IMG/VR virus record: IMGVR_UViG_3300014204_000125
Span: 51,336 to 115,335 of that record
Strand: one strand, 5' to 3'
DNA: 64,000 nucleotides
DNA from: a virus
Taxonomy: Duplodnaviria; Caudoviricetes
Under the pieces are notes generated by a model, which worked only from the letters and a program-made list of their open reading frames with translations, had not been told where the DNA came from and ran no database searches. The translations under genes were made by a program, and so were the position numbers. This document shows positions 1 through 64,000 of this stretch, piece after piece. Within the stretch, counting starts at the first letter, position 1; each line of letters starts with the position of its first letter.

Positions 1-140
1 GGGAATTCATTCGACATCCCATATATCTTCGCGCCCAACTCGTGAAGCATCAGGCACAGCCAGGAGCCCTTGAATCCGGTATGCCCCGTTACCAATATCC
101 GTTTGCCCTTCCAAAACTTTCTGTCTAATTGCCTCCCCAT
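1..140 (-). CDS. rfbG: CDP-glucose 4,6-dehydratase (N-terminal part; runs off the window)
   Basis: Not in the ORF track. Manual translation from ATG at 140 gives MGRQLDRKFWKGKRILVTGHTGFKGSWLCLMLHELGAKIYGMS; FWxGKxxLVTGHTGFKGSWL is the characteristic RfbG N-terminus. Overlaps the stop of the upstream gene. Confidence 0.9.
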   Translation of the reverse strand, partial: MGRQLDRKFWKGKRILVTGHTGFKGSWLCLMLHELGAKIYGMSNEF

Positions 141-1081
141 AACTCACACTCCCTCGCTATTGTATTCACCCAATTCTCCGCCGAGAATATTTTACCCCGC
201 CCCGCGACCCATTCGAATATCGCATCTATTTTCCTGTTGTATTCGTCATTACTCATAAACGCTAAATCGGAAACCACATCGTCTACACTGAATTTATTTA
301 AGTCGATAAAACATTCTTTCGGAATATAATCTAACACATCCGGGGCGCCTTTGTAAAGCGGAATTGTAAGGGACAAAAGACAGTCGATTATCTTCTCGGA
401 AATATAGCCGGGACAAATGCAATTTTCATAAGCGAGCGCAAATCTGTATTTTGAAAGGACATCAATTTTTCTTTCCACGGGGCCTTGGTAAAAAGGAAAG
501 TTTTCCTTTTCCCATCCCTGTCCGTATAAATGAAATTTATTGTAATTATTGCCAAGCCAAAATATATCCTGCATCCTCTTGGTGTAAAGAGTTGGGAATA
601 AAGACGAATCGTTTTGTTTATTCCCGAAAATAGCGCACATAAAACGAGTCTTACGGATCGCGTTAAATTTCTCCGTTATTCTCCATTTATTAGGCAAAAA
701 GACTTGAACCCCATTGGGAATTTTCTTTAAAATATCAGTGCGATATGTAAATACTTTTTCGAACCACTCGTGATGAAGTTCTCCAATATTATGCGTATAA
801 CCATTCCATATCGGGGATTCAAATGTAAGAAGAAACTTGCGAGCCCTCATAGGATATCTGATTGCGCTATCCCCGGACCTGGCATCACTTAAAAATAAAA
901 CGTCAACTTCGTCGGGATGTGAATAGCGATCTAAAGTGTCGCATCTATGACCCATTGAATTTGCCATTTCTTTAAATAATATTAGAGGATATAAAAGAGA
1001 ATCTCCTATGGAAACATTTTCGTTTTCAAACATTCTATTGTTGTTGAAATAAGCATCCGCACAGTGAAATGCAATATTCAT
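125..1081 (-). CDS. Glycosyltransferase family 10 (alpha-1,3-fucosyltransferase-like)
   Basis: GT10 motif KIDVLSKYRFALAYENCICPGYISEKIIDCL...IPLYKGAPDV. Confidence 0.85.
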   Translation of the reverse strand: MNIAFHCADAYFNNNRMFENENVSIGDSLLYPLILFKEMANSMGHRCDTLDRYSHPDEVDVLFLSDARSGDSAIRYPMRARKFLLTFESPIWNGYTHNIGELHHEWFEKVFTYRTDILKKIPNGVQVFLPNKWRITEKFNAIRKTRFMCAIFGNKQNDSSLFPTLYTKRMQDIFWLGNNYNKFHLYGQGWEKENFPFYQGPVERKIDVLSKYRFALAYENCICPGYISEKIIDCLLSLTIPLYKGAPDVLDYIPKECFIDLNKFSVDDVVSDLAFMSNDEYNRKIDAIFEWVAGRGKIFSAENWVNTIARECELWGGN

Positions 1082-1858
1082 TTATATATCCCCCGAATAG
1101 CCAGTGCGCCATTTATCCGCGTACGCATCGAGTCCAGGGCATAGCGTGATCCCGGCGATAAAAGTTAATAAGTCGGCTTGAATATTCAAAAGTTCTGGCA
1201 TTGTAATCGGAACTGCAAAGGTAGGACGATTCGGCTGACAGTCAACTAATCGGATCTGTCCGTTTGTCCATACTTGTTCGTATTCAGAAGCCGAAGCGAG
1301 CCCAACCGCAAGCGTGTAGCCTATCATATATCTTAAATGCGACTGGCTCTCTGCAAAGCCGATATTAAAAAGAGATCTTTTAAATATTAATCCAGAAATC
1401 CAAGTGCAATGCGTGACAAGGTATTTAGGGCAACTCAAAGATTTTAGTTTAATAAACTCCTGATAATTCGCGTATCTTTTTTCTTCCATATCGTGATGAG
1501 GCAGAATCATCAGCCCATAAACCCCATCCCTTAAATGTTGATATAAGTTTTGAATTAAACTTCCAACAATGATATCGTCATCGCCGAGAAGCCAAACATA
1601 ATCTCCCTTGGCCCATTTGACGCACTCGATATAGTTCTTTTCCGCACCAATGTTTTCCCCGTTATATTTATAGACAATCCCATACTGGAGTGCCGTTTTT
1701 ATATTGGCCTCCCGAACTTCAAGTTTATCCGAATTATCCGAAATTAATATTTCGTTACCCTCGAGTTGCCAGCCCGGGAGCGCGCGCATGAGAGATTCCA
1801 CGCACACCCTTAAATTAGCCGGCCGGTTATATGTCGGAATACAAATACTTAAAAGCAT
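1082..1858 (-). CDS. Glycosyltransferase family 2 (abequosyltransferase RfbV-like)
   Basis: LLSICIPTYNR, ISDNS, ENIGAEKN, AKGDYVWLLGDDD; ATG at 1858 follows GAGGGAG. Confidence 0.85.
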   Translation of the reverse strand: MLLSICIPTYNRPANLRVCVESLMRALPGWQLEGNEILISDNSDKLEVREANIKTALQYGIVYKYNGENIGAEKNYIECVKWAKGDYVWLLGDDDIIVGSLIQNLYQHLRDGVYGLMILPHHDMEEKRYANYQEFIKLKSLSCPKYLVTHCTWISGLIFKRSLFNIGFAESQSHLRYMIGYTLAVGLASASEYEQVWTNGQIRLVDCQPNRPTFAVPITMPELLNIQADLLTFIAGITLCPGLDAYADKWRTGYSGDI

Positions 1859-2589
1859 CCCAGCTCCCTCCATTCAGCAATGTTTATCTGGAGTTTTTGA
1901 AGAAGCGGATTCAGCCGCGGGAGTTCGGAACCGTAGAGGTGGGCTTCTTTTCTATGCGACTGTTTGGGGTGGTATCGGTACTGGACAAGGCATTCCGGGA
2001 CATTTGACATTACTACATCTTTCTCGATGGCGAGCCGCAGCCAGAGTTCGAGATCAAGCGCGACCCGATAGGATCCATTAAAAATGAAACCACGATCCAC
2101 GAGCCGTTTGTTTAACATCATGGAGGGACACCCAAACGGGCACTGGCCCTGGGATAATAAGGTTTTTATCATTGAGTTTTCTTGTGGGTATTTCCATTCA
2201 CCCTCAAGCCCCTGGAACAATTTCAAGAATGTACCGCAAACATCGATCTTCATTTCTTCCATGTAAAAATATTGCTTCGAAAGTCTATCCGGTGCCGAGA
2301 TATCGTCCCCGTGCGCCATCGCGATATACTTCCCCTGCGCGTCGTGCATCATGATATTCGTGCGATCCGCGACATTAATGGAATCCTCGGGGGTGTCCAT
2401 TGGTATCACGCGGTTATCCCGCATCGCCCACTCAAGAATCGTCTTCTGCGAACCATCCTCGGATCCTCCGTCAAAGATCAATAATTCGATATTATTAAGA
2501 GACTGGTTCAGAATCGATTCGATCGCAGGACTCAGGTATTCCCCTGAATTCAATACGGGCATAACGACGGATACCAATGGATTATTCAT
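1849..2589 (-). CDS. Glycosyltransferase family 2
   Basis: VSVVMPVLN, AIESILNQS, DGGSEDGS, GKYIAMAHGDDISAPDRL, YRYH. Confidence 0.9.
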   Translation of the reverse strand: MNNPLVSVVMPVLNSGEYLSPAIESILNQSLNNIELLIFDGGSEDGSQKTILEWAMRDNRVIPMDTPEDSINVADRTNIMMHDAQGKYIAMAHGDDISAPDRLSKQYFYMEEMKIDVCGTFLKLFQGLEGEWKYPQENSMIKTLLSQGQCPFGCPSMMLNKRLVDRGFIFNGSYRVALDLELWLRLAIEKDVVMSNVPECLVQYRYHPKQSHRKEAHLYGSELPRLNPLLQKLQINIAEWRELGCF

Positions 2590-2897
2590 TATTTTACCTC
2601 TTCATCTTTTCTTGCTTTTTCTTCGAGATCTCGAATTTCCTCTTCCATGAATTTCCGGAAGTATTTCCCGACATTGCTTTTCTGCAAGAACTGATCTTCG
2701 AAGCCGGCCTTAACGAGCATTACAGTCTGATATCCCGTCTGGCGCTCGTAAAGGAATTTAAGAAAGTCTTTAACCGCTTCGATCGAATCTACCCGATCCC
2801 ACTCCAATTTGAGAGGGAACGCGGCCTGGGGCTGAGGTTTGGAAAGGTCTATCGCTTTACTTGTATCGATCCCGGGAAGACTTGGTGTTTTATTCAT
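2589..2897 (-). CDS. Hypothetical protein
   Basis: Coupled ORF in the minus-strand operon. Confidence 0.6.
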   Translation of the reverse strand: MNKTPSLPGIDTSKAIDLSKPQPQAAFPLKLEWDRVDSIEAVKDFLKFLYERQTGYQTVMLVKAGFEDQFLQKSNVGKYFRKFMEEEIRDLEEKARKDEEVK

Positions 2898-3426
2898 TCG
2901 CTTCTCCTATAATATTTTTTACGCCCTTTAAGTTATAGTATATTCGAATAAATGTTTTGGCCGGCTCGTTCGGCCGGAGCAATCGGATCGGGGGAAGATA
3001 TGACACTATATTCTTATCGTCCTCTATAATCCCAACGCATTGGGTGCGCTTCCCTTTTGGCTCCTGAAGGAAATCATTTGGCGCCTCTACGAGATTACTC
3101 AAATCGCCCAGACTTTTCATATTCGGGACTTGGAATATATAAGCCAGAATAATTGGGCCGCGGATAGGGAAGATATTCCCGAGTTTCGCCTTGAGCCCGT
3201 ATTTCTGGATCATTAGAGAGTCCATATAATACTTCTTGAACTCTTCGTACTGTGCATTCTTGCCAACGAACACCCCGCCAGTTTTACGATTAATTCCGAT
3301 ATTGGCCCTGTTCTTTTTTACGATCGCCGGGGCTTCGAGGCAGAGGTCAATGTAAGGGATGTCTTGATTAAAATCAACCCCCAACATTTTGAGCCGGGTA
3401 TAACAATCATCAAGGATTTGACTCAT
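2890..3426 (-). CDS. rusA: RusA-like Holliday junction resolvase
   Basis: DLSNLVEAPNDFL...GIIEDDKNI resembles the RusA DxDNxxKxxxDxL...GxxxDD motif. Confidence 0.7.
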   Translation of the reverse strand: MSQILDDCYTRLKMLGVDFNQDIPYIDLCLEAPAIVKKNRANIGINRKTGGVFVGKNAQYEEFKKYYMDSLMIQKYGLKAKLGNIFPIRGPIILAYIFQVPNMKSLGDLSNLVEAPNDFLQEPKGKRTQCVGIIEDDKNIVSYLPPIRLLRPNEPAKTFIRIYYNLKGVKNIIGEANE

Positions 3427-3617
3427 CCGCGAATCACATCTTTGGGATAATCGTTTTTATGAAATCCCGGGCCTTTCAGGATCGACGCATTCGAATAGGC
3501 TTCGACCCGCTGCATTAATACAGAGCACTCGGAGCACACGACTTTAATGTTTTTGTTCTTGACAAGAAACTCTTTTGATTTCTCACACTTAGGGCAATTA
3601 TATTCAAACAGTGGCAT
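3423..3617 (-). CDS. FmdB-family zinc-ribbon protein
   Basis: MPLFEYNCPKC...CSECS...KGPGFHKNDY. Confidence 0.85.
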   Translation of the reverse strand: MPLFEYNCPKCEKSKEFLVKNKNIKVVCSECSVLMQRVEAYSNASILKGPGFHKNDYPKDVIRG

Positions 3618-4038
3618 CTTTGTCTTCCTTTCGGAGTATAGCGGAAATTATTTTTGCATTTTGCCTTAGCAGTTGCTCTGGGTTGGGAATAGAAGTTTCG
3701 ACGCCTTCGAAGACGTAGTCCACAAAATCAAATCTATCTAAATTAACTCTTTCTGGGTCAACTAAAATAGATACAGGAATATGGAACCAATAAAACTTTT
3801 CTTTGTCAAAATAATCTTTGAATAAAACGCACAACGACTCGCCCCAACTCTCAGCCGACCTATTGGCTCTGAGAGAAGGTTCAAGATCATCGGCCCTACA
3901 ATATCCTATTGCAGAATCGAGTGCGCCTTCAATGGCCTTCGCGCACCCGAGTCCTTCGACCAAAAAAGAATAAGAGTCATCATATCTTTCTAAGGAAAAC
4001 TCTCCTATATCCATTCTCGGAATTGTTTTTTTATCCAT
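3604..4038 (-). CDS. Hypothetical protein
   Basis: 144 aa, overlaps both neighbours in the operon. Confidence 0.6.
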   Translation of the reverse strand: MDKKTIPRMDIGEFSLERYDDSYSFLVEGLGCAKAIEGALDSAIGYCRADDLEPSLRANRSAESWGESLCVLFKDYFDKEKFYWFHIPVSILVDPERVNLDRFDFVDYVFEGVETSIPNPEQLLRQNAKIISAILRKEDKDATV

Positions 4039-4675
4039 AAGTTTTAACCTCTTTCAGATAGAGCCCGCCGGCCTTTATCTCTATTGTCTTGATTACCCCG
4101 CGATTCAGTATGTCTTGGAGATTTCCGCGCGCGCTTGAGTGGTTCGCATAGTGATGCGGGATATGTCTTAACGCCTCACTCAAAGTGACTCCAGGGTTAT
4201 TGCCGACATACGTCTCGAGGAGTTGGCAGGTTTCCCGGAACGGGGACCAGTATTGCCGATTCGCGCTGCCGGAGGGGCTAAATGTTTTCTGTTTCTCGTA
4301 TAGGGTAAGTTTCAAAACTTTGCGGGTAAATACGGGTTCCACGGCTTTTCGGATCTCCTGGGTTGAGATACAGAAATAAAAGACTCCGATCCCAAGTTTC
4401 CGCGCTATGTGTTCGACCGTGTGCCTGATACTATAAGAAGCGGGGTACGGGACACATATAGAGACCTTATGGCAATACTGTTGCGCCGTAATAGCCTGAT
4501 CCAGAACACTCAGGCAAGCCGTAACCTTAACCTCAATCCCCCAACGCATGACCCCACACACCGACACGACATCGATTACATTCCCTTGCCGGCCCGTTGT
4601 GACTTCCATGTAATTCGTGAAGCCGTGGGTCTCCATGTATTTAAGCATGTGTTGGGCTAATTCGGTTTCCTTCAA
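4031..4675 (-). CDS. PD-(D/E)XK nuclease-family protein (MmcB-like)
   Basis: N-terminal E, then EV...IDVV...IEVK...LDQA pattern. Confidence 0.6.
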   Translation of the reverse strand: MKETELAQHMLKYMETHGFTNYMEVTTGRQGNVIDVVSVCGVMRWGIEVKVTACLSVLDQAITAQQYCHKVSICVPYPASYSIRHTVEHIARKLGIGVFYFCISTQEIRKAVEPVFTRKVLKLTLYEKQKTFSPSGSANRQYWSPFRETCQLLETYVGNNPGVTLSEALRHIPHHYANHSSARGNLQDILNRGVIKTIEIKAGGLYLKEVKTYG

Positions 4676-4911
4676 ACTTCGGCTTCCTTTTCTTTCTTAA
4701 AAGTATCTTCCGCCATATCATTAGCGATCTGGGACATTGCCTTATCTTCCTTGGAGATCTTGGGGCCTTCCCGAGCAATCACAGACGCGCGATACCGGGT
4801 GAGCATTGTGTCCACGATTTGAGACATGATGACCCTGCGCTCCCGGCAGAACTCAATGTTGTCCTTGGACAGATAAACCGATATACTTAACATGTTTTTA
4901 CGCTTTGCCAT
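4672..4911 (-). CDS. Small ribbon-helix-helix-like DNA-binding protein
   Basis: Basic N-terminus, SISVYL beta-ribbon, MSQIVD second helix; has its own promoter. Confidence 0.5.
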   Translation of the reverse strand: MAKRKNMLSISVYLSKDNIEFCRERRVIMSQIVDTMLTRYRASVIAREGPKISKEDKAMSQIANDMAEDTFKKEKEAEV

Positions 4912-4934
4912 AAATCTTCCTTTCTAACAGTTCT

Positions 4935-4963
4935 ATCATAACACAGATATGGACTTGGGTCAA
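4935..4963 (-). promoter_or_regulatory. sigma70-type promoter
   Basis: TTGACC-N17-TATGAT with a TG extension. Confidence 0.7.
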
Positions 4964-4976
4964 TATATTTCTGGGC

Positions 4977-5005
4977 TTGACACTGTTTTATTTTTGTGTT
5001 AATAT
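4977..5005 (+). promoter_or_regulatory. sigma70-type promoter (divergent, drives the candidate sRNA)
   Basis: TTGACA-N17-TAATAT with a TG extension. Confidence 0.65.
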
Positions 5006-5009
5006 GAGA

Positions 5010-5103
5010 GCATTGATTCGACACATTCCTCGCCTATCCCGTTACGTCGGTAGTAACGCATATCCTCACCCAACAGCCGCCTCCCCGGGCGGTTGTTCTA
5101 TTT
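5010..5103 (+). ncRNA. Candidate ~90 nt small RNA
   Basis: Lies between the promoter and a terminator; hairpin CGTTAC/GTAACG; no ORF. Confidence 0.5.
5072..5103 (+). terminator. Intrinsic terminator
   Basis: AACAGCCGCC-loop-GGCGGTTGTT then CTATTT; the G-U pair fits the + strand. Confidence 0.65.
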
Positions 5104-5193
5104 ATGGTGCTTAAATTTTCCGATGATCCCGGCGCCGGCGAAAGTGATAATCAAAGTAATCACCCAACCCCAAAAATCCTGCACAGCGATCAT
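5098..5193 (-). CDS. 31 aa single-TM peptide
   Basis: MIAVQDFWGWVITLIITFAGAGIIGKFKHHK; ATGA overlap with the upstream gene. Confidence 0.55.
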   Translation of the reverse strand: MIAVQDFWGWVITLIITFAGAGIIGKFKHHK

Positions 5194-5594
5194 CCAAGTT
5201 CCTTTATATCAAACACGAGTCCGCGGCAGAATTTCTCTCCGTCTTCCATGATCACGAACGGGCTCGCTGGGAAGTCGCAGGACATCAGCCAGGAGAATCC
5301 GCCCGGATTATTCCAGAATTTGGCTTTGATTTTCTTCATGCCAGCCTCGTGTGCCTTATTCAACTTGCAATCATCGCAGTCCTCGCAGATCCTCTGGTAT
5401 ATCCCGTCCTTGGAAACAAGAATGGAGTCCCCATAGGCTTCATCTTCTATGGCGCCACGGAACTCCACGCAATCGTCGCTGTGTCCAAAGACTACAACGA
5501 GCCCGTCTTTCTTCGCCAGTTTCGCTTCGATCTCCGTGATCTCGGCGCCGTATTCCCGATCATTAAGGATTGCTGCCAATTCCTCTTTAGTCAT
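5190..5594 (-). CDS. Conserved phage hypothetical protein
   Basis: LNDREYG...GLVVVFGHSDDCVEFRGAI...FVIMEDGEKFCRGLVF, a motif pattern common in phages. Confidence 0.75.
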   Translation of the reverse strand: MTKEELAAILNDREYGAEITEIEAKLAKKDGLVVVFGHSDDCVEFRGAIEDEAYGDSILVSKDGIYQRICEDCDDCKLNKAHEAGMKKIKAKFWNNPGGFSWLMSCDFPASPFVIMEDGEKFCRGLVFDIKELG

Positions 5595-5922
5595 TATCTT
5601 CCTCCCGTTTTATTTTCTTTGAGGTCTGTTTGATTATCTTTTTAAGCCAAGCGATTTCCTTGAGTTTCGTTTCCTCGTTCTTCCCGTAGCGCTCTATCAA
5701 CCCCATCTTCGCCAGTTTCTCTGCGACATAGACCTCGAGTATGCCAGCGCATCGTTTACAAATACAGCACGAGGGCCAATATTCGAAAGAAGTCTCTTGA
5801 TTTAAACCCGAGGTTAAAGAGAATCGGCCGTCATCCTTTTCCTTTTCGCAGACATCGCAGATATCGATTTCTTTATCCACACGTTTATAAACTTTGACGG
5901 AGGTTTTGACTATTTTCTTCAT
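5587..5922 (-). CDS. Hypothetical protein with CxxC pairs
   Basis: CDVC...CKRC; coupled in the operon. Confidence 0.6.
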   Translation of the reverse strand: MKKIVKTSVKVYKRVDKEIDICDVCEKEKDDGRFSLTSGLNQETSFEYWPSCCICKRCAGILEVYVAEKLAKMGLIERYGKNEETKLKEIAWLKKIIKQTSKKIKREEDND

Positions 5923-6413
5923 TCGTAAACCTCCACGTAATATTTATATTTACTCGCGAAATCGAGGAGTAAAGGTTTGACTTCATTTTCCCAATTAAGC
6001 CCGCCTAATCCGCACCCAATTTTTGGGAAAGCAATCGATGTTACTCCAGTGCAACCCAATTTCTTACCTTCAGGACTTACGTGGTGCAGTATTTTTGCAA
6101 GCCCTCTTTTTATAAGTTCAATATCGGATTTCTCACGCCAATCCCATTTTGTAGGGAACAAACAAACCGAATAATCCTTGTCTTGTTTATAAATATTATA
6201 ATGGACCTTGGTGTAATCTTTTACCCCCTTTTCCAACTTCATAGTCACCAAACAAGACTTATAAAAATCGTTCAATCTTTTACCGAAAAGATCTTTGAAA
6301 GTTTTAGCCAATCCCGCACCCATAACCCCGACAAGATTCGTGGGGCATACCAACATATCGCATTTCGATTTAAAAATATCCCCGCCCTTTATTATTTCAA
6401 GATTATCCATCAT
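5919..6413 (-). CDS. Macrodomain ADP-ribose glycohydrolase (DarG/TARG1-like)
   Basis: GDIF...PTNLVGVMGAGLA...FPTKWDWREKS...SIAFPKIGCGLGGLNW. Confidence 0.9.
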   Translation of the reverse strand: MMDNLEIIKGGDIFKSKCDMLVCPTNLVGVMGAGLAKTFKDLFGKRLNDFYKSCLVTMKLEKGVKDYTKVHYNIYKQDKDYSVCLFPTKWDWREKSDIELIKRGLAKILHHVSPEGKKLGCTGVTSIAFPKIGCGLGGLNWENEVKPLLLDFASKYKYYVEVYE

Positions 6414-6664
6414 TTTCCTCCCAATATTGCATCAGATTCTTCCCCGTACCTCCGGACCACGCACTCCCGATTCAGTTTGCCTTCCTTGCCGATTATCTTG
6501 AGTTTGGCAATCGGAAGCGCTTCTAAAACGCCTTTGCAAAACCCTTCGCAATATATGGCAAGTCTATTCTCACAGGACTCAACCCGGCGCCATTCCGAAT
6601 CAAATTCGTTATAAACTTCCACCCGATATGACCGGCTATTTTTTGTCATTAAACCTTTCCTCAA
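6410..6664 (-). CDS. Hypothetical protein
   Basis: Overlapping ORF in the operon. Confidence 0.5.
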   Translation of the reverse strand: MRKGLMTKNSRSYRVEVYNEFDSEWRRVESCENRLAIYCEGFCKGVLEALPIAKLKIIGKEGKLNRECVVRRYGEESDAILGGK

Positions 6665-6905
6665 GAAGTGAAATTAAAACGTCCCCATGACACGAAAAGG
6701 GTCTACAAAAACAACCCAATACTTTATCCTTTAACTCGGTCAAATCCTTTAACAAACCAGGACTTCTTAAAAGATAAAGCCGATATTTTTCAAGAACCGT
6801 TTTCCGATTTCCATCCCTGCCGAGTTCGTATGGGTTTCCCCATTTACTCGGCCGGCCGATGTAGATGTCATATTTTTCTTTTTTCAGATTAACTACTCGG
6901 GTCAT
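6636..6905 (-). CDS. DUF4326 protein
   Basis: YIGRPSKWGNPY...LGCFCRPFSCHGDVL. Confidence 0.9.
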   Translation of the reverse strand: MTRVVNLKKEKYDIYIGRPSKWGNPYELGRDGNRKTVLEKYRLYLLRSPGLLKDLTELKDKVLGCFCRPFSCHGDVLISLLEERFNDKK

Positions 6906-7077
6906 TTTTTCTCCTGAACACTTTCTTGCAGTCGGGACAGAATGCGTGGAACACCTGATTCCCGAAGTCTTTAATGTACTCTTTGGTACGGCGCTGTTTC
7001 CTGTTGATTAGGGTCATTTTGGGATGTTGGCACTCTGTCGGGATATGGGTCATTTCTTTTAAATCTTTCGGATCCAT
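6889..7077 (-). CDS. Small zinc-binding hypothetical protein
   Basis: CQH...CPDC; RBS AAGGAG. Confidence 0.55.
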   Translation of the reverse strand: MDPKDLKEMTHIPTECQHPKMTLINRKQRRTKEYIKDFGNQVFHAFCPDCKKVFRRKNDPSS

Positions 7078-7087
7078 TTTAACTCCT

Positions 7088-7267
7088 TTATATTTCCAAT
7101 TTTGCTTTGCAGTTCACGCACTCGATTTGGTTTGTGACTCCGTTGGGGTTCTCGTGTTGCAGAATAAAGATATGGAAATCCCGGCACCCGCATACGCATA
7201 CGAACTCGGCGTAACGGTACGGGGATTCCCCGGAATGGGGTAGATTTGTTAATTTAATTCTCTTCAT
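7088..7267 (-). CDS. Small zinc-ribbon protein (59 aa, below the track cutoff)
   Basis: MKRIKL...FVCVCGC...IECVNCKAKLEI; GGGG RBS. Confidence 0.5.
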   Translation of the reverse strand: MKRIKLTNLPHSGESPYRYAEFVCVCGCRDFHIFILQHENPNGVTNQIECVNCKAKLEI

Positions 7268-7276
7268 TTTATCCCC

Positions 7277-7903
7277 TTATACAACAGTCTTCCAATCCGC
7301 GGCGATGGCGCCCGTGGATCTATAACTCGACACGGCACAGCAATACCCGGAGAAAGCATCGCCCATTCCTTTGGAATCCCCGGAAAACGACATGCAAGCC
7401 GACTTAGATATCCCGATCGATGAACCCGCAATCATCGCGTCCTGATTCGCAGCGAGAAAAACGAACTGCCATTTGTAAACATCCGTCTGGTGAGATATCA
7501 TTTCGAAGACCTGTTCGCGTGTGAATTTTCTGGAAGCGTTTTCTTCCCCGTCGGTGAGGATTGTCACGATGACTTTCTCGGGGCGCTCGTCTTCCTTCAT
7601 AGCCGCAATCCTGGCCCCGATTCGGGTTACGGTTTCCCCGATCGCATCGTAAAGCGCGGTGCCGCCGTTGGGGACATAGGTTTCGGTGTCAAGCCTCTTG
7701 ACTTCACCTACGAGAGCGTTCTCGCATACAATTTTGAGATCCCCATCAAAGGAAAAAAGAACGAGGTCCATCCTGGCTTCCCCGGGTTCTTTCTGCTGGG
7801 CTTCGAGAAAAGTATTGAATCCGCCGATCGCGTCGTTGCGGATGGATTCCATTGATCCTGATTTGTCGATGATAGAAACAATTAAGGTGAGATCTTTTTT
7901 CAT
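7277..7903 (-). CDS. von Willebrand factor A domain protein
   Basis: MIDAS DKSGSM, GGTALYDAIG, ILTDGEENAS. Confidence 0.92.
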   Translation of the reverse strand: MKKDLTLIVSIIDKSGSMESIRNDAIGGFNTFLEAQQKEPGEARMDLVLFSFDGDLKIVCENALVGEVKRLDTETYVPNGGTALYDAIGETVTRIGARIAAMKEDERPEKVIVTILTDGEENASRKFTREQVFEMISHQTDVYKWQFVFLAANQDAMIAGSSIGISKSACMSFSGDSKGMGDAFSGYCCAVSSYRSTGAIAADWKTVV

Positions 7904-7920
7904 AGCGACTCCTTTTAAAT

Positions 7921-8202
7921 TTAAAACGGCATTACGGGTACATCGGGTTCCTGATTGAATTTGAATATCTTCTGTATCCCGGCTTCAGCATCACTCCCGG
8001 CCCGCATAAGGCTTTCTTGGACCATCATTGCATTGGCGAGGCTGACATAGGCACCCAGGGCAAGTATTGAGTTATCCAAAAGACATTTCACTTCGATATA
8101 GAAGTATTGTTTAATTCGGATAATTTCGTAGGAAAAGAATTTGTTTTGTTTTTTCATACCTATACTTTCTTGTTTGTTTTTATTTCCATTTCGTCTACCC
8201 AA
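7921..8202 (-). CDS. Hypothetical protein (true start probably downstream)
   Basis: Fills the operon gap. Confidence 0.45.
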   Translation of the reverse strand: MGRRNGNKNKQESIGMKKQNKFFSYEIIRIKQYFYIEVKCLLDNSILALGAYVSLANAMMVQESLMRAGSDAEAGIQKIFKFNQEPDVPVMPF

Positions 8203-8477
8203 GAAAAAACGATTTCGTGCATCCCTAGCTTTGAATCTTTGAAGACAACGACATGAAAACCTTGTTCTACAAAATCCGATAGAAAAGACTGGAATATTTC
8301 GGATTCGTAACTCTTAATTTTGATACAGCAACAATGTGTCTTTTTGTTTTCTTTTGCCGTATCCAGCATAGCCTTGCGAACCTCTTCAATAAACTCAGAA
8401 GTTCTCCCGTTGGATTGGCGATCCGTCTCGTTAATAAGTGTTTGTTTAAAAAGCCCTTTATTCATTTTGCACCCCAC
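8160..8477 (-). CDS. Hypothetical protein
   Basis: First ORF after the promoter; similar in style to the ...SW-ending small proteins at 11.5-12.6 kb. Confidence 0.55.
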   Translation of the reverse strand: MGCKMNKGLFKQTLINETDRQSNGRTSEFIEEVRKAMLDTAKENKKTHCCCIKIKSYESEIFQSFLSDFVEQGFHVVVFKDSKLGMHEIVFSWVDEMEIKTNKKV

Positions 8478-8493
8478 ATTTATTTAATACCTA

Positions 8494-8522
8494 ACTCTAA
8501 CACAAAAAATATAAAATGTCAA
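8494..8522 (-). promoter_or_regulatory. sigma70-type promoter
   Basis: TTGACA-N17-TAGAGT with a TG extension. Confidence 0.7.
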
Positions 8523-8747
8523 TCCAATATAAACAAAAATCACCTTCTCCTATCTCGCGGCGTATCCTCGGGCAACACACCCAAAACAATGCGATAAAGA
8601 GAAAGCGATCCCAAAGTTCCATCGGGTCCGAAGGAAACCAACACCGGGTTGATATCCGGCATAACCCTTCGCCTCTTGCAAAACCCCGGGCGAATTTCTT
8701 TCATAGCTTACGAATAAAGTGTACCAGAAATCAATCCAGAAGTAAAC

Positions 8748-8777
8748 AAAAAAAAGTCCTGAATTTCTTCAAGACTT
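8748..8777 (-). terminator. Intrinsic terminator of the ncRNA operon
   Basis: AAGTCTTGAA-GAAA-TTCAGGACTT followed by a T-run on the minus strand. Confidence 0.85.
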
Positions 8778-8795
8778 CTTTTGCCGGGTGTACGC

Positions 8796-9083
8796 CCGAG
8801 GTAGTCGCAGAACCACCTTAAAATATAAGGAGGAGCTAGTCCGGGATGAAGATTTGCGCCTATCCACACTTTGCGCTGTCTCCGTTTTACAAGGGTGGAC
8901 CAAGTTCCCGGATCAAGCCCCTACTCTTTGATATTAAAGACCCCAAGGGAGGGTTCGCGCCTCATCTTCCCGGTGCGGTGGTTATCCCACAATACGAACT
9001 TAATCGGACGCACTTTTTACACCACGCGTGGCGGGTTTGCTCTTTCTTTCAGCCTTGCAAGACCTTTCATTGAGCTACCTCAG
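8796..9083 (-). ncRNA. Unknown ~290 nt structured RNA downstream of tmRNA
   Basis: Closing helix CTGAGGTAG/CTACCTCGG; internal GTGCG/CGCAC, GTGG/CCAC, CCGG-GAAGAT/ATCTTC-CCGG, TCCAC/GTGGA, CCTTA/TAAGG; no minus-strand ORF in the track. Confidence 0.65.
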
Positions 9084-9090
9084 AGAGATT

Positions 9091-9500
9091 TGGTGGAGGT
9101 GTGGGAAATTGCATCCCAGTCCGAAGATCTTTCCCTGTCTTGATTTTTACACGCTTATCCCTTTTACCCGCGGGAAGGGTGTCGGTTTTGAGGCGTTACC
9201 CTGTGTCATGGTAGAACAACCGATGCCCCATGATCCACTTGCGTTAGATTCTTTACGCGGATAACTCCGTTGGCAAGTTCGCAGAGTTTTTACGCGGGCG
9301 TCCCCTTTCGGTTCGGCCGTGGGTTCACAATTAAGCGGCTAACATAACAGGAGCGAGTTCTTTTACGAACAAACCTCTGACAATATTGTCCACCTGATCG
9401 AGAACTGAATTAGTTTTGGCAATTAGTGTTTGTGCATTAAGGAAGCACGCCTTTGCGTGACAAGATAGTTCGTTATCTCCGTCGAAACTAGTTCACCCCC
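9091..9500 (-). ncRNA. ssrA: tmRNA (410 nt)
   Basis: 5' GGGGGTGAACTAGTTTCGAC; 3' GAC-TGGGA-TGCAATT-TCCCA-CACCTCC-ACCA; acceptor stem with G3-U; tag ORF 9420-9331 AKTNSVLDQVDNIVRGLFVKELAPVMLAA*. Confidence 0.95.
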
Positions 9501-9510
9501 GAAATATTTG

Positions 9511-9610
9511 TTGCGGCGCTTCAAGTCTTGGGTGATCATGCCAGACGAGCTTCGGGAGATCCAGAGAAAAGAGGGCCCTCTAATATCCCTTTGGGATTCC
9601 CATACCGCAA
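9511..9610 (-). ncRNA. Unknown ~100 nt structured RNA upstream of tmRNA
   Basis: Closing stem TTGCGGT/GCCGCAA; internal GGGA/TCCC, ATCCC/GGGAT, TAGAG/CTCTG, GTCT-GG/CC-AGAC. Confidence 0.55.
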
Positions 9611-9621
9611 TTAAATTTTAT

Positions 9622-9780
9622 AGGGGAGCCAAATCGAGTTGAATAATTTCTCTGGCGGTACTAAGGTCAAAGGTCATATTCGGTTGGACATGGATCCCCA
9701 TTTTCAAAAAACATATGGATAACCGGCCGGGAACTCAAGTGGATAAATCCCTGGGGCGGGACATTTCTTCTGAGCCCCGA
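9622..9780 (-). ncRNA. Unknown ~160 nt structured RNA, first in the operon
   Basis: GGGGC/GCCCC hairpin, then interrupted stem GGGA..CCA..TGAGTT/AACTCG..TGG..TCCC and CGGTT/AACCG. Confidence 0.45.
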
Positions 9781-9794
9781 ACGATTACATTCCA

Positions 9795-9823
9795 AGTATA
9801 GCATTAATGTTAGATGGTGTCAA
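9795..9823 (-). promoter_or_regulatory. Strong sigma70 promoter of the ncRNA operon
   Basis: TTGACA-N17-TATACT with a TG extension. Confidence 0.85.
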
Positions 9824-12633
9824 GCCTTTTTCTTTTTCATGAACTCAAAGGGCGTCTTCAGCCTTTTCCAGTATTTACTCGTATCCGCGAGTTTGATCTG
9901 GGATTCGTTTTCGAGCCGCATGCCGCCCCAAGTGATCAGGTGCGCCTCGAACATCGCGTTGACTTTATCCTCTATGGTTTTGATCATCGAGAGATCCAGC
10001 ATGTAATACACGGGTTCTTTGCGTGGGTCTTTAGGATTTTCCGGTTTGATCTTAGGAACCTTAACTTTTTTATTGAGAAGTTTATTAAGTCTCGCTGCTT
10101 CCGCCGCATTTTCTTTTTGGGTTCCCATTCTTGCTTTCATAAAGGCTCCTTTTTATTGTTTGGTTTCATCGGATTTGGGGACAGAAAGCTGTCTCTTTTT
10201 TAAGATTTCTTTTACGACTTCCCAGCTCTTAGAGTAATCGTATGGATCTCTCGATTTTGGAACAATCCCCGACATAAATATCGGCGTAAAGAACTGTTTG
10301 CCATAGGGTTCTCCCCACTCCGGTATCGGGTCTTCTTTCTCCGTTGTGAAGTTCTTTATATCCTGAACTTCAGGGTCCGGTTTAATTTCAAGAGCAACAG
10401 GTTTATTATAAACCAGTGGCGCCTGCCTCTTGATCTCGGGTTTGAATAGGTCCAATATTTTTCTAAAAAGTGACATTTGGCTTGCAACCCCCTCTGTCCT
10501 TCCACTCAATACAGCATGCCTGATACTTATTACAGCCCATACAGTTCGTCCTACGCACTGAACTCGGCCCCTTTTTCACAAACTTGTTACACCCTACCCG
10601 ATTCGGCCATGCCGGGGTGTGAGAGATACGACCCTCGATCATGCCAGAGCCTTCCTTAATCTTCCGGCCTTCGATTTCACAGGAATAGGGATCCTTGAGG
10701 CAGTAGTCGCATATGTGGAAATTGGCTTCGTAGAAATCGATTTTCTTTTGCATTCGGGTTGCGGCAAGATATATTTGCTTTGTTTCGAACAGGGTTAATT
10801 TGGACCGGTTCCCTCCCGAACATTCCGCGATATCAAACCATTTTTTGTCAGCATTAATGTACTTTTCCACAACGTCTATTTCGGTGTAAGGTATTGTTTC
10901 TAAAGATTCCATGATTTCACCCTTTCCTCAACGGCTTTCTTAGCAGACTCATAGTCAGCAAAAACTCCCATGTTAATACATCCTCCGGATACCGCTTTCT
11001 GAAACACGGAATACTGAACGGGTTCAGAATAACCCGCTTCAAACCTTACAGGATCAATGGTAAAATGCCAATGCGAGCCTTTCCATTCAACATAGGTCTC
11101 TATCATTTTTCTTTCGTTAAAAACAAGTTCACTCATTGTTCCTCCTACGCCATATAGGTTATTTCTCCGTTTGGGTCTATGACTTGTGGGGTCCAGTCCT
11201 TTTCATTGCAAAGGGTATCTGTGAAAAGAGGGCCCCCATTGAAATGTCCTTTAAAACATCGAAAATTAAGATAACCCACAAATCTATAATTATCACAGTT
11301 AGAACAGCCCTTTTGAAACTCTTTGTCGTTCATATTGGGTTTCATTTCGGGTAGGATTGCTTCAATTTCTGTTTTGAGTTCTTGCAGGCATGTATCGCAG
11401 AACCAAGTCTCTTTGAGGGCAGCGAATCCGACTACACTGACAACCCTCTTAAAGTCTTTGTGACATTGTCCACACTGCCGCATATCCTCATCATGCCACT
11501 TTATAGGGGTTAAGAACTTTTGGTTCATATCTGCTGGTTCCCCCATGTCACTTCGAAAGTAGAATTGTTATGGTCGTGTTTGAACTTTGCTTTGAATCCC
11601 ACACTTTTCAGGAACTCGATATAATCGTTTACGATAGCATTCCCGTATTCGATATGAGAACCCGCGTCTACATGGGCCCAATCGTAACCCTTGAGTGCCT
11701 GAGCTTCTATCTGGGGATGGAATTCTATGATGAACTGGCATCCCATGATCTCGTTTCGAACTTTATCAATCTCTTTATTCCGCTTCCAGAGATCTACACA
11801 CGTATCCGCGGAGAGTTCGTATGTGGAAGCGTCGGATTGCATTTGGGTCTCAAGGGCATGGGCTTTCTGTCTGAGGAGCCCCATTTGAGTTTTTACTTTG
11901 GCGATGAAGGTGTCGATCATATTGCCTCCCAACTTATTTCAATTTCTTTTTCATCGAATCCGCGTGGATTTGGAGTTATTTTGTATCCCAGCCTTTCCAG
12001 TGCCTTAATAACCATATCTTTCAGGGAATAAAAATGAGGAAATTTATAAATCGTTTTCATTTCGTTCCGAAGTGCGGCTTTAAGAATTTCTTGGATTGCC
12101 CACCAGTATTCCCTACTTTGTTCCCCGATAGCGAGTTCCTTCATGTACTTGGCTTTCATTTTTACCTCCGGTTTCTCAGATCGTCTATTTTGTTTTCTAT
12201 AATTACGAGCTGGGATAGGATCGCAAGAGCCAAAGCGAAGCCAGCGGCTATGGGTTCCCTTGAATTTAAGTAGAAAGCCAGAACGATCAATACGAGTAAG
12301 CCGAATCTAAGTCTAAAATTGAATTTCATTTTATTTTCCACTCCAATCGATATCGATAACGACATCGGAATCTCCGGTTTCGTCTACGGAGTAAGAGAAA
12401 CCTCTTTTGAGAAGGCTTTGGATTTTAGAAACAATGTCTGATCCGAAACTTTCTTTGTCGATTAAGATACGGCAGTTGGTCTTTCCGAGCCGGGTGTACA
12501 TTGCAATCCTGTTTTCGATACGATTACAAACGGCCCTGGCTAAATCACGCTCTATCAATGCCGAGGTCTCCATAGCAATTTGTTTATATTCCTCGGCCGT
12601 GGGTTGTCTCCAGAACTTCCACCACATATCCAT
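9820..12633 (-). other. Operon of small hypothetical phage genes (9820-10140, 10153-10509, 10463-10912, 10900-11136, 11145-11546, 11525-11932, 11917-12159, 12162-12365, 12331-12633)
   Basis: Head-to-tail overlapping ORFs with GGAGG-type RBSs; several Cys-rich, one 2-TM. Confidence 0.7.
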
Positions 12634-12663
12634 CGCCTTCCCTTCGGATAAGATCTCACTCCA

Positions 12664-12691
12664 ATTCTAACATAAAAAACAGAAATGTCAA
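12664..12691 (-). promoter_or_regulatory. sigma70-type promoter of the leftward arm
   Basis: TTGACA-N16-TAGAAT with a TG extension; AT tract upstream. Confidence 0.65.
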
Positions 12692-13909
12692 TTCTTTTCT
12701 TTGGAAAGTAAAAAAAAAAAATATTTCAGTAACCCTATTCCAAAACTCGGAGCAATAAGGATTGTATTCTCTATAGTCAGAGATAAGATAGTCTATAGTC
12801 TTATACTGTACTCTGATATTGGATCACTATGATTGACAGGATAAGAGATATCTTGAACTAGTATGTATTAGAGTTCAGTAGTTATAAACAGCAAGTTTGA
12901 TTACTTATAACGCTCGCGTATGGTGATCTGTATAGCGATATACGTTGTATTACTATGTACAGTATTAGAGTAGTGCAAGTGTATACTCGCAATAACATAA
13001 GACAGAGTTATATACACTGGGATACTGAGTATATAACCCCGTCTTGCACACACGCGGTCTATATCAGTATAAGCGATGGGTGTGGGGGCGACCAAATTAT
13101 TGCTTCGAGGCCCCCTCATTCCAACCGCCCCTACCGGGCGGCGGGGGGCAGCCCGCAGGGCGTTGCCCCAATAGCCGCACAGGAGAATACCTGTATTCTA
13201 TTTTATATTTATTCTATACAAAATAAGATAATATTATATCTATTCTACTCTGTATAAATATAATGCTATGTTATTTCTATGTTATGCAAGTATGGTATAT
13301 ACGAGTTATGAGTAACACATAGAATAACGAGTTACACTTTTACTACTAGCCACGCGCATATATGGGCACGCATGCGCGACTGTTGATTTTAAGTCATATA
13401 TCTAATTTATTCAGAGATAGAATAAGAAATTCTTGCTGCTTTCTTGGAATTAAAGAACTGGGGTTCCCGGGGTTACGAGGAACCCCTGGATCTCAAAGGT
13501 ACCATAGAAATTTTGAATAGAAACCTCATACCCGGTATTAGGATACCCCGGATTCAAAAAAACTGGGTTTCCTTGAAGATTTGAGGTATTTCTGGTTATG
13601 CTGGGGTTACTGGGTGGTTACGCTTTGGTTATAAACAGAAAATGTGTAGGGAAATCCAACACATTTACAATAATTAGTTTACATAACTGGGATAAAAAGT
13701 GTGGGATAACCCAACACTATACTGATAACGCGCATAAATAGCCTATTAGCGCGTATATAAAAAATGGCATGTTTCCATGCTATGCAAATTCTGCATGGTA
13801 CCACGCAATTTTTTCGCTGTAGTTAAAAAGTTACACCCTGCTATCGAGCAGGATACGAAATTTATGCATACCTGATTTATTTTTAATCTGCTTTTATTCG
13901 ATTTCAGAA

Positions 13910-14077
13910 TGAGCCAGATTGGGTTGATATCTTTTCCCTTTTTACTCTTTTATTTGATTTTGGATTGAGCCAGATTACGCGAGTACGATAGCGATAAATT
14001 CTCCCCCCATTCTCTTTCCTGAATCATCTGACCAGAAAAAACAATGAGCCAGAGGATTTAGGTATGATAGCGATAAA
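13910..14077. repeat. TGAGCCAGA x3 and GATAGCGATAAA x2 direct repeats
   Basis: TGAGCCAGA at 13910, 13966 and 14045; GATAGCGATAAA near 13988 and 14066. Confidence 0.8.
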
Positions 14078-14449
14078 AATCTGCCACACCACATCTGATT
14101 CAATACAAACCCCCCTCGCGCAGCGCGAGATATAATATGGCGCTGCCGATGATAGCATCGTAACATCAAGTGTAACACGTTACAAGTAAATCGTAACATT
14201 ATCACATTCTGGTAACACGTATACACAATCTGTTCTACTGCGTATTACTCTAAGCCAGTATATTGATATATTATTCAAGTGTAACATTACCTTCATTAAA
14301 AATTGCAAGCGCCCCGGAAAACATCATACCATAACATCAGGTATCAAGTATCAATTCTATCAAGCGCCTCTGTCAATTAGTGGTGTATAACATCATGTTA
14401 TAACGCGCCGGGTTAATAACGCTTATATAACATGATATTTCCGAAAACC

Positions 14450-14632
14450 TGAACGCTTGTTCAGAAGAAAATCGAAAACACTTGTTTTCATTAGTGTTAT
14501 AAGAACATTTTTGAACACGTGTTCAAATTATAATGAACGCTTGTTCATTTTACTGGTATGTAATATGCTATTTACCAGTGTTATCACGTTTTATAATGAA
14601 CGCTTGTTCAGTAAATTATGAACGCTTGTTCA
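14450..14632. repeat. Five TGAAC-N4-GTTCA palindromes
   Basis: TGAACGCTTGTTCA at 14450, 14534, 14597 and 14619; TGAACACGTGTTCA at 14512. Confidence 0.9.
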
Positions 14633-14675
14633 TTTTAGAATGTTAGCGCGTGATAACCTGATAAAAAATGCATTA

Positions 14676-14710
14676 TGCACTATAATAGTGCAATGCACTA
14701 AACAAGTGCA
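14676..14710. repeat. Tandem TGCACT-N5-AGTGCA palindromes
   Basis: 14676-14692 and 14694-14710. Confidence 0.85.
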
Positions 14711-15189
14711 TATCAAAAAAAACATCATATCGAAAAAAATCAATTCAATATTTCAAAGTATCAAACTAAAAAAAACTTATCAAGTATCAAGTTAAAAACA
14801 TAAAACCGCTTAAAACTCGTTTTAAAGTATCAAATTGGAAAACTCTAACATAACTAACACATAAGTATCAAACTTTAAAACCTCGTGTAAATCGTATATT
14901 CGATATATTTAATATTGCACTAAAACATCAATAAAATTAATACTTTTACTTATCCGCGACAATTTCCATACCAACATATCATATATACAGTATAGTATAG
15001 TAATACTAACATTAAAAACTTGCAATAAAACCGCTTGCAATATAGCATTGTATCATAATGGTATTATCCATTGAATTTTAATGTTATCCGTTATAGTGTC
15101 AAGTATTATCTTGATATTTTTTATATCCTGAAAACTATAATAAACAATGCTATTATCACAATATTCTTAAAACTATTTTTCTAACACGC

Positions 15190-15218
15190 TTGTTATTACT
15201 TAAAAACTATGTTATAAT
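15190..15218 (+). promoter_or_regulatory. sigma70-type early promoter
   Basis: TTGTTA-N17-TATAAT with a TG extension. Confidence 0.6.
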
Positions 15219-15359
15219 AAGAGTATAAAACAAATTTGAAATGAATTGTAAATCGCTTTTTAAAAACTTATCACATATTCAAGAGCACTTGAATATATCT
15301 TATCAAGTATCAAGTGGTATCTTAAATCACGTTTGATACTTCAAAGTAAAATTCTATTT

Positions 15360-15388
15360 TTGCCGTTTTCAGGAAAAACGAGTATAAT
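15360..15388 (+). promoter_or_regulatory. sigma70-type early promoter
   Basis: TTGCCG-N17-TATAAT directly upstream of the RBS AAGGA. Confidence 0.65.
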
Positions 15389-15407
15389 TTTAAAGGAATG
15401 ATTTAAA

Positions 15408-16118
15408 ATGAATAATGCTAAAATCGAAAAAATGGAAAACCAGAAAATTGTTAACGCTTCCGCGAAAAACCTTGAAAACATGATACAAGGAAAACCGGTA
15501 GTTTTCCCTGTATCAATTCAGAACAAAAAACCGGAAAACGTTGAAACGAAAACCGAAAACATTACCGAAAACGTGAAAAACAATTCCATTGTTATCGGAC
15601 AGAAAACCTTGAACGTAAAAGTAAATATCGGCCCTATAACCCAAAAGTTTTTCGATCACGTTTTCGCCGAAAAACTCGAAAACTGGGAAAACAGCAAAAA
15701 AACCGCTTTAAAAAATAACGATTTGGACAAGCTCGAAAAACTCGAAGAAAACCCGCCTAAACGCGAAAATATCGAAAACGCTTGCTATTTTCAGGTCATA
15801 AACGCCCTGACCCTTACTCAAATTGCCATTGAAAGCAAATCAGTCCAGTCCGGCGTTCTCTCTCTCTCTAAGTCAAAATTGACCGGCAAAAATGTTAAAA
15901 ACGCCGAGTTTTTCGCCGAGGACGTTGAAAACGTTTTGAAAACCGGATTATACAATTCTGAAATGGTAATAACGTTTCATTACGGTATCACGGATAAGGC
16001 GGGAGTATATTTCACCACGTTTTCAAATTTTGCACATACTTGCAAGGTCAATGGCGTCAATCCGGCAGAACGTAAGGCAAAAAGCCCGGTTTTTATCGGG
16101 ACATTCAAGATAAGATAA
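15408..16118 (+). CDS. Hypothetical protein, first gene of the rightward arm
   Basis: 236 aa, N/K/E-rich, isolated within an AT-rich repeat region, with RBS and promoter. Confidence 0.75.
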   Translation: MNNAKIEKMENQKIVNASAKNLENMIQGKPVVFPVSIQNKKPENVETKTENITENVKNNSIVIGQKTLNVKVNIGPITQKFFDHVFAEKLENWENSKKTALKNNDLDKLEKLEENPPKRENIENACYFQVINALTLTQIAIESKSVQSGVLSLSKSKLTGKNVKNAEFFAEDVENVLKTGLYNSEMVITFHYGITDKAGVYFTTFSNFAHTCKVNGVNPAERKAKSPVFIGTFKIR

Positions 16119-16253
16119 TTTAAAATAGTTTTCCGGCCGGGTTAATACGGTTTGAAAAAACCGGCCCGGTCTTATATAGTTTATATTTTTATTCTTAAAA
16201 ACGCTCTTTAACATATCCGAAAAACTATGAGAAAACAATGGTATAATCGTTTT

Positions 16254-16366
16254 CTTGATACCATGTATCAAGACCCGGATAAGATCCGATAAAACGATTA
16301 ACACGTTAAAACGGCCCTTTATAAGACCTATTAAGACCGTTTTAAAACTTGATATCATGTATCAAG
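16254..16366. repeat. Two CTTGATA-N5-TATCAAG palindromes
   Basis: 16254-16272 and 16348-16366; same half-site as the AAGTATCAA repeats. Confidence 0.8.
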
Positions 16367-16649
16367 ACAATGCTAACAAGCATTACCCGGAGTAAGTATT
16401 ATAGTTTTGTATATTGTCTTTATACGCCCTTATCCGGCGTATTATCCGAAAAAAAACGGATAGAATTTTAGCGCGATTAATCCGAAAAATTTTAACAAGT
16501 TTTGAAAATCATGTAAACCTTGACAGAAAACGGATTGACACGAAAAATTGATATCTTGTAAAAAGTTTTGAAACGTCTGAAAAATTTACGAAAAAAACTT
16601 TTTGCGATAAGATAGAATAAAATTTTTTAAGATAATACGGATATTAGAA

Positions 16650-17137
16650 CGAAAAATCGACGCTTTATGACCGTCGATAGTTTTCGCGTTGCTCACGAAA
16701 CGAGCCACGGCCAGTAGTAGTGTTACTTTGATAACATAGGCCGCGTGTTCTCCTGCATGACCCAAAGCGATATTGGTTTAGTGATAGACCATACCTCGCG
16801 GGAACAAAAACATAAGCATTGCAGGCGAGTTGATTCCCCTATGGAGTGCGCTTAATTCAGGCTGGAATCGGGAAGTCCTCTTTAAGACGGAGGCAAAGAC
16901 GGGTAAAAACGATAGGCCGCGCTCACTATGTCCAAATGGGACGGCGCTCTTGAGTGTAAACATTCAAGACCTATCACTATATAGATCCGAAGATCGGGAG
17001 GAAATTGTATCCCTTGGATCGAGTATAGCCCTGAACACTACATGACAATAGGTCGGGGGCGCTGCGGTTTAGCGAACGGGCGTCCCTGGCTGCCTAAACA
17101 CGAGACGGTCTATCAGAAATGGTAGGCCGTCTTTTTT
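16650..17137 (+). ncRNA. Candidate large structured RNA/leader (~480 nt)
   Basis: GC-richer segment with at least 9 stems, e.g. ATCGACG/CGTCGAT, TGGTTTA-GTGA-TAGACCA, CTGCA/TGCAG, GATTCC/GGAATC, GATAGG/CCTATC, TCTTGAGTG/CATTCAAGA, GATCCGA/TTGGATC, GGGGCGCT/GGCGTCCC. Confidence 0.65.
17103..17137 (+). terminator. Intrinsic terminator
   Basis: AGACGGTCTATCA-GAAA-TGGTAGGCCGTCT-TTTTT. Confidence 0.9.
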
Positions 17138-17169
17138 ACATTCAAGACAAAATTTGGGAGGCGATTATT

Positions 17170-20100
17170 ATGAACGGACAAATGTGGTATCTCAAGTATC
17201 ACCCGGCAGACGGCCGCAAATTAATGTCACCTGAAACCAAGGCCAAAATCAAAACTATTCTCGAGGGTCTTGTTAAGGCCGGCAAAATTCATTCATTTTT
17301 CATCGGGTTCCTCGAAAAGAATAACCCCAAGACCGAAGTATTCAAGATCTCCAGGACAAACGATCACAGGTGCGGCGCCGTCTACGATTCGATCGCTACG
17401 CTCGAAGGCGTTGAAAGGTTCATCGCCTACAGGGACGCAGACCACTATAACGCTTATGATATGTAGGATGTGATTATTATGGCGTCACAATTAAATAATC
17501 TGGAGGCTGAGGTCGAACTTCTCAAAGCTCTCAATGCCGCCTATCTCAAGCACAACATCAGCAGAGCGGATTATAAAAGGATCCGCGATGCTATAACCTC
17601 ATTAAATTGGAGGGAGGAATAATTATGAAAAACGAATCCTGCGACATCTTCAATCTGGTTTACAACGATTTTTCTAAAGGCCGCAACCTTGCTGACTCCA
17701 CAGGCCAGATCTTAAACAGCTTGCCTCCCGTGTATAGGATGGCTATTTTGTCCAGAGTGTTAGACTTCATGAACTGGGGGAAATAAACAATGGACGACGC
17801 AATATTTATGGGATCCCTGTTTACCCTGCTTTTCGTAATCACCGGGACGGTGGCATTATTCTTATAATAAGACCCGCCGTCTCCGTACAAGACAGGCCGG
17901 CGAGACCCTTTATGCCTGTCCCTGTCAAACCTAAACCCCAAGACAATAGTTTCGCGGCTATCTTAGAGAGATACATGAGGTGATATTATGCAGTTATCAA
18001 GTTTTGTTGGACCCGTCCCGGCGACATCCAAGGAAAGGCGCACCCGGTTAAGGCTGTGCGTCAGACTGATCAATCATTTTTTCTCTCCGATATATTGGGG
18101 CAAGACCAATTTCAATGATACCGAGTTCAACGCAATGGGCGAGGTTGAGACCATGCACTTAGGGGCACAATACAAAATTATGCCCTGCACTTTCGGTGGC
18201 GTATTCCAATTTCAAGGTTATCTTGTTTCCGGCCCCGGGTTCAAACAGGCGGTGCTCTATGAGTGAAATAACCCGGCGCATCCAGGCCGAGATCGACACG
18301 TGCAATCTAATTCTGTACTGGTCAATTCTGGTCTGCAAGGTTTCGTTCTGTGTTTTGATCACGGCCGTCATATTGACACGGGCCGGTATTTTAAAGTGAG
18401 GTGCATTATGTTCCCTATCGAAAATCGAATCCATGTTTTCAATCTGTCCTCGACTCGCAAGACCAACGATAACATATACAAAGCGTATCGAGATTTCGTT
18501 CGCGCCAACCCCAATTTCAAGGCGTGCATTGTGTCGGAGAATTGTGGTCTTATCTGCGTTCAAAGCGACTATCACAACCTGACGGCGATGGAGGTCTATG
18601 GGGTCGAATTCATCAATAACGTAAAGAAGATGGAGGTGTAGCTATGCTATGTCACGCCAATGAGAGATATCAGTTGGTTCTCTCGATTTACAACGACATG
18701 CTCAAAGATGAGGTGTCGAGACTCGGACTCAATTCAATTCTGGATCTCAGTCAGGAATGCCGGCAGACCAAATGGATGACTGCCAAGGCCATGATTACAC
18801 TGCCAATGCGTAATCTGGCGTATAAAAACAACGATGCGGCTTATATTTTACAGTAGGAGGCATTTATGGACGCTATTTATCTTACCAAGACCGACACAAT
18901 GGCGAAGATCGCCGCGACTATCGGGTATGGCGGAACAAAATTTAGGGTGCGCATTGAGAAAGGCCCGTTTGATCTTCGGAGTTATTGGGACGGAGGTTCC
19001 CGGGATCAGTATTATTTACTCGATATCAAGACCGGGCTTCCTCTTCCCCTGCGAACCCAGACCGCGCCGGCCGAGTTCGGTGGACATGCAAGTTCTTTCA
19101 TGCTTGAACCCGGGCAGATTCTTGTTCGGCACTCAACATTCTGTGGCAAAGACATGGGACTCGAACTCTCTGTTTCTCCCGACAATCCCGAGATTATTAA
19201 GGCGCTCATGCCGCCAGACTCGGGTATCGAACTGTCAGAGAATGAACTGTTCGTTCTCTACACCATCGGACACTTGAAGTCATGCGCCAGACCTGACGAG
19301 TATCGCAAGGCTGGCTTCAAGACGGCAGAGATCGACAGAATAAAAGTGAAGCTCCTCCAGATGGGGCTTTTAACGAAGATTGGCGCCATCACCGTCGAGG
19401 GGCGCAACTTCGTCAATCAGGCCGCGAGCAAGCGTAATGTATCATCGCATTCGCTTTTCCCGTGGCAATGGCAGAAGACCCCTGAAGCCATTGAGGCAAA
19501 GGCGGTGTAATATGGTAGACTTCTTCGGACTCGGGCCGTCACCCGTTGAGGCCGGGTGTGTTCAGGTATTGTCAGGACAGCCTGAAACTTATATTGAAAG
19601 CTGTCGTGAGGTTCATAATTATGTAAACCTATTGCGGAAACTATTCGTCAATATAATAGACGCCGATCGCATTTATTCCAAGAAATTCGATCACGACTTC
19701 GGCCCGTATAATGAGGCCGTTGTTAGTTTTGAGACTGACAACGAGGACCAAGTCAAGCGGGCTCTATTTATCGAGTCCCACACCCCGGCGCATTGGATCC
19801 ACGACGAAGACATTGTGCCGTACACCGAAAATCAATTCAATGAATGGGTAAAAGCCAAGTATGAGCCATTTAAGGAGGCGACATTATGAATTACAAAAAC
19901 ATATCTACCGATACCCTCGTAAGTATGATCCCTGGATTGTGCAGGACTTACCGATTCGCACACCAGGACGAAACGCTTCACAAACTGGTAAGTATTATCG
20001 CCGCGTTAGACGAACGTGGTTTCTACAAGGGGGCGATAATATGAAACGGTGGATTCACCCAGAATTGGTTCAATACATCCGGGCCTTCGTCTGGAACCAT

Positions 20101-20809
20101 CATAAACTCAAACGTGAAGACAATAAACCCAAGGTGTTCTGGCTGCACTATATCGTGGAGGAGTGTGGCCTCGCAATGGCAACCGTCAACCCGAAATTCA
20201 GACCACCCATATTCGGGACAATTCCTGTGAATCAGAAAGGCGAGATCAAAGAACGGGACATATACGTTGCGTTCGAGGCACTTCAACCATATCATAAATG
20301 GTGTTTCAAAGCCCTGAACGAAAAGACAAGGAGGCGCTATAATGGTTGAGATTATATGCCCACAGTTCTACAAGGCCAAAGACCCCAAAGACAGACAGAA
20401 GGCGCTGAATTATCTCAACGCCTCGTGCTTCCTGAAACGCCAGGGAACCTTACAGCACTTCAATCACAGATACGAGATGCTGCTGGCCGTGGCTAAACTT
20501 AACGAGGCCAAAGGGGTTGAGCATAAGCCTGACGCCAAGATAAAGTATCAGTTAATCTCGAAGGACGGTTGTTACGTCAAGATCACAAAGATCGAATATG
20601 ATTTTTTTCTTGCAATGGGGTTCGATTTCACGGAGCATTGCAGGAAGCCTGAGCCTCTTACGATCGAAGAGGCTATACAATTCACCCCCGAGAAGATGAT
20701 AACCTATCACCACGATATCGATATGTTAATCGCAGACCAGAGGATCCCATTCAGAGATCGGGTAGATCTCAACATCAAATTTCAAAATGCAAAGAAAGGC
20801 GTGAGTTAA
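17170..20809 (+). other. Early small hypothetical genes (17170-17466, 17988-18266, 18408-18641, 18644-18856, 18866-19510, 19512-19889, ~20041-20349, 20342-20809 and shorter ORFs)
   Basis: Co-oriented ORFs each with a GGAGG/GAGG RBS; 18866 (SYWDGGSR...FCGKDMG) and 19512 (HDFGPY) resemble recurrent phage early proteins. Confidence 0.7.
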
Positions 20810-20958
20810 AATGATAGACGAGACAAGCGTAGAATCTATAACTAAACTCGGCCGGACAGAGATCCGGTATCGTAAAGACGGCAAGGTTGTCCGTGAAACA
20901 TACAACGACTTCTCGGTGGCTATGAACCGCCAGAGAACGCTTGAAAGGGGTGAATAGT

Positions 20959-21543
20959 ATGAGTTTAAATCAAAAACAATCAGTTAATATCACACCGAGT
21001 TTCATCAAAAAATGGGATCCCTGCAAGCCCGGGCTTGACTGGTATCTCGAAAAGTTCCCAAAGAAATTCAATAACTCGATCGGGGTATTGGACGCCTTAA
21101 TAAAGGCGAATCAACTACCCTATGCAAACTGGCTGATTGTCCGAGTAATGTCAAGGCCGCAGTATCTCAAATATGCGATATATGCTGCGGAGCAAGTTAT
21201 CGGGATATACGAGAAAAAATACCCGAATAATCCGGCTCCAAGAAATGCAATCAAGGCGGCTAAAGCCGTATTGAAAAACGATACCATCGAAAACCGCAAG
21301 GCTGCTGCTGCTGCTGCTTATGCTGCTTATGCTGCTGCTGCTGCTTATGCTGCTTATGCTGCTGCTGCTGCTTATGCTGCTTATGCTGCTGCTGCTGATG
21401 CTGCTTATGCTGCTTATGCTGCTGATGCTGCTTATGCTGCTTATGCTGCTTATGCTGCTGCTGCTGCTTATGCTGATGCAAGAAAAGAAATGAGACTCAA
21501 GATCCTCAGATATGGGATTAAATTATTAAAGGCAGGTGAGTAA
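20959..21543 (+). CDS. Imm5-like protein with Ala/Tyr tandem repeat
   Basis: YAIYAAEQVIGIYEKKYPNNPAPRNAIKAAK followed by an (AAY)n run. Confidence 0.7.
   Translation: MSLNQKQSVNITPSFIKKWDPCKPGLDWYLEKFPKKFNNSIGVLDALIKANQLPYANWLIVRVMSRPQYLKYAIYAAEQVIGIYEKKYPNNPAPRNAIKAAKAVLKNDTIENRKAAAAAAYAAYAAAAAYAAYAAAAAYAAYAAAADAAYAAYAADAAYAAYAAYAAAAAYADARKEMRLKILRYGIKLLKAGE
21301..21480 (+). repeat. In-frame GCT/TAT/GAT tandem repeat
   Basis: ~180 bp made almost entirely of GCT, TAT and GAT codons. Confidence 0.95.
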
Positions 21544-22134
21544 TATGAGATACGGCAACACGAATTATCGCACAGAGGCCCGCGTCAAGGTTGCGCCCAA
21601 ACCGAAATTGTGATACAATAATTCCCAATCGTGACCACGAGATCGCGAAATAATAAATAGGAGGCGATAGTATGCAGCTACGCCTAAATACATTCACCTG
21701 AGGCATGGATTACCGAAATCAGAAGGCGACCCTGATGGACAAAGCGCTGTTCGAAACGGGGCTTGTATATGGTTACTCCAACCCGGAGAAAAACAAGATC
21801 AAACATGTCAACACGCATTATGCCGGCTGTCCCCGAGCATAAGACGGAGATCGTACCAAGGCAAAATAAATCCTTGTTATATAATTGAAAGGTAAAGTGA
21901 TAAAGATGGCCCTTACGGGATTTATTTGAACACCCGAATTGAAAATTTATATATAATATGAGATGGACATCGCCGCCCCTTTCCGGGGCCAAATCGAGAA
22001 GTAAAGCATCGCTGAAAAATAAAGATGCGGAAAGGACTGATTAAAATTAAAGTCTAATTTTTTTTTATATAATTGATATTTATGGACGCTGTTCAAGGCG
22101 TCAAGCGATTTATATAATACACAATGTTTCTCTT

Positions 22135-22173
22135 ACACATCCGGGGGCTGAAAAGACCTCGGGTGTGTTTTTA
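22135..22173 (+). terminator. Intrinsic terminator
   Basis: ACACATCCGGGG...CCTCGGGTGTGT-TTTT. Confidence 0.7.
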
Positions 22174-22190
22174 ATTTGGGAGGTGCAGTT

Positions 22191-25100
22191 ATGAACTGGG
22201 ATAAAGAAACTGTTGGAGATTCAGATGTAAAAGAGGTGTTTCAAGAATTTTTCAAAAGATCAAACTATATGTCAACCCAGATAATTGAATATTATAGACA
22301 GAAAAAACTTTTGTGCGAATTCAGTTTTGGTAAATTTTTAGATACCAAGATATACGGTTGCACTTTTCTCGAGATGGTTAAAGAAAATGGCTCGTGGAAG
22401 GCCCAAAGAAGGCAAGACCTCGATAGGGCGCTTAATGATAACACGGAAGCTCTGATATATATCAAGGAAACGCTAAACAAGGAGGCGTTATGATACAAGA
22501 AATAGATTTGGGTGTTCGATCCCGAGGCCCTTTATCCGAGCCTCATATTGCAATATCGGATTTTAGAAACAATCATCGAATAAACACAATGAAGGTTATT
22601 GAATGGCGCGCACAAATAGCAATGGATGCAGCCATGTTAGTATATAAACTAACAAAGACCGTAAGAATAAATATAAAAATAGAACCCACTCATTTCGGTA
22701 CGGCTCCGAAAGTTGTAATCCAATACGACGATCAATACCCGAGAGACAAAAGCGTCGCTCTTTATATCAGATTCCATTTGCCCAAGAACTACCAGACAAG
22801 GAAACCCTTGTCTCGCAAGGCGTATTACAAACACATAAGATCTCTTCTGAAAATTATTGAATATGCAAAAGCAAGGGAGTGGGAAATATGAAGAAAATGG
22901 TAATGGTCGTGTATCCCACATATCTCGTCAGGCTCGGGTTGAAGCCTGAATACGAGATGATAAGTCAGGCCGAGGCCAAAAGGCGCGGCATCAAGAAAGA
23001 GGATATAAAGTAATTTTAAGGCGGGGTGTACGTTTATGAATGTTCCTTTAGATCTGTTTATCTTTTGCCTCGGTATATGTGCCGGGGTAGTATATTCTCA
23101 ATTCATAAAATAGGAGGCGATTTTAATGAAATGTAATTGCAAAGAGTGCGGGGACAAGTTCTTTTCGAACCACGCCGGGATCAAGACGGCAACAGATTTC
23201 TGTTCGTTGTTGTGCGAGGCGGTTCACAAATTTAAGACGGGGGTGAGCGCATGAACCAATGCGACGAAGTGCGTAAATGCGCGATATGTAACTATCCCTT
23301 TTGGATCAGCGATCTGGCCGCGTTAGATACTCCGTTCGGGGTATTCAATGTCTGCGATGATTGCTCAACAAAACATAACGCAAAATCCGACAAAGATGAG
23401 AATAAAGACGAACTTTCCAAGACCGGCGCAAGAGCCATCATAACTAATTATCAGGTTCAAATCAAACACATGCAGGCTTATGTTGGTGATTTAATTACAT
23501 ATATCAAGGAGGCGTAACATGAGCGTGGTTTCAAATGGACTCAGATACTTCGTATTCCAGCATGGACGCAAGATACGAGAGTTCGTGTTCTGGTGGCAAG
23601 TCCAACATTTCTTTCAGGAAAACGGAATAAATTTATAGGAGGGGATGCCCATGTTAAATATCGATCAGAGACCGCCCCGGATTTACCTGAACATCAACGG
23701 CGAACCTATCAGATCAGACTTTCGTAATTTCTCCAGCGCAAAGGCTGCGTTAGACGCCATTCTTTTGCAGACCGACGTAACGGGTCAGAAGCGGCTCAGG
23801 AAACACAATGACATAATCGAGTTGTCCTTATGTTAGGCGAACAATCAAACGACACCTTCAAGATCGACTGGCCATTGCTCCTCGGGGGCCGGCCATGCAA
23901 AGACGATACAGATTGGAAAGAGAAACAGAGAAGCGCAGAGATCCTTCGCAACTGGAAGAGAGAACAGGAGGAAGAAAGGCGATGAGTATAAAATTCAAAC
24001 CCGGGCAGTGCGTACAGACCATCGGGATCTCATCCCAGTTCGATGACAACGCGACAAGGCCGCTTATGATGCGGCACCTCGCCGGGGACTTCGGAGATGT
24101 CTCGGAAGACTCCAAGGAACAAAACGCACAGGCAATTAAGGATGAAGACGGCATGATTATGTCGGTGTATAAAGCAATCGCAACCAAGAAAGGCGATCTC
24201 CAAGATATATGGATCATCTCGTATGTGGCGCAGAACACAACTGTGCTGCTGCCCGAGGAGTATTGATATGCAGAACTCAATAATCGGCAATATCGACATG
24301 GGTCCGTGGACAACCGTAATGGGATGCTGTTTCGTCATAAGCAATAAAGAGGTGTCCAATGTTTATTGTTTAACAGAAGGCGTTCAACTCTGCGATTTTG
24401 TAATGCACCACCTAAAAGCGAATCACAAAGTAATGGTTGAGGGTGTATATTTTGATCCTCTAAAACAATCCGATCTCAACAAGTTTATCGTGAAGGCGGT
24501 GACACTTATAAAATGAAATACATCGTACTCCACAAACATACCAAGCAATGCGGGCAGGACATGGTGGATTATATTAACGTGAATGGTAGTCACGGCGGAA
24601 TCTTACATTTAATCCACGAGTTCGGGAAGACCCCCGAGAATCCCGTCATACTCGACACTGAGACCGATCCAATTATGAAACAGGGACTCAGGCTCGTAGC
24701 CTACGGCCCGTACAGAATGATCTGGGATATCTGGCCCGCCGAGGTAATATTAATAAAGGAAGTGGTGTAGTAATGGTAAATAAAAAAGACGAGGCTTTAT
24801 TCCACATGGCGGTTGATATGATGGGCGGCGGCAACGTATCCTCAGAGACCCACAGGAAACTTGAGAAGTTAGGCGATACCGATTTTTCTTCCGTGGTATT
24901 CGATACGATCGATCTCGTAATGGGAGGCCGCTTGTGAGAACATTCAAGGAGATAATGGACGGTGAGTGCGCCAACGAGGCGTGTCATAACCCCGACCTTG
25001 ACTCAATGCAGGGGCCGATAGCGTCCGGCGACACAATAGATCTGACCGTCGAGTGTTGCCGATGCGGCGCCATCTGGACGGTAACATACAAAGCCATCGA

Positions 25101-26946
25101 AACGATAACGATGAGCAATCCGGGGAGGAAAGAATGAAAACTAAATTACAATTTCTATTCAACGATTTATACGAATACACGATGGGCTGCATAGGCGGCG
25201 AAGGCGAACAACTCGAAGCGATAAAAGAGAAGTATCTGAAACTAATCGCAGAAGAAAACTCGGGACCGGACTTAGCAGACGCGCTCCAACACATTAAAGA
25301 TATGGTAAGCGTAGGCGATAGCGCCAAGGCCATAGGCAATTATGCAAACGAAGTTCTGGCTCAAGACATCCTGTCGAAAAGGGGCGGATGCGATGATCCC
25401 GCGACTTACGATAATGTGTTCGAAAAGTTGCACTCGAACGGGTTCTCGATAGTGCCGTCAGATGAAAATTCGGGGGTATTCGAAATGTGGAGGAAGAAAG
25501 ACGGGGGAGAATATTCCGAAACCGTTGAAGTCGATAAAGACAACGAGACGGTGTTTTGCTCCGTTTATGGAATATTCTTTCATTACGAAGACGAACAAGG
25601 TATAGACTACGAAGAGTTTATCACAAGGGGGTAAATATGCTACAATCCGAATTCGAAAAACTGATCGGGAAGCGCATTAGCGTCGAACTCTATTCTCAGG
25701 TAATCGAGCCCGTTTACACTTTCCACCCCAGTATTAACAATAAAGACGGCAAGTCCCAAATATGCGCCCTCTGGAATATAGGCGGCGAGATATTGTTGAG
25801 GGATATGCTGGGGACTGCCGAGAAGGCGAAAGAGATCGAGATCAATATTCGAGCATACGAAAATCTTATTAAAATTGAAAAGGCGGCAATAGACAAAGAA
25901 GCAGATGAATACAAGAAATTGAAACAGACGCGATACGATAACATTAACCTGTCAAACTTACGGATTGCTGCACTCTGCACAGATTTAAAAGACATGGGGC
26001 GCTGCCCTATAAATCTGCCGGGGAGGGATGTTAAATGAAATGTAAGACATGCCAGCAAGATATCCCGATCGATATCAACTGCAATATCTGGGATCTCAAA
26101 AAAGACGATGTTATGGAGTATTTCGGCAGGGCCGGAGACTGCATGTTAATCATGAAAGACAAAAGGATCATCTGCGAATGCGATTGCAGTTTATCCACGA
26201 TCGACGGCAATAAATTGATAGAAGACGGCGGCGAGTTCGTAAGTCGCAATATCAACGACGAATACTCGAACTTGGGCGAGCAATACGATTTCGAAGCCTA
26301 CTCGGAATATCTGGGGCGCTGGATGTACCGAAGGGTCAGCGAGGACACGAACGAGATCGAGATGGGAATCCACCCTGCAAAATATAAAGGTGGGCTTAAC
26401 CCTTATAATCCCAATACTTATTTTGCAACAGGGAAGATCATTTCCCTGGGAAGCATAAGACCAGACTGCAACAGCAGATTCTCCTATTATATGGGGGTAG
26501 ACCTCGAAGGTCTTATAATCAAAATAGGAGGAAAAGAAAATCAGCTCAAGATCTCTCTGGCGCAATATAATAACTTAAAAGAAATGCCGTGGAGCTCTCT
26601 ATATTTCAAATTCGAAATAGTAGAAGACACTTTAATCAACGCTGTCGAAATAAACAAAGAGGAAAAGAACGATTATGTTCGCACCTTCGTCGGTACGGTC
26701 AATAAGGTGAGCCAACACGGAGGCCAACACACAGCCGGCAGTGAATACACGGCCGAAATTGAGTTAGCACAACTCAACCTCGGGAATCAGATAACCCAAC
26801 ACGGAGGCCGAAAGGACATAATAATTGACGAAAATTTCTTTCGTTACTTCGACGAACCCAATTCATTCCATTCCACCTACCAGTTCAATATCGATGTATC
26901 GAATAACAAATTAGTCTCATACGGCAAATATAAAGGAGATGAGTAG
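22191..26946 (+). other. Early small hypothetical genes (22191-22493, 22490-22891, 23251-23517, 23645-23836, 24268-24516, 24513-24770, 24934-25137, 25134-25634, 25637-26038, 26035-26946)
   Basis: Co-oriented coupled ORFs with strong RBSs. Confidence 0.7.
23982..24266 (+). CDS. Conserved plasmid/phage small protein (RH-x-x-GD-x-G...TTxLLPxEY family)
   Basis: RHLAGDFGDVSEDSKEQNAQAI...SVYK...IWII...TTVLLPEEY. Confidence 0.75.
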   Translation: MSIKFKPGQCVQTIGISSQFDDNATRPLMMRHLAGDFGDVSEDSKEQNAQAIKDEDGMIMSVYKAIATKKGDLQDIWIISYVAQNTTVLLPEEY

Positions 26947-27826
26947 AATGAACACAAGCGAACGCATTTACAACGAGGTAACGGACAACATCATCAAAAT
27001 CCTGGAATCCGGAAACATCCCGTGGAAAAAGCCCTGGATCGGGGGTAATGCGCCGAGTAATCTTGTGAGTAAGAAGGCGTACCGAGGAATCAATTCGATC
27101 GTACTCGGATTCAGTCCATTCGCCAAGACGCCCTACTGGCTCACCCTCAATCAGTGCAAACAACTCGGGGGCTGGGTGCAGGACTTGAAACACCCGACAT
27201 TAATCGTATTCTATGCCTTCAGGGATTACGAGAAGACCGATAAAAAAGGGGTTGTAAAAACGGAGAAGGTGCCGATGCTGAAGCACTACTACGTTTACAA
27301 TTCGAGCCAATGCACAGGGCTTAAACTCCCTGAGACAAAGACGTTCGAGCACGCCCCGATCCCTGCGGCTTACAGCGTAGTCGAAAAATACCTGACGAAA
27401 GAAAAGATTCAGGTATCAGACGGAGGGCGCTGCTCATACTCGCCTTCATCGGATTCGATTACGATGGTTCCCGTCACGCAGTTCCCAAAGATCGAGGAGT
27501 TCTACTCCACAATGTTTCACGAGATGGCCCACAGCACGGGGCATCAGACACGCTTAAAAAGGGCCGGGATTATCGAGTCCAACGGGTTCGGCAGCGAATT
27601 GTACTCAAAGGAAGAGCTCGTAGCGGAAATGACCGCGAGTTTCATCAGCAATGCAGTCGGGTTCGGTGAGGTCGCAATCGAAAACGCGGCCGCGTATATC
27701 CAGAACTGGCTCAAGGTTCTGAAAGATGACAAGAAGATGGTTGTGAGCGCGGCTGGCGCGGCACAGAAGGCGGCGGATTATATTATCGATGCGCCGAAGG
27801 AGGTTGTAATTGATCCGACTGCATGA
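26939..27826 (+). CDS. ardC: ArdC-family antirestriction ssDNA-binding protein with zincin domain
   Basis: PWKKPW, YRGIN, WLTLNQ...LGG, FHEMAHSTGH..RL, YSKEELVAE, AYIQNWL. Confidence 0.93.
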   Translation: MSRMNTSERIYNEVTDNIIKILESGNIPWKKPWIGGNAPSNLVSKKAYRGINSIVLGFSPFAKTPYWLTLNQCKQLGGWVQDLKHPTLIVFYAFRDYEKTDKKGVVKTEKVPMLKHYYVYNSSQCTGLKLPETKTFEHAPIPAAYSVVEKYLTKEKIQVSDGGRCSYSPSSDSITMVPVTQFPKIEEFYSTMFHEMAHSTGHQTRLKRAGIIESNGFGSELYSKEELVAEMTASFISNAVGFGEVAIENAAAYIQNWLKVLKDDKKMVVSAAGAAQKAADYIIDAPKEVVIDPTA

Positions 27827-28101
27827 TTTAAAAAGGGCCGGGTTCGAAACAATGCAAAGGTGGGTGTGTGATTGCGGGTGTCCCCATTTCGTTGTTTCCA
27901 CTTTAGGCGGAACAATCACCATAATCTGCGATAACTGCAAGGACTATCTTCATATTGTGGAGGCCAATAAATGACATGTTTCATAAGCGAAGACCACGGC
28001 GAAGCGACCCGCTGGTATCGCCACATCGGCATCTGCGAGAACTGCTATAATTTTTATTCGGGAACAGAGTTAGACGAAATCATTAAGGGGAGGCGATAAA
28101 A

Positions 28102-28326
28102 ATGGCAAAAAGATATACAATCAAACAACTTGAAGGCCCTTCAAATATTGCAACAATAAACAAACAATACCTGAGCGACGATCAAATTCTTTTAGACCTG
28201 GCGAGAGATAGATACGAAAAAACTACAAATCCTTACTCGCCTCTGTCAAAGAGACTAAATAAAATAATAGACAAACTTCGTGAAAAGATAAACAAAGACA
28301 TCAGAAGAAAAAGCGGGAGGCACTAA
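28102..28326 (+). CDS. Hypothetical protein
   Basis: RBS GGAGG; 74 aa. Confidence 0.65.
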   Translation: MAKRYTIKQLEGPSNIATINKQYLSDDQILLDLARDRYEKTTNPYSPLSKRLNKIIDKLREKINKDIRRKSGRH

Positions 28327-28491
28327 ATTGCTAAGACTTTTGGATGGTGGGAATTGAAATTAACAAACGATCTTCGATCCGATGATCTGTCGGACGCTGA
28401 TAGAGAACATATCGCCAAGTGCATAAAGGAAGGATATTCAAGCAGGGAAATCGTTGCAGACGAGCCAAATGAGGTTCCCAATGAAACTTAA
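28327..28491 (+). CDS. Small hypothetical protein with putative ATT start
   Basis: GGGAGG 6 nt before ATT; IAKTFGWWEL...LSDADREHIAKCIKEGYSS; fills the gap exactly. Confidence 0.5.
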   Translation: MAKTFGWWELKLTNDLRSDDLSDADREHIAKCIKEGYSSREIVADEPNEVPNET

Positions 28492-28665
28492 AGAGACATC
28501 TGAATTCATCGCTTGGGAACTCCTGAGCGATTTACAAGACAGGGCGGATGATCACACGGTCTGCCCCAAATGCAAGTCACAACTCTATTTCTGTGATTGC
28601 CCTCAGAACATGGCATGTGACATTTTCGTAAAGTATCTGGATAAAATAAAGGAGTTGGATGCGTA

Positions 28666-30330
28666 ATGGAAGTAAAAGAGACAAACATAAATTCGTACTT
28701 GAAAGAACTCAAGACGGCGAGTAATCTGACGGGGCCGAGTGAAGTGGATAAGCTGCCGGAGCCTGTTATTATACCCTACGATTCGACAAAAACAGATAAT
28801 TCGAATCCTGTTGATCCAGCTCCGATTGCTCTGGTTAAATCAATCGCTGATGAATATCTTAAAATGAAGGTAGCCGAGATCCCCGTTAAGATGAGCGAAG
28901 AGCAAAAGAACAACGTCGTTACTGCGATTCAGGATGCGTATGAAGACGTATCGAAGGACGAACTTCTTCCCGACCTTGTAACTGTCGTTGAGGGAAACCA
29001 AACCGATGTGGATCCTCATATAGTTAAACATATCGAGGAAAATTCCGAGATCCAGAGCGCAATCGTGAACACCAAGGACTTCCTGAATATTCTGAATGCG
29101 GCCGCGAAGGTGCTGCCGGTGATGAAAAGTTCCCCCATTTACACCATAAGGCTGGAGACGTTCGGAGGGCGGCAGGACAAGTCCAAAAACAAACTCAAGA
29201 TCCAGACAACCAATCTCGAAGTCTATTTCATAAGCAGCCTTGATATCGACGAAGACGATGCGACGTTCGATATCATGCTGGATCCCAAAAAGATCGTTGA
29301 CATCGTAAAGTCAATGACAACCCCGGAGATATGTCTCAAGACTCAGTCTTCCCGTAGTATGCTCACGGTGGTGGGCCAGTTCTCGATGGAGATGCCATAC
29401 ATGGATACCCTAGATAATTACCCGAATCTGCCTTTCGAAGAAAAAAAGGAAGACAAGAAAACTGTCAGCGAACTCAATAACGCAAATATTAAGACGGTCG
29501 ATTTTCTCAAGGCCGTCGAACAGATCGAGTATGCCAGGTCTGGGGACGCAGTGAAGCAGACATACCAGAAACTTTACATCGAATCCGAACACGGGGAGGC
29601 GAGGCTTGCCTGCACCGACGGGAAGCGGCTCGGGGTGGCTAAGGTTGCCTGTGAAATCAACTCAATGCCGAATAGCGAGCCATTCCTGAAGCGTTTCAAA
29701 AACCTTCTGGTCCCCGAATGCGTTACCGATTCCATAAAGGCGCTCAAGACGAAGGCGGAATTCGTTGCCTTTTCTTTTATCAAAAGATACAGTCTGCCCG
29801 TCACAGAGAAGCCCGAGTCACACTACGAGATCGCTAAATATGTAACCCTGATGCTCGGTAACAAACTGACCGGGGATACCCGATACATATTCGCCAATGA
29901 AGGCGTATTCCCGAACATAGATGCAGTTATCCCTAAAGAAGACGCCGCCAAGGTCAAGTTCTATGCAAACAAGGAGATTTTTACAAAAGCGATCGCGGGA
30001 CTCAAGCCGATATGGAAAGACACTGACTCCGTAACCCTGACATGCCGGACGGATTCGATTAGTTTGAGCGCCAGGAATGCGACAACCGCGGAAGCCGCAA
30101 TAATCATCACTGAGAAGCTGAACGACATAGCGACAACCCAAAGTGATTACGCTTTCCTCGTCACCCTAAACCCGAGGTATCTCTCGGAACTCGTGTCAAG
30201 GTTCGACAAGAAAGATGCGATCCTGTTTGAAATCGGCGGGGCGTCGAGTCCGATCGTTGTCAGCCTCAAGGATTGCAAAGGGACAGTTCATATTCTGATG
30301 CCGATAAGGCTGGGATACACGGGAAAATAA
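28666..30330 (+). CDS. dnaN: DNA polymerase III beta sliding clamp with acidic N-terminal extension
   Basis: TTNLEV, ACTDGKRL, GVFPNIDAVIP, LNPRYL, ILMPIR. Confidence 0.85.
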   Translation: MEVKETNINSYLKELKTASNLTGPSEVDKLPEPVIIPYDSTKTDNSNPVDPAPIALVKSIADEYLKMKVAEIPVKMSEEQKNNVVTAIQDAYEDVSKDELLPDLVTVVEGNQTDVDPHIVKHIEENSEIQSAIVNTKDFLNILNAAAKVLPVMKSSPIYTIRLETFGGRQDKSKNKLKIQTTNLEVYFISSLDIDEDDATFDIMLDPKKIVDIVKSMTTPEICLKTQSSRSMLTVVGQFSMEMPYMDTLDNYPNLPFEEKKEDKKTVSELNNANIKTVDFLKAVEQIEYARSGDAVKQTYQKLYIESEHGEARLACTDGKRLGVAKVACEINSMPNSEPFLKRFKNLLVPECVTDSIKALKTKAEFVAFSFIKRYSLPVTEKPESHYEIAKYVTLMLGNKLTGDTRYIFANEGVFPNIDAVIPKEDAAKVKFYANKEIFTKAIAGLKPIWKDTDSVTLTCRTDSISLSARNATTAEAAIIITEKLNDIATTQSDYAFLVTLNPRYLSELVSRFDKKDAILFEIGGASSPIVVSLKDCKGTVHILMPIRLGYTGK

Positions 30331-30340
30331 AGGGGGTAAT

Positions 30341-31891
30341 ATGAGTGACGCGATATTCAGGATGACAGCGAATGGCGACGCAGAGCTTGTCTGTTTCAAG
30401 TGCAAGACGAGGGTTGCGAAGACGATGATAGTGACTAACCGCAAGGCAAAAACGGAAGAGGAGGTTTGCGATGAATGTTTCCGGGACATAATGAATGAAC
30501 GGCGCCAAGAGAAAGCGAAAAGGTTCCTTGACTGGCAGAAAAGACACCAATTCGATTCAGATTATCTCGGACAGCTCGCAGTCAGGGTAATAATGAAGGC
30601 GGAGGATTAAATTAAAGCAAGCGGGGCGACAACTTCAAACCGCGAGGAGGCAAAATGAAGGGGTCAATCATTACCAAGAACGTAAGCGTCTACAACAAAC
30701 TCACGGTTGACGAGCAAGTAAAAGCGAATCTAATAATAAGTGTAAACGTGAAAGGGGATCGCATTCGAATTATCAAAAACAGATTCGGGAAAGACGAATT
30801 GCTCGCTAAGATCAGCAAGGCGTGTCAGGGCAATATCGATAAACTCGCCGTTATCATATTTCAGGAGGTTGAGGGGTAATGGACGAACTGCTTTGCCCCA
30901 ACTGCGGAAGTATTCTCGAACACTGTGACAGCGAGGACTCATGGACGGATTACTGGTGCGACAACTGTGAAACCGGGTATAATTCGGGAGCGTTTGAATT
31001 GGAGGAAATAGAATGATTACATGGTGACAGTATAAACAGGACAGGGAACACGAGATCTGGTTGAGATGGCGCAGGGAATCCTCTCCGGGGGAACGGGATC
31101 AGATGTGGCGGGATTACTATGAAATGAAGAACGGGAGGTAACACCCATGAATTTAAAAAAATACGGCTATATCCTATCAGTCGAAGACCATAGCAAAGAA
31201 CGATGGGAAAAGCCAATGCGAGAAAACGGGATGATTGTAGGGCATGAAGTGGTCCACCATACCAAATCTAAAAAACTCTACACCTTGGGATACGATTCTA
31301 TTGCTTGGGGCTTTTTACCTGAAACAATTACATTAAATCTCTCGGTTGTTGAAAAGATATTAAGGGAGGACGCAAAGCGATGTGGGTAATATACGACCCT
31401 AAATCCTATGATGGAGTTGGATATTTTCAAATAGCCGCTTTCCATAATGAAAAGGATGCAAGATTGTGTCTGTCTCTCTATAATTACTTAAATGGTGCCG
31501 GTTTCTGGGAATTAAGGTTCGAGGCTAAGGCAAGAATACTTTATGTGTGAGGTGTAGAATGATAGTAATGACTGAAGAGCGGTATCTGTCGATTAACGAT
31601 GCGAGCCGGCAGGACTACGGGGATTGCGCTATGCACAAAAACATCAAACAGGATCGTAATAAAGAGATCATGATTAAAAGAATGGTCGAAAAAGGCCATG
31701 CCCTCACAGAGAAGAGAGCAAGACTTCGCGAAGAATACAGAAAGAAATGCGAAGCCGGAGAAATGAGACCTCCAACCCGGATTGAGCAGTTAATCGAAAA
31801 CGCAAATGCACACGAAGACCACGAGGCCACGTTAGCCGCAAGACGGTTGCTGGAAAAGAAAGGAATAGATTGGAGGAACTACATTCTATGA
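30341..31891 (+). other. Small hypothetical genes (30341-30610, 30655-30879, 31147-31389, ~31559-31891 and shorter ORFs)
   Basis: Co-oriented ORFs with RBSs. Confidence 0.6.
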
Positions 31892-32538
31892 GCCTACAAA
31901 ATTATGTCAAGATCAGTGACGGCAACATCAAATTGGGTAAGGGGATTATTTACAGCGTAAGCCTTACCCCCGGGGAATCATGCAAGCCCGGAGTCCCATG
32001 TTTCAAGCCCGCCAAGCAAGGCGGTGGGTGCTACTGCGCCAAGGCCATGAGGTTGTATCCGACGGTCAGGGCGGCATGGGGATTCAACCTGGATATGGCG
32101 AAGAACATGCCGGATAAATATTTCGGGGGCATTGAAGAATACATAAAGGAGAAGTCGGTTAAATTCTTCAGGTTCCATGTCTCGGGGGATATACCCTCTC
32201 AGGATTATTTCAGAAGTATGCTTATAACCGCGTTCGACTGCCCTGATACGAAATTTTTGTGCTTCACAAAGCGAGATGATATACTAACTAAAAGTTTAAA
32301 AGCCAAAGCCCATCTGCCCCGTAATATGAAACTAATATATTCGGTCTGGCCCGGAGTCGAGCTACCCGACAGATCGAAAATGTATTACAATGGCGAGCCG
32401 ATTCCGTTTGCGTGGGTGTTAGACCACAAGAATCCAGACCCTCGTATCCCAGAGGACGCATTGATATGCCCCGGCAAGTGCGACCTGTGCTTTATGTGCT
32501 GGGATGCAAGGCATGACATTGTGTTTCCAAAACATTAG
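31888..32538 (+). CDS. GP88-family protein
   Basis: GNIKLG, C..C..CY, FRFHVSGDI, FTKR, CPGKCDLCFMCW...IVFPKH. Confidence 0.85.
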   Translation: MSLQNYVKISDGNIKLGKGIIYSVSLTPGESCKPGVPCFKPAKQGGGCYCAKAMRLYPTVRAAWGFNLDMAKNMPDKYFGGIEEYIKEKSVKFFRFHVSGDIPSQDYFRSMLITAFDCPDTKFLCFTKRDDILTKSLKAKAHLPRNMKLIYSVWPGVELPDRSKMYYNGEPIPFAWVLDHKNPDPRIPEDALICPGKCDLCFMCWDARHDIVFPKH

Positions 32539-32547
32539 GAGGTTAGA

Positions 32548-34982
32548 ATGACTAAATATCAACCCAGATGGGTCGCGTTCTGTCGGGTTCACAGAATACC
32601 AGAAGATGTCCACGACAACCCGCCTAAAGAAAATATAAATCACACAATGGTGAATATAATGTTTACCCAGTGGATCGACACAATGATACATCAATTATTC
32701 CCCGTCAAAGAATGGGGCGATCATTGCTCGGATAAACAACTCAAAGACATGGACAAATACATTAACTCGATGCCGGCTAACACAACGCCAAGTGAATTGC
32801 CAATGTATTCAGAACAGAAACATTAGGAGGCGAAGATGAAATGGACCGTGCGAAAGTTTTGTTTTAGTTGCAAAAACCAAGATATTAAGCCTAAATGCAA
32901 AAAATGCTTGCGGTTTTCTTTATGGGAGGCGCAAGACTCCATTTTGGAAGCAGTAAAAGAAATGAACCTAAAAGACGAAAACACAAGAAGAATTGGATAT
33001 CCTTTCTTGTCAGGGTTTCTTAGACCGGATCCAAGATTATTTTTAGAGTAGGAGGCCAGTATGGGTCATAACCAAGAAGTAATTCAAGGCTTACTACAAC
33101 TCGATTACTGCGATCGCCAGACGCTTCAAAGCATTGATTGCAGCCTGAGCAATCTGGTTGAAGAAGTCAGGAAAGCGAATAAACTGAAGGCGATCGAAAT
33201 CTTGACAGCCCAAGGCGCAATAGGGGCAAATGAGGCAATTGTAAGAGTAGAGGAGATGGGATTGCGTGAATGAAACATGGCAGCAATTTAGCGAACGGAT
33301 CTGGAGTTTAAAAGCAGACTTCAACCCGTTTCTGGTTCAAGATGGCTGGATAAGTCAAGTCGCGGATGCTTTAAAGCGAGGTGAAAATATTCCCGAAAAC
33401 ATTTTAACATCCCATTCCGAAATCGAATTTAAAGATGGGATTCCATACTGGAGGCGAACTTATGAATGAGCCCTGCGAATTCTTTCTCGCAATCGCAAAT
33501 TATACGGACGGAACCGTATGCGATTGGACGATAACGGCAACCCAAGAACTCGCTCTTGAATTCCTTGACAAGACAGGCAAGCGGGTGCTCACAGAACAAG
33601 CGAGAAAGGGCATGGAATTGTTTCATGCAAGTGATTTGAAATGTTTCGTACTAACGGGGGTATTGGAAGTGAGGGAGCAATGAACGAAATAAAAGATATT
33701 ACAGTGTTCAATAAATTTATAAAACAAATCGAAAAAAAATATCCCGATATTGTGGCGGGGTTTCAAAGCGCAGAGGACACATTTATTCCCGATACAATCG
33801 GCTTCGTAGCGCACCCTGCGAATATCAACGATAAAAAGCGGGTATCGGTTTTGGTTGGGATTCGACCTCCCGATGACATAAAGCCTTGTGAGCATTTTTG
33901 GTCATGGAGGAACCTTGGTGACATAAAAGACCTGAAGAAACGCATTCTGACTCTTGTAGAAAAGATGGTGAATGAATGAAGAAGCTATGGGCGGTGTTCA
34001 AAAAGAACTCCAAAACATTTGGAAAATATGTTTTTGCAGATGCCTATGTCAATAAACTAAACGCTCAAGCTTGCGAAAGATTAATAAAACAATACGAGGG
34101 CGGCTGGACGAAAATTGAAAAGTATTTCACGAGTCAAAAGGAGCCATTAATGTATCTCGCAATCTTGACTTTACTCAACGGGGACCTCTATAAAGTGAAA
34201 GTCTTCACCCGATACAAACAAGCAATGGCATGGGCCAAGTGGGTCACTAAAATCGACGAGAAGTCGAGGGTCGGGAATATCAAAGTGAATATAATTAAGG
34301 CGGAGGTGGAGGATGAGGCTTAAAGAAATATCCTATGATAACTACAATCGCCGGCTTCAGCGACTTGAGCGTAAGAACCTCGAAACATGTGGATCCTCGA
34401 CTTCATGGGTATCCATTGGGAACCATGCTTCGAATTTCAGGGGGATTAAAGAATGCAAAATGGACTCTGAGACCCTGATAATTGACGAGGACGCATTTAA
34501 ACAATTAAGGGATAAATTCAAAAGATATTGAGGTGGAAAATGAATCTGGTGTTTACAAAAAAAGACGCTAATAAAATACTTGGAAGGTGTTCAGGGTGCG
34601 GCAGGGAGATTTTAGTGGAACATCTTCCCGGAATGTCCCATCTATCTCAGATCGATCTCGATTTAGTAACTTATTTCACATGTCCGAACCCCAACTGTGT
34701 ATGTAGCAGCGGAGGAACTTCAGAGGCAGAGGGAAAGGACTTAGTTAAAAATCTTATTAAAATTTAAGGAGGCAAACTATGTCAAAACTACCCTGGGGTG
34801 CTGGTAAAATAGTGAAGCAATTCAAATCGGTGGATCCCCATCTCATCATCGAGTTCGAGAAATACCACAGGAAAGTTATGCGACAACATTTGGCAAACGC
34901 GGCTGAGGAGAAGAAAATGATCCTTGTCTTGAAGGCGATTAGAAAGGGCAAGGAAAAGAAACGGGTGAATCGTGAAAAATAA
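32548..34982 (+). other. Run of small hypothetical genes (32548-32826, 32836-33051, 33061-33273, 33266-33469, ~33462-33683, ~33680-33979, 33976-34323, 34313-34531, ~34540-34767, 34779-34982)
   Basis: Translationally coupled ORFs. Confidence 0.7.
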
Positions 34983-35874
34983 CTGGGAGCCGCCGCTTCG
35001 CAATGTCGAGTTAATGCCTGTTTCCGGCGGGAACTTAAAGGCATTACTGAACTCTGGGGCGGATGCCATTTACATTTATGACATCGGCCCGCATTTCGAG
35101 TATTACTGTAACACCGAGGAGATCTTGGAGTCCCCGGGGCTACAGGGAAGGATCGTGGAATGGATCGATCATCACACTTACGCTTGGAAATCCGAGACCC
35201 TTGAGAAACACAAGTTTCTACACATTCGAGAATCGCTTGCGTGTTCGAGCCTCGTGAGCCAAATCCAAATCAGACCGAGGCAAAGCGTAACGATCGCGTA
35301 TTCGAATGATGTAGATGGGTTCATATCGACCCTGATAGCGTTATGCGAAAACAAAATGAGCCTGGACGGACTCTTTACTATCTGTGGGGTTGCCCAAGCC
35401 TGCGACACAGCCGACTTCATTCGGAACCCCGAGGCTTTGAAATGGCACAAGGCGGTATCCGCGAACAGGCATTACAGGCTCATCTGGGATCTCTATGAAA
35501 GCGTGAGCAAAAAGGAAACCTGGTGGAATCAATGCTCTAATTTCAAGAAGTCTATCGAGAAGTACGATAAGACGATTCTACCGGCGAACCAGAGAATGAT
35601 AAAGGAAAGGAGGTGCTATAAGGGGGTGCCGATCGTAAACTCGGCATTCGTCGATATCTGTGATATATCGTATATCGCGGATTATTTGAGGAAGCAATCT
35701 CGTTTCTTGGTAATAGAAAGCAACGGGGCAATCAAAGTTACATGCAACGACCCCGGGATCAATTTATCCGCGATATTCGGCAGCATTGGCGCGCCTTTTA
35801 AGGTGTCAATAAAAAGAAAAGGAAATGTCTTGACACCCGAGGCGATTGTAGATATAATATTATCGAGGGTATAA
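34972..35874 (+). CDS. DHH-family phosphoesterase (atypical motif order)
   Basis: IYIYDIG, WIDHH, ACSSLV, SNDVDG, ACDT. Confidence 0.65.
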   Translation: MKNNWEPPLRNVELMPVSGGNLKALLNSGADAIYIYDIGPHFEYYCNTEEILESPGLQGRIVEWIDHHTYAWKSETLEKHKFLHIRESLACSSLVSQIQIRPRQSVTIAYSNDVDGFISTLIALCENKMSLDGLFTICGVAQACDTADFIRNPEALKWHKAVSANRHYRLIWDLYESVSKKETWWNQCSNFKKSIEKYDKTILPANQRMIKERRCYKGVPIVNSAFVDICDISYIADYLRKQSRFLVIESNGAIKVTCNDPGINLSAIFGSIGAPFKVSIKRKGNVLTPEAIVDIILSRV

Positions 35875-35974
35875 GGGAGGGGAACATGCAACTCATTGAA
35901 TTTGCGATTATTTTCGCATTGTCATTCGCTTGTAACTTAGCCAAATCATTTTCAGGGGAAAGGAAATAGTCAAG

Positions 35975-36394
35975 ATGAAACATAGTCTTGTCCAGCGCGA
36001 GCTTTCTCCCGGGGTCTATATAAACAACCCACTCCGTAGCGTTAAACTACAGTGTCATAACTGCTTGCAAAGCCGCAATGTTAACGATTACGATCTCGAG
36101 TATCGCAAAGACCAGCCTTATCTTATATGCCGTAAGTGCTACATGAAATACAGCACGGCCGGCTACATAGACGAGTCGGATGTGCATGTCGAGATCATAA
36201 CAAATCAAGCCATCGAGACCGAACGGTTTTACATCGAGGGCGCGACGAAAGCTTTCTGTTATGAAGGCACGGGTTTAATCATAACCCCCGAGAACTACTA
36301 TACTCTCAGGACGGGCTATGTAATCTCGATTGCGAAGGGGCCGATCATCCTAAAGAAAAGCCCCGGGGAAATACTTAAAGTACACATTTACTGA
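35975..36394 (+). CDS. Hypothetical protein with N-terminal CxxC pairs
   Basis: CHNC...CRKC. Confidence 0.6.
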   Translation: MKHSLVQRELSPGVYINNPLRSVKLQCHNCLQSRNVNDYDLEYRKDQPYLICRKCYMKYSTAGYIDESDVHVEIITNQAIETERFYIEGATKAFCYEGTGLIITPENYYTLRTGYVISIAKGPIILKKSPGEILKVHIY

Positions 36395-36403
36395 GGAGGA
36401 AAT

Positions 36404-37609
36404 ATGATAGGAGTCGATACGGGCCATAAAACTCCCATAAAGATATGGGTGTCGAATATTGAAGAGGGCGCATTGAATCAGGCATATAATCTAGCAGATC
36501 TTCCTTTTGTTTTTAAACATATCGCCCTTATGCCTGATTCCCATCAGGGTTATGGGATGCCCATAGGTGGCGTGCTTGCAACCAAAGGTATAATAATCCC
36601 AAACGCTGTCGGAGTAGATATTTCTTGTGGCGTAGCCTGTATCAAAACAAGCCTTAAAACAGAAACAACTTCGATTGAGCAAATTAAGGAACTCATGGGC
36701 TTTATCCGAAAAGCTATCCCTCTCGGACATAACCATCACAGCGAAGCAAAAATATCCGAAATGGAATTTTATTGCGGGCCAAAGGATTCAATAAATAAAG
36801 ATAAATATCCTATTTTCTATCAGGAATACAATTCGGCAACTCACCAGATAGGCACGCTCGGCGGAGGAAATCACTTTATAGAAATCCAAAAAGACCCGGA
36901 AGGGTTTATATGGGTCATGATTCACTCCGGTTCCCGCAATATTGGAAAAAAGGTAGCAGACCATTACAATGAAAGAGCAAAAAACGAAAACTGGAGATGG
37001 TTCTCTTCGGTCCCTAAAGAGGTAGATCTTGCATTTCTTCCTCTCGAATCGGAGATTGGACTTCAGTATTTTAAAGAACAACAAATGTGCGGCACGTTCG
37101 CGAAAGCAAACAGGGAAGTAATGTTATCTTCCATTATGGCAATAATAAAAAATATGTTCCCTGAATGCGAATTTCTTCCTATCGTATATGAAAATCCGAT
37201 ATTTGACATCGCTCATAACTATGCCGACATCGAGAACCACTTCGGCGTCAATGTAATTGTACATCGCAAGGGAGCCACGAGAGCATATGAAGGCCAACTT
37301 GGGATAATCCCGGGAAGCCAAGGCACAAAATCATATATAGTGAGAGGGCTCGGCAACCCCGACTCATTCAAGTCGTGTTCTCACGGCGCCGGCCGTAAGA
37401 TGGGCCGCAAGGTAGCGCAGCAAAGCCTTAATCTTCAGGATGAAATAGATCGAATGAATTCGCAAGGAATCGTTCACAGTATTCGTTCGGCAAAAGATCT
37501 TGACGAGGCCGCGGGGGCTTACAAGGACATAGACGAAGTAATGGAAAACCAGAAAGACCTCGTTGAAATCGTAACCGAACTTAAACCAATCGCAGTTATA
37601 AAAGCATAG
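36404..37609 (+). CDS. rtcB: RNA 3'-phosphate/2',3'-cyclic phosphate ligase RtcB
   Basis: MPDSHQGYGMPIG, VGVDISCG, GTLGGGNHFIE, IHSGSR, HNY, HRKGA, PGSQG, SHGAGR, YKDI. Confidence 0.97.
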   Translation: MIGVDTGHKTPIKIWVSNIEEGALNQAYNLADLPFVFKHIALMPDSHQGYGMPIGGVLATKGIIIPNAVGVDISCGVACIKTSLKTETTSIEQIKELMGFIRKAIPLGHNHHSEAKISEMEFYCGPKDSINKDKYPIFYQEYNSATHQIGTLGGGNHFIEIQKDPEGFIWVMIHSGSRNIGKKVADHYNERAKNENWRWFSSVPKEVDLAFLPLESEIGLQYFKEQQMCGTFAKANREVMLSSIMAIIKNMFPECEFLPIVYENPIFDIAHNYADIENHFGVNVIVHRKGATRAYEGQLGIIPGSQGTKSYIVRGLGNPDSFKSCSHGAGRKMGRKVAQQSLNLQDEIDRMNSQGIVHSIRSAKDLDEAAGAYKDIDEVMENQKDLVEIVTELKPIAVIKA

Positions 37610-37943
37610 GAGGCAATATGGATCTTTTGGTGTGCGCCGTTAAAGTTAAAAACGTCGAGATCGGAATGGACGTAATTAACGGCAAGGAAACATACTATAC
37701 GACAACATCGGTTGAAGTTGGACCGCGTCCCGACAGTTTGTCAAATTTGAACATCAAACCTGGGAAGCTGCCAAAACCGCCCTTACGGAAATAATTTCCA
37801 AAATAAACAGTTTCATTTGGGCGGTCTGCGAAGTAACGGGGGATTCGAAGATCTTCGTCAAAAACCTCAAATTTAACGTGAACGCGGATTTCTCGAAAAA
37901 AATAGAAGAAATATTACAGAAATATTAAAATATGGGAGGAAAT

Positions 37944-39152
37944 ATGTCAGAAAAAAGGGAAAACAAACAACTCACGATCGTTAATATGGCATACGAGAGC
38001 GCTGTCAAGGCGTGGTCAATGCCGGAGCAGGAACTCAAGACAATCTTCGGTCCCGATCTCACCGTAAACGAATTCACAGTGTTCCTTGGGATGGGAAGAG
38101 CGTTAGGCGCTAATCCATTCCTGAGAGAGATATGGGCGGTAAAATACAATAAATCCAAACCGGCTTCGATATTTCTCGGCCGCGATTTCTATCGCAGGAA
38201 ACTTCAGGAACAGCCCAATTACATTGATCACATCGTGAAGCCCATATTCACGAATGATGATCTCGAAATAGGCCCCGACCAGAAGATCCTAAAACATAAC
38301 CATAATTTCAAGGAACGCGGCGGGCTTATCGGTGCGTACTGCTGCCTTATATGCACTGATTCACAGGGCAAGGAAAGGCACCGCACCCATATCGTTTATA
38401 TGGAAGAATACGCACAGACAAAGGAAGTCTGGGCGAATGGACAGCCCACGGGCCAGAGAGTTCTCACCGAAACATGGGCCGGCAAACCCATAACAATGAT
38501 ATGCAAAGTCGCGGAAGCCCAGTGCATTCGTATGTACTATCAGAGTCTCTTCGCTGGGACTTACGACGAGTCCGAGGCATGGTATGAGGCCAATAAAGCC
38601 AAGGAACTCGCGGAAGAAAAATTCAGAGACCTCCCCGCAATGCAAAATCAGCAACAGATAACCGGCGCGGAGCAACAGGCACAGTATCCCGGATATGAAC
38701 CCGTCGATACCGTACAGTCAGGACAGACCCAGATGGAGATCCCTGCGGAAACAGTGCAGGCTCCCGTTAATCCCTACATTACCCCGGCACAGACGGCCCC
38801 GGCGCCGACAGTACAGCCACAGGCCCAGACGCCCCCGTCGGCTTCCCAGACGGGAGACCCCACAAGGGATTACCTCATGGGCAAGATCGTTGAAATAAAA
38901 GAAAGATTTTTCCCATCTTCTCCGGTAAACGATGAAAAAGTAAACTCATCTGCGGCTATGGCATTCCGCAATAAATGCCTCGAAGTCACGGGTAATCCGA
39001 ACCTTTCGATTAAGGCAAGCACGAACGCGGAAGTCGAAACTCTTCTCGTCAGACTCGAAATGGCGCTATCGAATACAGCGAAGCCGGCACCCGTTGCCAA
39101 TGGAATCCCCGGTGCGGGAATGCCCAATGATCCCTACGCCAAGAAATTCTAA
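37944..39152 (+). CDS. bet: Bet/RecT-family single-strand annealing protein with Q/P-rich linker
   Basis: ANPFLREIWAVKY, GRDFYRR, WAGKPITMICKVAEAQCIR, GTYDESE. Confidence 0.85.
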   Translation: MSEKRENKQLTIVNMAYESAVKAWSMPEQELKTIFGPDLTVNEFTVFLGMGRALGANPFLREIWAVKYNKSKPASIFLGRDFYRRKLQEQPNYIDHIVKPIFTNDDLEIGPDQKILKHNHNFKERGGLIGAYCCLICTDSQGKERHRTHIVYMEEYAQTKEVWANGQPTGQRVLTETWAGKPITMICKVAEAQCIRMYYQSLFAGTYDESEAWYEANKAKELAEEKFRDLPAMQNQQQITGAEQQAQYPGYEPVDTVQSGQTQMEIPAETVQAPVNPYITPAQTAPAPTVQPQAQTPPSASQTGDPTRDYLMGKIVEIKERFFPSSPVNDEKVNSSAAMAFRNKCLEVTGNPNLSIKASTNAEVETLLVRLEMALSNTAKPAPVANGIPGAGMPNDPYAKKF

Positions 39153-39163
39153 GGAGCGAACTT

Positions 39164-40483
39164 ATGAGCCTCAATCAGAATGCTGCCAGCAATAGCTTCG
39201 GGATTCTGGAGGCTGATCCCATATTACAGAACGAGGTGGATCTCCTGTTAATGCTCGCGGAACATCCCGATATGTCGGAGGTGGTCCGTGAGCAAATAAC
39301 AGAAGAACTTATTTCGAGTTCATGTGTGGGCCGGCTCCTGAAAAGTTTCGTGATGGAGAACCGCCCGATAACCCTGGCAACAATCCAAGACACGATAGCA
39401 GACCCGACCCTATGTATGTCGTTACAGACCCGGTACAGTTCAAAGGAAGACATCTTCAAGATTATGGACAATCTCACGGTGTCATATAAACTGAGATATA
39501 CCCGTGAGATACTTCCAAGGCTTCTCTCTAAATCGAAAACGCTTCTCGAAAGCGAAGACATAATAAACAAAGCGAACCAAATAACACAAATCGGACGGGT
39601 TAATCAGAAACTCATGAATAAGCAAAGGTATATCAAGGAATTCGAACTCTATCAAGCCGATAAGACTCCGGGCTGGGGAACAGGGCTACCCCTTCTGGAT
39701 CGCCAAATGACAGGCGGGATAAAGCCGAGTCAGTTGATGGTTATCGCCGCGGAAACGAGTGTTGGAAAGACAATGCTTGCGTATCAAATCATCATGAATA
39801 TGGTGATTGCGAATGGTGCCTCGGCCGCAATGTTCTGCCTTGAAATGCCTTTGATGGATACCCTGAATCGATTGATCCCGCCCTTCACCCAGACGGTTCG
39901 AAGCGTCGATCTCGTCGAGAAAACATTGTCCCCGGCCCAGATGGCGGAGGCAAGGATCGCCCTCAACTACATAGAATCCCAGAGGGTGATTATAATCGAT
40001 GACGAGTTCGATATCCGCTCGATCACACATAAGATCCGGCTCATGGCGAAGCAGGGAGTAAACCTATTCCTTATCGACTATCTCCAACTCGCAATGAAAG
40101 ACCCGGCGAGTGTTAAGGAAGTTGAGGAAATAACCCGAGACCTGAAACGGCTCGCGATGTCTTTGAATGTTTTGATAATTCTGGTAGCGCAGTTCCACAG
40201 GAAAGACGATATCAAAATGTATAAAGATGTCGTGGTTAAACGTAAACCTTTACTCTCGGACTTGAAGGGAGGCTCCGCGATCGAGTGTAATAGTGACAAG
40301 GTAATGTTCCTTCACTATGACCCGGAATGGAGCGGGAACTACCTTGCGAGTTCATACGTCGAGTTTATGATGGCAAAAAACAGACAGGGCCCGGGAGCGT
40401 TTTCCGGAATATACTTAATGCTGGATAAGATGAAATGTTTCTTCCAACAAACCGAATGGCGTCCGCCACAGAAGGAGCGATAA
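39164..40483 (+). CDS. dnaB: Replicative DNA helicase
   Basis: TGLPLLDR, AAETSVGKT, CLEM, IDYLQL, AQFHR, LSDLKGGSAIE, KNRQG. Confidence 0.93.
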   Translation: MSLNQNAASNSFGILEADPILQNEVDLLLMLAEHPDMSEVVREQITEELISSSCVGRLLKSFVMENRPITLATIQDTIADPTLCMSLQTRYSSKEDIFKIMDNLTVSYKLRYTREILPRLLSKSKTLLESEDIINKANQITQIGRVNQKLMNKQRYIKEFELYQADKTPGWGTGLPLLDRQMTGGIKPSQLMVIAAETSVGKTMLAYQIIMNMVIANGASAAMFCLEMPLMDTLNRLIPPFTQTVRSVDLVEKTLSPAQMAEARIALNYIESQRVIIIDDEFDIRSITHKIRLMAKQGVNLFLIDYLQLAMKDPASVKEVEEITRDLKRLAMSLNVLIILVAQFHRKDDIKMYKDVVVKRKPLLSDLKGGSAIECNSDKVMFLHYDPEWSGNYLASSYVEFMMAKNRQGPGAFSGIYLMLDKMKCFFQQTEWRPPQKER

Positions 40484-40672
40484 CATCGAATTAATTAAAA
40501 TAAGAACCCAATTTCTATCCAAACAAAATCTCGATACGTTTGACCTTTCGCTTAAAGCCGCGTATGCAGAGGCTCCACCGATTCAATGTTATTCCAGCGA
40601 AAAAACCACATCAATATGCGATCTCAATGTAACCTACATATCCCCGGATTATAATAAATACAGGAGGCTACC

Positions 40673-41419
40673 ATGAATATCTCAGCAGTAGTATGGAGGA
40701 TCCACAGGAACCAGAACACAGGCAAGGCTACCAACTTTTTCACCCTCGAACTCGATGACGCCGTGGGATTCGAGTGTATGCTCGCCCAGAGACAGTCGGG
40801 AGACATGAGTTTCTATATTAATTGGCCGTCGGACAAATTCCAGTCGAGAGACAACCCGCCCAGAACAATGTATAAGACACAGGCATCCGTCTTCAACAAA
40901 CAGCTCGCGGCGCACATCACCCAGGGCGTAGTCGCAATCTTCAACCAGAAAGACGCACAGGGGAATCCCACCAATTACATCGCCCCGGGAAGCACTTACT
41001 ACCAGCGTCAGGAAGAGAAAAAACAGAAAGCACAGCAGTACCAGAACGCACAGACCCAGGGCGGACCTCCGCAGTACCAGCAACAGGGCGGGTATCCCCA
41101 GCAGCCTCCGAACCCCTACAATCAGCAGACATACACCCCGGCCCCGCCCGTGTATCAGCCCCAGCAATATCAACCGGCAGCTCCCCAGCAGTTCCCTCCT
41201 CAGCAGGCGCCGCCTCAGATGGCACCTCAGGGGACGTATCCGCCACAGCAGCAGCCCGCGGCTCAAATCCCTCCGGCTCAGGCGACATATCCTCCGCAAC
41301 AGTATGTCCCACCGGCACAGCCCCCGGTTAATCCGAATCAGGTTCCTACTCAAGCGGCTCCCCCGCAGACCCCGGGAGTCCAGTATCCCAATAACGGAAC
41401 CCCCGATTACATGAAATAA
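40673..41419 (+). CDS. SpoVG-like probable ssDNA-binding protein with long P/Q/Y-rich tail
   Basis: FTLELDD...FYINWPS.K...YK resembles SpoVG; sits between helicase and polymerase; ~130 aa low-complexity tail. Confidence 0.6.
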   Translation: MNISAVVWRIHRNQNTGKATNFFTLELDDAVGFECMLAQRQSGDMSFYINWPSDKFQSRDNPPRTMYKTQASVFNKQLAAHITQGVVAIFNQKDAQGNPTNYIAPGSTYYQRQEEKKQKAQQYQNAQTQGGPPQYQQQGGYPQQPPNPYNQQTYTPAPPVYQPQQYQPAAPQQFPPQQAPPQMAPQGTYPPQQQPAAQIPPAQATYPPQQYVPPAQPPVNPNQVPTQAAPPQTPGVQYPNNGTPDYMK

Positions 41420-41433
41420 GAAAGGAAGGCGCC

Positions 41434-44400
41434 ATGCAAGAACCCGTAAGCCTATTACACCATATTCACTCGGACTTCTCGAAACTGGATGGACTTATAA
41501 AGATTTCGGAACTCGTAGCCACCGCCAAGAAATACGGCTACACCGCTATATCCCTGACGGATCACGGCACGATGTCTGGGACTCTGGAGTTCTACCGGGC
41601 CTGCAAGAAAGCCGGGGTTAAAGGTGTTCTGGGCTGCGAATTTTACATGGCGTCCCCTTTAGCCAATGAAGACAGAGTTGTGGAGCGCTGCCATCTCGTG
41701 TTGCTCGCCAAGAACATCACGGGCTGGCAGAACCTCCTCAAACTCTCGGAGTTGAGCTGGCAAGCCCCGAACTTCTATAAGACCCCGAATGTCACCCTCG
41801 ATCTCCTCTCGAAATACCACGAAGGCTTAATCTGCACCTCGGCATGTATCGCCGGCCCGATTGCGAAGTACCTGAACACGGATATCTCGATATCGACATA
41901 CAACGCGATATCGTTGAAGAATATCTTCGGTGCCGACTTTTATATAGAAGTGCAACCCAATAGCCTTAGCGAACAAATCTCCGCGAATGTGCAACTCCTT
42001 AATATGTCCCGGAGGCATGACATCCCGATAATGCTCGGGCTGGATGCTCATTACCTGAATAAAGAACACGCCATGAGCCATGAGACCCTACTTGGGATCA
42101 ATACAAGAGCCAAGATATCATGGCCCACAAAGAGCGAACAGGTTGAAAATGGAGTCCTCGAAGTCGCGGAAGCCAATGACGCTGAAGACACCAAAGAAGA
42201 CACAGGCGATGATGACATGTTCGAACCCTCCCCGTTTAAATTGACAGAACCTTCCGAAGAAACCCCTAAAGACAACGCTGTGAATCGTGCCAAGAAAAAA
42301 CATGAGATTGCGAAGTCAAAGTATCGCATGAGTTTTGGACGCCCCGAGTTTTATGTAATGACCCAAGCCGAAGTCTATGCGGCCTGGGACACGCATCATA
42401 AAAACTTCAGGCTCCCCGAGGACGAATGCGATACCTCCCATATGATCCATCTCGAAGAGGCCATATCGAATAACGAGAAAATAGTTTCACAAATCGAGGA
42501 ATTCAGTATCGAACCTGACTCGAAACGGCTCAATAAAATATTCGACATAAATAAACAAGACCAAATGTTCCTGAAATTCCTCGCCGGTCAGACACAATAC
42601 GATGTAAAACGAGCTATGGACGATCCTGAATGGGGATTCCATTACCTTCGCTATCTCGTGTATCAAGGCTATTATAAACACGAAATACACCTCAAGTCAA
42701 ACGAAGCTGAATATATCGAGAGAATCAACAAGGAGTTATGCGAAATCCGAGAGGCTGGCATTGTGGACTATTTCCTTGTGGTTTACGATGTAATTAAGTA
42801 TTGTGAGAACAACGGCATATCAGTTGGACCAGGCAGAGGTAGTGCGGCGGGGTCGATCGTAACATACTTACTCGGAATCCATCAAGTCGATTCTCTCGAG
42901 TTCGGGCTTCTCTGGGAAAGGTTCTATAATGCGGGTCGCAAGGGTCAGATGCCTGATATAGATCTCGACATCAACACTTCGAAACGCCATCTCGTATGCG
43001 AATACCTTTCAAAAAAATACGGAGACGAACACGTTGCCCATATCGTCAACTTCAATTACTTCAAACCAAAATCAACCCTGCGTAGTGTTCTCTCATATTA
43101 CGAATATCCCTACGATATGGTCAATGAAATCGTGGGTGAGTTCAAATTCGTGGAAGACGATGACGATGAAGACGATGCCGAATTATCCCAACTCCTCGCA
43201 AAGATCAAGGACAGGGTTGAAATGGCGCCCCTGTATGCAAACATAGAACGGGACTGCTACGCTCTCATCGACGGGGTTAAATGCCTCGGCACCCATGCTT
43301 CCGGGATGGTTATAACAAACGATCCCTTGGCCTCCCTGTGTCCCGTAATTACAATCACAGACAAGGCGAGCAAGACGAGGGTGCCGGCGGCGGCATGGGA
43401 TAAGACAATGCTCGAAGATCTCGGGTTCCTGAAACTCGATATCCTCGGGGTTAAGGTGCTCGATATCATCGACGAAACGGTAAAACTGATCAAAAAGTTT
43501 CATGGGATCAGCATCGATGTATCGAAAATCCCTCTCGATGATCCCGGGACTTATGAACTCATATCACGAGGTTTAACTGCTGGAATCTTCCAGTTCAATG
43601 TCGGGACCGAATTGCAAGGCTACGCCAAGACATACGGGGTAAACAATTTCAACGATGTCTGCGCCCTGACCGCATTGGGACGCCCCGGCGCCAAGAACTT
43701 CCTCGGGGACTATATGCAGAACAGAAATAAGAACAGAGAGCAGATCGAACTTCCTGACATGAGGCTCTACGATATCCTAAAAGATACGAGCTGTGTTCTC
43801 GTGTATCAGGAACAGCAGTTAAATATCTGCAAGATCTTGGCGGGCTTCGATCTCAAGCAAGCCGATAATCTCCGGAAAATTGTGTCCAAGAAGAAACTCG
43901 ATAAACTCCCTGAGATGAAGGAAAAGTTTATAAATGGATACGTTGCGAATACTACGGCAGAACACATCCATCCCGCATTCCGGACCAGTACAAGCGGCGC
44001 GGATGCAGCCCAGATGCAAGAGATAGCACATAAGATCTGGGGGATGTATTTCTCGGAATGCTCGTATCTTTTCAATAAGTCTCACGCCGTAGGGTATAGT
44101 GTCCAGACGATGCGCACGGCATGGCTCAAGACACACTATATAACCGAGTTCATGACGGCGGCGTTACAACAGGAAGACAAGAAGGTGCCCGATTATATCT
44201 GGGAATGTCTTTATCTCGGACTCAAAGTATTCTCTCCTCATTTCTCGCACAGCAAGGGCGATTTCGCAATGCTCAGGAATCGACAAATAAGTTTTGGAAT
44301 ATTCAATATTAAATATGTATCCAAAGTTTTTCTGACGAAATTTGAAATAGACCCAGTCAAGGCGCTTCTCGAAACTGCGAATAAGAAAATGCTGACTTCA

Positions 44401-45057
44401 CTCATTCACGCCGGGGTTTACGACGGATGGAATAACTTGAATCGTAAACAAGTTTATGATACAATATCCCTATATAAGACGATGAAAAAGAAATGGGACG
44501 ATTACAAAATCAAAGCATCCGAATACGCCGAGAAGGTTGCAAAGGCTGCGGAGTCCGGCAAGAACCCGAGGGGCAAGGCCCCGGAAGCCCCGGAGATAAC
44601 ACTTCAACAGATTCTTGCGAACCCAATCCGGGTCGAGGATTACACAATCGAGGACAAGATCGCACAGGAAGAGGCTTTGCTCGGATACTCGTTCTCAGAC
44701 CCCGACTACGAATATAAACCCTATATCAATGCAAAAACGATAACGGGCTGGCGGCAAATCGGATCTTTACAAGACCAAGAGGTGTGTGAGTTTTTCGGAA
44801 GCATCGAGGAAATAAATACGAACATTACGAAGTCGGGTAAGACGATGTTCCGGATAAAACTCAAGTACGCCAAGTCCTATGTCGGGATTACAATGTTCGA
44901 CAATACCTCGGAGCGTTATGCGGGATTCCTGAACACCAAGGAAAAGATGTTGTTCAAGTGTAAAACCAATATCTATTACAACGAGAAACGGCAGAAATCA
45001 GAGAAAGGATTCACCCTGACAAGTATCAGAAAAATAACGGATATAGTAAAATCTTAG
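41434..45057 (+). CDS. dnaE: DNA polymerase III alpha subunit
   Basis: PHP motifs HIHSDFSKLDG, TDHG, DAHY; GRGSAAGS, PDIDLD, KLDILG, YQEQ, FNKSHA; C-terminal OB fold. Confidence 0.97.
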   Translation: MQEPVSLLHHIHSDFSKLDGLIKISELVATAKKYGYTAISLTDHGTMSGTLEFYRACKKAGVKGVLGCEFYMASPLANEDRVVERCHLVLLAKNITGWQNLLKLSELSWQAPNFYKTPNVTLDLLSKYHEGLICTSACIAGPIAKYLNTDISISTYNAISLKNIFGADFYIEVQPNSLSEQISANVQLLNMSRRHDIPIMLGLDAHYLNKEHAMSHETLLGINTRAKISWPTKSEQVENGVLEVAEANDAEDTKEDTGDDDMFEPSPFKLTEPSEETPKDNAVNRAKKKHEIAKSKYRMSFGRPEFYVMTQAEVYAAWDTHHKNFRLPEDECDTSHMIHLEEAISNNEKIVSQIEEFSIEPDSKRLNKIFDINKQDQMFLKFLAGQTQYDVKRAMDDPEWGFHYLRYLVYQGYYKHEIHLKSNEAEYIERINKELCEIREAGIVDYFLVVYDVIKYCENNGISVGPGRGSAAGSIVTYLLGIHQVDSLEFGLLWERFYNAGRKGQMPDIDLDINTSKRHLVCEYLSKKYGDEHVAHIVNFNYFKPKSTLRSVLSYYEYPYDMVNEIVGEFKFVEDDDDEDDAELSQLLAKIKDRVEMAPLYANIERDCYALIDGVKCLGTHASGMVITNDPLASLCPVITITDKASKTRVPAAAWDKTMLEDLGFLKLDILGVKVLDIIDETVKLIKKFHGISIDVSKIPLDDPGTYELISRGLTAGIFQFNVGTELQGYAKTYGVNNFNDVCALTALGRPGAKNFLGDYMQNRNKNREQIELPDMRLYDILKDTSCVLVYQEQQLNICKILAGFDLKQADNLRKIVSKKKLDKLPEMKEKFINGYVANTTAEHIHPAFRTSTSGADAAQMQEIAHKIWGMYFSECSYLFNKSHAVGYSVQTMRTAWLKTHYITEFMTAALQQEDKKVPDYIWECLYLGLKVFSPHFSHSKGDFAMLRNRQISFGIFNIKYVSKVFLTKFEIDPVKALLETANKKMLTSLIHAGVYDGWNNLNRKQVYDTISLYKTMKKKWDDYKIKASEYAEKVAKAAESGKNPRGKAPEAPEITLQQILANPIRVEDYTIEDKIAQEEALLGYSFSDPDYEYKPYINAKTITGWRQIGSLQDQEVCEFFGSIEEINTNITKSGKTMFRIKLKYAKSYVGITMFDNTSERYAGFLNTKEKMLFKCKTNIYYNEKRQKSEKGFTLTSIRKITDIVKS

Positions 45058-45068
45058 GAGGATTTTAA

Positions 45069-46679
45069 ATGTCATGTGACAAATGCGGGGCAAACAGTTT
45101 CCCAACAACAATTCAGCCGGCTCTATCAAAAATCTACGGAAGAAGTATATTTCTCTGCGATCCTTGTAATACAATCGAAAAATCGGAAGGCAAAGACGGC
45201 GGGATTACCCTTTGGAGTATCGCAGAATCCGCAATGCGAAATGGGTTCGCGCTTCCGAAACTTCCCCTTACCTCGGTTCAATCCCTGGTGCCTCCCGCGG
45301 CCGTCGCAGGAGAGATCGCCAATGCCTTTGTGAATAAGCCGGGAGCCAACAAAGGCCCTGAACCCGCTTTGGCGCAGAAAGTAGAAATTGCTCAGGCGCT
45401 TACCCCGGAAATATTCAAGACGGTGATTGAAGCCACAACCGGAATCGAAATAAAACAGCCGACTTGCGAAGCCATGACCGTTACCCCCGTGACTTTTACC
45501 CCCGGCGCCCAGCCCGCAAGGAAGAAAGCGGGCAGGGATTGGACGAACATCATGCGTCCCGATAAGGCGGAATGGCCGGAAGGCAAACTCCCGCATAAAT
45601 CAATATCGCAGTGCGAAGCCTTCCAATCGTGCTCACTCAAGTATTACTTCCAGAACGTCCTGAAACTTCCGCAGCCCTGGAGCGAAGCCATGCACATGGG
45701 AAACGTACACCACGCCGTATGCGAAGCCCTGTATCGGCTCGAAGCGTCCCAAGGTAGGGCAATATACAAAAATACTTCCGCCGAGGAACTTATCAAGTTC
45801 GCAATGCCGAAGATGGAAGAGGCGTTCGCTTCCGAGTATGAAGGCCATGACTTATGCCCCGAAGACTTCGAGATATCCCACGCCTATCTCCAGAACAGCG
45901 TTCCTGTTACCGTGGCGTGGTTCCTCAAGAACCAGTACGATGTCGTGAAGATCCGCAACGGGAAAGGCGAGCTCGTGCCTTGCGTTGAAATCGGGGTGGA
46001 GACAATGATCCATAACCCATTCACTAATAAACCGAGAACGGACTTTGTGATCCAGATGTGGCTCGATCTCGTGGCCTTCGATCGTGGCGGGAACATCATA
46101 ATAATCGACCACAAGACGGCTTCCAAGTCGTATTCGGATACCAAAGTCAGGACTGCGATGCAACTCCCGATATACGCTTACGGAATGCAAAGGATCTTTA
46201 AAGAACAGGGTCTTAAATACACGGGGCTCACCCAATTCGAAGCCCTGATGAAGACCAAGAAAATCGAACTCAAGGCATTCCCGAGGATCGTTACCCCCGA
46301 CGATATCAACAAGGCGCTCGTAGATATGAACTTAACGATCGAAGGTATGAACTCGGCTGCGTATTACCCCGCCGTTGACGAAATGGCTCACAATTACTGC
46401 GGATTCAAAGACGCTTGCTTGAATTGCAAGATGCTCGATAAAATGAAATCTGCATTCGAACTTTCGACTTCGGCAAGACGCCCGATAATTCGCCCCACGG
46501 ATAAAACAATAATAACCCAGACAGTAGAGGTAGAGAAGCCCGTTATAGATCCGGGTCAACTCTCTATCCCTGAAACCACCCCGGAACCCGTTAGTTTTAT
46601 ACACGACACGGCGCCGGTTCAGCCTGTCGAAACCAAAGTTGAAACGAAACCCGCGAGTTTCGAAGATTTCATGTTTTAA
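45069..46679 (+). CDS. PD-(D/E)XK RecB/Cas4-like exonuclease
   Basis: SISQ...CSLKYY, GNVHH, LDLV, IIDHKT, QLPIYA, YCGFKDAC. Confidence 0.85.
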   Translation: MSCDKCGANSFPTTIQPALSKIYGRSIFLCDPCNTIEKSEGKDGGITLWSIAESAMRNGFALPKLPLTSVQSLVPPAAVAGEIANAFVNKPGANKGPEPALAQKVEIAQALTPEIFKTVIEATTGIEIKQPTCEAMTVTPVTFTPGAQPARKKAGRDWTNIMRPDKAEWPEGKLPHKSISQCEAFQSCSLKYYFQNVLKLPQPWSEAMHMGNVHHAVCEALYRLEASQGRAIYKNTSAEELIKFAMPKMEEAFASEYEGHDLCPEDFEISHAYLQNSVPVTVAWFLKNQYDVVKIRNGKGELVPCVEIGVETMIHNPFTNKPRTDFVIQMWLDLVAFDRGGNIIIIDHKTASKSYSDTKVRTAMQLPIYAYGMQRIFKEQGLKYTGLTQFEALMKTKKIELKAFPRIVTPDDINKALVDMNLTIEGMNSAAYYPAVDEMAHNYCGFKDACLNCKMLDKMKSAFELSTSARRPIIRPTDKTIITQTVEVEKPVIDPGQLSIPETTPEPVSFIHDTAPVQPVETKVETKPASFEDFMF

Positions 46680-46692
46680 GGATGTGACGATT

Positions 46693-47148
46693 ATGGCACC
46701 CAGAGTACCCAGCGTGACCCCCAAAGAGAACCCGACATACCCAGTAACCCCGGAAACCGGAATCAGAAAACCCGAAGTAAGCCCGTTCGATTTAAACACT
46801 GAAACGGTATCCAAACCCGCAATGATCTCGAAACCCTATGTTGCCGACACCAATTTGACCCCGGCGAAAATCGAATTACCCTCCAATATCTACGCTTGTG
46901 ATTTAGTTCAGATCGGAATCCCTATTGAACTGACCCGCGGCAAGATCACAGCAATCCCGCTTGTCGGATACGAAGTCAAGAAAAGAAAACTCGTATCTAC
47001 GAATATGGCGCACCGTGGCCTCCAAGTAATTAACCCCGTCCTGGCGCCGGGGGATCACGATGTTTATGTAATCTGGCTCGACAAGTTCTCGGAAGACGCA
47101 ATCTTCAAAATGGCTCCCGGCGACTTGCAGATAAAATTACATGATTAA
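46693..47148 (+). CDS. Hypothetical protein (possibly a degenerate dUTPase-like fold)
   Basis: Weak resemblance in IELTRGKITAIP...MAHRGLQVINP; catalytic motifs absent. Confidence 0.5.
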   Translation: MAPRVPSVTPKENPTYPVTPETGIRKPEVSPFDLNTETVSKPAMISKPYVADTNLTPAKIELPSNIYACDLVQIGIPIELTRGKITAIPLVGYEVKKRKLVSTNMAHRGLQVINPVLAPGDHDVYVIWLDKFSEDAIFKMAPGDLQIKLHD

Positions 47149-48808
47149 ATCGTTCTATTTCCAGCATATATTCAACATCGAAACATTCGGCGCCTCGTTG
47201 GGAACAGGCGCCAATGTCTTCACCGGGGCGAGTGAAGTCGGATTGTCGCATCTCAAGAACGCAATCCGCTTCGCTCTCACTGGCGGCACTCCCGGCGGGA
47301 TTGCTCCCGAATTGCTTGCCAATGTAAAGGTGGATAAACCAGCGCCCAAATGTATTATCGGGCTCGATAAATTCGGAAAATCATACGGGATAGAAAGGCG
47401 GATATCCCCAAACTTCGTTTCCGTGAATGAAATCGCGACCCAGTTCACCCGACACAATACATTCTCGAATTGCCTCGATAACCAAGGCATATCCAACCTG
47501 ATAATGCAATGCCTTACCCACGAAGATCTGTTTCACTGTAACCCCGAAACACAGGGCGAGCTTATTAAATACTTCTATGCCGGCGGGGATGGAATAGACC
47601 TGAGTAAATTCGAAATAGACCCCGAATACATGGCGGATCTCGAGGGCGTAAATCTTCTCAATATAAAAGAGTATAGAAGTAAATTCTCCCAAGAAATCAG
47701 AGATTATAAACGCAAAGCTGAAGTGGTTCAGTTTAATTCCAAGAACCTCAAAGGGATAATGGCAGAAGATGTTACCAAGGCCGACATCGAGACGATTCAA
47801 ATCGAAATACTTCAACTCACCCACTCGATGCGGAACGAGATCCCAGTAACCGCGAATACGAATGATATCGTTGACATTCGATCGCAGATTGATCATCTGA
47901 AGAACCAAACCTACAATGCTAAATATGCCAACTACATATCGAAATGGAAAAGTGACGTTAGGGATAATACGCAACGAATACTGGATCTCCAAGAATATAG
48001 CGATGACAAGTGCCCGATACACGCTGATATTTCTTGTGGGTGCAAAACTCAATTCGTGGAAATCATTGACCTGCACCAAAAAGCAGTCGAAGACGCAGAG
48101 GCCAAATTAAAAGACCTCGAAATAAAAGAAGAAGAATCCCGGCAGGGCTGGCAGAACGAGATCAATAAAAACATAGACGAATACACCCAGAAACTAAAAG
48201 GACTCGTGGAAACATTCGAATCCGAAGTTGAAGCCGTTAAAATCAAGAACATTGAAATAAAAAAACATAACTCCGAACTCCAAAGACAACTCGACTCGGC
48301 AAATCTTAAACTTGATGATTTCAATCGGATTATGGGGGCCCAGGCGGAAAGAGACTCTAAACTCCGAGAACTCGAGTCGTATCAAAGATACCTTTTACAC
48401 TACGAGAATCTGATAAGTATTCTGGACACAATCGGCAAGTCTCTTATAATATCGCATAAACACCCTTCCCAATTACTCGATAAAATAAACGCAGTATCAA
48501 ATCGATACGGAATAAGAATAACCCAAGAAGACTCAGGGCTATTTATCAATCGGGTTCATTATTTACTTTGCAGTGACACGACCCGAATGATATCAGGCAT
48601 AATTTCAAACTCTATTTTCGCAGAAGAAAGCGGATACGGCTTTTATGTCTGCGATAATTTTGAAAAAATTCCGCTCGATATCGGAATGGATCTGCTCGAA
48701 TGGGTGGATAAACAGAATGTATCCGCTTTAATTCTGGGACGGGAGATCCCAGAATCCATTATGACCCCGGGTATTAAACAAAAAATGAAAACAATGAGTG
48801 AGGTATAA
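47141..48808 (+). CDS. Rad50/SbcC/SMC-like coiled-coil protein with degenerate ATPase motifs
   Basis: NVFTGASEVGLSHLKNAIRFALTG P-loop context, long coiled coil with central CPIH...C, C-terminal FYVCDNFE. Confidence 0.7.
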   Translation: MIKSFYFQHIFNIETFGASLGTGANVFTGASEVGLSHLKNAIRFALTGGTPGGIAPELLANVKVDKPAPKCIIGLDKFGKSYGIERRISPNFVSVNEIATQFTRHNTFSNCLDNQGISNLIMQCLTHEDLFHCNPETQGELIKYFYAGGDGIDLSKFEIDPEYMADLEGVNLLNIKEYRSKFSQEIRDYKRKAEVVQFNSKNLKGIMAEDVTKADIETIQIEILQLTHSMRNEIPVTANTNDIVDIRSQIDHLKNQTYNAKYANYISKWKSDVRDNTQRILDLQEYSDDKCPIHADISCGCKTQFVEIIDLHQKAVEDAEAKLKDLEIKEEESRQGWQNEINKNIDEYTQKLKGLVETFESEVEAVKIKNIEIKKHNSELQRQLDSANLKLDDFNRIMGAQAERDSKLRELESYQRYLLHYENLISILDTIGKSLIISHKHPSQLLDKINAVSNRYGIRITQEDSGLFINRVHYLLCSDTTRMISGIISNSIFAEESGYGFYVCDNFEKIPLDIGMDLLEWVDKQNVSALILGREIPESIMTPGIKQKMKTMSEV

Positions 48809-48809
48809 C

Positions 48810-50960
48810 ATGGCGGGAAGACCCAAGAAGAAAAAGAAAATTGAAACTATAGAGGATCAAGTCGCGAGTTCAGGGCTCGATAAGAGAAACCTATACACGG
48901 AAAGAATTTGTGTAGACGATACAACCCAGGACGCGGAAGTCGAACTCGTAAGGATGGATTCTTTCCCTTACATGAGATTCCCTTATGAGTTCTTTAACTC
49001 AATGCAGTCGATGGTAATGCCGCATATCGCCAGCGATAACGTGAACCATCTCGTCGTATGTTCGCCCACATCCTCGGGCAAAACCTATGTTGCCGAAGCC
49101 GCGATTGCACACGCCAACCATTTCGGGTACAAGGGAATCTATTTGAGCCCACTTAAAGCTCTGTCAAACGAAAAACTGATGGAATGGACGGACAAGGAAC
49201 ACGACTATACGAGAATGGGCAGGAAAGTGGCAATCCTTACAGGAGATTTCCAAAAGACAGAAGCCAAAATGAACGAGATCGCAAATTCGGATATGATCGT
49301 TATGACATCCGAAATGCTGAACAGCGTAACCCGATTGTATTCGCCCACGAATCCCGCGAGCCAGTGGCTCCTCAGGGTCGGGGTTATCGTGATAGACGAA
49401 GCCCATTTGATAGCGGAAGAAGAGCGCGGGGATAAGCTGGAAGCCCTTATAATGCTTCTTACTGAAATTAATCCGATGGTCAGGATCGTGGCGCTCTCGG
49501 CTACCCTGCCCAATGTCAGCGACTTCGCGAAATGGTTGTCTGTGCTAACGGGGCGCAAAACTGAGATGATAGTGTCCAAATTCAGACCTATCCCGCTTGA
49601 AAAACATTTCTGCGAATACCTGCCCGTATCGAGGAAGACGGCGGAAGTGGAACAGCAGATCACTGAAATGGTTGATTATGTAATGGCCCAGAACCCGGAG
49701 GCGTGTTATCTCATATTCGTTACTTCGAAGGCGTTCGGGAAGAAGTTGAGCGCGCATCTATCCGGCGCCGGGAATAAAAATTTTTTCTTCTCCGCGGATC
49801 TCTCGAAGACGGAAAGAAACTCTTTACATGCCAGATATAACGCTCGCGAGTTCAACACTTTGATTGCAACGAACGCTCTGGCATGGGGGGTAAATACGCC
49901 GGCCAAGATCGTTATTGTAACTTCAACCCGAATGGGAATTGGGAAAAAGGTATCCACTGCAACCCTGAACCAAGAAGCCGGCCGCGCAGGGAGACCCCAA
50001 TACGATAAAGAGGGCAAAGTCTTCTATTTTATCCCAAACTGTTTCTTTACCGAAGATTTCGATAGAATCCTTTCGGGAGAACCCATTATGTCGCAGATGA
50101 TAGATGCGGATGTTCTCGCCTTCCATGTCCTCGCTGAAATCCATCACGGCCGTATTAAAGACACATTCGATTTAATCTCATGGCACAAGCGAAGTTTCGC
50201 GGCACTCCAGACGGCGCCGCTCCAGGAATACCACGCCGAAATGGTAATGAACCGGCTCGAAAAGTGCGAAATGATCAAGCGCAATGATGACGGCACATAC
50301 AAAATAACATATCTGGGAACCGTGACATACCAGATGTATATGAGACCCGAAGACATGTACGGCTGGAAGCACGGGTTCGAAATGCTCTTCCGGAAAATTA
50401 ACTGCAAAGAAATCGTGGGTGAACACGAGATCGATAAAGAATCTTGCCGGATACTTGCTCGCACCGTGGCTTCCCAAAAAATGTATTACTCGAAATACGA
50501 ACAAGAGCACATGAATCTAGTACGGGGCGGAATAAGCGGGAAAGATGGCTGGAATAAAATCGCGGATTGCTACATGGCGCTTCTGAACCCTGAGCCCTAC
50601 CCTTTCCTTATGAAGAATTTAATGGATCAATTACTCATGGACTCTAACCGGGTCTTCGGGGCGCTCAAGCGGGTAATGCCACAAAATAAGTTCTTCCTCG
50701 AAGATCTCGAGAACAGAATCAGGTACGGAGTTCCCAAATACATGCTCGAACTCTGTAGGATCGACGGGATCGGCGGCAAGAAGGCTCACAAACTCTGGGA
50801 CGCGGGAATCAGGACGATCCGCGATTTCGTGAATAACCATCTGAAAACAAAAGAAGTCTTGGGGGAAGCCACATTCAACGGCTCGTACCAGTCCGCCGCC
50901 GAATTGCTCGGAATGCAAGTCAACCAAGACGCAATACTTCAAAGAGTTGGGATGCAATAA
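48810..50960 (+). CDS. Ski2/Hel308-like SF2 helicase with C-terminal HhH
   Basis: PTSSGKT, SPLKALSNE, DEAH, LSAT, ATNALAWGVNTPA, QEAGRAGRPQYD, IDGIGGKKAHKLWDAG. Confidence 0.92.
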   Translation: MAGRPKKKKKIETIEDQVASSGLDKRNLYTERICVDDTTQDAEVELVRMDSFPYMRFPYEFFNSMQSMVMPHIASDNVNHLVVCSPTSSGKTYVAEAAIAHANHFGYKGIYLSPLKALSNEKLMEWTDKEHDYTRMGRKVAILTGDFQKTEAKMNEIANSDMIVMTSEMLNSVTRLYSPTNPASQWLLRVGVIVIDEAHLIAEEERGDKLEALIMLLTEINPMVRIVALSATLPNVSDFAKWLSVLTGRKTEMIVSKFRPIPLEKHFCEYLPVSRKTAEVEQQITEMVDYVMAQNPEACYLIFVTSKAFGKKLSAHLSGAGNKNFFFSADLSKTERNSLHARYNAREFNTLIATNALAWGVNTPAKIVIVTSTRMGIGKKVSTATLNQEAGRAGRPQYDKEGKVFYFIPNCFFTEDFDRILSGEPIMSQMIDADVLAFHVLAEIHHGRIKDTFDLISWHKRSFAALQTAPLQEYHAEMVMNRLEKCEMIKRNDDGTYKITYLGTVTYQMYMRPEDMYGWKHGFEMLFRKINCKEIVGEHEIDKESCRILARTVASQKMYYSKYEQEHMNLVRGGISGKDGWNKIADCYMALLNPEPYPFLMKNLMDQLLMDSNRVFGALKRVMPQNKFFLEDLENRIRYGVPKYMLELCRIDGIGGKKAHKLWDAGIRTIRDFVNNHLKTKEVLGEATFNGSYQSAAELLGMQVNQDAILQRVGMQ

Positions 50961-51187
50961 TGAATAAAACAGAACGCGACCTTCTTAAACACGCCCTTGG
51001 TCTGGACTACAAAGATAAACCTTTCCGCAACCACTTCGTTGCCGGCGCCAGCCATTCCGACTACGAATATTTGGAAGATCTCGTGGCTCAAGGCTTCATG
51101 ATAAAGCGCAAGTCGCCCATGAATGAATTGCAGGACGAGTTCATATATCACTGCACGGATAAAGGGAAAGAGGAGGCGTTTAAATGA
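50960..51187 (+). CDS. Conserved phage hypothetical protein
   Basis: HALGL...RNHFVAG...GFM...YHCTDKG. Confidence 0.7.
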   Translation: MNKTERDLLKHALGLDYKDKPFRNHFVAGASHSDYEYLEDLVAQGFMIKRKSPMNELQDEFIYHCTDKGKEEAFK

Positions 51188-51458
51188 GCAATTCTTGCGG
51201 CATGTGTCACGGATCGGGATGGGCAATCCAATTTGTACAGGCTTGCACAAAATGTAATGGATAAGGAAAAGTGAAAATATGAAACTTATAATCGATATCT
51301 CGGCTCAAAGTACAAAAGAAGAATTTCGCATCCTACAAGAAATTATAATTCCACGAATCGAAAAAGACGCGCCCTATTTCAAAAAAGAATATTACGACTG
51401 TTGCACCGACGGAGAATATCTTGTAAAACTTGATACATAAAAAAACAAAGGAGATAAA

Positions 51459-51641
51459 ATGAAATGCAAAACTTGTCAAACAGATAAAGCCTCGTTGATT
51501 GAAGAAAGGTCTAATATCAAAGGAAGAAGGCTCCCGCGCTATTATGTTATTTGTTTGGAATGCGGGAAAGTCGGCCCCAAAACCCTACAAGCCAAAACCG
51601 CAACTGACATATGGGAAAAAGACAATGAAGATAAAGCATGA
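51459..51641 (+). CDS. Lar-like restriction-alleviation zinc-ribbon protein
   Basis: CKTC...YYVICLECGKVGP...A...W. Confidence 0.55.
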   Translation: MKCKTCQTDKASLIEERSNIKGRRLPRYYVICLECGKVGPKTLQAKTATDIWEKDNEDKA

Positions 51642-51651
51642 AACCATGCCA

Positions 51652-51680
51652 TTGAATAATCCAAAATAATTTAGTATAAT
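51652..51680 (+). promoter_or_regulatory. sigma70-type promoter
   Basis: TTGAAT-N17-TATAAT. Confidence 0.65.
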
Positions 51681-51705
51681 TCTGGAGAGGGTGAGGGGGG
51701 GGAAT

Positions 51706-53454
51706 ATGGTACTTTTAATTGGGGGGTGTCTCGATCCCGCTCTGGGATTGTATCGGGACACAATAGACGGACAGGATAAGGCAGTCCTGACCCAACTCAT
51801 AAATTATCTCAAAGAAAATAAAATTGGATTCTATATCGTATGTTCCCCCGGTGCACTTCCAGAGAACGGACTCGAGTGTAAACTCGTATCGGGAACCCCC
51901 GGGGAGAACTTCGATACATTCGCAAGGGACTTATCTTCTCCCGTGCCGCGCTGCGAATTCGTGGTGTGCTTGAGTTCGGTGTCTCTGGAGGCATGGCAGA
52001 AGTTCGAAGCCCTTAACGCCATCCCCAAATACATTCTATTTAATAGCGAATACGCACATCTCCCGAACCACAAACTTCTCAACGAATCTGAAATTAAACC
52101 CGAACTCATTATCCAGCGCAGGATCGATGACCCCTTATTTTTCAACGCAATCCGGAGACTTGAACCCGATGGATTCAGAAGCGAAAGTAAAGGTTTCGGG
52201 CTCGAAGAAATTGTGAACCAAATAACCCCGCACATCGATCCTAAAAAACAAGTCTCACGTATTTCAAGCCTAAGAAGAGAGTGCAATACAGAGATTCTAG
52301 ATGCCGCGATAAAGGCGATTTACGGGTCTTACCTGAATTTCCCGAAGTTCTATTCGATTGTTGTCCCCGAGCCCGAGGGTCGGTCCAGAAACTACGATCC
52401 CGTGGCAGTATGGCATTCCTTTTCGCCGGCTCGGAAAACTGTGATATCTCGATACCAACTCCAATACGAGAACAGACAGAGGATGGAAGCCCAAGATTTC
52501 GGGGAGCCCCATGCGATTCGGCACATAAGATATCTTCATCTGGATCGCGGTTTCAAAATATGCCTTCACTTCCACAGCAACGAAAACTACCTACTCACTC
52601 CGATTATACTTCCCTTCTACGGGGATACCTCGAATGTCAGTACGAATATCAAAAGGGACTTCCTTGATCCCGCCAGGATCTCATTCAAATCGAATCGGTG
52701 TGTCGAGATCTTCGAAGCCGGCCACGGATACTATGTCTTGGCGCCGGATGTACCCAGCCTCGTTAAATATATTGAAACCCAATACCAGCCCGCCATGACT
52801 AACTCAAACCCAAACATCCCGAGCAAATGGGCGGGCCCGAGGGAACTCGAGCAATACTGGAAATTCATGGGCTCCGAATTCTGTGATATCCTATTCTATA
52901 AACCAAACACGAATCTCTTAGTCCAGTATGGTATAAGAACCCGAGTATCCATGCCTAATTCGTATGTTCTTAACGGATTCGGGAAAGGATTTGATACCAC
53001 GCCATACACGGATCATCATCTCGCCGGCCGCAAGTATGACAAGATCATTTTATTTTCGAGTTATTCAGGGCTTCCACTTACATGTAAAGGGGATCTCGAT
53101 CTATTCGAAACTCTGGCTTCTATGCTCAAGAAAAATGGAAAGATTTTCTTCGATGCGCCTCTCTATATAAACAAGAAGTGGGCGACATTTACTTCGGGTA
53201 GATTCCCTACATGGACGCCGGTTTCAGACGGGATCACAGAGTTATCCGAAACTACTTTCAGCTCGCATGAAATGGGAGGTATTCGGCTCCAAGTTTTGGG
53301 TGAGGAACACCTATTATCTCCTTATCATCCCTTTACGGATTCAATAAAATTAAGGCTAAATAGTCTGGGTTTTTCACCCAGGGTCCGGATCGAACACACC
53401 AAAAATTTAAGTTACAAAAACACATGGCTGTACTGCATTATAAAAGAGAGATGA
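51706..53454 (+). CDS. Large hypothetical protein, possible C-terminal SAM-methyltransferase-like fold
   Basis: KYDKIILF...LASMLKKNGKIFFDAP resembles class I MTase strands 4-5; no clear motif I. Confidence 0.6.
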   Translation: MVLLIGGCLDPALGLYRDTIDGQDKAVLTQLINYLKENKIGFYIVCSPGALPENGLECKLVSGTPGENFDTFARDLSSPVPRCEFVVCLSSVSLEAWQKFEALNAIPKYILFNSEYAHLPNHKLLNESEIKPELIIQRRIDDPLFFNAIRRLEPDGFRSESKGFGLEEIVNQITPHIDPKKQVSRISSLRRECNTEILDAAIKAIYGSYLNFPKFYSIVVPEPEGRSRNYDPVAVWHSFSPARKTVISRYQLQYENRQRMEAQDFGEPHAIRHIRYLHLDRGFKICLHFHSNENYLLTPIILPFYGDTSNVSTNIKRDFLDPARISFKSNRCVEIFEAGHGYYVLAPDVPSLVKYIETQYQPAMTNSNPNIPSKWAGPRELEQYWKFMGSEFCDILFYKPNTNLLVQYGIRTRVSMPNSYVLNGFGKGFDTTPYTDHHLAGRKYDKIILFSSYSGLPLTCKGDLDLFETLASMLKKNGKIFFDAPLYINKKWATFTSGRFPTWTPVSDGITELSETTFSSHEMGGIRLQVLGEEHLLSPYHPFTDSIKLRLNSLGFSPRVRIEHTKNLSYKNTWLYCIIKER

Positions 53455-54533
53455 GGAAATACATGGACAGCGATATTTTGTTTATGGCGATGCAATATTA
53501 TTCCCAAACCTTGAAAACAAATCAGAAAATGATGTCATACTTACTCGGACGGGGGCTTAAAGAAGAAACCATACATGAAATGAATATAGGCTACGCAGAC
53601 GGCACATTCCACAAACACATGGAAACCAAGGGTAAAACACTCCAGCAGATACTCGACTCAAGGCTTATCAGACAGTCCAAAGAAAACCCCAATGTCTTTT
53701 TTGACTTCTTTTCTCACAGGATCGTATTCCCGATAACAATTCTCGGCGACATTAAATACATGGCGGGCCGAGACATGACGAATCGGGAAGGCGTCACAAA
53801 ATACAAAAATATCCCACTCAAAAATATGTTTTATATTAACGAAGAATTACTTGCATATAATCCCGGATATGTTATACTAACAGAGGGGTTTGTGGATTGT
53901 TATATGATGGTGCAAGCCGGATTCCCCGCCCTCGGTGTATCGGGCTGTAATACGAAACGGAAAGATGTTTTAAATAAACTCCTGAAAGTTCCCACAGTAT
54001 TTATAATGTTCGACAGCGAGGACAATAACTCGGGATTAAAGGGTAGCGCACACACAGCTTTCAACCTCGTTTCAATGGGTCACAGAGATGTAAGGATGAT
54101 TGACACTCCAAGGATCGAGGGACGCAAGAAAACCGATATCAACGACCTTTATTTACACTGCCTCGGGGAAGAGAATTTCAAACTCAATATCAATTACTTA
54201 ATAGCGAACGCAATCCGGTTCAATAATTCAGCGTTACATCAGAAAATGGTAACTGATATCGCGAATAAAGAGATCCTGTTCGATCCCGATCTCCCCGCGG
54301 CTGAGTCCTACAAAATCTTCACCCAGTATGTCGATTTCGAATTAACGAGCCCAGGCGCCGTATATGTTCAGGGCCCGTGCCCTATTCACGAGGAAACTAA
54401 AGGCTCATTTACACTCTATTTAAGCGACATGGCGGCACACTGTTTTGGTTGCGGGTTTCACGGTACAGCGTTGGACCTGAAGCGCGCGATGGAGAGAAAG
54501 CAACTATTGAAAACATTATCGAAAGGATTTTAA
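53451..54533 (+). CDS. dnaG: DNA primase with C-terminal CHC2 zinc finger
   Basis: YLLGRGL, IGYA, RIVFPI, GR, KYKN, TEGFVD, FDSE, KTDIND; CPIHEETKGSF...HCFGCG at the C-terminus. Confidence 0.92.
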   Translation: MRKYMDSDILFMAMQYYSQTLKTNQKMMSYLLGRGLKEETIHEMNIGYADGTFHKHMETKGKTLQQILDSRLIRQSKENPNVFFDFFSHRIVFPITILGDIKYMAGRDMTNREGVTKYKNIPLKNMFYINEELLAYNPGYVILTEGFVDCYMMVQAGFPALGVSGCNTKRKDVLNKLLKVPTVFIMFDSEDNNSGLKGSAHTAFNLVSMGHRDVRMIDTPRIEGRKKTDINDLYLHCLGEENFKLNINYLIANAIRFNNSALHQKMVTDIANKEILFDPDLPAAESYKIFTQYVDFELTSPGAVYVQGPCPIHEETKGSFTLYLSDMAAHCFGCGFHGTALDLKRAMERKQLLKTLSKGF

Positions 54534-54765
54534 ATGGAAGAGGCTATTTATATCATTGGCTCTAAAACTTATATAGCACCACAAATAACCATGATTGACA
54601 CAAAGCATATAGTGCATACTTTTTTCGATAGGATATTTGTAACACGAATTGCGAAACCCGAGGAGACAACGTATTATGGAGAAGAAAAAGAAATGCCCAT
54701 GCTTGTTCTGTGAATGGCTGCGCAGAATCGAAAAAAGCAATAAGAAATAATTATTTGGAGGATAT

Positions 54766-55107
54766 ATGACTTTAAACGAATATCAGGAATATTGCAAAAG
54801 AACAATGAACCCAAAAGTTACAGCGGACTTCAATAACGGTATGATTAACGCAGGTTTGGGTCTTTCCGGAGAAACCGGAGAGTTCAACGACAGGATAAAG
54901 AAACATCTGTTTCAGGGCCATCCAATCTGTCCCGAACATCTGATAAAAGAACTCGGGGATATCCTGTGGTACGTCTCTCTGGCTGCTACCGTATTAAAAG
55001 TACCTCTGGATATTATCGCCAAAACTAATATCGAAAAACTCAAAAAAAGATATCCCGATGGTTTTGATCCCGCTAAGTCTTTAAACCGCGAGGAGGAACA
55101 AAAATGA
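54766..55107 (+). CDS. MazG-like nucleotide pyrophosphohydrolase
   Basis: GLSGETGE..D.IKK..FQGH, KELGDILWY, NIEKLKKRYPDGF. Confidence 0.93.
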   Translation: MTLNEYQEYCKRTMNPKVTADFNNGMINAGLGLSGETGEFNDRIKKHLFQGHPICPEHLIKELGDILWYVSLAATVLKVPLDIIAKTNIEKLKKRYPDGFDPAKSLNREEEQK

Positions 55108-55784
55108 AAGTCTCACTTCTCGCCACAACCAGCGCCCCGGACCATGCAAGATGGATCGCGGAAACCGCCGGCATGTGCTACAACAAAACAGACAAATCGA
55201 ATAAATCAGATGAAGAAATCCTCGAGTTCTTGAAAGAGAAATGGAGAATGAAACACTATTCTATATTCGAGTTTGTTGATTATACTTTCGAGATCGAGGG
55301 AATATCGAGGGTCGCTTTGGCGCAGATAACCCGGCATTGGAACAGCTCGTTTATGGTGAAATCGGGCAGGTATTGCAAGGAAGCTGCGCCAAGTTTTTAC
55401 ATCCCCGAATCTGTTAAAGAAAGGCTACACGCATATCCCTTAATAATGGAGGAGGGAGATCCCGACGAATATCGCCTTGACGCCGACGATTTCACTTATC
55501 TTTGCACTCGCGTCTACGACCATCTTATCTCCAAAGGCATCAAAACCGAAGACGCCCGCTATCTTCTCCCGCAAGCCCTTACAACCAGCCTCCGCTTCAA
55601 ATTCAGCCTCAAGGACTGGCTGTGTTCGATCGCACCGCAAAGGATATCTTCACATAGTCAAGCAGAAATCCGCGAGATATGCAAAGCGATTCATATTGGC
55701 TTATTACAGCACTATACCAGCGATGTTATGCCCAAGTTCCTTGACTGGTATATGGCGGAAGGGCGCTTGGTGGTGCAGAGATAA
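55104..55784 (+). CDS. thyX: FAD-dependent thymidylate synthase
   Basis: HYSIFE, ISRVALAQITRHWNSSFMVKSGRY, EDARYLLP, SQAEIR. Confidence 0.92.
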   Translation: MKVSLLATTSAPDHARWIAETAGMCYNKTDKSNKSDEEILEFLKEKWRMKHYSIFEFVDYTFEIEGISRVALAQITRHWNSSFMVKSGRYCKEAAPSFYIPESVKERLHAYPLIMEEGDPDEYRLDADDFTYLCTRVYDHLISKGIKTEDARYLLPQALTTSLRFKFSLKDWLCSIAPQRISSHSQAEIREICKAIHIGLLQHYTSDVMPKFLDWYMAEGRLVVQR

Positions 55785-56413
55785 TGACCGACACAAAACC
55801 TTTTAATATGGTTGTTCAATCTGTTCTCATTATTGTTATGGCCGCTTTGCCTGTTGCTTTGCTTATGCAGTGGTTTATGTTTTATTTTGATCAGCGACTC
55901 GAACTCCAGAAGAGCGAGATCCAGAACTGCATATACTCGAGCCTCGCGGATATTAAGATGGACTCGGAATGGCAGTTCATTCTGAAGAATCTCATCAACA
56001 GCAAAAAACTTAACAGCGAGCAATGCTTCAAACTCGCCACCATAATCCAGAACGGATGCCGACGTATCAACATCAAACCCGAATATTTCCTTGCCCTGAT
56101 GATGGTCGAGTCCGAAATGAATAGTAAATGCGTGTTCATGGGGGCGCGTGGGATATGTCAGGTGATGGACTGCACGAAGATGGAAGCGATAGGGATTACC
56201 CAAGACTATAAGTGGGACGATCCCATTAAAAATACTCTCGCATGTATTCTGTATTTGGAATATATGCGAGGCCAGAAACATCTCGCAAACGAGACAGACA
56301 CGCTTCTCTTTATGCAATTCTATAATCGTGGCCCATTCTGGAGCAAGCCCAATGACAAACAAGGTTTACAATACAGGAGGAAACTGATATATTGGAAGGA
56401 GCAAATAAAATAA
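55784..56413 (+). CDS. Lytic transglycosylase (SLT) with N-terminal TM
   Basis: LALMMVES, GARGICQVM, DPIKN, FYNRG. Confidence 0.8.
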   Translation: MTDTKPFNMVVQSVLIIVMAALPVALLMQWFMFYFDQRLELQKSEIQNCIYSSLADIKMDSEWQFILKNLINSKKLNSEQCFKLATIIQNGCRRINIKPEYFLALMMVESEMNSKCVFMGARGICQVMDCTKMEAIGITQDYKWDDPIKNTLACILYLEYMRGQKHLANETDTLLFMQFYNRGPFWSKPNDKQGLQYRRKLIYWKEQIK

Positions 56414-56709
56414 CTTACTTTCATTCGACATGCCAGTTCTGTCATAAGAAAATGCTCTATAAACCCAGACAAAAATATCACCCGGAATGCGCTAAATTGA
56501 AATTACAGAAAAGTCGGCCGAAGCGGTACTGCAAGAGATGCAACAAAAGGCTTACTGGAATCCAAATCAAGTGGTGCGAAAAATGTCGATACATAGCCAT
56601 TACAAAATATCAAAAAGAATATAAAGAAAATGACAAGGAAATACGAAAAATAAAGCGGAGGCAACGTGAAAACAATAAACGTCAAAGCGTTCAAAATAGC
56701 AGGGCGTAG
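56392..56709 (+). CDS. Cys-rich basic hypothetical protein
   Basis: Multiple CxxC motifs. Confidence 0.45.
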   Translation: MEGANKITYFHSTCQFCHKKMLYKPRQKYHPECAKLKLQKSRPKRYCKRCNKRLTGIQIKWCEKCRYIAITKYQKEYKENDKEIRKIKRRQRENNKRQSVQNSRA

Positions 56710-57324
56710 TAAAGCTGGCAAGGACACATTCGCGGATATCTGTGTTGAACTTCTGAGCCGGAACAAACAGAACTTCATCATCAAAAAGAATTACGCGGAA
56801 GAACTCAAGCGGTATGTGGCCGAGCAATTCGGGGCAGATTTCAACCGCCTTATGATTGACCTGCCCTACAAAGAAGACTGGCGCAAAACGCTTATCGATG
56901 TCAGCAACGATATGCGCCGCACGAACCCTTATATTTGGGTTGACAAGGTATTTGATATCGTAGCCCAAGGTTCGCTCAAGAGGTCAAAGATACGCACTCC
57001 CAGGCTATATTCTTCAATCCGGACACAAGGTATTTCAATGAACTCGACCCGACTCCAGATGGAGTTTTTCACCCCCCGTCAGGTGAAATAAGAGTTGTTT
57101 ATGAAGACATTCCGGTTTACATCTGGATCAATGATGAAACCGCGAAGCATCGCACCCGCGATTTCTATGAATGGAAACTCCTCGGGCTCGATCGCAGTGA
57201 GCGCGAATTGCGCCCGGATACATTCGGGTTTAAATATATAGTTTCGAACAACGCTTCGATTGAAGCCCTGACGAATACGGCGAAGGCGATTTTGCAAGAG
57301 GAAGGGCTGTACCAGATATATTAA
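56666..57324 (+). pseudogene. Deoxynucleoside monophosphate kinase split by a -1 frameshift near 56956-56975
   Basis: Frame 2 carries AGRSKAGKDT...YAEELK...PYIWV; frame 1 continues FNPDTRYFNE...DRSE...IVSNNASIEAL to TAA at 57324. Confidence 0.8.
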
Positions 57325-57336
57325 AAGGGAGGAAAC

Positions 57337-57660
57337 ATGATCGATTATAATAAATGGGAAAGCAAAATTTGCAAACGATGCAACAAAGAAAGCATTCTCT
57401 ATTTGTACGAATATCCTAAAGGGATTCCTGATCCATATTATTGCGATGATTGCACTCCTGTTATTATCCATAACCCTAAAGAAGACAATCTTAAACAAAG
57501 TAATTACAAGTTGCAGAATATCAAATGCTGTTATACCTGTGAGCATTACCGGATTGAATACCAAGAAGTCCATAAATGCGCTATACACATCAAGAACGAA
57601 ACACAGAGATCTGATATAGATATCTTGGGAAAATGCGACAAATATCTAAAAGAAAAATAA
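57337..57660 (+). CDS. Cys-rich hypothetical protein
   Basis: RBS GGGAGG; last gene of the rightward arm. Confidence 0.65.
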   Translation: MIDYNKWESKICKRCNKESILYLYEYPKGIPDPYYCDDCTPVIIHNPKEDNLKQSNYKLQNIKCCYTCEHYRIEYQEVHKCAIHIKNETQRSDIDILGKCDKYLKEK

Positions 57661-57690
57661 AAAAGCCCCGGAGAAATCCGGGGTTTTTTC
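57659..57690. terminator. Bidirectional terminator between convergent arms
   Basis: AAAAAAGCCCCGGA-GAAA-TCCGGGGTTTTTT. Confidence 0.9.
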
Positions 57691-58482
57691 TTACATCATC
57701 TGGAATAATTCAACCTTGAACTTAAAATACTTGTTTCCGCCGTTTGTCATTGATTCAATAACTATATATTTAAGTCCGGGCGGGGACGGCTTTAAACCCA
57801 TCTGAGCGGGATACCCTTTATGCGATCTTAGTGCAGTGCCTCCACAGACGAGCTGCTGTATTTTTGCAGTGTAGTTGCCTGCATCATCCATACTCAAAAT
57901 TTCTATCTGATCATCCGTTAAGCTATGCGTGTGACCCCCAAAAATTGCGTCACAGGTCGGTCCGCGGAAATGCAGATTATGGAGCCGATTTAACTTCGCT
58001 CCGGGAGTGCAACCGCCGCCATAATTGTGAGAGGCCAAGCATCTAACTAATCGAGAGTCGTTTAACAATATTCCAAAACGTGCCTCACTATCGGGATAAT
58101 ACATACAGTCCAGATGTTTTGCCATGTTTTTACTCATCAGCATGGCGGCATCTTTCATCGCTCTGCGCTCGTGGTTTCCATCTATTAAAAAAAGCAACTT
58201 CTCTTTTAAAGGCTCAAGCATATCTTCAATTTCGAGTTGCTGATCCGAAGGTGCCATTGTTTGCTCCATTAGGCTTCCCTTGCTGTGAGGCGTTACAACC
58301 TCGCAAAGATCTCCAAGGCTCATAGCGAAACAATGAGGGTCTGTTTTGGGGCGTTTTAAAAAGTCACGAACAAGCCGTTCATGCGCATATGGATTACCAA
58401 AATGCGTGTCGCTTATGCAAGCAATTACAATATACTTGTGTTTATGTCTAAACAAATTATTCTTCAACAACACTTGCAACAC
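57691..58482 (-). CDS. Calcineurin-like metallophosphoesterase
   Basis: SDTHFG, GDLCE, GNHE, H, GHTH. Confidence 0.9.
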   Translation of the reverse strand: MLQVLLKNNLFRHKHKYIVIACISDTHFGNPYAHERLVRDFLKRPKTDPHCFAMSLGDLCEVVTPHSKGSLMEQTMAPSDQQLEIEDMLEPLKEKLLFLIDGNHERRAMKDAAMLMSKNMAKHLDCMYYPDSEARFGILLNDSRLVRCLASHNYGGGCTPGAKLNRLHNLHFRGPTCDAIFGGHTHSLTDDQIEILSMDDAGNYTAKIQQLVCGGTALRSHKGYPAQMGLKPSPPGLKYIVIESMTNGGNKYFKFKVELFQMM

Positions 58483-58511
58483 CGCCTCGTGAATACATCT
58501 ATTTGTTCCAT

Positions 58512-58539
58512 AAAAAAGCCCCCGCGTTATGCGGAGGCT
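58512..58539 (-). terminator. Intrinsic terminator
   Basis: AGCCTCCGC-loop-GCGGGGGCT-TTTTT on the minus strand. Confidence 0.75.
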
Positions 58540-58572
58540 GAAGATTCGCTGTATTAGAGGTTTAGTGAACTA

Positions 58573-59178
58573 TCAAAACCTAAATCCTATACCGGCAAAG
58601 ACTTTTCGATCTTTTAAAGGATCTTTATCGAAATCGCACGAGACGCCGATCGCAATAAATGTATTTGGAGTTATCGATCTACGAATTCCGAGAGCGTAAC
58701 TGAATTTGTTGATAGCCGCAATGATTGCGAATTTCGCGTAACGGTAAATATCGTATGTCAAGAATACAACGGCCTTGTCGAGTTCTGTATATTTCGCCTT
58801 TTCCTTCTGTTGTCCCGCGAACATTAATCCGAACCTTGATATAAATGGCTCTTTGGATTTTATCGGGAAGACTTTGACCTCAGCATTCGTTTTGGCTTCG
58901 CCGAAGTAGCGCATGTTTGCAAGCTCAAGTTTAACCTCAACGGTATCCTTGACATAAACTTTACCTTCGCTGTCCTGAGCCACCTTGAGTCCGTTCATTT
59001 CGAAACGAGGCTCTGCCTTCTCGATCTTTTCGAGCTTCTTGAGTTTTTCAATCATCTCGAGGTAAAGTTTTTTAGACACTTTGACTTTCGCTTCGGCCGC
59101 GTGGACATAGGTTTTCGCCAGAAAGCAGACCGCAAGGATCACCAAGATTGCAACCGTGATTTTGAGAAACTTTTTCAT
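58573..59178 (-). CDS. Secreted/outer-membrane protein candidate
   Basis: Signal peptide (..VHA|AE), short coiled coil, amphipathic beta strands ending FAGIGFRF. Confidence 0.6.
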   Translation of the reverse strand: MKKFLKITVAILVILAVCFLAKTYVHAAEAKVKVSKKLYLEMIEKLKKLEKIEKAEPRFEMNGLKVAQDSEGKVYVKDTVEVKLELANMRYFGEAKTNAEVKVFPIKSKEPFISRFGLMFAGQQKEKAKYTELDKAVVFLTYDIYRYAKFAIIAAINKFSYALGIRRSITPNTFIAIGVSCDFDKDPLKDRKVFAGIGFRF

Positions 59179-59240
59179 TAGAACTCTCCTAAAATTTATT
59201 TACTCGGACACAATGTCCGGGTAGATGTCCGGGTATTATA

Positions 59241-59732
59241 TCATATAACGGGATAAAATTCCACCCTATTGTATCCCTTCTCATGCAGATAATTACTTAT
59301 CGCTATCTCGGGGACATTCTGGGATACCCCTATATCGCACACAGAGGCGTTTTCTTGCTTGTGCCAGACTCCGGCCGACTCATAAACCGTCAACCAATGC
59401 CATTGAGGCTTGTATAGGTAGTTCCAGATGTTTCCGTCGAATTTTTCGGCATAGACAAGAACGATTTTATCCGTGAGTTGCTGAAATTTAAGGAACTCAA
59501 TACAGATCTCGGCCCAATCGCCGCAATTATTCTCTGTGTTCGCCATGAACTCTTGCGCGGTTTTATTGAAGTCAACATGCGGGTAATTGCCACGCCATTT
59601 ATATCCGTCTTTATCGAGCTTATCAATCAGCATCGAAAGGCCAGCGCAGTCGCTCCAATATTCTTCGACTTGCTTACGAGTCCATGCCTTATGCGTTATG
59701 CGCCACCAGAGCCGGCCGATAAATCCAAACAT
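59241..59732 (-). CDS. Transglutaminase-like cysteine protease candidate
   Basis: NNCGDWA...WHWLTVY...EN spacing of a Cys-His-acid triad. Confidence 0.5.
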   Translation of the reverse strand: MFGFIGRLWWRITHKAWTRKQVEEYWSDCAGLSMLIDKLDKDGYKWRGNYPHVDFNKTAQEFMANTENNCGDWAEICIEFLKFQQLTDKIVLVYAEKFDGNIWNYLYKPQWHWLTVYESAGVWHKQENASVCDIGVSQNVPEIAISNYLHEKGYNRVEFYPVI

Positions 59733-59733
59733 A

Positions 59734-60105
59734 CTACTCGCCGTCCTTTAGATTCTCTGCATCCCTTATTACGTCTCCTGTGGGTCTTTCTCCGGCGGGC
59801 GGATTGCCATTGTCCGGTTTAAGATTTCCCTTGGCTGATATGTCGGTAACTTGCGCTGTCTCAACACCTTTTGGTGTATCAGCTTTATCCCCACTATTCG
59901 CCCAAGAGCCTCCGGGTTGCTTATAGTTATTCGCATCTGGCGTGTTCACCTCTTCCTTTCGGTTCGGGTCAACTTCATTTTGGTTATCTATTCGAGCCTT
60001 CCACTGGAAAACTCCAGTAAGGGCCTGAGCAATACCCGCAATCAGTGCCATAGCAAAAAAAATCCAATACTTGAATTTTGCATAAAACGCAGTTAAAGAA
60101 ATCAT
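59734..60105 (-). CDS. Membrane-anchored hypothetical protein
   Basis: N-terminal TM, polar tail. Confidence 0.6.
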   Translation of the reverse strand: MISLTAFYAKFKYWIFFAMALIAGIAQALTGVFQWKARIDNQNEVDPNRKEEVNTPDANNYKQPGGSWANSGDKADTPKGVETAQVTDISAKGNLKPDNGNPPAGERPTGDVIRDAENLKDGE

Positions 60106-60380
60106 TTATTTTCCTCCAGAAACTTTTTGAGCTCAATAAAACTCTTCCCACTAATTTTCTTGAGCTTTTTAAGAATAGCATCCACCCCGGCGTCATTCCG
60201 GCATTCGCTTATATAAACCGCATCCGAGGCTTCCGCTTTGTATTCCGGGTTCTTTATCTTTTCTATTTTTTCAAGGCAATGTTCGCATGTGAAATTATAC
60301 GAATTCTCAAAGGTTTCATAATCCACCTCAACCGCGCTCCCGCAGTCGCAGACGAGTATATAGGGTGCGGCTTGTTGCAT
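60102..60380 (-). CDS. Zinc-binding hypothetical protein
   Basis: CDCG...CEHC; RBS AGGAG. Confidence 0.6.
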   Translation of the reverse strand: MQQAAPYILVCDCGSAVEVDYETFENSYNFTCEHCLEKIEKIKNPEYKAEASDAVYISECRNDAGVDAILKKLKKISGKSFIELKKFLEENK

Positions 60381-60387
60381 TTGGCTC

Positions 60388-60798
60388 CTATTCGGTTTTA
60401 ATTGGTCTGGGGGCGCACTGGGGCTTTAGGATAAGGTCTTTAACGAACGCCACGAGATCAGGGTCAGAGTTGGGATCAACGCTTATACTGATCTCGCGGC
60501 CGTCGATCGCGGTCTTCAATTCGATCTTGAAAGGGATGGTTTTGGCCGGCTCTTTTTCTATTCCCGCTTTTTTGTAAAGGTAAGTTGTCACCGGGGCGAT
60601 GAGCGGAGAAATAATGCCAACAAGTAGCATCGTCAGGGAAGAGAGTTTTTCCTTGTCGGTCACGACTTGGCGATACGCGAGGCCGAATACAAGGATTAAA
60701 AAGAGGATGAATAAGACAGCGAGACTATGGGCCACGAAACTGTGGCGGAACCTCTGCTCGAACCCATTGAACATCATTGAGAAAATTGATTTAGCCAT
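60388..60798 (-). CDS. Two-TM membrane protein (holin candidate)
   Basis: Two hydrophobic helices, charged C-terminus, lysis-region context. Confidence 0.5.
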   Translation of the reverse strand: MAKSIFSMMFNGFEQRFRHSFVAHSLAVLFILFLILVFGLAYRQVVTDKEKLSSLTMLLVGIISPLIAPVTTYLYKKAGIEKEPAKTIPFKIELKTAIDGREISISVDPNSDPDLVAFVKDLILKPQCAPRPIKTE

Positions 60799-60805
60799 AT
60801 CAAAC

Positions 60806-61279
60806 CTACTTTGTTGATGTATTAGCCGGCGGGCGTTCGGCGCGTAATTCAGAGTGGCCCGTCCAGGGGATCAAGGCAAGGAAGAATGTTATAATAACGA
60901 TAACAAAAAGAACTACCTCTTTGATTGTGAAATACGCTTTGTCTTCGCCTTTTTGTTCCGATTTATCTTCTCTTTTACCAGTTTCGAGATCAAATAGTTT
61001 GCGGGTGTTTGTGGAGAGATTATTTTCGGTTTCGCAGCGCACTTTAAACTTTTCAAGTTCTTCGAGTCGATCACGATGTTTCGCGCAATCCGTCTCTTTT
61101 TTCTCTCTGAGTTCTTTGTTTTCAACTTCTTTTTTGTCAATGTCTTTTACTACATGGGCAAGATTTGTCTCCATATTTGAAACTTTCCCTGAGACTTCAC
61201 GGAAAGAATCGTGTAGGGCTGACATCTTATTGAAAACTTCTACTGCGAAATCTTTATCTTCCATTCCACACACCCGCAA
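60806..61279 (-). CDS. Coiled-coil protein with C-terminal TM (holin/antiholin-like)
   Basis: Heptad pattern ending in HRDRLEELE, then a single TM. Confidence 0.55.
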   Translation of the reverse strand: MRVCGMEDKDFAVEVFNKMSALHDSFREVSGKVSNMETNLAHVVKDIDKKEVENKELREKKETDCAKHRDRLEELEKFKVRCETENNLSTNTRKLFDLETGKREDKSEQKGEDKAYFTIKEVVLFVIVIITFFLALIPWTGHSELRAERPPANTSTK

Positions 61280-61288
61280 TCTATTTAT

Positions 61289-61621
61289 TTATTCGGTTTC
61301 GAAAAACGCTTTTGTTTCGGCCGGCAATGCGTTTACTTTATTGGCGAGCCGCATCTGCTTCTGTCCCGCCTCTACTTTTTTGCAGAGGATGGGCAGATAA
61401 TCTGTATCGACATTGCCAAAGAATACTGGTTTCTCGGGAATGCCGTTTTTGAAAAAGAAAGCGCAGAACCCGTCTTTTATCGTGAGGTTTCCTTTTTCGT
61501 CAACTTCAAGAGGCAGATCGAATTTTGCTTTTGTTTTTTCGAGGAACTCCGCAATCTGTTTTTTGTTTTCTTCTACGAATTTTTCCTGGGCTTCCTGTTC
61601 TTTGGTCTTAACGTCGGACAT
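61289..61621 (-). CDS. Hypothetical protein
   Basis: RBS GGAGG. Confidence 0.65.
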   Translation of the reverse strand: MSDVKTKEQEAQEKFVEENKKQIAEFLEKTKAKFDLPLEVDEKGNLTIKDGFCAFFFKNGIPEKPVFFGNVDTDYLPILCKKVEAGQKQMRLANKVNALPAETKAFFETE

Positions 61622-61661
61622 TGTACTTCCTCCAAAAATTTAAGTGTTCCCGAATTTCGCC

Positions 61662-61913
61662 TTACGCGAGAAAAGGAGTCAGAATAGCAACCGCTTTCTC
61701 GGATATCGTATTGCCAACTCCAGCCTTGTCCTGACACGCCTTGCACTGATCAACGCTTTTCGATTCTGAACCCATTCCACCCATGCCGGGTCCGGGTCCA
61801 CCCTGTGCGCCCTGTTTCTGAATCATGACAGTTGTTCTTACCATGAGATCGATGTCGGTTTTCTCCGAGTAGATAACCTTGCAGTCATCGCATTTTCTTG
61901 ATTGTACGTCCAT
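61662..61913 (-). CDS. Hypothetical protein with CxxC pairs
   Basis: CDDC...CKAC; RBS AGGAGG. Confidence 0.65.
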   Translation of the reverse strand: MDVQSRKCDDCKVIYSEKTDIDLMVRTTVMIQKQGAQGGPGPGMGGMGSESKSVDQCKACQDKAGVGNTISEKAVAILTPFLA

Positions 61914-61933
61914 TGAAATACCTCCTGTTAATT

Positions 61934-62284
61934 TTACTTTTCGTATTTACCCTGTACACCTCTCGAAATGCGCTCTTCGTGTCGTACAGTTAAGCATTCC
62001 AATGCCTTTTCAAGATTGGTGAGTGCGCCCGCATTATAAGGGTCGGGAAACGGGCCGCTTTGAAAAGCCTTGAGGCGGTCGATGATGATTTCTATGAGAA
62101 ATTCGTTTGTTAATCCGACAAAACCTTCGGAAATAGGGCGGTCCTGAAATTTAAGGGCGGTTACGAATTTGCCGCTTGTATCTTTCACAAGGTAGAGAGT
62201 TTCTGCCCCGCCTTTTGAAACTTCTCCCGCTTTCTCGGCTTCCAAAACATAGTATTCTTTTTCAAGTCTTGCCATTTTTTGCAT
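61934..62284 (-). CDS. tad1: Tad1-family anti-Thoeris (cyclic nucleotide sponge) protein
   Basis: GGA...Y, KFQ, LIEIIIDRLKAFQSGPF, NAGALTNLEKAL, R.EERISRGVQG match the Tad1 pattern. Confidence 0.88.
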   Translation of the reverse strand: MQKMARLEKEYYVLEAEKAGEVSKGGAETLYLVKDTSGKFVTALKFQDRPISEGFVGLTNEFLIEIIIDRLKAFQSGPFPDPYNAGALTNLEKALECLTVRHEERISRGVQGKYEK

Positions 62285-62310
62285 TGTGAACCTCCTATGA
62301 ATTTTGTTAT

Positions 62311-62339
62311 ATTATACCGGATTTCCCCGGTTTAGTCAA
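62311..62339 (-). promoter_or_regulatory. sigma70 promoter upstream of tad1
   Basis: TTGACT-N17-TATAAT. Confidence 0.8.
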
Positions 62340-62410
62340 CCCAATTTGAATTGTCTTTATACCCGAAAAATATTGCGAATGCGTACAGCATACAGTCATA
62401 AATATTCATT

Positions 62411-62956
62411 TTAACTCCCTATAATGTCGTTGAAATACCGCGTCACGCCTTCAATCCAGTCTAAGCGCGAAACAGAATCGTGGTGCTCTCCGCAATAAGA
62501 ATGGCCCTCAGGATTCTGCGGATTATCGGTAATGTCGATGATCGTGGCCTGATCGTACTTATCAACATAATTTACTCGTATCATTTTGCAGAATTGCTTT
62601 ATGCTGTCAGCGACAGTATCAAACTTCTGTATCGGGCCATCCTCGCCCTGTGGCTGAATACCAAAAGCATTGTTTTTTTCTCTCAATGCCTTTGACCTTC
62701 CCTTTCCTGTTTCGTGTTGCGCCACCGCAAGCGCAAAGGCAGGGTCAAGCTCATAGAGAGCCGCCATATCGACAAAGGCTTGTGCCTCGCTTTTGAGAAG
62801 GTTGGAATCATCCTCTTTGGCAAGGTAGCGAGCTATCGCATCGTCATGTACGCTTTCGAGTACGCTGATTTCATATTCAGAGCGTCTTGAATAAAGCTCT
62901 GCCGCTCTCTCTGGGTCTAAATCTTTAACTGCACCAAATTTACCTCTCGTAACCAT
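62411..62956 (-). CDS. Glucosaminidase (GH73-like) peptidoglycan hydrolase
   Basis: ALAVAQHETGKG...KNNAFGI...FDTVADSI. Confidence 0.8.
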   Translation of the reverse strand: MVTRGKFGAVKDLDPERAAELYSRRSEYEISVLESVHDDAIARYLAKEDDSNLLKSEAQAFVDMAALYELDPAFALAVAQHETGKGRSKALREKNNAFGIQPQGEDGPIQKFDTVADSIKQFCKMIRVNYVDKYDQATIIDITDNPQNPEGHSYCGEHHDSVSRLDWIEGVTRYFNDIIGS

Positions 62957-64000
62957 TACTGCACCTCCACAAGTGTTTCAAGCAGAGCTTCAACTTTAGC
63001 CAAACGCTCTTCAAGTGATTTTATTATTGCATCTTTTGCTTTTAATTCAATAGTGTGTTCCTGATTTGCCTTGATTAAATAGGGTACGAACTCTATGTAG
63101 TTGAGTGTTAGGTATTCATGGGAAGGTACAACAAGATTGTAGAAAGGTGTTTCCAATATATCTTGTGCAATCATTCCTACTCTTCTCTTTGCAGTTTTAA
63201 GGTCAGCTATCAAATCAAAAACTGCTGGCTTGACGCACATAAGGGATTGGCTTGCACTAAATTCAGGGTACTCACTGAAATAACTTATATTTTTCTTTGC
63301 CCTTCTATCCGAAACATCTGTCCATGTGCCAACATAAGAGCCGTTAGCTGAGAAATAAGCATCACCATCTGTTACTGCGAATTTATATGAATTAGCAGCT
63401 ACATCAGACCCACCTATGGTTACATTTGAATAACCATTTATTATCATAGAATATTTAGAGCCTAATGTGTGATATATGCCAAAATGATTAGAGGTGGCGA
63501 CTCTCAAGATTTGCCACACATTACGAGAATTAGAGTCATTTAGATATATAGTACAATTATGTCCTGTAACTGTTTCCAAAGATACTGTTGCGTCATTGTC
63601 TGTTACATAGCAATTAAAAGCCCCAGCCTGAACTGTGCCATTAAAAGTTGAACCTGCATTAAAATAACTTGCTCCATTCACATACAGTTTATAAGTTGAA
63701 GAACATAGGTCAGAACTCACCCCATCTCCAACAGTCAACCCACCATTAGCGTTCCACCAGCCCACGCAGCTTGCAGTACCAGCTTTTGTCACAAAAACTT
63801 GAAATGCTCCGCTATGCGCCCCTGCTGTATTTACTGCAACAACAGAACTTATATAGCCATAATTGACCTCTGCATCACTTGAGTTATTGGCATTAAACAA
63901 AACCCATGAACCATAATTAACCGTTTTATTGGCTCTGTATAGGGTGCAACAATCATAGTCAGCAGATACCATCTTAAATTTGCCATTAACATACAGCTTA
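62956..64000 (-). CDS. Tail fibre C-terminus with peptidase S74 intramolecular chaperone (5' end outside the window)
   Basis: SDRRAKKNI, GMIAQD, LNYIEFVPYLIKANQE, terminal coiled coil; KLYVNG repeats; frame stays open to the window edge. Confidence 0.9.
   Translation of the reverse strand, partial: KLYVNGKFKMVSADYDCCTLYRANKTVNYGSWVLFNANNSSDAEVNYGYISSVVAVNTAGAHSGAFQVFVTKAGTASCVGWWNANGGLTVGDGVSSDLCSSTYKLYVNGASYFNAGSTFNGTVQAGAFNCYVTDNDATVSLETVTGHNCTIYLNDSNSRNVWQILRVATSNHFGIYHTLGSKYSMIINGYSNVTIGGSDVAANSYKFAVTDGDAYFSANGSYVGTWTDVSDRRAKKNISYFSEYPEFSASQSLMCVKPAVFDLIADLKTAKRRVGMIAQDILETPFYNLVVPSHEYLTLNYIEFVPYLIKANQEHTIELKAKDAIIKSLEERLAKVEALLETLVEVQ

Follow-up and report, generated by a model that had tools for sequence, protein, structure and literature searches.

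The locus described here lies on the minus strand of the window (the whole 64 kb of DNA that was analysed, which is the right-hand part of a 115,335 bp uncultured IMG/VR phage record with direct terminal repeats). It consists of a phage tmRNA gene, itself of a known kind, set between unusually long flanks that are not tRNAs. The tmRNA gene stands in its own strong early transcription unit, and this is the secure part of the analysis. We tentatively favour the reading in which the gene is transcribed with an unusually long, probably folded leader (~290 nt) and trailer (~300 nt plus the terminator). A preliminary description of the same DNA had read the flanks as three further structured RNAs, co-transcribed with the tmRNA and separated from it by short linkers. 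Its observations are largely correct; its three-RNA interpretation exceeds the evidence.

The unit is bracketed, as had been described, by a sigma-70 type promoter and a clean intrinsic terminator (Table 1). Transcription is predicted to start near 9788 and to yield a transcript of ~1040 nt. Only three sites as good as this promoter occur in the first 20 kb, all of them on the minus strand and all driving the leftward arm. The -35 box contains the stop codon of the 106-aa ORF upstream, and a weak second promoter-like site (9670-9643, 9/12) lies inside hairpin A2. The longest ORF that the minus strand offers between promoter and terminator has 53 aa, and each of the six frames contains all three stop codons, so that no simple recoding opens a frame. 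Ten short ORFs from both strands of the unit returned no match in Pfam or PHROGs. The absence of a minus-strand protein gene is thereby upheld, as is the view of the locus as a single non-coding promoter-to-terminator unit with a phage tmRNA and no tRNA neighbours; ARAGORN finds no tRNA gene in the whole phage genome.

Table 1. Features of the tmRNA transcription unit and the ORFs on either side (positions in the window).
Feature	Position	Strand	Description
Upstream flanking ORF	9820..10140	-	106 aa; called protein in the 5.8-billion-protein collection
Promoter, sigma-70 type	9823-9795	-	TTGACA-17-TATACT with TG extension; 11/12 matches
Unit A	9780-9622	-	Minimum-energy fold is two hairpins, A1 and A2; not self-closing
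Hairpin A1	9780-9728	-	53 nt; predicted fold; ~9 nt from the predicted transcript 5' end
Hairpin A2	9700-9622	-	79 nt; predicted fold, long and irregular
Linker A-B	9611..9621	-	AUAAAAUUUAA; 100% A+U; mean unpaired probability 0.58
Unit B	9610-9511	-	100 nt; 53% G+C; predicted three-way junction with 6-7 bp closing stem
tmRNA, one-piece, full-length	9500-9091	-	RF00023; 92.1 bits against a gathering cut-off of 47; model 1-374
tmRNA tag frame	9420-9331	-	AKTNSVLDQVDNIVRGLFVKELAPVMLAA, then stop; resume codon placed from the Rfam alignment
Unit D	9083-8796	-	288 nt; 51% G+C; predicted multibranch fold with 9-bp closing stem CUGAGGUAG/CUACCUCGG
Intrinsic terminator	8782-8749	-	15-bp stem, GAAA loop, U run; strong/good
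First downstream ORF	8540..8704	-	54 aa; own promoter-like site in front; marks the end of the RNA unit

That the flanks encode small proteins is very improbable. There are two candidates. Just past the tmRNA, an AUG at 9070 opens a 17-codon frame (MKGLARLKERANPPRVV; window 9019-9082) with GAGGU 6 nt upstream, and an antisense ORF of 75 aa (8846-9073, plus strand) lies inside unit D, in a region where plus-strand ORFs of 75-101 aa occur. The GAGG of the candidate Shine-Dalgarno sequence, however, falls within the predicted closing stem of D, and we estimate that one such pair of Shine-Dalgarno sequence and AUG would appear in 600 nt with ~20% probability by chance. The short frame is within what chance provides, and could be a micro-ORF or a chance occurrence. 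The 75-aa ORF, for its part, has no homologue and is absent as a called protein from a collection of 5.8 billion proteins; no ORF of the unit matches a family, and the neighbouring genes all lie on the minus strand.

The tmRNA itself was placed by its covariance model at exactly the position first proposed for it. Its acceptor stem, GGGGGUG/CACCUCC, contains the G3-U70 alanine identity pair and is followed by an encoded ACCA. The tag frame comprises 29 codons, has no start codon and ends in VMLAA before the stop; ARAGORN at relaxed thresholds proposes another tag frame. With default settings ARAGORN missed the gene altogether, detecting it only at relaxed 80% thresholds. This is likely explained by the T-loop, which lacks the canonical form (UUCGAAU type) and reads UGCAAUU. 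The same loop recurs in bacteria, in 39 genomes that are mostly from Candidatus Omnitrophota, which marks it as natural variation and not as damage.

A pattern search with this T-arm retrieved 39 loci in bacteria and 77 in viruses. Those from bacteria (L206-L244) are mostly Candidatus Omnitrophota (at least 17 of the 39), with a few from Elusimicrobia, and alignment with the T-arm-variant loci is confined to the tRNA-like ends of the tmRNA. The tRNA-like domain (9481-9500 and 9091-9113) consists of a 5' part GGGGGUGAA, the UGCAAUU T-loop and a 3' part CACCUCCACCA. Its resemblance to the Omnitrophota type may hint, weakly, at the host of a phage that cannot otherwise be placed. No SmpB is encoded in the phage genome, so that the tmRNA would work with the SmpB of the host.

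The flanks differ in composition from the rest of the non-coding genome. Leader and trailer have 46.5% and 51.6% G+C against a genome mean of 44.7%, and in the ten remaining ORF-free gaps of 400 nt or more it ranges from 27.7 to 45.1%, always below both flanks; the trailer has the highest G+C of the genome's non-coding stretches. Within the units, moreover, G versus C and A versus U are nearer to balance than in the neighbouring genes, where A is abundant and C or U is scarce. Such balance is what helices require, and it indicates, indirectly, that the flanks are not plain spacer.

Structural prediction gives a more mixed picture. Where the flanks had been divided into self-closing units, B and D do close in their predicted folds, while A forms two separate hairpins. 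The centroid of B is identical to its minimum-energy fold, whereas that of D, which starts 7 nt past the CCA of the tmRNA, departs from it in the middle. Against dinucleotide-preserving shuffles, the fold energies of B (z -0.60 to -0.68) and D (z -0.73 to -1.03) are ordinary for their composition. Hairpins A1 (z -2.65 sense, -1.09 antisense) and A2 (z -2.92 sense, -3.10 antisense) score better in the same test, with borders that were picked after folding. Four coding controls span -1.06 to +0.73, and the test has little power here, because the tmRNA, which is certainly real, reaches only -1.02. We roughly estimate a chance of ~5% that the 9-bp stem closing D would arise at those borders by accident. 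On our reading of the folds, the predicted helices of A, B and D contain no GNRA or UNCG loops.

The AU-rich linkers were found as described: besides the linker between A and B, these are CAAAUAUUUC (80% A+U) and AAUCUCU (57% A+U), and across the ensemble their unpaired probabilities of 0.54-0.68 make them moderately unpaired. The proposal that G-U pairs favour the minus strand was not borne out, sense and antisense folds being about equally stable. A duplex between leader and trailer, of the kind that would serve as an RNase III-type processing stem, did not rise above shuffles (20/200), the longest complementary pair being 15 nt at 80%. Positions 9744-9732 of A1 are complementary to the pseudoknot region of the tmRNA (9245-9233) in 12 of 13 positions. 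This is a possible contact between leader and tmRNA, and is near chance expectation at an estimated 0.07 to 0.4 such pairs in the region. The flanks contain no tmRNA-style tag templates.

Known RNA families were sought with Rfam 15 in the whole window and in the locus. Each unit was also scanned by itself, with an E<=10 limit and the most permissive filters. This unit-by-unit comparison, suggested in the preliminary description, identified the tmRNA as RF00023 and left A, B and D without any family match. The covariance models also bore out the earlier reading that the locus contains no RNase P or SRP consensus. For D, neither RF00010 nor the other RNase P families matched, in the phage genome or in D alone at E<=10, and the RNase P model found nothing in 13 related phages. 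One stretch of D, AGAGCAAACCCGCC, has a short AGAGCAAACC-GCC resemblance to E. coli M1 RNA (RNase P RNA), a mere lead that was abandoned in view of these negative scans. SRP, 6S, Y RNA (YrlA), HEARO, OLE, self-cleaving ribozymes and CRISPR repeats gave only chance-level covariance-model scores, and GOLLD (RF01998) and ROOL (RF03087) went unmatched even at E<=10. Weak hits to tmRNA_permuted (24.8 and 16.5 bits, unstable between scans) and alpha_tmRNA (15.8 bits, 7.5 on re-scan) are at chance level and far below threshold; a weak match to BjrC68 is likewise at chance level.

Transfer RNAs were considered with particular reference to the origin of the flanks. These might be decayed former RNA genes, for instance a tRNA array, or DNA captured along with the tmRNA and functionless now. 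Phage tmRNAs are often found among tRNAs, as in the distantly related phage L023, and this genome retains none. Moreover, the 5' end of D (UAGCUCAAUG, following a 7-nt acceptor-like stretch, 7-8 nt past the CCA) bears a likeness to the start of a tRNA. Neither the tRNA model (RF00005, E<=10) nor ARAGORN (at 80-85% thresholds, or with introns allowed) detects a tRNA, intact or decayed, in A, B or D, however. Drift should have brought such remnants towards the AT-rich composition of the genome's non-coding DNA, yet the flanks are G+C-enriched, and nothing similar to them flanks the bacterial ssrA genes that share this type of tRNA-like domain. Decay or capture is therefore an improbable origin.

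Relatives of the flanks were sought in several collections. Searches with blastn found A, B and D in no cultured phage. Near the locus the sole widely shared gene encodes a 208-aa protein (window 7277-7903; PHROG 7371, function unknown), which recurs, at 39-58% identity, on over 100 contigs from metagenomes and viruses. It led us to 18 viral and 80 metagenome loci (best identity 58%), and none of these contains A, B or D; BLAST against the whole records of the 18 phages was equally negative. A tmRNA is carried by five of these 18 distantly related phage records, in genes that abut ORFs or tRNAs and have much shorter flanks. These five phages show no similarity to A, B or D, so that the flanks are lineage-specific and not a conserved set of partners. 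No relative of A, B or D was found at the 77 viral and 39 bacterial T-arm-variant loci, nor by BLAST in 5 + 301 genomes from the same phylum as the Omnitrophota MAG G019. A search of 47 phage records with a covariance model for B gave no hit, and two scans with exact and gapped DNA patterns from D retrieved nothing either. The phage genome itself has no repeats or paralogues of the three units. The homologues beside ssrA in related phages to which the preliminary description had looked were thus not found for any of A, B or D.

With no Rfam match, no homologue and, for B and D, folding energies like those of shuffled sequence, the three further structured RNAs are not established, and the analysis gave no support to their excision as an array or to an action on translation or as decoys. 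It is possible, though less likely than not, that at least one of A, B and D is an independent and stable trans-acting RNA of an undescribed family, which would be released by RNase E or RNase P cuts at the linkers and would have host translation, RNA-targeting defences or host proteins as its target. The very strong promoter, the modular layout with AU-rich linkers, the self-closing predicted folds of B and D and the complementarity of A1 to the tmRNA are all compatible with this reading. The amount of sequence invested and its G+C enrichment, highest in the trailer, keep it alive. Spacers of stable-RNA operons can serve as RNA sponges, as 3'ETS-leuZ does in E. coli. These points must be set against the absence of Rfam matches at E<=10 and of homologues in every collection searched, the ordinary z-scores of B and D, the lack of GNRA or UNCG loops in the predicted helices and the near-chance expectation of the A1 complementarity.

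The fuller version of this idea is doubtful. In it, A1/A2, B and D would all be new stable RNAs, expressed from one very strong early promoter, cut apart at the linkers and acting together with the tmRNA, either retuning host ribosome rescue or soaking up host RNA-binding or RNA-cleaving factors; the locus would then be a tmRNA-centred RNA operon without tRNA partners. Cooperation with the phage RtcB, which had also been suggested, found no support, and the missing link weighs against trans-acting flank RNAs in general. The RtcB is genuine (373 bits; window 36404-37609, plus strand), but it lies 27 kb from the tmRNA locus on the opposite strand, among replication genes (RecT, DnaB, DnaE, clamp, primase), and nothing ties it to the locus. 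No Ro60/TROVE protein is encoded in the phage genome.

We therefore return to the reading favoured here, a tmRNA gene with long leader and trailer, for which we count the promoter, the terminator, the tmRNA itself, the absence of ORFs and of SmpB, the G+C enrichment and base balance of the flanks, the moderately unpaired linkers, the better-than-shuffled folds of A1 and A2, and the lack of A, B and D beside the tmRNAs of the five distantly related phages. Under this model, host RNA polymerase would transcribe the gene early. By the usual course of tmRNA maturation, the ~1040-nt primary transcript would be cut by host RNase P at G9500, freeing the leader, and cut or trimmed at the CCA (9091), freeing the trailer with the terminator hairpin; the mature tmRNA would then partner host SmpB. 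The flanks, G+C-enriched and with G approximately equal to C, would fold into hairpin modules joined by the AU-rich linkers. Their main role would be in cis, presenting the ends of the tmRNA for processing and giving a compact untranslated transcript that escapes Rho and RNases, and the excised pieces may persist as by-products. Against this, a phage with a compact genome would be devoting 600 bases to cis functions alone, which is a great deal, and shuffled sequence folds as stably as B and D do. In the E. coli ssrA precursor and other known pre-tmRNAs the flanks are far shorter.

Phage tmRNAs are known but poorly understood, and nearly all of those described are single genes or members of tRNA arrays. 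One-piece tmRNA genes are encoded by the mycobacteriophage Bxz1 group and by Bacillus phage G (PMC4131195). Like these, and like the tmRNAs of the distantly related IMG/VR phages L020-L024, the present one is full-length, with a tRNA-like domain, a G3-U70 pair, an encoded CCA and a tag ending in AA, and it belongs to a phage without an SmpB of its own. Those genes have ORFs close on either side or belong to tRNA clusters, whereas here the gene has its own promoter-terminator unit in a genome with no tRNA, and ~290 nt on each side are free of ORFs. The UGCAAUU T-loop, in place of the usual UUCGAAU, and the long tag of 29 residues also set it apart.

Parallels to the arrangement can also be drawn outside phage tmRNAs. 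A bacterial ssrA precursor is processed by RNase P at its 5' end and by an endonuclease plus RNase T/PH trimming at its 3' end. By analogy, the phage unit resembles such a precursor in having a single promoter, a leader that would be cut off at G1 and a trailer that extends as far as an intrinsic terminator; its leader and trailer, however, are several times longer and are G+C-enriched. The 3'ETS-leuZ of the E. coli glyW-cysT-leuZ operon suggests how pieces of a tRNA-type precursor could persist and act in trans, but here there is no target, Hfq evidence or conservation, and the comparison is an analogy only. GOLLD (RF01998) and ROOL (RF03087) are likewise ORF-free, G+C-enriched phage RNAs beside a tRNA-type gene, although the units here measure 100-290 nt against their 580-800 nt and match neither model.

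The phage devotes 1 kb of DNA, together with an early promoter that is among its strongest, to a tmRNA and 600 nt of protein-free, G+C-enriched sequence. Such an investment in the absence of any tRNA suggests either an unusual maturation of the pre-tmRNA or extra small RNAs. Should the flanks turn out to be stable RNAs, new families would be at hand whose connection with ribosome rescue in infected cells could be tested. The solid result is more modest, and consists of a divergent phage tmRNA that ARAGORN misses at its defaults and that has an Omnitrophota-type tRNA-like domain.

The upstream 106-aa ORF has no homologue among the 5.8 billion proteins searched. Genes neighbouring the RNA unit all lie on the minus strand, and the replication arm extends from 28666 to 54533 of the window, encoding a DnaE-type Pol III alpha (1207 aa), a beta-clamp-like protein, DnaB and a DnaG-type primase, as well as RecT, a PD-(D/E)XK nuclease, a DEAD helicase and RtcB. 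To judge from the DnaE sequence, which has at most 32% identity to cultured phages and no IMG/VR relative by peptide words, the phage is an orphan lineage without a close relative. A second ORF-free stretch (window 16359-17133) without an Rfam match at gathering thresholds heads the rightward arm and has a 14-bp terminator at its end (17102-17133, plus strand). At the point of divergence between leftward and rightward arms, a 2.1-kb AT-rich gap free of ORFs (window 13258-15407; 28-37% G+C) contains several strong promoter-like sites on both strands (e.g. 15102-15075, 11/12), and is probably an early control or origin region.

Follow-up and report, generated by a model that had tools for sequence, protein, structure and literature searches.

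A densely folded leader with a conserved terminator, a candidate gate to the rightward genes of an uncultured phage

How is the long rightward gene block of this phage reached by transcription, and what is the GC-richer, gene-free segment that stands directly in front of it? The phage is a 115,335-bp IMG/VR record with direct terminal repeats, and our analysis covers a 64-kb window (bases 51336–115335 of the record); coordinates below are those of the window unless stated otherwise. The leftward genes of the phage stop near 12.6 kb and are followed by a ~3.5-kb AT-rich region (12.9–16.6 kb), which holds one isolated gene (15408–16118) and many operator-like repeats. From 17170 on, small SD-led ORFs are tightly strung in the rightward direction, and after them come the replication genes (beta clamp, RtcB, RecT, DnaB, DnaE, nuclease, helicase and primase). 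The segment in question, at 16650–17137 on the + strand, fills the very interval that separates the AT-rich region from the first of these ORFs.

A preliminary description had suggested that the site holds either a large structured RNA of a new type or a gate that acts in cis. The analysis reported here supports that proposal: the segment matches no known family, its fold is strand-specific and the layout around it is kept in relatives. We put the probability at about 0.5 that the segment is a structured leader acting in cis, with a conserved terminator that controls entry to the rightward genes, which we presume to be early.

The segment is non-coding and matches no known RNA family

The GC content rises from 0.30 at 16500–16699 to 0.485–0.515 at 16700–17099. 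Within the leader (16650–17137), all six frames are closed by stop codons of all three kinds. The longest ORFs encode 71, 61 and 59 aa, none of them with an SD-type ribosome-binding site (RBS), and the five longest have no Pfam or PHROGs match at E ≤ 1. A coding reading was rejected on the grounds of stops in every frame, missing SD sequences and the lack of Pfam or PHROG matches. All three stop codons are used at gene ends in a six-frame check, so there is no sign of recoding. The description of a GC-richer segment lacking a convincing RBS-led ORF is thus borne out.

Known RNA families were sought by cmscan with Rfam 15, which covers GOLLD, ROOL, HEARO, OLE, group I and II introns and T-boxes, as well as riboswitches, tmRNA, RNase P and 6S RNA. 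At gathering level, the sole match in the whole window is a tmRNA at 9091–9500. This is a full-length, phage-borne tmRNA gene on the − strand (RF00023, 92.1 bits). At E ≤ 10, the interval 16300–17400 gave four chance-level matches, to unrelated families only, and the leader therefore has no known family even at this permissive threshold. The preliminary description had recognised neither GOLLD nor ROOL in the segment, and neither of these two Rfam models matches at E ≤ 10. An intron remnant was likewise rejected, there being no flanking exons and no intron model match, with AT-rich and non-coding DNA upstream.

The leader is single-copy in its own genome. Its DNA has no blastn match in the phage collection, it is absent from four other large phages that carry DnaE, and nhmmer did not find it in 233 loci reached through neighbouring proteins.

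The leader folds on the + strand

The + strand of 16640–17140 folds to −168.3 kcal/mol (z −3.62), with 0 of 100 shuffles as good, compared with z −1.40 for the − strand. Of seven local modules, six reach z ≤ −2.3 on the + strand, and on the − strand every one is weaker. Ranked by GC-corrected folding energy among real 501-nt windows of the whole genome, the leader is fifth of 459 (z −2.3). It is clearly structured, while not a unique outlier among genomic windows, over which its excess of folding energy is moderate. The most extreme GC-corrected folding energy genome-wide belongs to 12890–13390 on the + strand (z −3.4), which overlaps a GC island at ~13081–13175 on the left edge of the large non-coding region.

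More than ten helices have a mean pair probability (P) above 0.7, where at least nine had been counted by inspection, and most stems lie above 0.85. Two hairpins open the 5′ end, at 16650–16686 (P 0.94–0.97) and 16687–16709 (P 0.75–0.95); together, this module (16650–16709) has z −2.46 on the + strand versus −1.62 on the − strand. A central multi-helix domain follows at 16717–17041, closed by a helix of 16717–24 with 17034–41 (P 0.65), and most of its inner helices have P 0.85–0.99. Its sub-domains lie at 16752–16825, 16830–16871 and 16877–16893, followed by a Y-shaped junction at 16911–16975 and a long hairpin at 16977–17028. The first of these includes a hairpin at 16774–16791 capped by GUGA, the GNRA tetraloop of the preliminary description. 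The interval 16909–17030 has z −4.73 on the + strand and −1.52 on the − strand.

Between the central domain and the 3′ end, a 13-bp hairpin with five G·U pairs is predicted at 17051–17091 (P 0.91). On the + strand it reaches −24.2 kcal/mol (z −2.89), compared with −7.6 kcal/mol (z +1.55) on the − strand, in line with the remark that the G·U pairs fit one strand only; by this model, the hairpin can form only in + strand RNA. The two long-range pairings that had been proposed fared differently. The pair 16911/16970 is present in the fold (P 0.95). For 16744/17097, the complementary letters exist, but the pair is absent from both the MFE and the MEA fold; instead, the centre is closed by 16717–24/17034–41.

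A strong terminator precedes the first gene and candidate promoters lie upstream

The leader ends in an intrinsic terminator at 17098–17140 (+; stem 17102–17133) with 14 pairs, three of them G·U, a GAAA loop and a run of six U (z −6.79). It stands 36 nt upstream of the ATG of the first ORF at 17170, close to the 13 bp and 33 nt given in the preliminary description. It is also the strongest + strand terminator within 17–37 kb, and no further strong one was found on that strand in this range. The first rightward gene (17155–17466, +) has its RBS at 17155–17160 and its ATG at 17170. Its 98-aa product is an orphan that, among 5.8 billion sequences, matches only copies of itself; the members of its cluster are identical copies that differ in their start calls.

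A candidate sigma-70-type promoter at 16520–16548 (+) combines a perfect −35 element, a 17-nt spacer and an A-rich −10 element. Only four such + strand sites, this one included, occur in the 115-kb genome, and an RNA that starts from it would have its 5′ end near 16555. Two further promoter-like sites lie at 16243–16275 and 16349–16370, each running directly into a near-perfect palindrome based on the word GTATCAAG. Judged by their sequence, these sites near 16243 and 16353 look like repressor-controlled promoters and would also read into the leader.

All the nearby sigma-70-like sites on the + strand are thus upstream of the leader. The gap of ~30 nt between the U-run of the terminator and the ATG leaves no room for a promoter between terminator and first ORF. 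The next + strand consensus promoter by a strict regular expression is at 35830–35858 (12/12 matches), directly ahead of the RtcB ligase gene and replication genes, and it probably marks a separate transcription unit. A looser scan of the DNA before 35830 gave weaker + strand candidates, with 9–10 of 12 matches, inside the downstream block. With the nearby promoters placed upstream, the genes from 17170 to at least ~22.9 kb should be reached only through the leader and its terminator, and since there is no promoter room after the terminator, transcription of the downstream genes would depend on read-through. Leader and terminator together would then act as a gate.

Candidate antiterminator strands in the leader

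The preliminary description had also proposed a switch, in which 16669–16675 pairs either locally or with the 5′ arm of the terminator. The 7-mer complementarity between 16669 and 17104 is real, and so is the local hairpin that sequesters 16669–16675 (P 0.97). This particular switch was not supported: the relatives described below have no excess of words complementary to the terminator arms, and one isolated 7-mer match is little more than chance would give. A switch through other words of the leader may nevertheless operate.

A better, though speculative, candidate for an antiterminator strand is the 9-nt stretch 16782–16790 (+). It is a perfect complement of 17107–17115 in the terminator 5′ arm, and in the predicted fold it is normally paired within the GUGA hairpin. 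Within the phage's own leader, words complementary to the terminator arms are in excess: four 7-mers are observed where 0.18 are expected, a count reached by 1 of 500 shuffles, and six 6-mers where 1.06 are expected. No such excess is present in the leaders of the relatives L245 and L261, which is why we treat the role of 16782–16790 as speculative, and no antiterminator pairing conserved across the three leaders was found.

The layout recurs in two distant relatives

The DnaE relatives of the phage are a small set at 36–39% identity, some of them on ~116-kb contigs. A DnaE alignment led to one IMG/VR lineage and, through three successive protein queries, to L245 (contig 3300025009_000004, 117.7 kb). 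An alignment of proteins from two lineages led to L261 (G005:C16; MAG contig CALCZC010000016.1, 116.5 kb), a complete-looking relative. Both are distant, with DnaE 37–43% identical and genomes of ~117 kb. The DnaE of L261, 39–43% identical to that of the phage, bears an intein within an open frame of 1599 aa.

Several other candidates were set aside. Loci L247–L260 have just one protein in common with the relatives, and a 116.9-kb phage (G001) proved not to be a relative. Searches that started from the 200-aa protein at 20941, or from more remote family members of the 214-aa protein, led to unrelated phages only. In a further relative, L236, a protein at 3439–4611 is 73% identical to a 393-aa protein of the phage encoded outside the window (genome 27733–28914, −), compared with 22–44% for the other proteins common to the two. 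This suggests that the 393-aa gene was recently exchanged or is mobile.

All three phages keep the same layout (3/3): an AT-rich promoter region, an ORF-free leader of 480–600 nt, a terminator, an RBS and an ORF. In L245, an AT-rich stretch is followed by an ORF-free, GC-richer leader at 2030–2625, with its terminator at 2578–2617 (GAAA loop), then an RBS and an ATG at 2647. A homologue of the 214-aa protein of the phage (window 18866–19510) lies at 3529–4131, at 44% identity. In L261, DnaE lies 22.7 kb downstream of the leader, compared with 24.3 kb in the phage. The syntenic position is therefore the same: before the first rightward ORF, upstream of the homologue of the 214-aa protein and ~23 kb before DnaE. 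Sites with a −35 element, a 17-nt spacer and an A-rich −10 element are also found ahead of the L245 and L261 leaders, and the genes upstream of the three leaders have no homology.

The relatives' leaders are folded as well. For that of L245, z is −6.29 for the + strand compared with −4.47 for the − strand, and Rfam gave no match; that of L261 has z −3.39. The two align with each other over ~500 nt (nhmmer, E 7.8e-22). Most of their indels, which measure 1, 3, 4, 7, 8, 11, 12 and 28 nt, would shift a reading frame, and this speaks against coding. RNAalifold of the two leaders gives 91 pairs, 21 of them changed on both sides. In the 5′ block, 60/60 cells pair, with six compensatory pairs compared with at most two in controls with slid partners. 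With two sequences, this supports, but does not prove, that the L245 and L261 leaders are real structured RNA. The compensatory changes were scored between these two; the phage's own leader is known from identical copies only.

L261 is binned in a MAG of ~1.1 Mb, and near genomes and phylum-mates of that MAG are mostly 0.6–1.2 Mb. The hosts may therefore be bacteria whose genomes are very small, although this is no more than a hint and binning can be wrong. The 60 relatives and 400 phylum-mates of the MAG that were searched have no further copy.

The terminator is homologous and the body of the phage leader is dissimilar

No part of the leader is better conserved than the terminator hairpin, which L245 and L261 have in identical form. 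A covariance model of this hairpin has its best match in the 64-kb window, on either strand, at 17098–17140 (24.4 bits, E about 2e-5), which is the terminator of the phage's own leader. The homologue search named as a check in the preliminary description returned the same arrangement of leader and terminator in two distant relatives, with the terminator homologous. The second-best match of the model is a GAAA-type terminator at 8743–8785 (−), just downstream of the tmRNA unit.

Between the phage and its relatives, the loop, its two closing pairs and the outer stem with its U·G pair are kept, one pair has undergone a compensatory flip from G:C to C:G, and the inner stem covaries. This hairpin is the best-conserved non-coding sequence between these phages, whose proteins are 25–44% identical. 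Such conservation goes beyond what a plain terminator needs, and it suggests a stem with alternative partners or a binding factor.

A profile of the whole L245/L261 alignment likewise has its best window match at the terminator end, 17101–17173, although at E 0.53. The leader body gave a different result. With the relatives' leaders, nhmmer found nothing in the body of the phage's own. A model of the relatives' long 5′ hairpin and their nearly invariant core of ~50 nt has no match inside 16640–17100; its best matches elsewhere have E 0.5–3. With a homologous terminator and an unmatched body, we treat the three leaders as positional homologues with a homologous 3′ end. Their membership of one RNA family is partly supported, by position and terminator; as for the bodies, either divergence has erased any recognisable similarity or one body has taken the place of another.

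Short words were compared as well. A motif of AGAC followed by C or G, spotted by eye and thus post hoc, occurs in five, seven and eight copies in the three leaders, where about one is expected. Its copies are irregularly spaced, and in motif density the leader ranks no higher than roughly the top 1% of windows of its own genome. One 8-mer is present in all three leaders, but not significantly so (P 0.18). The phage leader at 16710–16738 and L245 at 2281–2296 have an 8-mer and a 9-mer in common, in the same order, with a 12-nt insert in the former. In L245, the second word forms the 3′ side of the helix around the conserved core, while in the phage it closes a small local hairpin. The two words may be a trace of common descent, although the match is not statistically secure.

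A model for the leader and its alternatives

In the model that we favour, the small genes that run rightward from 17170 would have this segment as their structured 5′ leader. Transcription would start at the sigma-70-like promoters upstream, at 16520–16548 and probably also at ~16243 and ~16353. Polymerase would then make a folded RNA of ~490–580 nt before it reaches the strong terminator at 17102–17139. A terminated, stable RNA of ~0.5 kb would be the default product. How much read-through occurs would depend on how the leader is folded or on a factor bound to it, so that termination here would be regulated and not merely leaky.

The most probable alternative is a free-standing ncRNA of ~0.5 kb that acts in trans, with its own promoter and terminator. 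It might titrate a factor of the host or of a defence system, as a decoy or sponge, or be a structural RNA as other large phage RNAs are, and leakage through the terminator would feed the genes behind it. The size and helix density of the leader, which far exceed what known attenuators need, speak for such an RNA, as do the strong terminator with its extra-stable GAAA loop and U6 run. The enriched AGAC motif could be a repeated binding site, but it was picked post hoc and its density puts the leader only at about the top 1% of windows in the phage's own genome. The missing room for a promoter before the first ORF makes the element a gate whatever other role its RNA has. We consider this alternative unlikely, while giving it the greatest weight among the rivals.

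A DNA-level reading, in which the RNA structure is incidental to a replication origin with iteron-like direct repeats, an array of protein-binding sites or a non-functional remnant, draws on the neighbouring 3.5-kb region full of operator-like repeats and on the direct copies of a short motif in all three leaders. It also draws on the L245 leader, whose − strand folds well too. Against it, the motif copies are irregularly spaced, the G·U-rich helices form on the + strand only, the compensatory changes between L245 and L261 preserve RNA helices, and the element ends in a conserved terminator specific to the + strand. We hold this reading to be improbable.

A processive antitermination RNA, put-like or EAR-like, by which polymerase would be modified to ignore the terminator at 17133 and later ones, would suit a phage element that stands shortly before a terminator and opens a long gene block read in one direction, but it is the least probable of the readings weighed here, as known elements measure 70–120 nt compared with ~500 nt, no similarity to them was found, and processivity is not obviously needed where 17–37 kb holds no other strong + strand terminator.

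Beyond the gate as such, the element may belong to an undescribed class of ~0.5-kb phage RNAs, either a signal-sensing switch or a trans-acting RNA, and thus be more than a passive leader; we raise this tentatively and think it doubtful. A switch of this class could be self-contained, sensing a host or phage signal and opening the whole early and replication programme. A trans-acting member could be a decoy or scaffold with repeated AGAC-type sites, made in bulk from the promoter that fires first.

Comparison with known systems

Detailed knowledge of how phages control their early genes comes from a handful of model phages. Among these, phage lambda offers a parallel in layout. Its PR′–tR′ unit makes a short '6S' transcript with a 194-nt leader and is opened by Q, which loads via DNA and promoter-proximal pause signals. 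As at PR′–tR′, a terminated short default transcript would head a one-directional operon here, and the downstream genes would need read-through. The lambda leader, however, is 194 nt long and has no large folded domain, whereas the element described here measures ~0.5 kb, is densely paired and ends in a terminator hairpin that is conserved in sequence. No Q-like protein was identified in this phage.

The put RNAs of HK022 and the EAR/LoaP leaders of Bacillus are 70–120 nt long, have two to three stems and carry polymerase processively past many terminators. Like them, the leader is a folded RNA at the start of an operon, upstream of a terminator; unlike them, it is ~500 nt long, faces a single strong terminator and has no detectable similarity to either. 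With GOLLD and ROOL it has in common the format of a many-helix RNA of at least 0.5 kb in phages or prophages, whose roles there are unknown or structural. Those RNAs differ in that they do not serve as leaders that run into a terminator immediately ahead of an ORF. Riboswitch and T-box leaders resemble it as structured 5′ leaders with an intrinsic terminator just before the first gene, but the phage leader matches no aptamer or T-box model, is two to three times larger and has no conserved antiterminator pairing.

A regulated gate would make this a transcription-attenuation leader of a new kind, far larger than those known. Should the terminated RNA instead act in trans, the few known families of large structured phage RNAs would gain another member. 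As a defined element of ~500 nt, it is open to in vitro transcription and chemical probing without culture of the host. The general kind, a structured leader with a terminator heading a phage operon, is known. This one matches none of the families described so far, has several times the length of known attenuators and antitermination RNAs, and occurs in at least three lineages of an uncultured clade.
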